The notes beneath the pieces are model-generated. The model had not been told where the DNA came from. It did not search any database and worked only from the letters and a program-made list of their open reading frames with translations. From assembly GCA_004431415.1 (NCBI GenBank), contig QPMI01000560.1, positions 310,001-374,000 of the forward strand: a DNA stretch of 64,000 nucleotides. The letters are read 5' to 3'. Within the stretch, counting starts at the first letter, position 1; each line of letters starts with the position of its first letter. This DNA comes from Cyanophora paradoxa CCMP329. Taxonomy: Eukaryota > Plantae > Glaucophyta. A program made the translations under genes and the position numbers. Shown here piece after piece: positions 1-64,000 of this stretch.

Positions 1-3000
1 CGCCCCGCTTCCCGTAGTACATCGCGCAGGGGCGGCACACCTCCAGCCGCCCCGCCACCACCCGCCCCGCGCCCCCGCCCGCCTGCACCTCGATCGCCAG
101 CAGCCGCCCCGCCGGCCACGGCCGCCCGCACGCCGCGTTCTGGCACTTGCAGAGCCCCGCCTGCTCGCTGCACGGGCGCCGTCAGCGACCGTTGAGGGCG
201 CCGGCGCGCCGGGCTCGCGGGGGGTACCCGTCCTCGGACTCGTCGTCGGGCTCGTGGGTGGGGGCCCACGCCTCGTCGGGGTACGCGGCGCGCAGCTCGG
301 CGAAGAGGCGCCGGTGCCGCGCCCGCTCCTCCCCCGCCTCGGGGGCGCGGGGCCGGCGGCCTCCGCCTCCGCCTCGGCCGCCGCCTCGCCGGCCTCCAGC
401 GCGGCGGCGACGGCGACGCACTGCCGCACGTTCCGGTAGAAGAGCTCCGGCTGCGAGGGGGGGTACGGGATCAGGAGGGGGAGGGGAGGGGAGGGGGTAC
501 AGGTCGGGGCACCTGGATGATCTCGCGGAGCTCGGCGTAGTGGCCGCTGTTGTACTTCTTGAGGCGCCCGAAGGCCTCCGACACCACCCCGGCCAGCCGC
601 CCCTGCGCGGCCCGCCTCGCGCGGGGGCCGGGGCGGGGCGGGGCGGCGGGCGGGGGCGGGGCGGGCGGGCCTGGAACCACTTGGCCTCCTCCTGGGCCAT
701 GTGGCGGAGCATCCCGCGCACTCGTCCCCGAGCTCGGCGGCCGCGGGGGCGAGGGCGCGCCCCAGGGCCTCGAGGCGGGCCTCGCCGCGGGGCTGGGCGA
801 GGGCCTCGGCGGCGGCGCGGGCGAGGCGCGGGGCGAGCTCGGCGGCGAAGAGGTCGCGCAGCTCGGCGACGGCGGGGCCGAGGCGGGCGGCCGCCTCCCG
901 CACGGCGCGCTCCATGTCGCCCTTGAGGCGCCGGTGCTCGAAGGAGAGGAGGATGGGGCCCAGGCGCACCTCCAGCCCCGCCCCCCCCAGCGTCTCCCGC
1001 TCCCGGCCCCCGCCCGGGCCCCCCTCCTCCTCCCGCGCGAAGTGGAAGCACAGCTGCCGCGCCGCTGAGGGGGGAAGGGGAAGAGGGGGGGGGTACGGGG
1101 CGCTACCTCGCGGTAGCGGTCGCGCCAGGTGCGGCGGTAGATGTGGCGGAGCTCGGCGGCGACACCCGCGGCGGCCTCCTCGGGGAAGAAGGCCATCAGC
1201 GGCCCGAAGAGCGCCTCGGCGACCCGCGGCTCGGGCTCGCCGCCCCGCCGCGTGCACGCCAGCAGCGCCGACCCCAGCTCCCGCTCGCTCGCCAGCAGCT
1301 CGCGGTGCCGGCCCCGCAGCGCCTCCAGCATGTGCTGGGGCGTGCACGCCGCCGCCCGCTCCTGGATGTGCGCCGTGGCCTCGGCGACGCGGGCGCGCAG
1401 GGCGGGGTCCTTGTCGGCGTCGTCCAGGGTGAGGGCCTTCTGGATGGCCTTGGCCTTGGCGCCGCGGCGGCGGAGGGCGCGCTCGGCCTCGGCGAGGGCG
1501 CGGCGGGCCTCCTCGCTGCCCCGCTCCCCGCTCTGGAGGATCTCCCCCGCCTTGAACATCTGGTGGGAGAGGATGGCGAAGGGCGCCAGGCACTCCGACG
1601 CGAGGCGGGCGGCGAGCTCGGCGCGGCGCTCGCGGAGGCGGGCGGCGTGGCGGGCGGCGACGTCCCCCGCGAGGGCCCCGAGGCCGTAGAGCTCGTCGGA
1701 GCGGAGGCCGGAGAGGACGCAGGCCGTGCGGAAGCGCAGCAGGCCCGCCTCGTCCGTCGCCCGCTGCCGCCCCAGCCGCCCCCGCTCCGCCGCCCGCCAC
1801 GCCTCCATGTCCCCCGCCTCCTCCCCGCCGCCCTCCCCCTCCTCGTCCATCCTCTCCAGCGCCGGCACCAGCTGTGCCCCGCCGCCCGCTCAGAAGAGAG
1901 GGGAGAAGAGAGGAGAGAAAGTGCGGGGAGGGGCGGGCGGACGCGGCGCTCGAGGGCGGCGAGCTGGGCGTTGTTGAGGCGCTCGTCGGGCTTGAGGTTG
2001 GCGCGCAGGGCCTCCCCCACGGAGAGCGCGAAAGCCTTGAAGCTCTCGCAGCGCACCCGCCGGTGCTCCCCCGCCACCTGCGCCGCCGTCGCCACGTCCC
2101 CCTCGTCCCCCGCCTCCAGCTTCAGGTGGTAGTCCACGTTCAGCCTGCGAGGGCGCGGCGGGTAGTCAGAGAGAGGCGAGAGGCGCGGGAGGGGCGCGGG
2201 GCGCGCAGGAAGGTGGTCGGCACGCCCGGCGGGGTCTTGAAGCGGTTCAGCAGGCCGCCGGGCCCCGGCTGCAGCAGCGTCTGCGGGGCGCGGTGAGGCG
2301 GTGCGGGGGGGCGACGTGAGGGGGCGGGTGCGGGCCGTCCAGAAGTCCTGGGCGATGGGGCGGAGGTCGGTGAGGAGGAAGAGGTGGTCGATGGGCTCGG
2401 CGAGGACGCGGCGGATGACGGCCGAGCGGTAGCGGTCCTGCACCCCGAAGCCCGGGACGTCGACGAGGACGACGCCCGGCTGGAGCAGCGGGCACGGCAG
2501 GTACACCTCCACCTCCTGCAGCACCGCCCACTGCACGAACGACGCCCCCGCCCCGCCCGCCCCGCCCTGCCTCCCGCCGGCCCCGGCGCCGGGGCCGCTG
2601 GGCGACCCCGCCGTGGTGGCGAGGAGGAAGTGGTGGAGGGCGGCGAGGGCGGCGTGCGGGGCCCCCGGGAAGACAACGGTGCGGGCCGACCCGAGGAAGG
2701 CGGCCTGGTCGGCGGGCAGGCGCAGGCGCTCGGGCGGGAGGCGGCGGCGGAGCTCGGCGGTGGTGGCGAGGGGCACGCCGCAGAGGTGGCACGCCTCGTC
2801 GATGACCTCTGCGTCCACCTCGGCCTCGTCGCTCGCCCGGCACGCCTCCAGCTGCCGCCGCGCCTCCACCAGCACCGCCTGCACCCGCCCCGCCGCCTTG
2901 TACCGCAGCACGACCGCCACCTGCTTCCCGTGCCGCAGCCGCGTGACCACGGAGGTCGTCACGCGGGGCGAGGTGGGCAGCAGGCCCGTGCGCTCCCGCC

Positions 3001-5523
3001 GGTACGCCGTGCGCGCCAGGGCCGCCCCGGCCTCGACCTCGGCGAGCACGCGCTCGCGGCCCGCAGCGGCCCGGGCTCCCCCTCCACCAGGCCCGCCCCC
3101 CGCAGCCGCGCCGCCGCCGCCGCCGGCTCCTCCGCCGCCGCCGGCCCCGCGCTGGCGCCCTCGCTGCTGCCGCCCTCCGGCCCCTCCTCGCGCGCCTCCT
3201 CCACCAGCGCCCGCGAGGACTGCAGCGCTCTCAGCTGCCGCGTCCGCCGCGTCTGGCGGGAACGGACCGTGTGGAGGGCGGAGCGGACGGCGGCGAGCTC
3301 GGCGGGGGTCGCCTCGGGGAGGCCCTCCGGGAACATCGAGTGCGTCACCAGCGCACTCACCGTCGTGCTCTTCCTGCGCACGCACGCGCCCCCCACGGCT
3401 CAAGAGCGGAGGAGGGAGCGAGCGGGGGCGCGGGCGGGGCGGACCCGATGCCGTTGTGGCCGCAGACGAAGACGGCGGAGACGACGGGCTGCTCGGCGGC
3501 CGCGCGGATCTCCTCCGCGGCGCGCTGCACGCGCCCGAGCTCCCGCTGCGCCTCGAAGAGGATCGAGTCGGCCTCGACGTCCCCGGCCCCGCGCCCGCCG
3601 GCCGAGGTCGGCGCCATCGGCTCCTGCGAGGCCGCCTGCGACGCCAGGAACAGCGACGACTCGTCTGCCGCCGCCGCCGCCCCCGCGTCAGCCGCCGCCG
3701 GGGCTCTGGTGGAGGGCGGGGGCACCGGGAGCGGCGGGGGCGGGGGCGTGCGGGGAGTGGAGGCCGGAGGGGGTGAGGAAGTTGTCGGAGCGGAGGTAGA
3801 CGTCCAGCGCCTGCTCGAAGTCCGCCAGGCACTGCCCCAGCGCCCCCAGCGGGTGCCCGCCAGGCCCCGACGACCCCGCCCGCGCCGGCGCCCCCGCCGG
3901 CGCCACCGGCGCGGCCTCCTCGGCGGCCGTCAGCTGCAGGGGGGCCTCCTCGCCGGAGGCGGCCGCGCCGGGCCCGGACCCCGAGGGGGCGGCGGCGGGG
4001 GTGGCGACGGGGACGGCGGCCGGGGGCGGCGGGGGCGGCATGCTGCGGCCCTCGGGCGGGGCGCCGGGGTCGGCGAAGGTGGCGACGGGGTAGCCCTTGA
4101 CGCCGCGGCGCGTGTAGACGACCTGGAAGCCGTCCGGGATCGATTCCACCGTCAGGTGCGCCGGCTTGCCCCCGCACGCCTCGTCCGCGAACCCCACCCG
4201 GTACCCGTCCCGCAGCTCTGCGCCCGGCGCGTGGGCCGGCGCGCGGCGGGGCGAGGGCGGGGGCGCAGGCACCGACGCGCTGCCCGAGGACGCGGCGGAC
4301 CTGCGGGAGTTCGCGGAAGGCCGCGAGGGCCTCCTGCGAGGTCCCGAAGGGGCGGCTCCGCTTCCGCCGCACGAGCTTCAGCAAGAAGGCCCGCAGCGAG
4401 GGCGAGATGGAGGGCGCCCCGTCGTCCCCGGGGGGCGGCTCCCATTCGTTTTGGAAGAAGTGAGGGCAGGGGGCGGCGGGGCCCCGCCCGAGGAGCTCCA
4501 TGCAGGTGACACCCAGGCCCCACAGGTCGAGCTGCTGGGGCCGCTCGAGCGCCACCCGCCCGTCGGCCCGCGCGTTGACGAGCAGCGGGTCCATGTACGC
4601 CTCGCAGCAGATGCGCGTGAACGAGGCGGCCGTGGCGAGCTCCCCGGGCTCCTCCCCGCCCTCCGCCACGTCCTTGGCCACACCGAAGTCCACCAGGCGG
4701 AAGGCCCCGCCCCCGCCCCCCTCGAGCATCACGTTGGCGGGGGTGATGTCCCGGTGCAGGAGGCCCCGCCCGTGCACGTGCACGAGCGCCTCGAGGCCGT
4801 CCTGCAGCAGCCGCCGCGCCTCCGCCTCGCCGAAGCGGGCGGAGGCCCCGGGCTGCTGCAGCGCCCGCTTCAGGGAGAGGCCCTCCACGAGCTCCATCAC
4901 GTAGAAGGGCGCCCCCGCCGCCTCGCCCTCCCCGTACACCCGCGGCACCGCCCGGTGCTGGATGCGCGCGAGCAGCCGCGACTCGCGCCGGAAGTAGTGC
5001 AGGCCCGTCTCCCGCTCCTCCTCCGAGTGGCCCCGCGCCATCCGAAAGACCTGCGGTGACGGCGGTGGCGGCCGAGCTCAGCGAGGCCGAGCGAAGCTAA
5101 GCGGGGGCGGGGGCGGGGGCGCGGGCGGGCCTTGACGGCAAACCGGCGGCTCTCCTCCTCCTCGGGCCAGGAGGAGAGCCGCCCCACCGCGATGTACACC
5201 TCCCTGCCCGCCCCGCCCGTCGGCGTGGCGGCGCGGCCGGCGGGCTGCGCGGCGCTGCGGGGGCGCACCCGAAGGCCCCGGCGTCCAGCTCGTTCGTGAG
5301 GTAGCCGATCCACGTTTCGTTGCCCTCGCCCGCCGCCCACAGGCGCAGCTCCGTCCCACCGCAGTCCCTCTGCAACCGTGGCGCGTCGCGGTTAGACGGA
5401 GGAGCCAGGATCGCAGCGCGTCAGGCAGACCTGCTTGCATTTGCCGTCCCTGTGAGGCCCATCGCTCATACGCGAGCACTTCGCGCAGAAGAGCTTCACG
5501 TCATCCGGCAGCGCGATGACCAT
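1..5523 (-). CDS. Multidomain protein: Zn ribbon + bacterial-type Ser/Thr kinase + dynamin-like GTPase + helical region + GATA-like Zn finger (3' end outside window)
   Basis: Spliced reconstruction from ATG 5523: MVIALPDDVKLFCAKC..GKCKQ|RDC; kinase GAFG, FAVK, HRDITPAN, DFGVAK; GTPase GHNGIG|KST, LLPTSPRVTTSVVTRL, LVDVPG; terminal CQNAAC..VCRPCAMYYGKRG. Exons from kinase to GTPase join in frame. Confidence 0.8.
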
Positions 5524-5935
5524 GGCTGCGATAGACGTCCTGCGATAGCGGCGCGCCACGCCCGACGGCGCGGAGTGCCACTAGAGAGCGCCTTCGCACA
5601 TACCTCCGCGTCGCGCAGCTGCGCTAGGCACGCGTCGAACTAGAGCTGCAAAGGCGTCGCCGGTCTTCACCGAAAGTGAGCTGAGGCGGGGCGGGCTGGC
5701 CCGTCGAGCACGTTCTCCGACTTCTCAAGAAGCGCAGCCGTCGGACCGCACGACCGCTAGACCAGCTGGATTCGAAACCGCCCGAAGCGGACGGGTACGG
5801 CACGACATCGCGCTCGCCGAAGAGCCCCTTCACTGCAACCAGCCGGACATTTTCCGGGAACCTTGATCACAACCTGCTGGCCGCCTGTAGCGGCGGCGCA
5901 GCTCGCTAGCTAGCTCTCGAGAACCGAGGCAAGCT

Positions 5936-7632
5936 ATGGCGGCCCCGTCCAGCGAGATCCAGAGGGCGATCGCGCAGGCGAAGCTCGTGCGCGCATGCCG
6001 CCGGCGGACGACTTGCGAACGCCGACTGACCTCCGTTGCCGCCAGGCCGTCGAGCTGGACCAGAAGGGCGACTTTGTGAATGCGATTACGAAGTACAAAT
6101 ACGCTTTGCAGCTAATAGAAGCAGGTGTGCACGTCCGGTCGATGCAGTCGCTCACTCGCGCTCCTGACCCCGATTGCCCGCGCGCAGAGATACCAAAGCA
6201 GGTGCGGAAGCGATCGCTTATCCAGGGTCTCCGCTCCGTAGCGCCCAGGTCGCCTAACGCCGGCGCGCCTCTCCGCAGACCGACCCGGCACGGATCCAGC
6301 AGCTCACAAGCTATGTGCGCTGCCGACGCGCCGCTCCCCGACGCCTGTCCCCGCTTCGGCCCCCGACCGCAGCCGCACGCGAGCAGATACAGGCGTACAA
6401 ATCACGGGTGAAGTTCCTCGAGGAGCAAAAGGAGAAGGATGCCGAGCAGCGGCTTTCTCAGGAGCTCGAGCGGCAACAGCTGAACGCGGAGCCGGCCGTG
6501 AGGTGCGGACCTCTGGCGCCTGCGCTCAGCGAGCCCTGCGCTCCCGCTGACCTCGCCCCCCGCGCAGGTCCCCGCCAGCGGCGGCGGCGGCAGCGGCGGC
6601 GGCGGCAGTGGCGGCGGCGGCGCCCTCGGCGGGCTTTAGGCCGCCCGTCTTCATGCTGCACTTCGAGGAGGCCCGCATCGTCGGCAAGGCGCGCCCGCAC
6701 CCGCGCCCGCCCCCGCCCCCGCCCTCGGCCGCGCCGCTGAGGGGGGCGCCGCAGCCGCCGACGGACAAGGGCCCGTCGTCGCCGCTGCACCGTCCCTTCT
6801 GGCTCATGGCGCGGCTGCAAGAGTCGATGGAGACCGGGGGCTACCTCACGGAGAAGCTCTACGTGCCGCGGGACCTCTGGCTCCAACGCGGGGCGAAGAT
6901 CCAGGCGATCCAGGCCAAGATGGGCTTCTGCCAGGAGCTCAAGGCCGAGATCCTGCACCTGGAGAAGGCGGCGGAGAGCAGAGAGCGCTTCCCCGAGGTG
7001 CTCGAGGAGTTCAAGCAGCGCGTCCTCCAGATGCGCAACGCCCTCTCCAAGGCCCTCCCCTACATCCAGGCCTCGGCCGCCGAGGAGAAGGAGAAGGGGG
7101 TCATGTCCCGCATCGGCGCCGCCATCGCGAAGAAGGCGGTGCACGCGAAGAACGTCATCCTCGCCTCCCGCATTGAGGACGACTCCGCCTACATCCACGC
7201 CCTCGTCGACACCTTCAAGCAGACCTCCTGCATCGGTCCCCGCGCCCGCCGGCGGCCCCCCTCGCCCCCCGCCGACGCACGGGGCCGCGGCGCAGAGGCG
7301 TGGATCTGGAAGTACGAGGAGCTGGCGAAGACGGACGCGGGGGCGCGCAAGGTCCTCGACCGCCTCGAGGTCGTCGCCGAGTTCTACTACCAGGTCCCAG
7401 CGCCCCGAGCAGCCCCCGCCCCGCGCCCGCGCCCCCCCTGCTCTGAGCGCCGAGCGCGCCGGCAGGTGGTGTGCAAGTTCGTGATGCGCGACCTCTCCAT
7501 GCTCATCGAGCGTGCGCCCCGCCCCGCCGCGCCCTGTTCGCCTCGCTTCGCTTCGCCTTCCTTGGCGCTGACGGCGCTCCAGGGTACATCCGGCGCTCCA
7601 GGGAGAGCCTCGTCTTCGCCCTGCCCCCGTAG
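5936..7632 (+). CDS. MIT-domain protein with conserved C-terminal helical domain
   Basis: IQRAIAQAKL|AVELDQKGDFVNAITKYKYALQLI and AYKSRVKFL (MIT helices); RPFWLMARL..GGYLTEKLYVPRDLWLQ; VVCKFVMRDLSMLIER|Y; stop TAG 7630-7632. Confidence 0.8.
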
Positions 7633-7821
7633 CCCGCGCCCGCCCCGCCCCGCCCCGCCCTCTCCCCAGGCCCTCCCAGCCGTCCCGCCCCCTCCACCTC
7701 GCTGGCCTCGGCGCCCCGCCTCCCCACGCTGCCGCGCCGTCTTTCAAGCGCATATACCAGACAAGCGAGCCGAGGGGAAAGCGGGTGCGGGGCGGGCCGG
7801 AGGGGCCCGAGGGCGGGCGCC

Positions 7822-9358
7822 TCAGACGGTGTAGCGGACGGCCTCGACGAAGACGCCGCGGGCGCGCAGGGCCGCCTTGGCCCCCTCCGAGGCCGCCGTC
7901 CCGCCCAGGTCCAGCGCGCGCAGGGCGGGGAGGGCGGCGGGGAGGGCGGCGAGGGCGGGGTCGGAGAGGAGGGGGCAGGCGCGCAGATCGAGGGCACGCA
8001 GGCGCGGGCAGCCGGCGGCCACGGCGGCCAGCGCGGCGTCGTCCAGCGAGGCCAGGCCGCCCAGCTCGAGGCTCTCGAGGCAGGGCCAGGCCGTGGCCGC
8101 CGCGGCCACGGCGGCTCCCGTCGCCCCCGGGCAGCGGAAGAGGGAGAGGGATCGCAGGGCGGGGCAGGCGGCGAGGGCGGCGATGGCGGCGGGGGAGAGG
8201 GGCACCCCGGAGAGGTCGAGGGCCGTGAGGGACGGGGCGAGGCGGGCGGCGAGGCGCTCGGCCCCCGCCGCGGTGAGGCCCTCGCACTGGCGCAGCGAGA
8301 GCGAGCGCAGCGCGCGGCACGCCTTCGCCACGGCCAGCGCCCCCTCGTCCGTGACCCGCGCCCTGCGCGGGGCTCAGGCGGGCGGGCGGGGCCGCGGGCG
8401 GCAGGCCGGGGCGGCGGGGCGCGCCTCCGGAGGGAGAGCTCCTCGAGGAGGCGGCAGTGGGCGGCGATGGCGAAGGCGGAGGCGTCCGAGAGGCCGGCGG
8501 CGCCCCCGAGGTCCAGCGCCCGCAGCGTCCCCCGCACGCCCCCGCCAGCGCCCCACCGCCGCGTCCGTCAGCGGCGACGCCGCCTGCTCCGCGTTGAGCC
8601 GCTCCAGCGGCGGCGGCGGGGCGCCGGCGGCGAGGGCCAGGATCGCGGCGTCCCGACGTTGCGGCAGCCGCGCACGTTCAGCTCCCGCAGCGCGCGGCAC
8701 GCCCGCGCCACCGCGCCCACGCTCGCGTCCCCCGCCGCCTCCATGTTCTCCACCCGCAGCGCCCGCACGTTCGGGCAGCTCTCCGCGAGCGCCGCCAGCG
8801 CCTCGGCCCACGCGCGCCGCCCCGAGGGCGGCAGCGCGAGGAGCTGCAGCTGGGGCCCGGCGAGGCGGATGGCGGCGACGGCGCTCTCGACGCTCAGCCG
8901 GTGGCACGCGACGAAGTCGAGCTGCGCGTACAGGTGCGCCGCCGGCTCCCCCGTGAGCAGAATCCTCCAGCGCCTGGGGCGGAGGCGTGAGGCTGAGGAA
9001 ACGTAGGGGACGGGGCGACGGCGGCGAACCTGCAGACGCGGCGCATCCGGAAGAGATCCGGCACCGGCGCCGCCTGGAAGAAGGCGAAGACGTGCATCAG
9101 GATCTCATCGGGCAGGCCAGCGACCTCGTCCTCGGCGTCGTCGCTGGGGGCTGGAGCCGGGCCCGCAACCGGCACCTCGGCCTGCGCGTCGGCCGCCACG
9201 GCAAACGGGTCGCCATCCGCATCCGCATCCTGCAGGTCGAAGCGGCTGAATGCGTCGAAGGCGCCTGTGCAGGGCCGCGCCACGCGCGGCTTCCGCCAGA
9301 ACCGCCCGATGCAAGCGCCCGTCGCCGCCTCCTCGCAGCTCCACGCCCGTTTGCTCAT
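7822..9358 (-). CDS. F-box/LRR protein (FBXL-like)
   Basis: F-box LPDEILMHVFAF..LFRMRRVCR|RW followed by cysteine-containing LRRs (CPRLRALDLRACPLLSDPAL, LRSLSLRQCEGLT). Confidence 0.88.
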
Positions 9359-9481
9359 CTTGAGCGGTTGCCCAGCGCTGCCGGGCGGTTGCGGCGCCGC
9401 TGCGCAGCCAGACGGGTAGGCAATTCGAGCTCACGCTGCGAGACGAACGCGGGACCCTCCGATCTTGCATCGCAGCAACGT

Positions 9482-10683
9482 ATGCACCGGCGGCGCGCGA
9501 CGTTCGTGCCGGGGAATGCCCCGCGCGTCGTGCGCGGCCCGTGGTCGGGCGCTGCACCGCTCGGGTTCCAGCTACCTGCGAGCGGCACAGAGCCCGAGCT
9601 GGAGATTCTCAGCAAAAAAGCGCCAGGGCACGCGGAGGGCGGGATCCTGCTGATCCACGGCGCATTTCACGGCGGTCCGCGCGCGCCGTCCGGCCCTAGG
9701 CCTCTATCGATTGCGATCCGCTGAACCTCAGCAGCGTGGTGCTACGAGGCATGGCTGGAGTACATGGCGCAGCGCGGTTTCGACGTGGTTGCTCTCTCGC
9801 GGCGCGGCCACGGCGGCTCGGGCCCGCACCCGGGCGAGGGCGCGCCCACATTGGAGGACTACGCGTCGGACGTTCGGCGTGCCCTCGTCGAGCTTGAGCG
9901 CCTCTCCGACCGACGGCGCCTCAAGCGCTGGGCCGTCACCCTCGTCGGCCACAGCGCCGGCGCGCTCGTCGCGCAGCACGTACGCCCTCCCCCTGCCGGC
10001 GCCCTCTCCTCCTCGCAGCCGCTCGGTCGCGAGACGGCGGAGCGCAGGTGGCGCGCACGGGCCCCGCCCCCTCCGGGCTCGTCCTGCTCTCCCCGCCGGC
10101 CATGTCCCCCTGGCCCTACCTCGCGGCCCTCCTCGCGGCGCCGCTGCGCTTCTTCGGCATCGTGCGGTCCTTCGTCACGCGCTCCTTCCTCACCGACCCG
10201 GAGGCCTGCCGCCGCCTCTTCTTCACCGACGACACCCCCCTCCTCGTCGTCGTGCGCTGTACCTCGGCCCCGATCTGACTGTACCCCGCCGCCGAACGAG
10301 CCGCGCCGGGCAGGCGGGGCACATGGGCCGGCTGAAGGACCCCGGACGGGGCAAGGACATCCGGCGGAGCCCGGGGGACGTGGACCTGACGCGGCCGCCC
10401 GCCCAGCCCTTCCCCCGCGTCCTCGTCGTCACGGGCGAGCACGACCCCATCGTGACCGTGCGCGGCGCCCCGGCCTTCGCCCGCCTTCTCGGAGCACAGA
10501 CTTAAGCGTTCTCTGCAGCCGGGGATGGCGCGGGCGACGGCGGGGGTGTACGGGGCGGAGGTGGCGGTGGTGCCGGGGGCCGGCCACGACGTGATGCTCC
10601 CCGACGGGGGGCCCGAGCGCTGGCGCGCCGCCGCCGACCTCGTCCTCGACTTCGCCCGCCGCGGCGCCCAGCACCTCCTCTAG
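9482..10683 (+). CDS. Alpha/beta-fold hydrolase
   Basis: ILLIHGAFHG|AWCY, SRRGHGGS, nucleophile elbow GHSAG, GEHDPIV, GHDVML catalytic triad. Confidence 0.88.
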
Positions 10684-10817
10684 CACAAGCTTACGAGTTT
10701 CAAGATGAAGCCAATGGAACGTAACAAAGCTTGCAAGCTGAAGTGCAAATGAGCAAGCGCTAGCAAGGGAATAAGCTCGACTCCTCTTAAACGTGGTTGA
10801 ATTGTCATTCGATGGTC

Positions 10818-13800
10818 CTAGGACGTGAGAAGGCGCATGTATTCTTCGAAATCCTGATCCGGATCTACCGCCGCCGCCGCCGCCAGTGCCGGCGCCGCCC
10901 CGGGCCGTGCTCCCGCCCCGTAGCTCGCAAAGCCCGGCGCGTGCTCAGCCGTCGCTGCCGGTGCCGGCGCTGCTGCCGGCCAACTGCTCCACTGACCGGG
11001 CTGCTGCTGCTGCGTGGCGGCGGCAGCCGGCGGAGGGGCGGAGTAGTGATGCGCCGGCGGCGCGGTGGGGGCCGTCGCCTGGTAGGCGTCGCGAGGAGGC
11101 GCCGCAGCGTGGGCCGGCGCCGGCGCCGCGGCCGGGGGGGCATACGGCGAGGCAGGCGCCGGCAGCGAGTAGGGGGCGGCTGGCTGGGCGCAAGGAGCAG
11201 CTGGCTGGGAGTAGGAAGCAGCCGGCTGTGAGTAGGGAGCAGCCGGCTGGGAGTAGGGGGCAGCCGGCTGGGAGTAGGGGGCAGCCGGCTGGGAGTAGGG
11301 GGCAGCCGGCTGGGAGTAGGGAGCAGCCGGAGGGGCGTGGGAGGGCGCCGGCTGGGAGTAGGGAGCAGCCGGCTGCCCGTATGATGCCGCGGGAGTGGCA
11401 TAGGAGGGCGGCGGCTGGGCGTAAGACGCTGGCGGCTGGGCGTAGCCGGCCGCGGGCTGGGTGTGGTTGGCTGCTGGAGGGGGGTAGGAAGCCGCAGACT
11501 GGGTGTAGGCTGCGGGCGCCGCAGAGGTGGCCGCAGGGGCTTTGGTGGGGGTGGAGGGCGCGTTGTATGGGTAGGGAGAGTAGTGAGGCCCAGAGGCCTG
11601 CTGCGGGGGTTGCGCTGCTTGCGCCGGAGCCGGCACCGGCGCCGGGGCGGGCGCCGGCGCGTAGGCCTGACCATTGTGAGCGGCAGCGGGGCGGTGGGCG
11701 GGCGCCTGGGCGGCGTAGGAGGCCTGAGCGGGGGCGGGGGCGTAGGCGGCAGCAGTGGGCCGGGAGGCGGCCGGCGATGCGGGCGCGGGCGGGGCGGCGG
11801 CGGCGGGGCGGTGGCGGAGGCGGCGGCGAGGAAGTGGGGCGCCCCGCTCATCAGGCTCCACTCCGACGACGCCGGAGCGCCGGCCCGGAGGCGGCCACGG
11901 CCGGCGGCGGGGACGCGTACTGCCCCTGGACGGGGCCGCCGCGGCCGGCTGCCACGCGGCCGGCGCCGGCTGGGGAGCCGTCGCGGCCTGCTGGGCCCAC
12001 GGCGCGGTCGCGGCCGGGGCCGCCGGCTCGGCCTGCCACCACGTGGGAGCGGGGGCCGGCTGAGGGCGGCGGCGGGCGGCCGTAAGACGCGGCTGGTGGC
12101 GGGGCGGCGTGGGCCGGCGCGGGCGGCCTGGCGGCGTCGGCGGCCTGGAGGCGTGCGAGCTGCTGCTCCAGCTCCCGCCGATCCTGCTCCTCCCGCTCCC
12201 GCTCCTGCGGCCCCGCCCCTCAGCGCCCCGCGTGGACCGCTTGCGGCGCAGCTCAGAGAAGGGGCCGCACGATGCGCGCGGACTCCTCCAGGGCCTTCTG
12301 CAGCGCCTCCTCCTCGTCCAGGCCCTCGGGCACGTACTCCGCCGCCCGCACCGGCGCCCGCTGCTGCGGCGGGGGCGCCCCCACGCGCTTCGACTCCCTG
12401 CGGCGGCCCGTGAGAGGGGCGGGGGCGGAGGGCGGCGGGGGCCGGGGCCGGCACGCACTCCAGCGCCTTCCTGAGTTCCTCCTCCTCCTTGCGGCGCCGC
12501 TGCTCCGCCGCCTCGTCCTCCGCCCGCTGCCGCCGCCGCTCGGCGCCCGGCCCCGCGCGGGCCCGGGGGCGCGGGGCGGGCGCACGCAGATATTCTCCCA
12601 CTCGGAGGCGGAGATCCCGTCGGGCGGCGGGCGCGCCGAGGCGGAAGGCTGGCGGCCCCCGCGGCGGAGCGCACGGCGGCCGGCGGGGCGTCCTGCCGCC
12701 ACGCGTCGGGCCGCGGAGGCTGGTAGAGGCTCTGCCGCACATTGTCCTGCGCGGCCTGCGGCGGGCGGGCGGGCGGGCGGGCGGCTCGTCGGCTCCCTCC
12801 AGAGCGGAGGCGGGCACCGCAAGCACTCGCCTCCTGGATGGAGCGCTGGACTGCCTGCATGTAGGCTGCGTCGTCGTCGGCGCCCCTCTGTGCGTGCACG
12901 TGGCCCAAGTGGCGCCTGCCCCGCCCCGCTCAACCCGGGCGCCCCGCGCTCGCCGCTTGGAGCGGGGCGCGGCGCACGTCTCGCGGTCGAGCTGCTGCGC
13001 GAGCTCGCGCAGGCGGCGCTCCTTCTCCGCCTGCTCCTTGGCCGTGCGCTCCAGGCGGGCGCGCTCCTCCTCGTTCTCCCGCCGCTCCCGCGTCATGACC
13101 CACGGCTCCAGCTCCACCTCCTCCATCAGGTTCCGCGGCTTCTCCTTCTGCGCCCCCGTCAGCGCCTGCCGTGCCCGCCGTGCCGCCCCGCGCGCGCGCC
13201 TTCTTTGGCGGGGGCGCCTTGGCCGCCGCCGCCGGCTTCCTATGCCTCCCCCCGGTCAGCTGCGGCGCGGGCGTCAGCGGGGGGCGCCGCTGTGCCCTGC
13301 GGGGGGCGGCGGGGCGGGCCTCCTCTGGCGGCGCCGCGTTCTTCCGGTGCCAGACGCCGCCGGGCTCCTCTGGGGGCGGACCCGCCGGCTCCGAGGAGGA
13401 GGGGGAGGCGCCCGCGTGCTTCGAGGAGGAGGCCCCCGAGGAGGGCCCCTGGCCGGGGTCCCCGTGGTGTCCGTCCGCGGCCGGGCCCTCCTCCAGCCCC
13501 GAGGAGGCCGAGGAGGCGGCCCGCGGCGCCGGCCCCGAGAGCGTACGCAGCCCGTGCGGGTGCGGCCCCGGCCCCGGCGCACTCTGGAGCAGCTGGAAAT
13601 CTTTGTAGAACTTGTCGAACCTCTTCATCCAGTCGGTCATGGAGCGCTTGAGCGATGGCGTTTTCGCGCCCCAGTTCATCCGCATGATTTGAGCAGGCGG
13701 CATGCCGTCCCGCTGCCGCGCTTGCATGTACCTCTTGAAGCTGCGTTCGAAACCGCAAATCGCTTAGCTGCGTATACGTAGATCGCCGCAACCGCGCGGC

Positions 13801-14115
13801 GCACTCGCGGTCCGACGCGTCCTCCTCCTTGAGCTTCATCATGATATAATTGAAGGCCTAACGAGCGGAACGATGTCACGCGGCGCGCTGGCTGTCAGCG
13901 ACGCCCCAAGGAGGCACACCTTCTCGAAGTACTCCTGGAGGAGCCGATCAGTCAGATCGTGGCGGCGCCGATCAGTCAAATCGAGTGCGGCGGCGACGAA
14001 GAAGCGGGGCGCGCACATCGTCGTAAACGGTCTGGACGTAAAGGTCTCGCTCATCGGCGGTCCGGTTCGGATTAGCTTCGGCCGGCGCCTTTTGCTTCCC
14101 CTTGTTTTTCGCCAT
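10818..14115 (-). CDS. Uncharacterised low-complexity protein with UIM-like motifs and YSQPAAP heptad repeats
   Basis: ATG 14115 (MAKNKGKQK), spliced exons; EEEALQKALEESAR, EEEELRKALE, DDDAAYMQAVQRSIQE; repeat tail; ends DFEEYMRLLTS*. Confidence 0.65.
11166..11510 (-). repeat. Coding 21-bp tandem repeat (YSQPAAP and variants)
   Basis: Unit GGGAGTAGGGGGCAGCCGGCT repeated near-perfectly at about 11210-11330 and degenerating on both sides. Confidence 0.9.
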
Positions 14116-14388
14116 GCCGACTTCTATAAGACTCTAGAGAGTCCAGATGGACATGCGGATGACCGCGGAGTCGGCGCGGACTGGCCGAGCCGCACGTTCG
14201 CCCGAAAGTCGAACGAAGACGAGGAGCGCGATCCGCAGTGCAGCACTTCTTCGAGCTCCCGCGCGCTCGTGCGACGTACGCGCTTGCGCGAGTCACGGCG
14301 AGGCGGGCCGAGCAAGCTGATTCCGGTATCCCCCTGCGGCCGTCTTCGGCGTCTTAGAGCGGCGTCTCTCTTCCTCCATCTCGAAGCA

Positions 14389-16325
<1,937 letters not shown>

Positions 16326-17111
16326 TCCCATGTTATGACTCGGTTATGATGGTCGACGGAGCAAGCACTCAAGCTTTACCGTAGTACTAAGTTATTGTAC
16401 ATCTTCTAGAACTAAAACGTCGTGCGAAAGTCGCCGAGAGATCTAGAATGCGCTGGTGTCTCGCGGCCTGGCGTTCTATCGATATCCCCTAAGCCAACGA
16501 TGTTTGAAACCGGAACTTGAAACTGGAGGAATGATCAGCGTACTGAATTCTCATCTGCCGAGGTAGACCGCCGTTGATGTTGGCGGAAGCGGAATGCCGA
16601 TCGTGTGCTTGACTATGAACTAGTCAGCTGCACACCCTGGAAAGCGCTAGTTAGGTGGGGCTGCCGAGACACGTACCTGCAGCTGCACGCCATCGATCTG
16701 CACTCCTCGTGCGCCCTGCAGCATGCACGGTCACGGGGGTTCGGTGCACCTGCTCCAACGTGCCACGCCGCCGGCCGAGCGCTTCCTTCGCTTCGCTCTG
16801 CCTCGAACCGCTTCCACGGCGAGGGTGTTGCCAGGCCGCTCCGGTCGTTTCTTTGTCATTTCTACCTCCTGGCCGCTTCCTTCGCTGTGTCTGCCTCCGA
16901 CCGCTTCCTTAACAAGGTCATGCGCCCTTCCTGCGCTCCTGCTGGCGCTGGGCTTAGCCTCCAGAGCGCGCTCGTGCGCTGCGAACACTAGTCCCGCTTC
17001 GTATGGATCGGCTGCGGGGCTCGTGGGGGCTGCAGCTTTAGGCTGTCTGGTCGCTCGCCTTCCGTCTTCGATCAACTGCCGCGTACCCCGCAAATCCAAT
17101 CAACCGCAGCA

Positions 17112-17991
17112 ATGGCGTTCACGACCGCTATCGTCCCCGTTCGCGCGTCGGTGAGCGTTGATGCTCGTTCGGCCATCTGCGGCAAGCCCGTCGTGCGGGC
17201 CGCCCGCAAGGCGCAGCCGGCCTTTGAGGTCAAGGCGGAGGCGAAGCCGGTGCGCATGCGGCGCGCTTTAGGCGGCCGAAATAGAAGCTGTACCAAGAGA
17301 AAGGACGTACGGCGCACGCCGCTCGGGCTATACTCGTTATTGGGTCACTGCGCGCCCCGGCGGTTGCTCGCGGGGGCGATGGCAGCGCCGGCCCGCGTTC
17401 TGACTCTGGTTTCGATGAACGATAGGTGACTTTCTGCGCGGCTGCTGCGGCTACCACCCTCCTGGCGAGCCTCCCGGTGCAGGCGGCGGACCTGACCCCC
17501 GTTTTCGCGGCGGTCGAGGTCGGCCCGTCCACCACGAACATCGCCATCATGGTGAGTGCACCTCCTTGACAATATCCGCCCAGCGCTAGAATGAGTTTTC
17601 GGCCCGGGCGCGCGCCCCGATGCCCTTCGTCTCGCCCATGTTCCCAATCCGATACCTCTAGATCTGGTACCGGAGTTCTGACCCTGCTCTGTTTTTTCAG
17701 ATCGCCGCGAACGCTTTCGCCGCGGTCGTTGGTGCGTGAAAGCCCGCGACCGCTCGCCGCCTCGCGCCTCACGGCGCCCTGCAGGCCGCTACGGCATTGA
17801 GAAGCGCGGCGTCGGCCCCCGCTTCCCCATCGAGCTGCCCGAGTTCATGAAGGATTTCACCATGGCGGAGCTGCTCGCAGTGTACGACCAACCTTGGCCT
17901 CCCTTTTGGCTCCGACCACATTAACCTCGCGCACAGGATGTGCTTCGGCCATATTCTCGGCGTTGGTGTCATCCTCGGCCTCAGCGCGTAA
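17112..17991 (+). CDS. psaK: Photosystem I subunit K precursor (nucleus-encoded, plastid-targeted)
   Basis: MAF- transit peptide; mature part IAIM|IAANAFAAVV|GRYGIEKRGVGPRFP..ELLAV|MCFGHILGVGVILGLSA* matches cyanobacterial-type PsaK. Confidence 0.9.
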
Positions 17992-18443
17992 TTGCATTCC
18001 TGATCAACAGAGGCTCCACCGTGCTGGCTGTGCAGCTCCCTCAGCGCGGCGGGGCGGCTGTTCTTTTTGTGCAACCAGTTGCTCGCCTGTCTAGGGGCGG
18101 AGCGTGTATCAATATATGCTGAGTTTTACGTCGCATTCCTGCAGCCCTCGCAATCGGGCGTGGGATTGCCGGCGCCGTGATGGATCGTTCCATCGGAGGC
18201 GCAGGCGATCGTCGGACAGGTTTCCGAAGTTCGGCTCAGGTAGGCCCGGAGGCGTATAAGCTTGACCTCGGCTGCGGGTCGTTAGCCAGCTAAGACCCAT
18301 GTACAGCTTGTAAAATCATGGAATGAAGCCGCGCCTGAACTCGAATTCGAAGGGCAGGTAGCTACCCTGGTTGGGCCGAAACCCCGGGGTACGCCGAGAG
18401 CGCGAGCTCTCTGTGCAGCTGCGCGTGCGGTAGCTATAGACGA

Positions 18444-20905
18444 ATGTATGCGCCGGACGAGCTCGCGGCCGTCGTGGCCGGAGCGAGCTTTGAGCTGGAG
18501 ATTCCCGCCTACGAGGGAGCGCCGGCGGGCGAGGAGCGCGACTTTGCCGTCCAGGGCGAGCTGCTAGCGTTCTGGCTGCTCGTAAGGCGCAAGGCAGAGC
18601 CGCCAAAGGGGCGGATGCCGGACCTGCTCGACGCCCTCCGACGCGTCAACTTCGAAGTGCGCGTCGTTGAGTACGTGAACCCGGGCGAGATCCGCGGCTC
18701 GCTCGAAGAGAAGCCCAAGGACTGGCTCGACGCGGCCACGCTCACAGGTGCGCTCTTCTCGCCCAGTGTGAGCGCGCGGTCTTGACGGCGCCTGCGCAGC
18801 CACGAACCTGCCGCCCTCGGTTCTGGCGACCACGTCCTTTGTGCAGTTCGCACGAGGCGTTCCCTCCATGTCCGTGCCCCGCGCTGCGCCGGTGCGTCGC
18901 CATCGCGCGACTGCATCCGCCCGAACCTGACGACCGCGTCGCAGGTGGCCGCCGCAGCTGTGCCGCCAAAGCCCGGTGCGCCGGCGGCGGCCGCTCCGCC
19001 GCCGGCGATCGAGCAGCTGCCCAGCGGCGACGTGCGGGTGCACCTCAGCGCCGTCCTCTGTGCGCCCCGCTCGCCGCCCGCCGGGGAAGCCGCGCCTTCC
19101 CAACCGGCCCCGCCGCAGCCGTCAAGCCGGAGTTCCTCGGGCGCTCCGTGACGCTCGTCGTCTGCATGACGCCGCCGGCGCCCTCCGCGGCGGCCCCCGG
19201 TGCGGCGCCCCGCCCCCGGGGCGCAGCGCGCCGGCCGGCCGCCGACGAGCGCCGCGCGGGTAGGGCGGCGGGTGCAGGAGGTGATCCGGCGGATCTGTAC
19301 GGAGAGCGCGTCGGTGCCGTCGCAGCTGTCGCGGCGCTACGCGCGGCGCAACCTGCGCGTGGTGCAGCCGCTGCAGGTGCACACGGAGGGGCGGCCGGCC
19401 GGGGAGGCGGTGTACGTGCAGGCGCGGGTGCAGAACGGGCACCCGACGCTGGCCCTCCGCCTGCACGACGTCCAGCTCCACCTCGCCTCCAGCGTCGACG
19501 TCGCCCCGGCCCCCGCCGGCGCCGCCCCGCGCGCCCTCACCGCCACCATGGAGCCCGTGCGCGGTCACCCGACCCGGGCCTCGAAGTGCATCTCTCAGCG
19601 GGGCGCAGGAGGACTTCCCTCTGGAGCTGCTGCCGGGCGAGGAGCACTCGTTCGTGGCCTGCGTGGCCCCCGCCGCGGCGGCGCCCCCCGCGGAGCCCTC
19701 CGCGGGGCCGGCGGGCGAGATCATCGCGCCGCTCTCCATCGCCTACACGCCCCTCTTCGACTGCGCCGCCCACGCCGCCGCCTCCGGCCGCTCCCCGCCC
19801 GTCAACGTCTTCGCCCGCGCCTCCGCCGACCCGCCCCTCCGGCCCCTCTCCAAGTCCCACCAGGCAGGCCGCCCTCCGCCCCGGCCCCGGCCGCCGCCCG
19901 TGACCGCCGCGCGCCGCAGGTCCTCACGACGTTCCCTGTGCGGCTGCGGCCGCCGCAGGCGTCGCCCCTCGTCGTCGCCTTCGAGTGCCGCTCGCCCGTG
20001 CCCCTCCACTCCGTCTTCACCGCCTCCCTCACCGTGCGCGGTCCCCCGCCTTTAAGCTTCCCCGCCCCGCGCCCTCCGACGCCTGCGGCAGGTCACGAAC
20101 GCCTCGTCGCGGCCCGTCAACCTCTCCCTCTCCCTCGAGCCCCCGCAGGAGTTCCGGTGCCCCCCGCGCACCCTTCCGCCCTCGCCTCGGGGCTCACGCC
20201 GCGGCCCCCCGCAGGACGCACCCCTCTACCCCCGTCTCCGCGAGTGCGGCGGCCTTTCTCCCCCTCCGCGAGCTGCCGGCCCTTGGCCTGAGCCCGCGCG
20301 CGCAGCCGCGGTCGGGGCGTCGGGCCGGAGCATCTCTGAGGCAGGCCCCAGCAGCGGATCGGCCTCCCGCCTCCCCGCCCTCGCCTCCGGCCCCCCCGAG
20401 AGCGGTGCCGGCGCCCCGCGCCGTGCCCGCCGCGCGTCCGGCGATCGTGGCGTGGGGCGCGCAGGTGCGGCGCTGCGGCGCTCGGCGTCGAGCGACGCGA
20501 TCGCGGTGGGGGCGCGGCGGGGGAGCTGGGGGATGGGGCGGCAGGGCTCGCACCCGAGCCTGGGGGCGCTGGCGGGCGGCCCGGCGCACGCGGAGCACGG
20601 GGACCGCGAGGGCGAGCACTGGGGCGTCGTCTGCCTGCACCGCACCCTCGCCATCGGCGCCCTCGCGCCCCGCCAGTGCCGCCGCGTCGAGCTCCAGCTC
20701 CTCGTGCGGGCCCCGCCCCGCCCCTCCCCCTGCCCTCCCCGCTCGAGCTCCGGATAGATCTCGCGCTCACGCTCGGGCTCGGCAGGCGCTGCGCGGGGGC
20801 ACGTACGAGATCGGGCGGATGACCTTCCGGGACCGCGCCGCCCCCGCCACGAGCGACTTCCGCCTCCGCGCCCCCTGCGTCGTCGCCGTCGCCGCCTCCG
20901 CCTAG
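18444..20905 (+). CDS. TRAPP-associated Ig-fold protein (TRAPPC14/Trs65/TRAPPC13-like)
   Basis: YVQARVQN..LHDVQLHL, LELLPGEEHSFV, PVPLHSVFTASLTVTNAS, IGALAPRQCRRVELQLL|ALRGGTYEI; family assigned from motif resemblance only. Confidence 0.55.
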
Positions 20906-21388
20906 CCCCCCGCCCAGAGGAGGCGCCCGACGCCCGCCCAGTCCTCGCCCCTTGCCCTCGGCATTCTCATACACTGGGCCTAGCTATAGCCTCGCCTGTG
21001 TTATTGATTTCGATCAGCGCCTCAACGTTAACGTTGACCTTCGCCTTCGAGCGATATTTAGCGGTAGCGCCGGCGCCTGCTCTAGCGCTAGCGCTTCCAC
21101 CTCGAGCTCGAGCTCGATCCTCGGATTCGAGGTGCACCGTGCGCATGCACGCCGCGCTGCGCGTGCGCCTGCATGCGCCTGCCCACGATGCATGCGACAC
21201 CCTCCTCAGGGCCTCCTGCCCCCCGCGGGCCCGCATGCGCATGCAAGGCATGCGCATTTGAGGCACGCGCGCACGAGTTCGCATGCGCATGCGCAGCACG
21301 CCGCACAAGTTATCAAGTTTCCTGTACCCCTTCTGAGTCGAACAAAACCGGGTTGTTTCGTTCGACCGGCTCATTCAGTTCAACAGCG

Positions 21389-24179
<2,791 letters not shown>

Positions 24180-24730
24180 ATGCACCCACGCGCTCCACGC
24201 GGACGCTTTTCAGCCCCGGCCGTCCCCGGCCGCCTCGACTCCCACAGCGGGCGGCGCTCTCGACGCCCCACGCCGCCGACACAGTCGGTCCTTTCAAATA
24301 GGGCAGGTATGGGCAGTTGTACCATCTTTGTGCGATTTTGCTTTGCTCCTTGTGCCATACAACGTCGATCACAGTACGGTTGACATTTTGAATAGGCGTA
24401 GCGTTCAGGTCTATTGCAGTTCAGCTTTGCAAACACATAATGATGCATGTGCATGTGATGAATGAAAACACTTGAATATCTATCTGAACTTGCTAAACCT
24501 GCTCCCTTCGAATAAATGCTGTACCCATCTTTTCGAGGGAGTGGTTTACTGGGAGGCGGATGATCTGCTTCATCGCTGGACCGCCTGTAGCACCTCCCAC
24601 CGCAGCTTTAACCGCATACAAACGCCCCCAGCTGTCCACCCGCTCCCAGTTCTTTTCGTCGACCGAGCGCTTGCGCGGCGCTCGACCTGCAGCTGCGCGT
24701 ACGACTACACCACCGCTCTACGTGTTCGTC

Positions 24731-26499
24731 ATGTCGACTTCACAGAAGAAGCTCGCCGGCAAGGTGCGCCCGCAGCGAGGCGCGTGCTCCTCACGGAGCT
24801 GCTCTAGATCTGTCTCGCGGCGCCATTGCAACGCTGTCATAGTCGCCGCCGTGCTGAACTTGAACTCGCGCCGCAGGTCGCGCTGGTTACCGGCGCAAGC
24901 CGTGGGATTGGCAAAGGCATTGCGATCGGTCTAGCTGAGCAGGGCGCGAAAGTGTACATCACCGGCCGCACGGCCAAGACTTCCGGCTCAGCGCGTGTGC
25001 CGGTGCGTTTATGCACGCTTTCTTCGCAGCTACAATCGGCGCCGCCGCCGTGCGCTCAGCAGGCGCCGGCCGGCGTGCGCAGGGTTCGCTGGAGGAGACG
25101 GCGGAGATGGTGCAAAAGGCCGGCGGCATCGCGGTCCCGGTCTCCTGCGACCACGGCGACGGTGCGCGCGCGCGCTTATACGCGTGCTTCGAATCCCACA
25201 CAACAGCGCGTGCGACCGTCGGACGTGCGTAGACGCTCAGGTCAAGGCGCTCTTCGGTGCGCTTTGCTGCAGCTCGCGCAAAGCATCCGCCCGAAGCGCT
25301 GGCGACCGCTCATGTTCGGGCCTGGCGGCCGCCGGCGGGGGCGCAGAGCGGATCTACGCGGAGAACCCGCGACTCGACGTCCTCGTTAACAATGTTTTCA
25401 AGTGCGACGGCCTCTCAATAACCCCAGCGGCGAGGTTTCGAAGTCAAACGCGTTGCTAAGTTCACGTTCAGGTACGACGAGAAAGACTACACGGGCTCCA
25501 AGTTCTGGGACCTGGGCGTGAAGACCTTCGACGACGTCTCCCGCATCGGTGCGCGTGCGCCCGCGCATCGCCCTTGCTTCTCTCGTGCGGCCGTGCCGAT
25601 CGCCCCCGCTGCACCCCGCAGGCCTGCGGGCGCACTTCCTGGCGGCGTGTATCGCGGCGCCGAAGATGGTGCAGGAGGGGGCCGGCCTCATTGTGAACAT
25701 CTCCTCCTTCGGCGGGCTCAACCGCTACCTCTTCAACGTGCCGTGCGCCCCGCCTCCCGCCCGGCGCCCGCGCCCGGCGCCCTGGGAGCCAGGCGAGCCG
25801 GCGGGGGGCGGCAGGTACGGGCTGGGGAAGGCGGCGGTGGACAGGATGTCGCTGGACATGGCCAAGGAGCTGCGCCCGCACGGCGTCGCCTGCATGAGCA
25901 TGTGGCCCGGTCCGCCCGCGCCGCCGCCCGCTCCCGGCCCCGCCGCTGACCCTCGTGAAGGCATCGTGCGCACGGAGCGCATGGTGGCGATGATCAACGG
26001 CATGCCCGCCGATCGGAAGGCGCCCCCCCCCCCCCCCCCCCCCCCCCTTTCCCTTGCGTGCCGCGAGCTGACGCCCGCCCGCAGCCGTTCGACCTGGCGG
26101 ACAGCGAGTCGCCCCTCTTTACAGGGCGCGTCATCGCCGGTGCGCGCGGGCCGCCCCCGCTGCTCGCCGCCATGCCCGGGGCGGCCCCGGGCCGACGGCC
26201 GTGCCGCGCAGCGCTGGCGGCCGACCCGAACGTGATGAACAAGTCGGGCACGATCCAGGTAGCATGCGCCGCTTCTGGGCCCCCGCCCCTGGCCCGTCCC
26301 AGGGCGCGACGGGGCGCGGCAGGTGGTGGCGGAGGCGGCGCGGGAGTACGGCGTGAGGGACGACGACGGGAAGCAGCCGGCCTCGCTGCGCTCCCTCCAG
26401 TTCCTCGTCCCCGCGGCCGTCAGCCGGGCCATCCCCCAGTGGCTCATCCCCGACATCCGCGTCCCCTTCTGGGTCATGAACCTCCGCCTCAAGGACTAG
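24731..26499 (+). CDS. Short-chain dehydrogenase/reductase, DHRS1-like
   Basis: VALVTGASRGIGKG, LDVLVNN, IVNISS, YGLGK, SMWP|GIVRTE, ESPLFTGR. Confidence 0.92.
26023..26047. repeat. Poly-C tract (25 nt) in SDR intron
   Basis: Homopolymer directly after a GC donor. Confidence 0.9.
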
Positions 26500-26677
26500 C
26501 CCCCGCCGGCCGTCGCTCGCAGTCCTCGCGAGCGTAGCTCCGCAGCGTCGGCCCGCCCTCCGCGGCCCCGCACGCGTAGCACGTGGTCGAGCGCGCGGAT
26601 GACTCCTAGGTCTGTTGTAAACGTATTTGTACATCCAGAAGCATCATAAATTACGGGAAGCGCGACTCGGCGCTCGA

Positions 26678-27400
26678 TCACCCTCCAGAGAACGCTTTCG
26701 CTATTGCCTGCGACCGGAGGGGTCACCGGGGTCTGCGGCGCAAGAGCCGCGCCGCGGCGCGGGGGGCGCACCATCAGGTCTCGCTCGAACTTCTTCGAGG
26801 GGGTCCAGGTCTCCGGGTCTATCAAGGGGTTGGATATTGCGTCCACGTACAGGGTCTGCAGCTTCCTCAAGAACTGCGGGGCCCGTGAGGAGCCGGCGCG
26901 AGGCCGCGGGCCCGGCTGGCGCGCACCGTCTTCGCCGCGTCCTGGGCCTCCGCGTCGTCGACAACTACGAAGAACTTCATCTTGGAGTTCGATATAGAGC
27001 CATACACACGAGTGTCCTGCGCGGGCGTCCCAGGAATGCTCTTAGCTACGGCTGCGATTGCGGTGCGCGAGCCACACCTCTGACGGCAGAAGCTGCGGGC
27101 GCGTCGAGGCGGCGGAGGCAGCTCAGACATGAGCATTGAGCGGCGCGGCGGGCCGGGCTGCGTACGAGGCCCAGGTAGGAGTCCGGGACGGGAGCACCGC
27201 CGCTCTTCTTGCTTGCGCGCTCCTCCACGATGTCCAGGGACGAGTGTATCAGCAAGTAGAACCGCAACGCATCTGTAGAGTCGTCGAATACACGCAGGAA
27301 GATAGGCGCCTGGTTCTTGTTGACGATCTGCGCGGCGGCGTGAGCCGACCGGCCGGCGCGACGCCGGGAGGACGCCGTTCACCCCGGCAGCGAGTATCAT
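26678..27400 (-). CDS. TRAPPC2L: Trafficking protein particle complex subunit 2-like (sedlin family)
   Basis: IHSSLDIVEER, DSYLGL|LLPSE|DTRVYGSISNSKMKF, LYVDAISNP, SKKFE. Confidence 0.85.
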
Positions 27401-27604
27401 CGCCGCGGCGCGCTCGGATCTGGCTCCTGCTGGCCTCGCCGGCTTGTTTTTGGCAGCAGACTTGCCTGTCTGGACGGGTACCGGTCCAACGCTGCGGCTT
27501 CTTCCTCTGAACCCGCCGACCTCGAGCTCGTCGTTCAGCGATCGCAGCGATAGTTCAGAAGCGTCAGAGAGTTGAGGGGTTCGTCGCAGCCTGCATCGAC
27601 GGCC

Positions 27605-29869
27605 ATGAGCAGCGCTTCTGGCGCGGCGGCGGGCCCGTCGCAGGTACGCCAGGGCTTTCCTTAGCCTTTCCCTGCCTGCGCCCGCGGCCCTCGGTCGAGT
27701 TGCTCGCTCTCGTCTGACCGCCGGCCGCGTGCGCCGGCGTGGCTGCAGGCGGGGGATTCTTCATCAAGCAGGCAGCTCTCGACTGCTCAGCAGCGAGAGC
27801 GCGAAAGCAAGGACGACTGGGGCTCGAGGTGAGCTCGCGCGATCCCTAGCGCGAGCTCGCATCCGCCTTCGCGCTCTGAATCGACGGTGCATCGCAGGAC
27901 CGTCGATATCTTCGAGAAGGCGCGCCTAACGTGGCGCAGCTGAAGCGCGCGATTGGCGGCCTGCTGACCGGCCGCGCTCGGATCGCAGGTTGAACAAATC
28001 GGGGAGGGCACATACGGGTGCGAACGCTTGCGTACTCTTATTCAACAGCGACAACATTGAGCCCACGCTTCTCCTTTCCGCCGCGCAGCCAAGTGTACAG
28101 ATGTAAAAACAAGCAAACCGGAGAGATCGTGGCGCTGAAGAAGGTCCGGATGGACAACGAAAAGGAAGGGGTGAGGGCCTGCGAAGATGCGCCCCGCCCG
28201 GCGGCCGCTCAGCGCGCCCTGCGCAGTTCCCCATCACGGCCATCCGCGAGATCAAGATCCTGCGACAGCTGGACCACTCGAACGTGATCAAGCTAAAGGA
28301 GATCGTCACCTCTGCCGGTGCTCTCTTCCGCCGGCCTCTCCTAGGCGCGGCGCCGCGCTCATCGCTGGGGCGCAGTCACGGACTACAGCCGGAACAAGGG
28401 CAGCATCTACATGGTCTTCGAGTACATGGACCACGACCTGACCGGCCTGATGGACAGTGCGCCCCGAGCGGGGTGGAGGAGAGGCGCGCGCGCGCCTGCG
28501 GCCGCGCTGACCCCGCGGCCGCAGCGGGCATCAAGTTCACGGCGCCGCAAATCAAGTGCTACATGAAGCAGCTGCTGGAGGGCCTGCACTACTGCCACAC
28601 GAACCAGGTCCTCCATCGCGACATCAAGGGTTCGTCCCCCGAGACGCCCCCCGCCCCGCCCCGCCCCGCCCCCCGCTGCCCCGCTCCCATCCCCGGGCCG
28701 GGCGCCGGCCGACGAGGGCCGCAGGCTCCAACCTGCTCATCGACAACAAGGGGCAGCTGAAGCTGGCCGATTTCGGCCTGGCGCGCCCGTACAACGACCA
28801 GAACAAGGTGCGGCCCGCCGGCCGCCGGGCCCCGGGCGGCCGGCCGACGCTTGGGGCGGGCAGGACTACACGAACCGTGTGATCACGCTCTGGTACCGGC
28901 CGCCGGAGCTGCTGCTGGGGGCCACCTCGTACGGCCCCGCCATCGACATGTGGTCGGTCGGGTGCGCTCCCCCGCGTCGCCGGACGCGCGCGCGGGGCGG
29001 GGCACGACGCGGGCGGCAGGTGCATCTTCGCAGAACTGCTGACGCGGCGGCCGCTCTTCCCCGGCAAGAACGAGATCGACCAGCTCGACCAGATCTTCAA
29101 GAAGTGCGGTACCCCCGACGAGCAGTCCTGGCCCGGTGCGCCCGCGCGCCCCCCGCGCCCCAGAGGCCGGCGGGACGGGGTGGACGGGCGGCGGCAGAGG
29201 CGTCGAAGCTGCCGTGGTACCACATGTTCAAGCCGCAGCGGCCGATGCAGCGGCGCCTCATGGAGGACTTCAAGCAGTTCCAGCAAGTCCGGGAGTGCGC
29301 CCGCCGCCGCCCCCGCGTCCACCCGCGCGAGGCGCGGCGCCGACGAGGCGGCGGGCAGGTTCCCGATCACGGAGGGGGCGACGGCGCTGCTGGACAAGCT
29401 GCTGCAGCTGGACCCGAAGAAGCGCATCTCGGCGCACGACGCGCTGGACCACGAGTACTTCTGGATCGAGCCGCGCCCCTGCAACCCCGCCTCGCTCCCC
29501 ACCTACGAGTCCTCCCACGAGTACCAGACCAAGATGAAGCGCCAGCAGCAGCGCGAGAGCCGCCAGGGCGGCCCCGGCGGGCCCCCGCCCCCCTCCGTGC
29601 GCCCCGCCCCGCCCGCCCGCCCCTCCCCGCCCCCCGCCGCTGAGCGCCGCCTGCAGGGCTCCGCCCCGCCGCCCGGCCGGTCCGGCCCGCCGCCCGGCGG
29701 ACAGCAGCAGCGGCCCTCCGGGGTGAGCGCGACGCCCGCGCTCGAGCCCGCCCCGGCCGCTGACGTGCCGGCGCAGGGCCCGCCGCCGCCGGGCCCGCAG
29801 AACCCGCACATGAAGCGCGACGGCGGGGGCCCGCCCGGGCAGCCCGACCCCAAGCGCTTCCGCTCTTAG
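27605..29869 (+). CDS. CDKC: Cyclin-dependent kinase C (CDK9/12/13 class)
   Basis: IGEGTYG, DNEKEG|[47 protein letters not shown]. Confidence 0.95.
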
Positions 29870-30004
29870 AGAGAGCGCCCGGCCTGGAGCGTGGCCCGCC
29901 TAGGGGCCCGCACCCTCGGCAGTGTGGGAACGCGCTGCTCTCAATGAACGGATCGCAATTTCGAACGGGGGGGCGCGGGGAAGCGGGGTGCGGGGGGAGG
30001 GGCG

Positions 30005-31350
30005 TCAGGGGAGGATGCGCTGGAGGAAGGAGCGGATCTCGTCGATCTCCTCGGGGCAGGCGCTGTGGTCCATCCCCGCGAACTCGCTCCAGCTCGCGTT
30101 CCCGAAGCCCAGGCCCTGCGCGGCCGTCAGCGCGCCGCCGCGGCGGGCGCGCACGTGCGCGGGCTCGCCTTCAGTGCGGAATGCGTCTTCTTGCCCCTGC
30201 TCGCATCGTTAGCGCGAACCACGCATGGCAAGTCGCTTTCAAAAAGAGAAGAATGGCGTTCACCAGGTGGTGCGCACGACGGAATCTGCCCGGCGGTCAG
30301 GGGCGGGGCGCGGGAGGGGGCGGGGGCGGCAGGGGCGGCGGGGCGGACCCATGTCGCCGTGGCACTGGAGAATGGGGATGCCCTTGCGCCCCTCGAGGTC
30401 CGGGATCGCCTGCGGGGGCCCGGGGGCTCGCTCCGACGAAGGCGCGGGGCGGGGCGGGGCGGGCGGGGCGGGGCGGGCGCACGGCGGGGAACTTCTCGCT
30501 GAGGGGGAGCCAGCAGGAGAGGCCCACGATGCCCCCGAGGGTCTTGTTCGCCGTCAGGCCCGAGTACACTGCCGCTCAGGTGAGCGAAGGCGCGCGCAGG
30601 GCGGCGCGCGGGGGCGCACGGGCGATGGCGCCGCCCTGGGAGAAGCCGGCGAGCACTGGGCCTCGCGCGTCAAGTCGTGGAGGCAAGGGGCGGGGGCGGA
30701 CGAGGCGCGGGCCGGGCCACACCAATGCGGTTGGGGGCGATGCCCGCCTCGATCTCCTTGTCGACCATAGCGAGGATGCGCTTGCTCGTCGCCGTGATGC
30801 CCTGCGGGGGTACAGGCGTCGGAGACGCGCGCCGGGGTACGCGCTGGGCGGGCGGACCTCCTCGTCCTCGCGGGCCGTATCCGAGAGGCCGAAGATGTCG
30901 AACCACGCTACCCAGCCGGATTAGCACTTATCGCGTCAGGGTACAGGGATCCCAGGCTCCCGGCCGGACCGGGCATGGACATCCCCATGTTCAAGGTTAC
31001 GGGGCGGATCGCGGCCGTGGGGTAGACTGCCGCGCACAGGGTTCAGGGGAGAATGGTCGAAATATACGAGGGCGCTCACCGAACTTGACGTGAGGCATAG
31101 CAGACCCGAACATCTTACCCGTGTCAGACCAGCCCTTGCCGGTGTCCCCGAGGCCTGCGCGAGAACTAAGTGGCTCGCCTGCAGAGCTACCCCCCGCCTT
31201 GCCAGCAGCACACCGTGCATCCTGGCGCAGCGCTTAGCGATGCGGAGGCACGGGGAGACGCGGGGGCGGCGTGGGGGCGGCGCACCAGATGACCGTCGCG
31301 GAGTGCTTGCCCGCAGGCCCCACGATGATGTCGGGCATAGCGCCGGCCAT
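30005..31350 (-). CDS. Acyl-protein thioesterase / lysophospholipase (APT1/LYPLA-like)
   Basis: HSATVIW|..GLGDTG, PHVKF, APIRPVTLNMGMSM..WFD, GFSQG, LSCWLP, CHGD, GMDHSACPEE; start codon less certain. Confidence 0.88.
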
Positions 31351-31822
31351 TGTTTCTGCAGATACAGATGCGACGCTTCGGAACGCGGCTCTGCGTGCGT
31401 GTCAGCGCGAGGCTCTCGTCGACGGCGACACACATTCGCTTCTCCGTCACCGACCCCGGCGCCCGACCCCCCAAACGAGGGCGCAATGTCTAGCGATCGT
31501 ATTAAGAGCGAACCCGTTGTCCAAAACGACGCGGCGCCCGTTCCCGAGCGAGACGGAGCCCACGAGGACACCGCCGCAGAGAGCGAGGATGGCTACGAAC
31601 CCGGCTACAAGCGCTGCGGTGCGCAGGCTAGGTGGCATGCAAAGCGCCGAGCTGCTCGGCTGGGGCACTAGGGGGGGCAAGGCTGAGCTGGGTACAGCGC
31701 GCGGGGTTAGTAACACAGGCAGGTGCGGCGAACTGGGCTAGCTCGATCGGGCGCGCTTGCGCGGCCCCCTGATCGCTCTGGAAGTGTGAGGCTTGAGCTT
31801 ACATAGGGCCTCGGCAGGCAAG

Positions 31823-33080
31823 ATGGTGAAGAAGACTCAGAGGAAGTCGAGGAACCCGGTGCGCCAGTCACGCAGGCGGCATGCATCGAGCAATCAGCAT
31901 ATACACTAGATAGCGCTGGATCTCTTGTTCGCGCGCTCATCGAACGCCCGCTTGCCCCGCCCTGCAGGAGCTCATCCGGGGCATTGGCCGCCTGTCCCGG
32001 ACGGCCATGTACACTAAGGCCCGCCGGTGGACTAAGGCGAAGAAGCAGCCCACCAAGAAGGCTGGTGCGCACCACGCGCCCCTCACGCCGAGCGCTCGCG
32101 AGCGGTGCAGGCGCCTGGCTCACGCAGTGCACCTGCAGTGGCTGCCCCGGCCCCGAAGGTGAAGCAGATCAAGGGCGACAAGAACGGCAAGACTCGCACG
32201 ATCCTGCCGAAGGCGCCCAAGTACTACCCGGCTGAGGATACTCCCAAGCCCCTGAACCGCCACAAGACCCTGAAGCCCACGAAGCTCCGCGCTTCGATCG
32301 TCCCGGGCACGGTTCTGATCGTTCTTGCTGGCCGCTACCGTGGCAAGCGCGTCGTCTTCCTGAAGCAGCTCGCGTCGGGCCTCCTCCTCGTCACCGGTTC
32401 GTAGCAGCAACAGCGGGCAGCGGGAGCTAGCCAGAGCTGCGGGATCGGTGGATCGGCGATGCAGATCAGCGCTAGCGCTTTCGGCGTAGCACCCGCGTGA
32501 GCCTCCCATGGCGTCGGGCCGGGCCCCACTCTATCGCCCATGCGCCGCCGCCCCCGCCAACGCCGCGCCGTCCCCGAGCGAGTGTCTCTGGGCTGCCGCT
32601 AAGGTTCCTCTCTTTTGCGGCGCGCAGGCCCGTACAAGCTGAACGGCGTCCCTCTCCGCCGTGTGAACCAGTCGTACGTGATCGCGACCTCCACCAAGGT
32701 CGATGTGTCCAAGGTCGACGTGAAGAAATTCGACGACAACTACTTCAAGAAGCCGAAGGCGGCCGCCGCCAAGAAGGGCGAGGATGCGTTCTTCCAGAGC
32801 GAGGAGAAGGCGCGCCGCACGCCCCGCCCCGCGCGCGCCGCCCCTCGCTCACGGCCGCCGCAGAAGAAGGAGATCAAGCCTGAGCGCAAGACCGACCAGA
32901 AGGCCGTCGACGCCTCGATCATCGCGGCGGTGAAGAAGGACAAGGTCCTCCGCGCCTACCTCCACGCCCGGGTCCGCCCCACCCCCGCCCCGTCCGACGC
33001 CCGCCCGCGCCCCTCTGACCCCGCCCGCCCCGCAGTTCACCCTCACCAAGGGCCAGTTCCCCCACGAGATGAAGTTCTAA
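31823..33080 (+). CDS. RPL6: 60S ribosomal protein L6 (eL6)
   Basis: SRNP|[70 protein letters not shown]. Confidence 0.97.
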
Positions 33081-33490
33081 GCGCCCCCACGCGCTAGGGA
33101 CTCAGCTTCCGGTTGTTCTGCCTGACGAATACCACCACTGCCTGCTTCCTTTCAATCCCCGCGTCCCACTGCTGCGCCTCAGGCGTCTGGTTGTGCTCGG
33201 GGCGCTTGTCGGCGAGTTGTCGCCTAGGGGAGGCACTGGGGGTCTGGAGGGCCGAGGTGTCCGAGTGCATTGGAACCCAGTAATCGATTTCGCGAGGGGC
33301 GGGGTCGGCGAAGCGGGCCGGGGTTAGTACCAGGCAGATTCGGATCGACACGGCTGGTGTGCTCGGCACGCGACCTCTTGATTGCTCAGAAAGCAGCCGA
33401 GATATTGAAGAAAACACAGGAAGTGGCCGAACAGAAGAGCGAAGGCAGAGGGAGAGGGAGAGGGGGCGGGAGGGGTACGCCGGGGGCCGG

Positions 33491-36400
33491 CTAGAGGCGG
33501 ACGTACTGGTCGTAGAGGAGGGAGCGGACGCGGAAGAAGTCCTCCCCGATGGGGCCCTCCAGCACCACCCGCTGCTGCTCGCTCGCCTGCCCTGAGGTAA
33601 GAGGCGGGAGGGAGGGAGGGAAGAGGGGCCCGGGCGGCGCGCCTTGCGGACGACGATCTGGCCGTTGCAGAGGAGCGCGTTCTGCACCGCGAACTCGGCG
33701 TGCACGCCCGCCGTCGAGAGCACCTGGGGGCGGGCGGGCGAAGGTCAGGCCGAGGCGGGGCGGGGCGGGGCGGGGCGGGGCCGGTCCGGGGCTGCCGGGG
33801 GGCACCTGCTTGAAGTCGGAGAGGCGGACGTCGCCGACAAGGATGGAGGCGTGCGGCTTGGCGAGGGCGGGGGGCACGGCGTCCAGCACGGGCAGGCCCA
33901 CCATCTCCTCCGGCAGCGTCGCCTGCCCCCCCGCCAGCCCGTTCGCCTCGGAGGAAGAAGAGGGCAGAGGGGGGCGGGTGCGCGGACGGCGGCGTCGAGG
34001 TAGGCGACGTCGTACTGGCCGATGCCGTGGAACTCGAGCGAGGCCATCAGGCTCTCCTTCAGCTTCACCTGCGCCCCCACGCCCGCCCGCCCCGCTCAGC
34101 GGCCCGCCCGCCCGCCGCCTTCCGGTGGCCGCCTGGCGGGGGTTGTCCCTAACGCGCCTTGTAGACCTGGGACTCCGAGGTGACGTTGGAGCGCTCGCCG
34201 TTGCTAGGCGCGATCACGCTCGGGACGATGTGTTTCGAGCAGTACGCCGCCAGCGCCACCGTCGCCTCCTCGCTCCCGTGCACGAGGATCTGCGGGGGCG
34301 CTCGGCGGGGGCGGCGGGGGCGGGCGGGGCGGAGGGGCAGGGGGCGGACGATCTTGCGGGGGGCGACGTGGCGAAGGATGTTCTTGAGGCTCCCGCCGTC
34401 GGAGCGACCCTCGAAGTCGATGAAGGTGACCCCCGCCCGCACGTCGATCTGCCGGCCCCGCTCCGGCCCCGCCGCCGCCGAGCGAGGCGGAGGAGACGGC
34501 ACCTCGACCTCGCGGACGACGCACTTGGTGGGGACCTCCGGCTTGGCCTCGGGCGGCTTGTTCAGCGCCTCGAAGTCCGACGCCCCGGGCCCCCCGTCCT
34601 GCGCCCCGCCCCGCCTCACCCCCCGCGCGAGGGCGGGGCGCGCACGCGCAGGGCGCGCACGGCCTTGTCGCCGTCGGCGGGCTGGCCGGCGCCGGGCCCG
34701 CCGGAGGAGGAGGAGGCGCCGGGCCCGCTGCTGGAGGCGGCGGCGAAGGCGGCGAGGAGCGCGGGGTCCAGCACCTCGCCGTAGTCGTCCCACTTCCGCC
34801 GCGTCTCCAGCTGCCCCCGCCCCCCTCAGCAGCGCCGGCGCGGCGGGGCCGGGCCGGGCCGGCGGCCGGGCGCACGTGTCTGTACATCTTGTGCACGCGC
34901 TGCTGCTGGTGGCTCTTCCGCTTGGCCGCCGGCGCCCGCGCGGAGGAGGCGGAGGCGGTGCGGGCGGGGGCGGCGGCGGCGGGGACGGGGGCCGGGGAGG
35001 GCCCCGGGGCGCCGGGCTCGTCGATCTCGACGACAGGCTCCTCGTCGTCGTCCTCGAGGGCGGTGTCGGTGAGGACCTGCAGCCGCCGCTTCCGCTCCTC
35101 CCGCTCCCGCTCCTCCCGCTCCCGCCGCAGGTGCTCCTCCAGCTCGGCCCCCTCGAGCGGCACGCGGCACCGGAGCGGGAAGCGGAGGCGGCCGCGCGGC
35201 GCGGCGAGGAGGCGCTCGGCGAGGGAGCCGGGGGGGCCGCGGGAGGGGAGGATGATGGAGTTGGCGGGGTTGGCGCCCCACTCGGCGAGGAGCTGCTGGG
35301 AGAAGCCGCAGTCGAGGGAGACGGGGGTGGCGAGGAGGACCATGGGGTGGGGCACGCGGGCGAGCTCCTCGCGGTCGTGCACGAGGCGCACGTTGCGGAA
35401 CTGGAAGGGGTTCTCCCGCACCGAGTTGAACGCCCGCACGATCTCGTCGCTGCACCACTCGATCATGCTCTGCCCGCCCCGGCCCCGCCCGTCAGCCGAG
35501 GAAGGCGGCGGCTTGCGAGGCCGGCGGGGCGGGCGGGGGGGGGCACCTGGGCGAAGGAGACGGTGCGGTAGGCGACCTTGTGGAGGAAGACGATGGGGTA
35601 CTGCGCCAGCCCCGATTGCCGGTTCGCCGTCCAGTACGCGTCCAGCAGCAGCAGGATCTGCCACGGCTCGCTCGGGCAGCGGGGCGGGGCGGACGGGGCA
35701 GCGCGGACCTCGAGGGAGCGGCCGGCGGCGTCCGTGGGGATCAGCACGCTCCCGCCCCGCCGCAGGGCCGGCAGGATCGTCTCTGCGCCCCCCGCCATCG
35801 GGCCGGGGCGACGCGCGGGCGGCGGGGCGGGCGGGGCGGACCGATGAGGCTCTGGTCGCGCTTGCCGCGGGGGATGGTGGAGGCCTGGAGGGCGTTGCGG
35901 GCGTCGGTGATGAGGAGCGTGGGGCGCGTGAAGGTCTCCAGCACGGTGCCGTTGAGGCAGCGCTCCTTCCGGTGGTTGTAGTCCACCGCGTACACGATCT
36001 CCTCGTTCTCCTTCCCGATCTTCCACACCGTGCCCCCCAGCATGTGCCCCGCCGCGTACGGCGTCACCTCCACCCCGGCCCCCTTGCCTGCCCCGCCCGC
36101 CCTCAGCGACGGCGCGGGGGCTGCGGAGCGGGGCGGCGGGTGCGGCGCGCCCTTGAGCTTGACGTGCTGCGAGTACTTGACCTGCTGGCAGAGCTCGAAG
36201 GCCGCGTCCACGTCGTCGAGGCTGAAGAGGGCGAACTCCTCGCCCTGCCCCCGGCCCCCCGCCTCGGCTCCTGGCCTCGAAGCGGCGACCCCGGAGCGGC
36301 GCGGCGGGCGGCGCACGAGCTTGCGGGACTCGTGGGCGTCGTACATGGCCATCTGGCCCATCTTGATGACCGGGTAGGTCGCGTAGACGGGCGCCCGCAT

Positions 36401-36822
36401 GCCGAGCTTCCCCACCGCGTACGGCAGCGCCCCCAGGTGCGTGATGTCCGGGTGCGAGAGCAGCACCGCGTCGATCTTCGAGGCGACCCTGCGGCACGGG
36501 CGGCGCGGCGGCGGGCTCGCCTCAGCGCCGTCCGGAGAAACGGAGCGCGAGCCCCGCGCACTTCTTTAGGGGCTCCAGCATCTTCGGATCGAACTCATCG
36601 TTCCAGCCGCAGTCCAGCAGGATGCAGAAGTCGTCGATCTCTGCGGCGGCCGGTGCGTCGGCATCGGCGGGTCGGGGCGATCTACAGGAGCGCGCACCGA
36701 GCAAGTACGCGAGCGGCTGCTCCGAGAGCGCACCACCCGTCAGCGGCGTGAACTGCGGGCTCGTCAGCGATCTGGCGCGGCGCAGACGGGCGCGAGATGT
36801 GACGAACCTGCACGGAGGCCAT
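33491..36822 (-). CDS. CPSF2: Cleavage and polyadenylation specificity factor subunit 2 (CPSF100)
   Basis: [80 protein letters not shown]. Confidence 0.95.
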
Positions 36823-37139
36823 CTCGAATGAGCGGGCTGCCGCCGGTTCGGCGGCCTGGCCCCGCGAGGCCGCGCGAAGCGAAGCGAGCCCGCACGAAGC
36901 GGAACCCTAGACGCGGCAAGGGCGGCCGGGGGCCGCGCGATTTACGATCTCCTCTGCCTCGAGCTAGCGCTGAAGAGGCGTGCGGGCCGCCGTAGACGGG
37001 TCGCAAAACAATTGGGGTACGGGAATGCCACGTTGCAATCCCCCAGGGACCCCCACCCGCAGGGGGGTAGTGAGGAAGAGGCCGAGTAGAACTCGCTCGT
37101 TGGTGGTTGCCTCCGGCGCGCTCTCACCGACAGTCCAAA

Positions 37140-38266
<1,127 letters not shown>

Positions 38267-38486
38267 TTCCTTTCCCGTCCGCCGCGGCTCCCCTCGCTGT
38301 AGATCCCCTCCTCCACGCAGAACAAATGAAAAATTAGCAGAGCGCACCCCTTCCTCCGCTCTGCCGCAGGTTGTCGTGTACATCTATCTTTCAAAACTGA
38401 ACCCTTTTTGCGCTATCTGTCTCTTCCAAGTTCGTATCAACTAAAAAGAGCCCACGCTACCTGAGGGTGCCTGGCCTAGCTAGCCC

Positions 38487-40583
38487 CTAGAAGTTCTCGT
38501 TGTCGGATATCTGGACCTGGATCGGAGTTCAAAATAGCTTCTTCAGTCAGGCGGGAATGTGAAGCATGCAAACCGCGGTGTCGTTTGGGTCTGTGAAGGT
38601 TGAGAACGTCCCGAGGCCTGCGGGCGAGGTCAGGGTAAGAGGGCGGCCCAGGGTCGGGGTCGAACCGCGGATCTCCTGGCGAGTGGCGGTGAACTCGACC
38701 CTCGCTTCTGTTATAACTTAGCAAGGGTGAAGAACACGGGTCTCCTCGCGATCGGGTACCTTTCAAGAACTCTATCGACTTGTTCAAGTTCGGCACCAGC
38801 AGGTCTGCCGGCCGTGGCCGCCGGGCCGGTTCGGGAGGGGCGGGGCGGGCGGGGCGGCCGGGCGGCCGGGCGGGGCGCACTGATGCCGACGAAAAACTCG
38901 TTGGAGCCGTGGATCATCTCGTGCGTCTCCTTCGGCGTCTGCGCATGCCGGCCCCCGTGAGCCAGGGGCCGGGGCGCCGGGCAGTTACAGTTGGGGGATC
39001 GCGGCACCTCCATGAGGCAGACGGTGAGGTGCGTGGCGCGGTCGCCGCAGCCCAGCCAGTACATCGAGAGGTTCTCTGGCGGGGCCGTCGGGAAGGGATG
39101 GAGGCGAGGGGCGGCGGGGGCGCGCCCTGCGCGAAGATCTCCTTGTCGACGACGCGGAAGCCCTCGCGGTCGAAGGCCCCGCCCCCGCCCCCCTCCTCGT
39201 CGTCCCCTTCCACCTCCCCGAGCCGCGCCGCCGCCAGCGCCTGGCTCGCCCGCTCCTCCGCCGGCGACGACCGCCCCGAGAGGCCCCCCTGCCGCCCCGC
39301 CCTCAGCGGGGGGCGGGGCAGGGCGGGGCGGGGTGGGGCGGGCAGCGCGCCGAGGTCGGGCCGCGGTTGACGGCGCTGCTGGCGAGACCCCTGGGGGACT
39401 TGGCTCCGCCAGCCGCGGCGTCCTTCTGGAAGAACTGCGCGGGCGTCAGAGCGGCGCGTCTGGGGCCCGGAGCTCCCCGGGGGCGCGCCTGCTCGAAGAG
39501 GGACTGGGCGCTCGTCTTCGAGAAGATGCGGTGGTAGAAGGCGATCTGCGGCCCGCCGTGGGCGGCGGACGGCGGGGGCGAGGGGCCCGGGACGGCGGTG
39601 CGGGGCCCACCGTCTCTTGGAGGTTGCTGCGCGGCGCGGGCGGGGTCAGAAAGGCAGGAGGAGGCGCGGGCAGGGGGCGGGCGCGGGCGGGGCGCCTGCA
39701 GGGGATGGAGACGTAGCCAAGGCGGACGTTCCAGCTGGGGCCCTCGTCGTAGAGCTGCGGTCCGGCTCTGGCTGGAGGGGAGCGAGGGGGCCGGGGCGGG
39801 GCGGGGCGGGGCGGACGCGGGTCTTGAGCTGGCGCTCCTCGGCCTGGACGAGGCGCACGGAGACGCCATTCGGGTCCCGCACCAGCGCCGTCTTCACCCC
39901 GTAGAAGTCCTGCCCCGCCCCGCCACGCCTCGGCTCGGCTCTGAAGCGTGCACGGGCCGCGGGCCCCGCGCCAAGCCGCACCGTCGGCGGGATCTCGAAC
40001 TCGAAGCGCGCGTCCCTGAAGCGCCCGGCGATGACATGCAGCTTGCGCACGTAGAACACGAGGAACCACTTCCCGCCCCGCAGCTCCTTCGGCGGTGTGA
40101 TGCCCTGCAGTGCATGGGCGGCGGCCGGCTACGGAGTGAAAGCAAGGGCAACTGCGGCAGCTTCCCACCTTCTCGTGCTCGAGACGGATTCCGTAGTAGA
40201 AGCCCTACGCAAGCGCTTAGCGGCTGCGCGGAGCGGAGGGAGTGCAGCGCAACCGGACCCTCATCTCGCGGGGCTCGAGGTTCAGCTTGCTAAGGTCGGG
40301 CTTCGGGTGCGCGTAGTACAGGTACTCGTGTGTATCCGTTTCTACCTGCGCACGCTCTCAGCGGTGCGGCCAGAGCCTGGCCCTACCGGCCGCAGCAGCG
40401 CCAGATCACCCGTTTCTGCTGCTGCATCCCCAGGCACTCGCCATAGAACGTATGGCAGCGCTCCTTGTCGAAGCACTGGAAGCGCAGCAACTTCAGATGC
40501 ACCGACTCCTGCGAGGGGAGATCAAATTCGCTGTGCGAGCTGACGATGAGCACGAGGTATTCGGGCTTCGCGGCGCGCACCAT
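38487..40583 (-). CDS. Tandem VOC/glyoxalase-fold protein
   Basis: CHTFYGECLGM, ALVRDPNGVSVRL, RLGYVSIP..IAFYHRIF, LVPNLNKSIEFLK, FTDPNDTA|VQI: two VOC-like repeats. Confidence 0.65.
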
Positions 40584-40689
40584 TGCCACTTCTAAGCGTC
40601 ACCCTCGCGCGTCGCGCTCCGCTGCTCCCTCATTGCATGTGCTGGAGCCTGGAGGGCGGCCGTACCCTCCTACGTGTTGAAGCCTAGCC

Positions 40690-42757
40690 ATGAACGCATT
40701 CACAACGACCCCAGTGCCGTCGAGCAGGCGTCATTCGCATGCGCCGAAGCTAACATTCTCTTCGGCACTGGCGCCGCATCCCGTGGAGGCGCGCAGGCGG
40801 CGGCGCGCGAATCCCGAGATCGGCAGTGCGCCAGCTACCACAGCATCCTCGTCGTCGTCTGCTCCTGCGACGTCGACCTCGCCCTCCCCGCGCCCCCGGG
40901 CGCCAAGGCCCATCAAGCGGTGCCCAGCACGTGCTCGCGCAGCTGCAGCACACCCGGCGCCCCCGCGGCCCTCGTGATGCCCATCGCAGCGTCAAGCCGA
41001 GGATTCTTGTTGTCGGCGGCTCGGGCCGAGTCGGTTCAGCAGTGGGTGCGCTAGCGCTCCCTCCTTTCGAGAGTCGCAGCTCACATCGGCGGCAGCGCGC
41101 AACCTGCAGCGGCTCTACTTCGATGAGTGCGACATATACCTCGCTGGGCGCACGCGCCAGAAGCTGGATCGGGTGGCGAAGTCGGTGGGGGCCGCCGCGA
41201 CGTACGACCTGGACTACACGAACCATGCCGCACTGGAGGACGCGATGCGGGAGTGCTCCGCTGACATCGGTGAGGGCAAGCGCTCCGCGGTGCAAAGGAG
41301 GCGCCGCGCGCCGTGCTGCCGTCTAATCGCGGCCCGGGCTCATGGCCGGCCTTCGTCGCAGTGGTGCACACGGCGGGCCCGTTCCAGCAGCTGGAGCACA
41401 ACGACGTGCTGCAGGTGGCGCTGCAGCGGCACGTGCCGTACGTGGACGTCTGCGACGACCTGCACCTCGCCCAGCACGGCAAGAAGCTCTTCTCCGAGCA
41501 GGCCATCCTCGACGGCGTGCGCGCCCCCGCCTCGCCCCCCGCGTCTCCGCGCCCCTCACCGCCACCGCAGATCCCCTGCGTGGTCTCCGTCGGGTGCGGC
41601 CCCGGTCCCTTCCATCGCCCCCTCCCCCTCGCCACGCCGCTTGAGCCGCCTGCGCCAGGGCCTTCCCGGGGATCACGAACCTGATGGCGGCGCACCTGAT
41701 CGAGGAGGGCGGCGGCGCCCGCTCCGTCGACGTCCGCCCCCGCCCCGCGCCCTGTGGCCCGTCCCCCGCTGATCGCCCGCCCCGCCCCAGTTCAACTACT
41801 TCTGCGCCGGCTCGGGGGGCGCCGGCGACGCCGTCATGAGCGCCACGGTCCGCCCCCGCCGCCCCGCCCTCGAGGCCGGCCCCGCTCTGGGCTGACGGTG
41901 CCGGGCCCGGGGCCAGTTTCTGCTGCTGGCGGAGTCGGTGGTGTCGTACGTGAACGGGGTGGCGGTGCAGGCGCCGCCCTACTCGGACCGCAAGCGCGTC
42001 GACTTCGGCGAGGGCGTCGGCGAGCGCTCCACCTTCCTCTACGAGGCGCGTCCGCCCCGCGCCCCTCGCCGTGTTTCGTCGCACCCCCGACGGACCCCAC
42101 CCCGCCGCAGCTGCCGGAGACGACGCAGATCCACGGGACGTACAAGGTGCCCAACGTGACGGCGCGCTTCGGGACGGCCCCGGAGGCGTGGAACTACGCC
42201 ACGAAGATGGTGGCCGAGCTGGCGCCCCGCGAGATGCTGCGGGACCGCGCCCGCGTGCTCCAGTTCGTGCGCTTCATCAACCCCCTCATCCGCCTCGTCG
42301 ACCCCTTCGTCGGCACCAAGATCGCCATGCGCGTCGACGTGCGCGCGCGCCGCGACCCCCCGCCCCCCTCTTCTTCGCCCCTCAAAGCGAGGGGGCAGGT
42401 GGAGGGGGCGGACGGGGCGCGGCGGCGGGCGATCTACACGCACGAGGACACCGTCGAGGCCGCCGTGCGCCCCCCGCCGCCCCGCCCCGCCCCGCCCCTC
42501 GCCCTTCCTCTTAGAGGGCGCTCCAGGGCCTCGGGGGCGCGGCGTTCGCGGCGATGGTGCTGGCGGGGCGCGTGAGCCCGGGGGTCCACTTCCCCGAGCA
42601 GGCCGTCCGCAACGCCACCGACCGCCAGGTCCGCCCCCCGCCCGCCCCGCCGGGGGGCCCCGCCCCTGGCCGTAAGCTAAGCTGACGGTCCGGCGCGCAG
42701 GAGCTGTTCGACTTCACGAAGGTCCCCGGCACCGCCGGCTACTCCTTCTGGTCCTAG
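40690..42757 (+). CDS. Saccharopine dehydrogenase-like oxidoreductase, probably plastid-targeted
   Basis: MNAF- Ser/Arg-rich presequence; ILVVGGSGRVG; VVHTAGPF; YVDVCDD; AGSGGAG; RFGTAP; GVHFPE. Confidence 0.85.
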
Positions 42758-42882
42758 CCGCGGCCCGCCGCTCCCCCGTCCCTCGCCCCCGGGCCCCTTG
42801 TGGCCCCGTCCTGTGTAAGTAAGTAAAGTCTTTTGTACAGCGGCCGGACTGCAGTGACGCCCACTCGGCAACTGCCCTACAG

Positions 42883-44955
42883 CTACGAGGCCTTCTTGAG
42901 GGCGGTCGGGGTGAGGGAGCGCTGCGAGACGGGGCCCTGCGGGGCGTGCCGCTTCTTGAGCAGCACCTGCGCGGGGGCGTGAGGGGCGGGAGAAGGCGGC
43001 GGCGAGGGGCGGGGGCGGGCCTGGATGGTGGTGTAGACGTTGCCGAAGGAGATGGCGAGGAAGGTGGCGGCGACGATCGGCACGTTGGGCTCCCGCAGGC
43101 CGTGCAGCCACGCGAGGTAGAAGCAGTAGAGGCCGTTCACCGCCGCGTACAGGTGCCCCGTGAACAGGAACGGCAGCAGCACGACCACTGCGCGCGAGCG
43201 GGGGCGTGGTGGGCGGGAGCAGTGCAGGGCAGGGGCTCGGGGGGAGCAGGGGGGTTTGCGCGCACTGTTGGGGGCCCACTGCATCTGGGCGGAGTCGGAG
43301 TTGGCGACGTCCATGATGTCCGCCTGGCCGAGGGCGCGGAGGGTGTAGAGGCGGGACATCTGGTACTTGGTCTGGAGGACCTGCACGAAGCCCGAGTAGA
43401 GGGTGTACAGGAAGAGCATCCCCCGGAACGACCGGTACGACTCCCTGCCCCGCCCGCAGGCATCGGGGCGGGGTCCAGGGAGGGGGCGGCCGGCGGGCGC
43501 ACGAGTCGGGCCACATGCAGATGGCGAAGACGCAGACGAGGGAGAGGTAGTGGTGCCTGCGCGGGCGCCGCTCGGCCCGGCCGTGCAGAGCAGCGGGGCG
43601 GGGCCAGGCGGGCGCGGCGCGCGCACCGGATCCACCAGGTCTTGATGTTCGACCCGTTCATCCGCTGCGGCGGGCGGGGCGGCGCGGCGCGTCGGCGCGG
43701 GGCCGGGCGGGCGGGGTCGGGGCCGGGCTCGAGCGGTGCAGGCGGGGCGCACGAGGATGTTCTCGCGGAGGGCGAGGGTGGAGTAGTAGTACACGAGGAA
43801 GATCTGGTACAGCATGTCTGCGGGGCCCTGGGTGAGGCCCGCGCGGAGCGGGGGAGGGGCGGGGCGGGGCGGGGACGGCGGGCACCGAGCCAGCGGTAGG
43901 AGGTGAAGAGGACGAGGACGTTGCAGAGGAGCCACCAGGGGGTCACCGTCGCCTTGAAGCGCTCGTACGCCTGCTTCACCTTCAGCCGCTCTCCGCGCTT
44001 GTCCAGCGTGATCTGCGCTGGCTTATGAGAGGGCCGCCGCCCGCCCGCCTGCGGGGCGCCCCGCGTGGACCCCCGCGCACCGTGACGTCGCCGATGAAGA
44101 GCTTCATGAATTTGCTGCGGGGCGGGGGCGCTCGGCTCGGGGGCGGGGCGGGGCGCGGCGCGGGGCGCGGCGCAGGGGACCGTGACGCACGACTCGCCCG
44201 TCGGGAACTTCGACTTCTGCGGATGGCGTCGGCGGGGCGAGCCGCTGACGAGGCCGGGGGAGCGGCGGGCGGGCCGGGGCGGGGCGCACCCACTCGCGGA
44301 TGAAGTGCTTGGCGTGCTCGTAGTCGTCGCGGTGCGGGGCGAAGTCCGTGTGCGAGAGCGCCCGCGCCGCCGGCCGCACCGACTTCCAGAAGTCATCCTC
44401 CACCTCCCGCACCTTCTCCCGCAGGAACTTCTGGTTCTGGTGGAGCCTGCGCCGCGCCAGCCCCGCAGTGAGACCTGGAATTGCGTGCACGCCAAGCGGC
44501 GGGGCCGGTGGCGCGGTCGCGACCACGACGCCCATCACCTGTTCAGCTCGACCTGCGCAGAACGAATTAGACCGCGGCCTCGGTGGGAGCGAGCGCTGGC
44601 GGCTCCCAATCGCCCGCAACTCTGGCTAAGGCGTCGCCGCGTACGCCGGACGCCGGGAGCGTCACAGACGCCGACATTGGCTCTACAGCACCAGCGACGC
44701 CAAGCGGCAGCGTACGTGATGCGCCGACGCGCCAGGATAGGCAGCGCGGCTAAGGCGTCGCCGGCCGCGGCTGGATGCGTACGGCGGCGGGCTTCGGAGC
44801 GAGCATACAAGCGTCGATCGCACCTCGTAGGACTTGATCTGCTTCTCGAGCGCGATTTGGTCGGTCTTGAACCGATCGAACTCCCGGTTGAAGCGCGCCA
44901 TAGGCGAGCCCCCCTGGCTGTTGTCCTCGCTACTGTGGCGTGAGTTCTCCGTCAT
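42883..44955 (-). CDS. TMEM120 family membrane protein
   Basis: N-terminal coiled coil; KQAYERFK; LVYYYSTLALRENIL|..NGSNIKTWWI; YQMSRLYTLRALG; GNVYTT. Confidence 0.88.
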
Positions 44956-45062
44956 TGCTGCGCGTTGCAGTGGTCGACCTCGAGGCGACGACGAGGGTAT
45001 TGTCCGCTGTACCCGTCGCCAGCCGCTCAGCGCTCGACCCGCTCATCTAGATCCGCGCCACA

Positions 45063-46413
45063 ATGAGCAGGCCGGAGGAGATTGGACCGCCGGAGATCGT
45101 GCGCAGCTCCCCGCTCCGCCGCACCCGATCGCGCCGCCAGCTGAGCTTGCCCGCGCCCGCCGCAGTTCTACAATGAGACGGAGGCTAAGAAATACACAAC
45201 AAAGTGCGCAAGCGATGCCGCGCGCTGCGCTTGCGGCGCTGACGGCCGCGCCCGCCCGCCGGCAGCTCTCGCATACAGGAGATCCAAGCGAGGATGACGA
45301 ACCGCGCGCTGGAGCTCCTGAACTTGCCGCCGGACCAGCCAAGCCTCGTTCTCGACATAGGATGCGGCTCTGGGCTCAGCGGGGACGTTCTTGCGGAGAA
45401 CGGTCACACGTGGGTCGGGATCGATATATCGAAGCCGATGCTCGGTGCGCGGGGCGGCGCGGGGCGGGGCGGCGCGGCGCGGCGCGGGGCTGAGGCGCGG
45501 CGCGGCGCAGAAGTCGCCGTGGAGCGCGAGGTGGACGGCGACCTGTTCCTCTGGGACATGGGCGAGGGCCTCAGCTTCCGCACGGGCGTCTTCGACGGCG
45601 CGATAAGGCGCGCCGCCGCCCCCGCCACGCCCCCGCGGCCTTAGCTACGGCTCACGCGGGGGCGCAGCATATCGGCGCTGCAGTGGCTGTGCAACGCGGA
45701 CAAGAAGGGCCACGAGCCGCACAAGCGGCTCCGCCTCTTCTTCAACACCCTCTACAAGTGCCTCGCCCGCGGCGCCCGCGCCGTTCTGCAGGCGCGACCT
45801 CCCTCCCCGCTAGCGCTCCGCTCCGCGCGCCGGGCGGGCAGGCGAGCGGGCAGGGGCGCGGCAGGTGTACCCGAACGGGCCGGATCAGATGAACATGATC
45901 ACGACGGCGGCGATGCGCTGCGGCTTCTCCGGCGGCCTCGTCGTCGACTACCCCAACTCCACCCGCGCCAAGAAGTGCGCCCCGCCCCGCCCCGCCCCGC
46001 CCCCGCCCCGCCCCGCCCCTTGTCTCTGACGCGCGGGGCAGGTTCTTCCTGTGCCTGTTCGCGGGGTCGGCGACGACGGACGGGAGGGTGGAGATGCCGA
46101 AGGCGAAGGGCGTGGACGGCGAGGGCTCGGACAGCGACGAGGAGGAAGAGGAGGAGGAGGGGCCCCGCCAGGCCCGCTTCGAGAACCGCGCCAAGTCCGG
46201 CCCCCGCCCCGCCCCGCCCCGCCCCGCCCCGCGCGCTCCGGCCGAGCGCGGCGCAGGGGGGGGAAGAGCCACTACAAGACGAAGGAGGGGAAGCGGGCGT
46301 CGGTGAAGAGCAGGGACTGGGTCCTCAACAAGAAGGAGCGCCAGCGCACGCAGGGCAAGCACGTCCGCCCCGACTCCAAGTACACCGGCCGCAAGCGCCA
46401 GGGCGCCTTCTAG
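45063..46413 (+). CDS. BUD23: 18S rRNA guanine-N7 methyltransferase
   Basis: [12 protein letters not shown]|[55 protein letters not shown]. Confidence 0.96.
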
Positions 46414-46512
46414 GCCGCGCCCCCCCGTCCCCTCGCCCTGCCCTAGGCCTCCATTCCGCCGCTCTGCACCCTCCGCCCCGCCTCCCCGACCCCGTCCTTT
46501 GCGTTTCGCTCT

Positions 46513-47175
46513 TCAAGTCGAACTGCAGACACTGCAGGAGTTATGGCCGCTCTGGCACAGAGCTGCTTCTACGCTACAGTAGCTCAGCTTGACGGACGTG
46601 AGCGGGGTGCCATCGTGGAGCGGCCGGGGGGGCAGCGACATGAACAGGGCTAGTCGAGGCGCGCATCGGGGCGCGCGGTGTCGGCACGAGCTGGGGCGAT
46701 CGCTCGACCGAGGAGATGTGCTGAATGCGCTAGCCTTCCCGCCCGCGTCAGGGGGGCTTGTGCGTTCGCAGCAGCTGCGAGAGGGACTGGAGCTGGTCGA
46801 TCATGGCTTTCATCTGCTGGTTCTTCTCCGCGCATTCCTGGAGCAGCGAGTCAGACGAAGGTAGCTAGCGCACGACGCTCTCACGCGCACCTTGCGCAAC
46901 GCGTCCCGGTGCGCCACGAGCTTCGAGAGCTCGGCGCGGCTCATGTCGTCCATCTGCGAGTCCAGGATTCGTTGCTGCGCGTCTGCTTCCTTGACTATCG
47001 CCAGGAGCTTTCGGTATGCGTCCGCGTACTGCTCCTGCGCCCGCTTGGCGCGCTGGAGCACCTCGGGCGCGGTGGCTTCCCGCTGGAACATGTCCACCTC
47101 CTCCAGCGCTCCGAAGAGCTCGCGCGCCGCGACGAGCAGCGCCCGCACGGCGGGCACGTTCCGCTCGCTTGTCAT
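46513..47175 (-). CDS. Small coiled-coil protein, Mediator subunit MED30-like
   Basis: RDALRK|[19 protein letters not shown] resembles the MED30 C-terminal motif; 3' end uncertain. Confidence 0.5.
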
Positions 47176-47465
47176 CGAAACCTCTGCAGCGGGCTTCACT
47201 CCGAACTACCCCTCGTGCGCTGAAGGAGCTCGGGAACTCGACAGAGGTCGGCGGCGGTGCTCGGGAAGCCGGGGCGGATGGGGGAACCTTTCGTGGGCGG
47301 GTACACTCGAAAACAAGACACCACATTCCGGCATCCGCGAGGCTCGTTGTAGCATCGGAGGAATGAGGAGAGAAGTTAGAGGCTACAGCTGAGGCCGGAC
47401 TCAACAGCGAGCCCTCGGCCTCAACACGCTGAGTCTGAGGCTGCCGTCCTGTGCGCGGCACCGCC

Positions 47466-50400
47466 ATGGGGCTCGTCAGCTACCTGCCGCCTGTGCGGGG
47501 CATCATCCTGCCGGACGCCAAGGTGCGCTGCCCCGGTCCTCTTTTTAGATCTAGCCCGGCGCCAAGCCGGCGCGCCCGCGGTCCATCTTGCGGCGTTGCC
47601 ACTAATGAAAGCAATCGCTCCGAGCTCCCGGCGCCGAATCGGCCCGGCAACCTGCCGGGCCAGCTCGAGGCCGCCGCCCGGCTCATCGTGGCATTCCCTC
47701 GGCAGCTCTCGGACCGACCGCGGCAGCTGCGGCGAGCGAAAAGTGAAGGGGTGCTGGCGACTTTGCACATCGACACGCTGCTGCACCGCTCGGCGCGGCT
47801 GGTGCGGGGCCGGGCGCGGGCGCGGGGCGAGACGCGGGGGTCCGGGGCGAGCGCGCGGCGCGGCGAATCTGCCTTCTGGGACTACGTGGAGGAGAAGCGG
47901 CGGGAGGAGCTGCGGGCGCTCGCCGAGGCGCAGGCGGCAGCGGAGCGGGCGGCGGAGGAGGAGGAGGAGAGCTGGCCGAGCGGCGAGGAGGGCGAGGCGA
48001 CGGCGCTGCGGCGCATGCCGAACCTCGCGCCGCTCCCCAGCGTGGCCATCGCCGGCGCGGGGGCCGCCCCCGAGGCCGACGCGCCGCCCTCCCCGCGGCG
48101 CCGCGCCCTCGAGAGCCGCCTGCGGAGGCACCGCGAGTGGGCGCGCGGCAAGGCGGCGGCGGCGCGGGCGGCGCTGCCGCTGGCCCCGCTGAACCCGACG
48201 GGGGAGGAGGAGGCGGAGGAGGCGGGCCCTCCCCCCGACGAGAGGCGCCGCGACTTCTGGGTGCACAAGTTCGCCGGGTCCGCCCCGCCCCGCCCCGCCC
48301 CGCCCCGCCCCGCCCCGCCCCGCCCCGCCCCGGCGAGCGGGGGGGGCAGGTACGAGCTGATCGCGGAGGGCCTGCCGGAGGACGAGGGCGTGGTGGACTC
48401 CTTCCTGCACGCGGGGCGCCCCGGCCCGGCGCTGCCCCGCGGGGCGCACCGGCCCTCCCTCCCCGTCCTCCCCGTCCTCGTGCCCCCCGCCCTCCTCCCC
48501 GGGGACGCAGCCCGGGCCCTCAGCCGGCAGCGCGAGCTCGTGCGGGAGCTCGCGGCGGGGCGCCTGCCGCCCCGCGTCGACCCCGCCGACCTCGCCTACG
48601 ACGCCTCCGTCTTCTCCCACCCGCTCCTCGCCCCGCACGGCCTCGATCTCGCCGCCGGCCCGCCCCCGCTCGCCCTGCCCCTGCCCCCGGCCCAGGCGGG
48701 GGAGGACGCGTTGAACGAGAGCGGGGCGCTGCTGCTGGGGACGGGCACGGCGCGCTCAGAGGGCCCCGAGGCGGCGACGGCGCGGGCGTCGGCGCCGGGG
48801 AGCAAGGAGGAGCTGGACGAGGAGGGCTTCCCCTCCGCCGACTTCGCGGAGTCGTGGGAGGGGGTCCTCTCGAACCTCTCGGGGGACCTCCTCCGCCGCG
48901 TCCAGCAGGAGGCCCTCAGGGACCGCCTCGCCAGGAACCTCCGCCGCCTCCTCCACCGCCACTACCGTCCGCCCCGCCCCGCCCCGCCCCGCGCCTGGGC
49001 CCCTCGCCCGACGCCCCGCCCCGCGCCTCAGAGCGGCTGCGGGAAGTCTTCGCCTTCTACGCCGTCCTCCACGACGGCGCCGACGCCGAGGTCCGCCCCC
49101 CGCCTCGCTTGGAATCACCAACACGAGTCCCTTCGGTGCTGGCTTCCAGCCGCGGCTGAGGCGGCGGGGCCGGGGCGCAGGACGACGGCGGCATCGCGCG
49201 CGGGCTGCTCAACGCCAAGGACGCCCCCCGGGCGCGCCCTGCCTCGCCGCGCGCGCGGGCCCCGAAGGCCCCGCGCCCCGCGCCGGGTCGGAGCGGCGCG
49301 GCTCTGTGGCGGGCCCGGGGCAGGTCGGGCACGAGCGGCGGACGTCGCTCACGGGGCAGGCGCCCCACGCGGGGGCGCGGCGGCCGTCCCTCTCCGTGCC
49401 TCCGCCGGGGCCTGCGGAGCGGCGGGGCTCGCTGGGCGGGCAGCCGCCCTCCTCGAGCCGCCGGGCCTCGCTCACGGGGCGCCGGCCCTCGCTCTCGCCC
49501 GCGCCCGAGGCCGCCCCCGCGCCGGCCCCCGCGCCGCCGCCCCCGCCCCCGCCGGCGCACACGGAGGAGGAGGAGGCGATGTACTTCGCGTCGACGGTGA
49601 ACAAGGCGGAGATGCGCTCCTTCATGCGCGACTGCCGCATCCCCGTCGTCTCCCTCGGCCTCCTCGACGCCATCAGCGCGCCCCGCCCCGCCCGCCCCGC
49701 CCCGCCCCGCCCCGGCTTAGGCCCCGCCTGAGGGGGCGCGGCTCGTGCAGTGGTGCAGGCGGCGCGGGTCTATTTTGACGACGGGAGCCTCGCCCGCGAC
49801 GCCAACCCCGCCACCGTCCGCCCTCCCCCGCCCCGCCCCGCCCCCCCCCCCTCGCTGAGCCGCCGGCGCCGCCAGGTGGAGCTCTTCCTGCACGAGTGGC
49901 TGGCGGCGCTGGTGCGGCTCGGGGAGGCGGCCTACGGGCGCACCGTGCACGCCGGCCTCGTCGAGCGCACCCGCAAGCTCCTCGAGGCCGACGTCCTCCC
50001 CCGAGCCCGCAAGGCCCGCCCCGAGGCCCCTCACCCCCTCCCTCCCGTGCCGACCGCCTATGCAGTGGGGGGACAAGCGGAGCGTGCGGGAGGAGATCGA
50101 GCAGCCGGCGGTGCGCCGGCTGCTGGGGCAGCACCGCTCCCTCATCCAGCGCCTCTACGCCAAGTACGCCGCCTCCGAGACCTCCGAGCCCGGCGACGCC
50201 ACCACCCTCGGTCCCCGCCCCCGCCCCCGCCCCGCCCCGCCCCGCTTGACGGGCGGGCGGGGGCGCAGACACGATCAACCCGCGGGAGTTCGGGGCCTTC
50301 CTGCGGGACAGCGGCCTCTGGGCCGGCGAGGCCGCCGCCCGCGCCGCCTTCGCCGCCTCCCTCCGCCACCTCGACGAGGCCGCCGCGGGGCCATCCGGGC

Positions 50401-50966
50401 GGCGTGGGTCGGTGCTGGCGGGGCCGGGGCCGGGCGGGGTGGCGGGGCGGCGGGCGTCGCTGCTGGCGATCGGGCGGTCGGCGTCGGCGGCGTTCGGGGA
50501 GGAGATGACCTTCCCTGAGTTCGAGGAGGCCCTCTGCCGCGTCGCCCTCGACCGGTGCCCCGCCCCGCCCCTCCCCGCCCCTCCGCTTCCCTGCGCCGTC
50601 TCCGACTCGGCTTCTTCTCCGCAGGTTCGCGCTGCCGGCGGTGCGGGAGGCGCCGTCGGCGCGGGACCTCGCCGCCGCCCTCCGCGCCCTCTTCGAGCGC
50701 CTCTCCGCCGCCATCCACGCCGGCCCGCCGCCGCCGCCGCCGCCGCCTCGGGCTCGGGCTCGGGCTCTTGGGGCGGGGCGCGCGCGCGGCAGAACTCGGT
50801 GGTCGCCCCGCGGGGCCCCCGCCACTCCGACTCGCCCCTCGGCCTGCCCCGCGCCGCCTCCGCCCTCGGGCCCCTCCCCGAGGCCCACGTCGCGCCGCGC
50901 CCCGACGCCGAGCCGCCCCCGGACCCCGGCGGCGGGCTCACCCTCGCCCTGCCCCACCCCGCCTGA
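47466..50966 (+). CDS. Uncharacterised protein with EF-hand-like helical modules (possibly flagellar)
   Basis: Spliced exons LREVFAFYA, EMRSFMRDC, LFLHEWLAALVRLG, INPREFGAFLRDSGL, EMTFPEFEEALCRVA. Confidence 0.55.
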
Positions 50967-51127
50967 CGCCCAACTGGGCGGCTATTTCAGCTTGTAGCCT
51001 GTGAAATTTGGATCAAAACTGTTGTTTATGTATACTTTGAGCCTTTTATTCTAGCTCGAGCTTGATCTTGAAGGCTTGCAAATTGAGCTCATATGCATGA
51101 TCAGACCAGTTGGTGGTAAGTTATTCA

Positions 51128-51129
<2 letters not shown>

Positions 51130-51158
<29 letters not shown>

Positions 51159-51172
51159 CACCACCACCACCA
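51130..51172. repeat. Poly-C (30 nt) followed by (CCA)n
   Basis: Intergenic homopolymer plus triplet microsatellite. Confidence 0.9.
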
Positions 51173-51513
51173 ATCGGCCAAAGCCTGGGGTTGACAACTT
51201 GACATTACAGGCAATTTGCAGCATCGGATCGGAGGCGGACTCCGCCGACTTGGGAGTCGGGACTCCGAGGCTCGGGAGGCGGTCGCGAGCGGCGAGCCTC
51301 GCCGCGCTTCTTAGGCATCCACTTCCGGGGGTCGAGTTAGGGTCCGGAGGTTGACACAGCTGACGTCGACGTCGGAGGCGCCGGCGCCGCGCTTCTTAGG
51401 CCTCTCCCGGGTCCGCGATGGTCGTCGTAGTCTAGCTTTACGCATACGGGGTGCAAGACTGCAACGCCCGCCCCGAGCTGGTGCCGTCACGGCGCGGCGG
51501 GGCGCCAGCCGCA

Positions 51514-54500
51514 ATGGCGTCTGCCATTTCGGACCCCGAAGAAGACGAGGAGGAGCGGCGGGATGATGTCGCTCTTTCCTTCGTCCCGGATGACGTCGTG
51601 CAGCGCTATGTGCTGGCCGGCGACGACGGCGCCCCTGACGCCGCTGCCGGCGAGGAGCGCGAGGTGCGCACGCAAAGCCCGCGACGCACATCCGCCGCCT
51701 TCGGGCTTCTCAGCGACGCCGCCCAGGCCCAGGGCGCCGCCCTCTTTGTGGACGCAGTGGGGTGCTCCCGCGCGCCCGGCGCCAGCGCCGCACGCGCCGG
51801 CGCCGAAGCAGCGGTTCACGCTCGCAGGTTCACGGCGCTGTCGGAGCAGCGGACGCCCGAGGAGCTCGCCCTCGTCATCAACCGCCTCTTCGGCCGCCTC
51901 ATCACCGTGCGCCCGCCCCGCCCCGCCCCGCCCCGCCCCGCCCCGCCCCGCGCCCCGCGCCGACGCCGCCCGGCCGGCGCACGCACAGACCGTCCACGCT
52001 CACGGAGGGGTGCCCTCCCGCCCTCCCGCTGCGCTGCCGCTCCGCGGCGGCGGGGCGCGGGCCCCTCTGACCCTCTGCGCCCCTCCCCCCGCGCCCAGGA
52101 CGTCGTGAAGTTCCTGGGCGTGCGCCCGCAGCCGCGGCGGGGCCCCGGCTCGCTCGCGCTGACCGGCGCGCCAGGACGCGCTGCTGTGCACCTTCCTGGG
52201 CCCGCCCGAGCAGGCGGCGCTGCAGGCCGTCGCCTGCGCCGGGGCCCTCCACAGCGACCCGCCCCCGGCCTCCAGCCTCTCGGAGGGGGGGAAGCTGAAG
52301 GGGGAGAACCGCCGCGGCTCTGACCCGTGGTCGTTCTCGCTGGCGAGGTGGCGCGCCTCGGCGGGGTCGGACCCGGCGGCGGCGGCGGCGCTGGCGTCCC
52401 TCCCCACGCTGCCCGTCAAGGTCGGCGTCGGAGCCGGCCGCCTCGTCAGGCGCGCCGCCCGCCGCCGCCGCCTCCCGCGCGCGCCGGGCCGGGGCCCCTC
52501 TCACCGCCGCGCAGCGCCCACGTCGGAGGCTACGGCGGCCGCTGGTGGGCCCCCGCTGCCTCCCCGCCCGCCCCTCGCCCCGCTCCCTCACCCCGGCCCA
52601 GGGAGTTCCTCACCATGGGCCCTGCCGTCGACGCCAGCCTCGCCGCCGCCGCCGCCGCCGCCCCGGGACAGACGCTCCTCGCCCCCTCGGCGCGCCCCGC
52701 CCTGCGGCCGCTGGCGCTGCCAGCGTGACCACCCCCCTCCGCCCCGCAGGTCTTCCACCTTCTTCCCGCGGGCGCCTGCCGGGTCGGGCCCGCCATGGAG
52801 CCGTTCCGCGCTCTGGCGGGGCCGGCGCCCCCCGCCCGCGGCCCCGGCCGCCCGGCTGGCGCCGCGGGCAGGAGCTGCGCGCGGCGAGCCCGCGGGCCCG
52901 CCGGCGCGTGCGGGCCGCCCTCGAGGCGTACGTCACCGCGCCTCAGGTGCGCGCGCCTCGCGCCGCGGGGGCGGCGGAACGCGAGCAGGGCCGGGCGGCA
53001 GGTGCTGCGGCGGCTCTACCAGGGCCAGTCGGAGCTGCTCCTCGCTGAGAACCGAACCGTTTCCGTCCTCTTCCTCTGTGCGCCCCTCCCCCCGCCTCCC
53101 CACGCAGCTCGCGCGCGCCCGCAGCTGGAGCGCGCGCGCAGCCCTGCACGGCCTGGAGAAGAGGAAGGCGGGGGCGGAGCGTCGCAGGCTCCCCGCGCTG
53201 CCGGGCGCCGTGGAGGCGGAGGCGGCGGGAGCGGGAGCGGGGCCTCTCGTCGCCTCGCTGCACGCTGCGGTGCGGGGCCGAGCTCGCTGGCCGGGTTCGG
53301 GTCCCTGAGGCGCCGGCGCCGGGCGCGCGCAGGTGCGGATCGTGCAGGGCGTGCTGGCCGAGCAGGAGGGGGCCCTGCGGCAGGCGAGCGGGCGCCGCCC
53401 CGTCCCGCGCCGCGCCGCGCTGCGGGTCTCAGCGGGGCGGGCGTGGGGCAGGTGGCGGCGGACGACAAGGGGCGCGTCATCCTCGCCGCCTTCGGCATCC
53501 CGGGGGCGGCGCACGGCTACGCCGACGACGCCGCCCGCGCCGTCGAGGCCGCTCTCCAGGCCCGCCCCCGCCCCCGCCCCCGCCCGCCCGCGCGTGACGG
53601 CTGCGCGGCCGGCAGGCGCAGCGCCTGCTCGGGGGCGAATCTATGGAGTGCGCCGCCGGCGTCGCGACAGGTGCGCGCCGCCTCCGGTGGTCTGCGCCCC
53701 TGGGAGTCTTGACGGGCTGTCAGGGCGGGTCTTCTGCGGCCTCGTCGGGGTGACCGAAACGCCCCTCGTGCTCGTGGAGCAGCCCGGGGGCAACTTCGCG
53801 CGCAGGACACTTCGGCGGTGCTGCGCGCAGAGTACGCCTGCATCGGCTCCGTCGTCAACAAGGCCGCGCGGTGCGCCCCGCCCCGGGCCTCGGCCGCGGC
53901 GCCTCGGCCGCCTCGGCTGATGACGGGGGCGGGTGGGCAGGCTGATGGCGGCGGCGAAGAAGGCGCGGGAGGTGCTGGTGGACGAGGCCACGTTCGCCGC
54001 CACCGACGCGTCCGCCCCCCCGCCCGCCCGCGCGCTCCGCGCCGGCCCCGCCCCGGGCGACCCCGCCGGCAGCCGCTTCGCCTACCGCGCCGCCCCGCCG
54101 CTCGCGCTCAAGGGCTACAGCGAGCCCGTCAAGGCGCCCCTCCCCGCCCCTCTGCCCCCGGAGCGGCGGGGTGCCGCCCGGCACGACGCGCGCGCGCAGG
54201 CGTATCGGCCGTCGGCGAGGGCCGCCGAGGGGAGCGGGCGGTCGCGCGCGCCAGAGGCGGCGCCCCGGCGGGCCCCGGCGGGCGTGCTTCCCCTCCGCGG
54301 CCGCGAGAGAGAGGTGCGGGGCGGGGGCGGGGCCGGCGCGCGGGGCGCGAGGCGACGTGCGGGGGCCCGGGCACGGGCAGCTGGCGGAGGCGCTCGAGGC
54401 GCTCAAAGAGGCGGCAGAGGCGGGCGCCAGCTGCGCCATCTCCGTCCACGCCGAGGCCGGCATGGGTCCGCCCCGCCGGCCCCGCCCCGCCTGCCCCGCG

Positions 54501-57500
54501 GGGAGTCACGCCGGCGGGGCGGCCGCGGCGCAGGCAAGTCCCGCTTCGTGGCGGAGGTGGCCCGCAGCGCCGAGGCCGCCGGCTTCCGCGTGCGCCCCGC
54601 CGCCCCGCCCCGCCGGCCGGCCCCCCGCCCCCCGCGCGAGCGAGCGAGGGGGGCCCGCAGGTCGCGCTGGGCGCCGCGAGCGTCGTGGAGCGCTCCGCGC
54701 CGTACCTGCAGGTGCCGCCCCGCCGCCGCCGCGCGCCACGCCGCCGGCCCGGCGAGCCCGCGCGCGCGCGCAGTGGTGCTCGGCCCTGCACGCGCTCTTC
54801 GCGCCCGGCGGGGGCGAGGCCGCCACGAACCCCGAGACCCCAAAGGCGCGCGGCGCCCGCCCGTCACCCCCTTCCTCGGACGCGAACCGTCCCCCGCGGC
54901 AGCAGGCCGCAGAGGGGTCCGGGCCATCGCCGGCAACTCGCAACCCTTCATTCCGGGGGGGGTCTTTCCGCGCGAAATCCTTCCTTCGCTCCTTCCGCGC
55001 CGCGGCCGACGGCGCCGGCGCGCCGGGCTCTCCGCGCCGCGAGCCGGGATCAAGCCGCCGGCGCCTCGAGCCCCTGGCGAGCCAGCACGACCCACCCCCT
55101 GACCTCCGGCCCCTGACCTTCGTCCCCGCGCTCACCCTTCCCGTGCCTTAGCTGGCGCCGGGTGCGCCGGCGCAGGTGGCGCCGGAGGCTCAGGTCCGGC
55201 TCCAGTCCCTGGACCGGCGGCCCTCCTCCTCCTTCGCCGACGAGGAGCGTGCGCGCCGGCGCCCCCGCCCCGCGCGCCTCGCCGGGGGCCCCCGGGGCCT
55301 CAGCGGGCGGCAGGGGCCGAGCGGGAGGCGCTGGAGGCGCGGGTCCTCGGCCTCCTCCCCCCGCCCTGGTGCCCCCGCCCCGCCCTTCCTCCTCCGCGCG
55401 GCTGAGGGTCCGTCGCCGGCGGGGCGCGCAGCGGCCGCGGGCGAGCCTCCTGAACGACCTCCTCCCTGTCCAGCTGCCCCCGAGCCCGCTCGTCGAGCAG
55501 GCGCGCCGCCCCCGCTGCTCCCCTCCGCGCCCGCCGCCGGCCCGGCTGCTCTGAGGGGGCGGGGCGGGGCAGCTGGCGGCGGAGGCGCGGGCGCAGGCGA
55601 CGGCCGACGTGCTCGCCGGCCTCCTCGGCGCCCTCGTCGCCGCCACCCGGGCCCGCCCCGCCCGGCCCGGCCGCGCGCCCGCCTCCTGCGCCCGCCGCTG
55701 ACCGCCGCGCGCGCGCAGCCGACGCTGGTTGTGCTCGAGGACTGCCACTGGGCAGACCCATCGTCCGCGGCGCTCACGGCCGCCCTCGCCCGCGCCGGCG
55801 TGCCCCGCCTCTGCCTTCTCACCACCGCTCGCCCCGAGCCCGGAGGCGCCCCGGCCCGCGCGCCCCTCGCCCGCCCCCGCCCCGCCGGGCTCCGTGCGCA
55901 GCGCCGCTCGCTAGGCTTCCCGCCGGGCCGGCGCCGGGCCTGACGCGGGGCGCTGGCGCAGCGGCCGGCCCCCGGCGCCTCCACATCGAGCTGAAGCCCC
56001 TCACGCGCGAGTCGGCCGCCCAGCAGGCGCCCCGGCCCCGCTCCCTCCCGCGCCCCGCCCCGCCCCGCCCCGCCGCCGCGGCGAACGGAAGCGGGGGCGG
56101 CAGGTGGGGGACCGGCTCGGGGCCGGCGTGTCGGGGCGGCGGATGACGGTGGGCGAGAGCGCCCTCGTCGATTTCCTCTACGACCGGGCGCAGGGGCGGC
56201 CCCTCTTCACGGCCCGCCCGCCCCGCCGGCCCCGCGCGCGCGAGGCCCCGGGGCGAGGCGGGCCGGGGCGCAGGAGGAGCTCATGAACATGCTCACCGAG
56301 ACGGGGGCGCTTCGCGAGGAGGGCCCCGACTGGCGCTTCGACTCGGCGCGCACCAACGGCGCCGCCCCCTCGGCTTCTCTCCCGGACAGGTGCGGGCCGG
56401 CGGGCCTCTCTCGCGTGCGTGCCGGCGAGCCGGGGGCCGGGCAGCGTGCAGGGGGTGATCGTGGCCCGCATCGACCGCCTCGGGGCCTCCCCGGAGCTCA
56501 CCCTCAAGGCCCGCCCCGCCCGACCCCCGTCCGCCCGCTCGCCCCCTCTGAGATCCCCCGCAGGTCGCCTCCGTGCTCGGGCGCCGCTTCCAAGCCGGCG
56601 TGCGCGCCGGCCTTTGCTCTGCTCTGTCTGTTTCGTTTCATAGCGGACCGAGACAACGGGGGACGGGGCGGCGCGCAGGAGCTGTGGGCGGTGTACCCCA
56701 TCCCGATCACGGGCCGCGCCTTCCTCCGGGACCTGCGGGAGCTCGTCCGCACGTGCGCGGCGCGCGGGGCCTCCTCCCCCGCGCCCCCTGCCGACGCCGC
56801 CCCCCGGCAGCGACTTCCTGGTGGAGGCGGCGCCCCCCGGCCCCGACGACTCGCTCGAGACGGGCACCGAGGTCCCCCCACCCCCGCCGCCCCCGCCTCC
56901 TCCGCCTCCTCCGCCCACGCCGGGTGCGGGGCAGGGCGGGGCGGAGGAGGAGGCGCCGGCGGGGGCCTTTGCGTTCAAGCACCAGCTCGTCGTCGACGTC
57001 GCCTACCGCCTCCTCCTCCGCTCCCAGGCCGCCGCCGTCGTCCGCCCGCCCCCGCCTCCGCCCGGGCCGCGGGGCTGAGCGAAGGCAGCACCTGCGCGTC
57101 GGCGAGCTGCTCGAGGAGCAGCACGGCGGGGCGGTGCGCGCCTGCGGCCCCCGATGCGGCGCGACGCGGGCGCGATCGCGAGCGGGGGCGGCGCAGGACG
57201 GGGACGCCTCCTCTTCCCCTCCTCGCCCACCACTTCGACGCGGCCGGCGACGTCCCCCGCGCCGTCGGTCCGCCCGCCCGCCCGCCCGCCCGCCCCCGCC
57301 CCGCCCCGCGCGGCTCGGGGCGACGTCGGCGGGGCGCAGAGTACCTCTCGCGGGCGGCGGAGGCGGCGGCGCGGCTGCACGCGCACTCCGAGGTCCTCGC
57401 CCTCGCCTCGCGCGCCCTCGAGCGCGCCCCGCCGTCCGCCCCCGCCCCGCCCCGCCCCCGCCCCCCGCCGGGGGAAGCTGAGGCGGGGGCAGGGGGCTGG

Positions 57501-58556
57501 CGGGCGGGGCGCGGGGGCGGCTGGAGATGCTGCGGGGCGAGGCGTGCCACGGGGCGGGGCGTTCCGTCGAGGCCCTCCGCCACTTCGAGGCCCGCCCCGC
57601 CCCCACGCCCCGCCCCGCCCGCCCTCCCCGCCTCACCGGGCGGGGGCACGGCAGGCGGCGCTGGCGGCCCTGGGGCGGCCCCTGCCGGCCTCGAAGGGCG
57701 GCATGGTCCGCGCCATCCTCAGGCAGCTCCTCGCTCAGGTCCCCGCGCCCCTCGCCCCTCGCCCCGGGGCGCCCCCACGGCCGACCCGCCCCGCTCTCCG
57801 CCCCGCAGGTCGCGCACCGCGCGCTGCCGCCTCTCTTCGGCGGCCGCTGCGCCGGGGACCGCGACGCGCAGACCGCAGTCCGCTGCTACGGGGCGCTCAG
57901 CAGCGTGCGCGCCCCCGGCGGCCCGCGTAGTGCTCCGCAGCGCCGCCGCGCCTCTGAAGCGCCGGGGGCCTCAGATCGCGTTCCTGGGGCGGGACCGGCT
58001 CGCGTACACGCTCAGCATCACTTGCGCCCTCAACCTCGGCGCGCCCCTCGCTCGCCTCGGGCCGGCGTCGCCGCCCCGGCTGCGCGGCTGAGGCGCCGCG
58101 CGCGCGCAGCGGAGCTCCTGCACTCCCACGCGGAGCTCGCCCGCTGCTGCATCCACGTCGCCGTCCGCCCCGCGTGCCCCACCCCCCATCCCCTCCTCCA
58201 ACCCCTCTCCCCCCCCTCCCACCCCAGGTGGCGTGCGTGGCGCTGGGGCGACCGGGGCTCGCCGGCTCCTTCTACCGCCGCGCCCACGCCGCCATGGACG
58301 CCGTGCGCCTCCCCGCCCCCGGCCCCCGGCCCCCCGGCCCCCCGGCCCGCTCCCGCCCTAGGCCCACACCCAGCCTAGGCCCACCCCCAAACCCCACCCA
58401 CTCCCGCCCTACGTCCCACCCCTTCACCGCCGGCCCCGCCCCATCCGCGCCGACGCCGTGCTGAGGGGTGGCCGGGGCGGTGGTCAGGCGGGGTGGGAGC
58501 GGAACCCGCAGGGCGCCTGCGACCTCTGCTTCTTCTCCAGCGCCGTCAAGGTGCGC

Positions 58557-58587
<31 letters not shown>

Positions 58588-60321
58588 CCGCCTGGGGCGC
58601 TGATGGCGGCCGGGGGGCGGGCCTGGCGCGCAGTACAACTACGGGGAGTGGGAGGAGGCGAGGCGCCTCGGCGAGCGCGGCCTCGCCCTCGCGCGCCAGG
58701 TCGCCTCCGCCCGGTGCGAGCGAGCGAGTGCCGGCGATCGCGAGTGCCCCGCACGCCGCCCGGGGCTCAGGCGCAGTGCAGGCGGGTCTGCGAGTTCGAG
58801 AACGGGCTGGCGGTGATCGCCGTGCTCACGGGCCGCCTCGCCGACGGCGCCGCCCGCTACCTCGCCGTCTTCCAGGCCGGCGCGCCCGCCCCGCGCCCCC
58901 CTCCTCCACGCGGCGCACCGCGCCCTCGAGCCCCCCCGCCCCTCGCAGCCTCCGAGCGAAACGACCCGTACTTCCGGGGGTCCGCAGCACGCGCCGCCGA
59001 GCCGGCCGCTCCGGCGGGCGCTGACGGGGCGCCCGGCTCGCGCAGCTGGTCCGCCGGAATGCTCGCGGACATCTGCACGATGATGGGTGCGCGGCGCGCC
59101 GCGCGCGGCCGCCGCCCCACTGCGCGACCGACCGCCCCCCGCTGCAGGCGACGTCGACGGCTTCCTCCGCTACCTCCGCCCCTTCCAGGTCCCCCCGCCC
59201 TGCCCCGGGCACCCCGCCCCCGCCGCGCCCCCTCCCGACGCCTCCCCGCAGGAGGCGGCCGCCGGGGGCCATCTCGACATCTTCCCCGGGATGGTTGTGC
59301 GCCCGCCCCCGCCCGGCGCGCGGGGCCCGCGGGGGCCGAGGCGCGCGGGCCGTGGCGCAGGCGCACGCGCACGTCTCGACGGGCGAGGAGCGCCTGGCGC
59401 GCGGCGACGCGGCCGGCGCCGCCGCCGCCCTCACGGTGCGCGCCGCGCCCGTGGGGCCGCCCCTCCCGCCCTCGGGCGTGCGGAGGCCGACGGGGGCGCC
59501 GGGGCGCGGGGCGGCGCAGGAGGCGTTGAGGGTGCTGGGGCCCGTCAAGAAGCGGGTGACCTTCGGGTACCAGCAGGTGCGCCCCGCGCCGGGCCCGGCC
59601 GCGCCGGCCGACGCGACGTCCGCGGGGCGCCAGGCGCTGACGATGATCCACCTCGCGCTGCGGCTCTGGGTCCTCGCGCGCGCCGCCGGCGAAGCGGGCG
59701 GCGAGCGCGCGGCGCGCGCCCGCCTGCTCGACGCCGAGGGGCACCTCGCGCGCTACGCCGCCGCCATCCCCTCGGTGCGCCCTCGCGCGCCTCTGCCGCC
59801 GGCCCCGCGGGCGCTGCGCTCAGCGGGGGCCGGGGCGTGGGCAGGCCCCCGACGCTGGCGTACCTGCGGGCCGTGCGCGTCTACTACGAGGGCGTCCACG
59901 CGTCGGCCTTTGCGGGGCCCGCGTGGGGCGCCCCGCCCCCGGCCCCGGCCCCGGCCCCCGCCAAGGAGGCCCCGCGCCCCGCCGCCCACCGCCCCCTCCC
60001 CCGCCCCCGGCGAGCAGCGGGGCGGCGCGGGCAGCGGCGCGGCTCTTCGCGCGGGCAGCGGCGGGGGCGCGCCAGATGGGCCTCCGCTGCATCCAGGGCC
60101 TCTCCCTGAGCGCCCTGGGGGCTGTTGCGGGGGACGCGGCGGCGGCGGCCGAGGGCGCCGCCCTGCTCGCGGAGGCCGGCATGCTGCCCGGCTGGTGCCC
60201 CCTCTTCCCCCCCTCGGAGAACCCCATCGCGCCCCTCGGCGCCCGCGACGCATCCGGGGCCGGGTCCGGAGCCGATCGGCCCCATGTGCGCTCCGTCGAT
60301 GTCGTGCACGCCGGGCAGTAG
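51514..60321 (+). CDS. Soluble class III nucleotidyl cyclase (sAC/ADCY10-type: two cyclase domains + STAND P-loop ATPase + TPR-like region)
   Basis: LFVDAVG|FTALSE, GG|DVVKFLG|DALL, DDKG, GRVFCGLVG, EYACIGSVVNKAAR|LM, LKGY; AEAGM|GKS; VLEDCHWAD; GRPLF; VARIDRL; FKHQLVVDVAY; LAHHF. Confidence 0.9.
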
Positions 60322-60948
60322 CTGTAGGGCAGCGCAGCTCTATATATTTTATGCATCGTCTTGGCGTAGCTTCTTATATCTTTAAAAATTACTTGAAATA
60401 AATTGCTAGTGCTGTTAATGATATGAAAAATAATTGGGGAAGGGAAAATCACTTCCCCTGTCCCTGTCCCTCGGGCCCAACCCTACCCCAAATCCCATTT
60501 CCCCGACCTCCGCAAAACCCGGGCCGCGCGGTACGTCCTGAAAGCGCATCCCCAGGGGACCCCGAAACCGTGTCTCCCGGTCCCGTCCGACCAAAGGGTG
60601 ATCCAGGAACAGGCACCAACACCCGGGACAAAAATGGGTCCAGCGACGCACAGGGAGCAGATATACGGGCCAGACCAGTTCGTGGTCAATGCTTGCATCA
60701 TGCCCGACATTCTGTGCAGCGGGAGCGAGGCCGGGCGCGAGCGCGGTCGTGTAGGAGGACGCCCCGCGCGCTAGCCAATCGCATTACCCTGCAAAACCTC
60801 TTAAGGTACCCCCCGGCCGCTTTCTCCCCCGGGCGCCGCAGCTCGGCTCGGCTCAACAATGGTTACGCCTCTCGCCCGCGCGGCAACTTGCTGTGGCTCA
60901 GCGGCTAGCCGCGCCAGCCGCGCACGCTTCACCCGCGCCAACCGTGTA

Positions 60949-60992
60949 GTGCGCCAAATAAAATGGCGCGCCATCTTATTTTTATGGCGCAC
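60949..60992. repeat. Imperfect inverted repeat centred on ATGGCGCGCCAT
   Basis: GTGCGCCAAATAAAATGGCG/CGCCATCTTATTTTTATGGCGCAC. Confidence 0.8.
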
Positions 60993-61168
60993 GCTTTTGA
61001 GCCATCGCAGAAAAAAATGCGCCGGCCAGCGCAGCCGGAGCTTGCGTTGGGGGGGTTACTACGACTCGCAGCGTATGATGCAATAGTACTATACTACTAG
61101 GCTAGTAGGTAGTGCGCACAGCAGCAGCCGGCAGACAGCACTGCGGCAGCGGGCGGGGCGGTCCGCAC

Positions 61169-63839
61169 ATGGCGCCCAAGAAGGGCAAAGTGGCCAAGCA
61201 AGGGCCTTACTACGACCAAAGGTTCGATACTCTTGAGCTGTGATGCGAAGGCGCGCACCGGGCGCCGCGCTGATCATGATGCCCGACCGCGCGTGCACCT
61301 TGCCCGTGACGCAGCGACGGTGACCATCGAGGTCGAGGAGGCACGGGATGGCCTGCGGAGCTCATGAAGGATGCGGAGCGGCAGCTCCGCTTCACGCAAT
61401 CCGTCGGACCTGCGGGCCTGGACCTGTACTTCTACGATCCGGAGGCGGACACCCTCGATCTGAGGACTGCGTCTCGGAAGCTGCCGAAGCTCAGTCCCGG
61501 ATGTTTCTTCTACGTCGTGCGGCGGGACATGCAGCCAGCGCACGAGGACGGCGACAGCAACGCCGACCCCGAACTTGTGAAGCTCATGAAGCGCGGCAAG
61601 GCGCAGCAGCCGGTTCAGGCGGCGACTTCGTCGGACTCGGCGCAGCTGAGTTCGCTCGTGGAGGTGTTGCGCTTGCAGGTCCAGACATCCGTCGGAGCTG
61701 CGCTCGCCTCTGCAGGTGAACCTCGAGCAAAGAAGAGGGCGGCGACAGGCGCGAACTACCTGAAGGAGGACACGGATGGCAAGCGCGGCACTGGGGACTG
61801 CAACACGGCACGGGACGTCGTGCGGCTACTGTGGGACGAGCCGATCGAGGGATCGGGGGGGAAGTACACTCCGGAGACATGCCCGCGAGCCTGGCTGTTT
61901 CTGAAGGTGCCGTCCCTTCATTTCAGTTATCGAGCTAGAATTTAAGTTTATATCTCGAGCTCACGCTCTCTCGCGGATGCAGAAGTGCGGGGGCGGCACC
62001 CGCAAAACGCACGACACGCTGAGCAGACTGCGGCCGCTGCTCACCCATTCGACAAGAAGGACCTCAGCCACCTTCAATCCCTCACGAGATGCAAGAAAGA
62101 GATCTATTTTCATAACATTGAGAACATGTGCGTGCGTTGAAGATGGGGCAACGATGCCACGCCCCTGATGCGTACACTCCGAACAGACTGTGCATTCTAA
62201 GGATGAGGAAAGCGGAGCAGGAGGTGCCGGACGACCACTACAAGCTTGAGGGCATCTCGCGACCCGGCATTCTGGATGTCGCCGACTTCATCCTAGGGAC
62301 TCACAAGCTGACGGCGATGGAGGAGAACGTAGCCGGCTGGATGGATGGCAAGGACAAGGTGGACAGCGGAGAGTGAGCAAGAGTTCCATTATTTCGAGCA
62401 ACACATACGAAACTGACCGGTGGAAACAATTTACCACGCAGGTACAAGGCGACCGGGCGAAGAGGAAGGCCAATTGCAAGAAGAAGCAGGAAATCGAACA
62501 TCACGACTCGTGCGAAGGTACGCGACGCTGTTCCAACGCAATCCCAACGCATATTTCAACACCTCTCAACGCATACGTTGATTGACATACGATGAATAGT
62601 GTTGACGTAATCAACTTCCCTCCGTGTTGGCACAAGGCTCACGCGCACTTTTGCACTTGCAGAGCCGGCAAGGAAAGTGGCAGAGCAGAAGGGCAAGGCA
62701 CGCGTCCGCGCCCCCCCGACAGACGAAGGTGCGCAATGTGTACAACGCATGCACAACGCATCGAAAACGCAAGCGTTGGTATTGCGTTGGTTGATTGCGT
62801 TGCAAAGATACAGCGCAATTTTCGTTGATTCCGTGCCCGCAGAGTCCGACGAGGAGGATGACGTAGAGGACAAGCTCGAGGACGACAACGAGAGCGGGAA
62901 TGAGGACGAGGACGAGGGCGAGGACGAGGGCGAGGACGAGGACGAGGACGCAGAGGCGGCAAGCTCGAGGAAGCGCAACCGCAAGGCAGAGACGAAGGGT
63001 CAGGAGGCGAAGCAGGAAAAGCAGAAAGCAGGGAAGCGCAAGAAGCAGGAGAAGGAGATGGAGAAGGAGGCGAAGAAGCCCAAGGCCGCAGCAATGACAG
63101 AGAAGGTGCAGTCTTAAAAACGCAATCTGTGCCAGTCCCGGGCATAGTGCAGAGTTTTAATACCGCAGCACAGAAGGAGGCCGAGGCGAAATCGAAGGAG
63201 AAGGGCAAGGCGGCGGCAGCGAAGAAGGCCGCAGCAGAAAAGCAGGCCGCAAAAACGGCGGAGCAGGCAGCAGCACAGGAAAAGGTGCAGTGTTGCGCGG
63301 CACTCTCTGCGAGCGTTCCGGGCCTGGGAACAGTTTTAATAACGCAGCGCAGAAGGAGGCCGAGAAGAAAGCGAAGGAGAAGGAGAAGGCGGCGGCAGCA
63401 AAGAAGGCTGCAGCCGAGAAGGAGGCCGCGAAAACGAAGGCGCAGGCAGAGGCTGCCGCGGCAGCACAGGAGAGGGTGCAGTTTTTCGCGTCACTCTGTG
63501 CGAGCGCCTGGCATAGGAAAGAGTTCTAATCACGCAGCGCAGAAGGCGGCCGAGAAGAAGTTGAAGGAGAAGGACAAGGCGGTGGCAGCGGAGAAGCTGG
63601 CAGAGGCGCCTGCAGAGAAGAGCCGAAAGAAGAGGAAGGCTGCATATGAGCTGGCGGCGGAGCCAATAATCCCAAATCCCCGACAGCTGCCGCCCCTTCC
63701 CAAGCTTCTCAATCCTGGAAAGCAGAGCAGCTTTCGGCAGCTTCGCAGCAAGGCAGAGCGCGCAAAAGCCAAGTCAGGCGGAGAGAGTCCACTCGCCCCA
63801 AGATACTCCCTCCCGCCCGGGGCCGGTTGGCCTACGTAA
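61169..63839 (+). pseudogene. Spliced gene with apparent single-base frameshifts; GCR1_C-like segment, acidic tract and Lys/Ala/Glu repeats; possibly transposon-borne
   Basis: ATG 61169; GT-AG introns; ORF pieces 61364-61906, 62200-62373, 62843-63105 and 63543-63839; frame changes needed near 62048 and 62450. Confidence 0.5.
63061..63600 (+). repeat. Tandem exon+intron duplication (about 180-190 bp unit, 3 copies)
   Basis: Homologous introns 63106-63173, 63285-63352 and 63476-63542 separate homologous KEAEKKAKEKEKAAAAKKAAAEK-type exons. Confidence 0.9.
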
Positions 63840-64000
63840 ACCAGGAAACCGGGTGCGCACGGGCAGTCCTCGCAAATTATTATACAATCGGTACTGTAAT
63901 AAATCAGACTGTAATTATACATGTGCAGCTCGAACTCTACAGACGGCGGCTCGATCCTGGAGCTTTCATCCAAACCCTTTCTCAGGCGAGCATAGCATTG

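Follow-up and report, generated by a model that had tools for sequence, protein, structure and literature searches.

Proteins that carry a GTPase and a kinase on one chain are known from the ROCO family (LRRK2 and relatives), in which nucleotide state and dimerization could gate the kinase. Separately, each of the two enzyme types has well-described bacterial counterparts. Hanks-type kinases include PknB and the anti-phage kinase PD-T4-6. Bacterial dynamin-like proteins, among them BDLP of Nostoc, DynA of Bacillus subtilis and LeoA/BC of the Eleos defence system, have in common a Dynamin_N G domain that carries motifs G1 to G3, with a long helical region behind it, and some of them work in phage defence (PMC8844932; bioRxiv 10.1101/2022.05.11.491447).

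Within a window of 64,000 nucleotides from the glaucophyte Cyanophora paradoxa CCMP329, we analyzed a locus that joins such parts. One expressed nuclear gene codes for a soluble protein, about 1700 residues long, that has a Cys4 zinc ribbon at its N terminus and continues with a bacterial-type Hanks Ser/Thr kinase, a disordered linker, a very divergent dynamin-superfamily G domain and a predicted helical stalk of ~500 residues; a C-terminal Cys4 finger and its basic helix come next, ahead of a low-complexity tail. Its kinase resembles the bacterial Hanks kinases in best matches and catalytic residues. However, it has Thr in place of the catalytic-loop Lys, and the protein lacks the PASTA, TPR or WD40 partner domains of those kinases. 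It shares the G1-G3 G domain, and a following region that is predicted to be helical, with the bacterial dynamin-like proteins but differs from them in having no membrane paddle, in carrying a kinase and two zinc modules, and in being encoded by a eukaryotic, intron-rich gene. The likeness to ROCO proteins, a G domain fused to a protein kinase, is conceptual only: the GTPase is of the dynamin family rather than Roc/Ras-like, the kinase is N-terminal, the opposite order, and there is no homology outside the kinase fold. ROCO membership was rejected, as Pfam found neither Roc nor COR in the public gene model (E up to 0.1).

Gene structure and transcription

Encoded on the minus strand, the gene spans positions 5785 to 1 of the window and extends beyond the window start (Table 1). 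Exon-by-exon translation, with the phase carried over, gave a single reading frame of 1551 codons with no stop across the 15 in-window exons. GC3 is 0.84 to 1.00 for each exon and 0.97 to 1.00 from exon 3 on. The first-pass annotation had placed the gene within positions 1 to 5523. Its start codon is indeed at 5523-5521, with a 5' untranslated region up to about 5785 in RNA contigs, but the end of the gene falls outside the window: exon 15 runs off the window start, the EukProt public gene model P0001 has ~146 further residues, and an RNA contig extends 768 nt beyond position 228.

The same annotation had proposed that short introns restore a continuous frame. This stands for the 15 exons; 4 of the 14 introns are GC-AG rather than GT-AG, and intron 227-168 takes out an in-frame stop at 184-182. 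It does not hold for the frame changes at three places, around 3059, 712 and 340, which were rejected as introns. At each of them the assembly has dropped a single base from a homopolymer run, and the extra base is present in all three RNA runs (a C behind 3059 in exon 8, a C behind 712 in exon 12 and a G behind 340 in exon 14).

Table 1 Features of the kinase-GTPase gene in window coordinates
Feature	Position	Strand	Evidence
5' UTR	5524..5785	minus	RNA contigs of runs X1, X3 and X7 reach 5782-5785; GC 0.67; in-frame stop upstream of start codon
Exon 1: start codon and ribbon cysteines 1-3 (P0001 C13, C16, C29)	5431..5523	minus	RNA contig piece ends at 5431; intron 5430-5370 is GT..AG
Exon 2: ribbon Cys 4 (C34) and kinase glycine-rich loop	5269..5369	minus	RNA record length (exons 2 and 3, 174 nt; model, 101 + 73); P0001 concurs
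Exon 3: kinase beta-3 strand with catalytic lysine, followed by GC-AG intron 5130-5051	5131..5203	minus	Lysine aligned to PknB beta-3 lysine
Exon 4: kinase core (alpha-C glutamate, HRD loop, DFG, activation segment, C-lobe)	4273..5050	minus	Pfam Pkinase 5.3e-22; unbroken RNA contigs 5052-4273; PknB alignment
Exon 5: kinase-GTPase linker (small strand-rich segment, Pro/Ala-rich low-complexity stretch, helices)	3726..4217	minus	Open in frame; GC3 0.98-1.00 in all four quarters
Exon 6: helix preceding G domain and first half of P-loop (G1)	3445..3664	minus	RNA junctions 3664 and 3444/3445; GT..AG after tool-allowed 1-nt shift
Exon 7: second half of P-loop (GKS/T)	3268..3373	minus	Direct RNA joints 3372/3444 and 3219/3268 in three runs
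Exon 8: ~90-residue acidic/Ala-rich insert, switch I (G2 threonine), long insert, G3 (DxxG)	2336..3219	minus	Dynamin_N 31 bits; RNA contigs 3219-2584 and 2566-2336
Exon 9: 74 nt, GC-AG introns on both sides	2207..2280	minus	Direct RNA joints 2280/2336 and 2142/2205, 2-nt ambiguity
Exon 10: G4-like position (Asn-x-Asp, no lysine) and stalk start	1943..2144	minus	RNA contigs; G-domain alignment; frame
Exon 11: helical stalk, conserved in paralogue P0002	1107..1871	minus	RNA contigs 1871-1107; tblastn 39% identity to P0002; helices predicted, low confidence
Exon 12: stalk, followed by GC-AG intron 670-603	671..1053	minus	RNA contigs 998-675; corrected reading matches paralogue
Exon 13: stalk, highly conserved in paralogue	513..602	minus	94-nt gap in RNA record between 675 and 450; frame
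Exon 14: stalk end and acidic segment	228..450	minus	RNA contig 450-228
Exon 15: C-terminal Cys4 finger (Cys codons 145-143, 130-128, 37-35, 28-26) and start of basic helix	1..167, off window	minus	Finger conserved in P0002

Two studies, with three RNA runs between them, supply spliced contigs that document transcription and splicing; most junctions are directly visible in them, and nearly the whole gene is covered. P0001 (1633 aa), an independent public gene model, unites the same domains in one protein and is counted as support for one gene. The proposed joining of zinc ribbon, kinase, dynamin-family GTPase and C-terminal Cys4 finger in one gene and frame is therefore upheld by Pfam, RNA contigs, P0001, the absence of stops and GC3.

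We consider it most improbable that two adjacent genes, one for a kinase and one for a dynamin-like GTPase, have been falsely merged across an mRNA end and start inside 4272-3665. Such a merger would fit the lack of a single RNA contig across kinase and GTPase among the contigs of the three runs: none of those listed bridges 4273 to 3664, and every assembly breaks near 4039-4006. However, the break sits at a proline-codon repeat, the kind of site where de Bruijn graph assemblies break, and the DNA contigs of X8 likewise end and restart nearby, near 4047. The 608-nt interval resolves into a 492-nt exon of 164 codons with one GT..AG intron on either side. This exon has no stop in the frame dictated by both neighbors, and its GC3 contrasts throughout with the total GC of the 5' untranslated region. 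RNA contigs also enter the linker exon from either side: that of the kinase extends 212 nt beyond 4273 and that of the GTPase 298 nt beyond 3664. Judged from the record lengths, the pieces themselves not being listed, the two probably overlap at ~4006-4023 and jointly span the exon. The linker that it encodes matched no Pfam family.

Kinase domain

Pfam Pkinase (PF00069) matched P0001 with an E value of 1.8e-23 (83.7 bits; cut-off, 31.7) and the exon region 5050-4280 with 5.3e-22 (78.9 bits; same cut-off). Its top matches in the PDB are PknB (9e-18), StkP, PknI and PknA (9e-18 to 1e-11), ahead of eukaryotic kinases. The best PADLOC profile is PD-T4-6 (2.4e-34; profile positions 13-273 of 292), for which PADLOC gives no curated cut-off and which may match any bacterial-type kinase. 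Together with the NCBIfam matches and the relatives, these results bear out the initial view that the kinase is nearest to bacterial Hanks kinases. Membership of the PknB/Stk1 PASTA kinases was rejected: NF033483 scored 77 bits against an equivalog cut-off of 450, the kinase core alone matching, and Pfam found no PASTA domain in P0001.

When aligned with PknB, the kinase keeps the beta-3 Lys, the alpha-C Glu, the HRD Asp, the catalytic-loop Asn and the DFG Asp. Kinase activity is nevertheless not assured on sequence grounds, because Thr stands at the position of the catalytic-loop Lys and Leu at that of the APE Glu.

GTPase domain and helical stalk

The assignment of the GTPase to Dynamin_N was confirmed. 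Pfam Dynamin_N (PF00350) scored 33.5 bits on P0001 (gathering cut-off, 27; profile positions 23-137 of 168) and 31.0 bits on 3058-2339, within exon 8 alone. By Atlas language-model features, the G domain is nearest to bacterial Dynamin_N clusters (0.94), cyanobacterial proteins included. An alignment with four dynamin-family G domains shows no variation in the G1 P-loop (GxxxxGKS/T), the G2 Thr-Ser or the G3 DxPG; the P-loop is interrupted by an intron whose junction is visible in RNA. The position aligned to G4, where the alignment is unreliable, reads Asn-x-Asp. Guanine specificity appears uncertain because this G4 motif is degenerate and lacks the Lys.

As judged by its sequence, the GTPase is very divergent and an orphan. 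Apart from the protein itself, a search of 1.84 billion representative proteins returned just one paralogue from Cyanophora and three distant members of the dynamin family, and no sequence match was detectable to solved dynamin-like structures, including BDLP, DynA, LeoA and mitofusin. NUGGC/SLIP-GC-like and fungal Dynamin_N plus DUF7605 proteins, compared through P0003 rather than human NUGGC, have the same long insert between G2 and G3 and the same Trp-containing strand leading into G3 (hhalign probability, 85%; 99 columns). This alignment is, however, limited to ~100 residues around G3, and the G4 TKxD of P0003 is absent from the Cyanophora protein. As Pfam also found no DUF7605 in P0001, membership of this group was rejected.

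From residue ~940 to 1415 of P0001, long helices are predicted. With a pLDDT of 38 for the structure model of G domain and stalk together, the stalk is known solely as predicted helices. The highest Kyte-Doolittle score of any 19-residue window is 1.36, below the usual 1.6, so that no hydrophobic segment is present. A membrane dynamin-like protein of the BDLP/mitofusin type was rejected, there being neither a paddle or transmembrane segment nor a match to solved members. Pfam detected no PH, lipid-binding or targeting domain in P0001.

Zinc modules

The N-terminal Cys4 ribbon is absent from all 124 fetched kinase relatives. A C-terminal Cys4 finger following the helical region had been predicted correctly, with its four cysteine codons in exon 15 and conservation in the paralogue, but its description as GATA-like could not be maintained. 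The likeness to GATA fingers consists of four cysteines, a C-x2-C second knuckle, and subsequent aromatic residues and a basic helix; the predicted order of two hairpins and then a helix is also the same. In contrast, its first knuckle has the form C-x4-C, and 30 residues separate the two knuckles (C-x4-C-x30-C-x2-C versus C-x2-C-x17/18-C-x2-C in GATA). Pfam GATA (PF00320) gave no match to the finger even at an E value of 10. The profile match to GATA-3 had an E value of 4.4 and the fold match to GATA-1 a Z score of 2.5 against a best of 3.7. All fold matches are at noise level, and FYVE, ZAD and ribosomal zinc proteins rank at least as high as GATA. The C-terminal module is a generic Cys4 finger.

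Paralogue and rarity of the architecture

The stalk and finger are conserved in one paralogue, P0002, at 41-59% identity; its model lacks G1 to G4 except for a fragment. The combined architecture, which the first-pass annotation had not recognized, is rare: of the 120 long kinase relatives that are nearest, not one carries Dynamin_N. The domain join itself is already present in the public EukProt model, and we found neither a published description of a kinase, dynamin-like GTPase and two zinc modules in combination nor a paper on P0001.

Proposed function and alternatives

We propose, with a probability of roughly 0.6, that the single kinase-GTPase fusion gene encodes a nucleotide-gated signaling scaffold, ROCO-like in concept, rather than a membrane-cutting machine. 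By analogy with other dynamin-family proteins, GTP binding would lead to G-domain dimerization and stalk-mediated assembly. Once assembled, the N-terminal kinases would be near enough to one another for trans-autophosphorylation or for phosphorylating a substrate, and the terminal zinc modules may select the partner, a nucleic acid or a protein.

Membrane fission, fusion and repair are the canonical roles of the superfamily, and the protein could instead remodel membranes, for example in envelope or organelle dynamics, with a purely regulatory kinase. Cyanophora lacks drp5B, and an alternative mechanism of outer-envelope division has been proposed for it (PMC6704402); the bacterial, partly cyanobacterial feature neighbors would also fit. 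This role is nonetheless unlikely given the missing transmembrane or paddle-like segment, the missing PH, lipid-binding and targeting domains and the lack of detectable similarity to any solved dynamin-like protein. A lineage-restricted, fast-evolving protein with one divergent paralogue is likewise not what is expected of a core division factor. Decay of both enzymatic domains, leaving a lineage-specific scaffold or pseudo-enzyme with neither GTPase nor kinase activity, would account for the degenerate G4, the large low-complexity inserts among G1, G2 and G3, the two kinase substitutions and the G1-to-G4 loss in the paralogue model. We regard it as quite improbable, since everything on which catalysis most depends (P-loop, switch I Thr and DxxG in the GTPase; beta-3 Lys, alpha-C Glu, HRD Asp and Asn, and DFG in the kinase) is retained, in a gene that is expressed and correctly spliced. 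It is very unlikely that the protein is a DNA-binding nuclear regulator, in which a GATA-type finger and NLS-like basic clusters (P0001 313-324 and 1498-1505) bring the kinase/GTPase module to chromatin. The second knuckle and the next helix do recall GATA-3 and GATA-1, but the Pfam result, the first knuckle, the spacer and the equally good matches to other zinc proteins argue against it.

Within the signaling-scaffold reading, stress or antiviral signaling is the most attractive role for the protein, a guess that we hold to be doubtful.

Gene structure and expression

Over the initial 5.8 kb of the window, the G+C content is 74 to 82%; according to its description (PMC6704402), the published Cyanophora assembly is rich in GC and in introns and is based on PacBio data. 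At such composition, all six frames are open, so ORF length alone is uninformative. The three minus-strand frames were read with coordinates, and single exons were then tested against Pfam, yielding a protein kinase and a dynamin-like GTPase domain (see table) and no significant family on the remaining gene pieces. With boundaries refined on the sequence, the gene in the window comprises 15 exons separated by 14 introns of 48 to 80 nt. Translated exon by exon, with the phase carried along and an N inserted at three missing bases, it reads through 1551 codons without a single stop. GC3 equals 0.97 to 1.00 in all exons past the first two (0.84 and 0.94 in exons 1 and 2, respectively). As GC3 thus lies between 0.84 and 1.00 in every exon, in contrast to a GC2 of 0.40 to 0.64, the frame receives strong independent support from composition. 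In the Cyanophora genome, third-position signal is a far better guide to the coding frame than ORF length.

Ten of the 14 introns have GT-AG ends and four have GC-AG ends, and RNA joints directly show two of the latter. Such a proportion of GC-AG introns is high for a single gene and could be a trait of this very GC-rich genome. In three of these four introns, the donor shares the context GCCCGC directly behind the exon.

For transcript evidence, sequencing runs containing approximately 70% of the sampled words were used, and their contigs were aligned to window positions 1 to 6000. Contigs of runs X1, X3, and X7, which stem from two studies, lack introns and are therefore RNA-derived, whereas those of run X8 keep the introns and represent DNA. 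The RNA contigs match the gene in several pieces, and the 768 nt found beyond position 228 indicate that the transcript extends past the window start.

Coordinates of the gene features, RNA contig pieces, and neighboring ORFs (window positions)
Feature	Position	Strand	Details
Pkinase domain	5050-4280	-	Pfam, single exon; E 5.3e-22, 78.9 bits (cut-off 31.7)
Dynamin_N domain	3058-2339	-	Pfam, single exon; 31.0 bits (cut-off 27)
Kinase-GTPase interval	4272-3665	-	55-nt and 61-nt GT-AG introns flanking exon 5
Exon 5	4217-3726	-	492 nt
GC-AG introns	5130-5051, 2335-2281, 2206-2145, 670-603	-	donor/acceptor dinucleotides
RNA contig pieces	5785-5431, 174 nt, 5052-4273, +212 nt	-	174 nt fit exons 2 and 3
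RNA contig pieces	298 nt, 3664-3444, 3372-3268, 3219-2584	-	
RNA contig pieces	2566-2336, 2280-2205, 2142 onward	-	
RNA contig piece	1871-1107	-	
RNA contig pieces	998-675, 94 nt, 450-228, +768 nt	-	
Extra base in RNA	behind 3059		CCC in assembly
Extra base in RNA	behind 712		CCC in assembly
Extra base in RNA	behind 340		GGGGG in assembly
Divergent neighbor	5995-6411 onward to about 7834	+	weak MIT-domain match in first ORF
F-box/LRR-type leucine-rich repeat ORF	7822-8331	-	LRR_At5g56370, 8.8e-9; also LRR_6, LRR_4

At three sites, the assembly is one base shorter than the contigs of all three RNA runs. Each site is a homopolymer run, which points to under-calls in the long-read assembly, and each of these errors shifts the reading frame of the gene. 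The frame changes at these positions, taken for introns in the first-pass annotation, are thus 1-base homopolymer under-calls. In practice, these sites corrupt the public gene model: P0001, the 1633-aa EukProt model of the gene, which served for all full-length analyses, spans all three by invented introns, and about 64 residues are missing from the deposited protein.

Very probably one gene rather than two

It is very improbable that the kinase and the GTPase represent two separate genes. The RNA assemblies do break between the two domains, beside a proline-codon repeat in exon 5, and the DNA contigs of run X8 also end and restart near 4047. From both sides, however, RNA contigs enter this exon: the kinase contig runs on for 212 nt beyond its donor (4273) and the GTPase contig for 298 nt beyond its acceptor (3664), so that, judging from their lengths, they would meet at about 4006 to 4023. 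Exon 5 is open in the phase imposed by both neighboring exons, its GC3 equals 0.98 to 1.00 in all four quarters, and P0001, an independent public model, joins the same domains. In substance, the kinase-GTPase architecture proposed previously is borne out; it is real, expressed, and unusual.

A bacterial-type kinase domain

The kinase domain covers P0001 residues 61 to 278 (Pfam, E 1.8e-23). Its best 19 PDB sequence matches are bacterial, with PknB (9e-18) followed by StkP, PknI, and PknA, while Aurora and CaMKII trail at about 1e-11. When aligned to PknB, the beta-3 Lys, alpha-C Glu, HRD Asp, catalytic Asn, and DFG motif are retained; the catalytic-loop Lys is replaced by Thr and the APE Glu by Leu. 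NCBIfam gave only kinase-core matches, all far under their cut-offs. The best PADLOC profile is that of the anti-phage kinase PD-T4-6 (2.4e-34), a match that may simply reflect the bacterial-type kinase sequence.

The best 120 kinase relatives among proteins of 898 to 2858 aa are fused to TPR, WD40, FGE-sulfatase, and similar domains. All those with a named source are bacterial, and none of the 120 carries Dynamin_N. The closest relative, P0006, is located on a bacterial metagenome contig; its genomic neighborhood contains no dynamin-like gene and hence does not point to an origin from a bacterial operon. In addition, the N-terminal ribbon (C-x2-C-x12-C-x4-C) has no counterpart in 124 fetched proteins.

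A divergent dynamin-like G domain

When aligned with four dynamin-family G domains, the G1 motif, the Thr-Ser of G2, and the DxPG of G3 are invariant, and the G4 position reads Asn-x-Asp. Approximately 90 residues are inserted after G1 and before G2, and a long insert separates G2 from G3. Exhaustive HMMER comparison of exon 8 with 1.84 billion representatives matched five proteins: the gene's own model, the Cyanophora paralogue P0002 (2.6e-16), and three distant Dynamin_N proteins (7e-6 to 8e-4). A homologue search with the G-domain exon alone, using a length window that left out the full-length protein, returned none. Run by region on P0001, this search recovered P0001 alone, and a PDB sequence search with the G domain gave only noise, with no solved structure matching the domain. 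Protein P0003, which carries two Dynamin_N domains and DUF7605, is alike in the strand leading into G3 (hhalign probability of 85% over 99 columns); the similarity extends no further, and no homology was found in the stalk. Language-model features group the G domain with bacterial Dynamin_N clusters (0.94, about 180 features in common).

Stalk, zinc finger, and distribution

P0002 (EukProt EP00741_Cyanophora_paradoxa, tig00020938_g16149.t1), encoded outside the window, is the only paralogue found. It shares 41 to 43% identity with the stalk and 59% with the finger region. Its public model begins within the G domain, lacking G1, G2, and G3/G4 and keeping the stalk and Cys4 finger. This model may be truncated or mis-spliced, or the copy may have lost its GTPase and kinase.

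AlphaFold2 modeling of P0001 residues 470 to 1510 from a two-row alignment reached a pLDDT of 38, with the stalk only predicted to be helical. Modeled alone, the finger reached a pLDDT of 68, with predicted hairpins followed by a helix. A Foldseek search with the finger model gave nothing below an E value of 0.77, and VIA-align scores did not exceed a Z of 3.7 (ribosomal zinc protein, FYVE, and ZAD domains), with GATA-1 at 2.5. Pfam GATA does not match the finger, and its two-row profile reached GATA-3 at an E value of only 4.4. Together with the conserved cysteine spacing, C-x4-C-x30-C-x2-C, these poor matches lead to its classification as a generic treble-clef-like Cys4 finger, and the earlier "GATA-like" label is not supported.

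Scans of JGI metagenome contigs (two) and IMG/VR viral contigs (two) with a stalk-and-finger alignment pattern found no relative, and an Atlas feature search with the P0002 stalk and finger gave no usable match. Within the data searched, which did not directly include other glaucophyte genomes, the family appears confined to Cyanophora. A giant-virus origin was set aside in view of the 14 spliceosomal introns and the extreme GC3 of the host.

Possible mechanism and role

General dynamin-family behavior suggests how this expressed architecture could act. GTP-dependent dimerization of the G domains and assembly of the stalks would concentrate the N-terminal kinases, allowing trans-phosphorylation, with the partner chosen by the zinc modules. 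In principle, the Cyanophora protein would work as ROCO proteins do, but it does not belong to their family. Taken singly, dynamin-family GTPases and Hanks kinases are both well known; no description of a kinase, a dynamin GTPase, and zinc modules in a single chain was found in the literature. Should the kinase be gated by GTP-driven assembly, the GTPase-plus-kinase principle of ROCO proteins would have been invented independently a second time, and the protein would provide an entry into innate signaling of glaucophytes, whose cell biology is little studied.

In animals, the dynamin-family protein Mx acts in antiviral defense, and anti-phage genes include bacterial-type kinases. Antiviral roles are also described for the bacterial dynamin-family protein DynA (PMC8844932) and for a bacterial Leo-like two-gene system of the same family (bioRxiv 10.1101/2022.05.11.491447). 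These parallels make a role in defense or stress signaling an attractive conjecture; the evidence does not bear out the function guessed at in the first-pass annotation. A role in membrane remodeling is a fair alternative, but no membrane-binding element is visible, and the protein contains neither a hydrophobic paddle nor a transmembrane segment. The defense and stress reading can tentatively be extended, at a probability of roughly 0.2, to a Cyanophora-made class of cell-autonomous immune or stress sensors, in which bacterial-type kinases and nucleic-acid- or partner-binding modules would be mounted on dynamin-like scaffolds. The gene and P0002 would form one such family, and ligand-triggered GTPase assembly would activate the kinase. 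If true, these sensors would unite a dynamin-based analogue of Mx/GBP proteins with the kinase logic known from anti-phage systems of bacteria.

Neighboring genes

A divergent neighbor starts approximately 200 nt from the 5' end of the gene; its first ORF shows a weak MIT-domain match (21 bits, under the cut-off of 30). Between the two genes, the G+C content falls to about 0.65, in line with a promoter region that both would share. Farther along, the leucine-rich repeat ORF is an ordinary neighboring gene.
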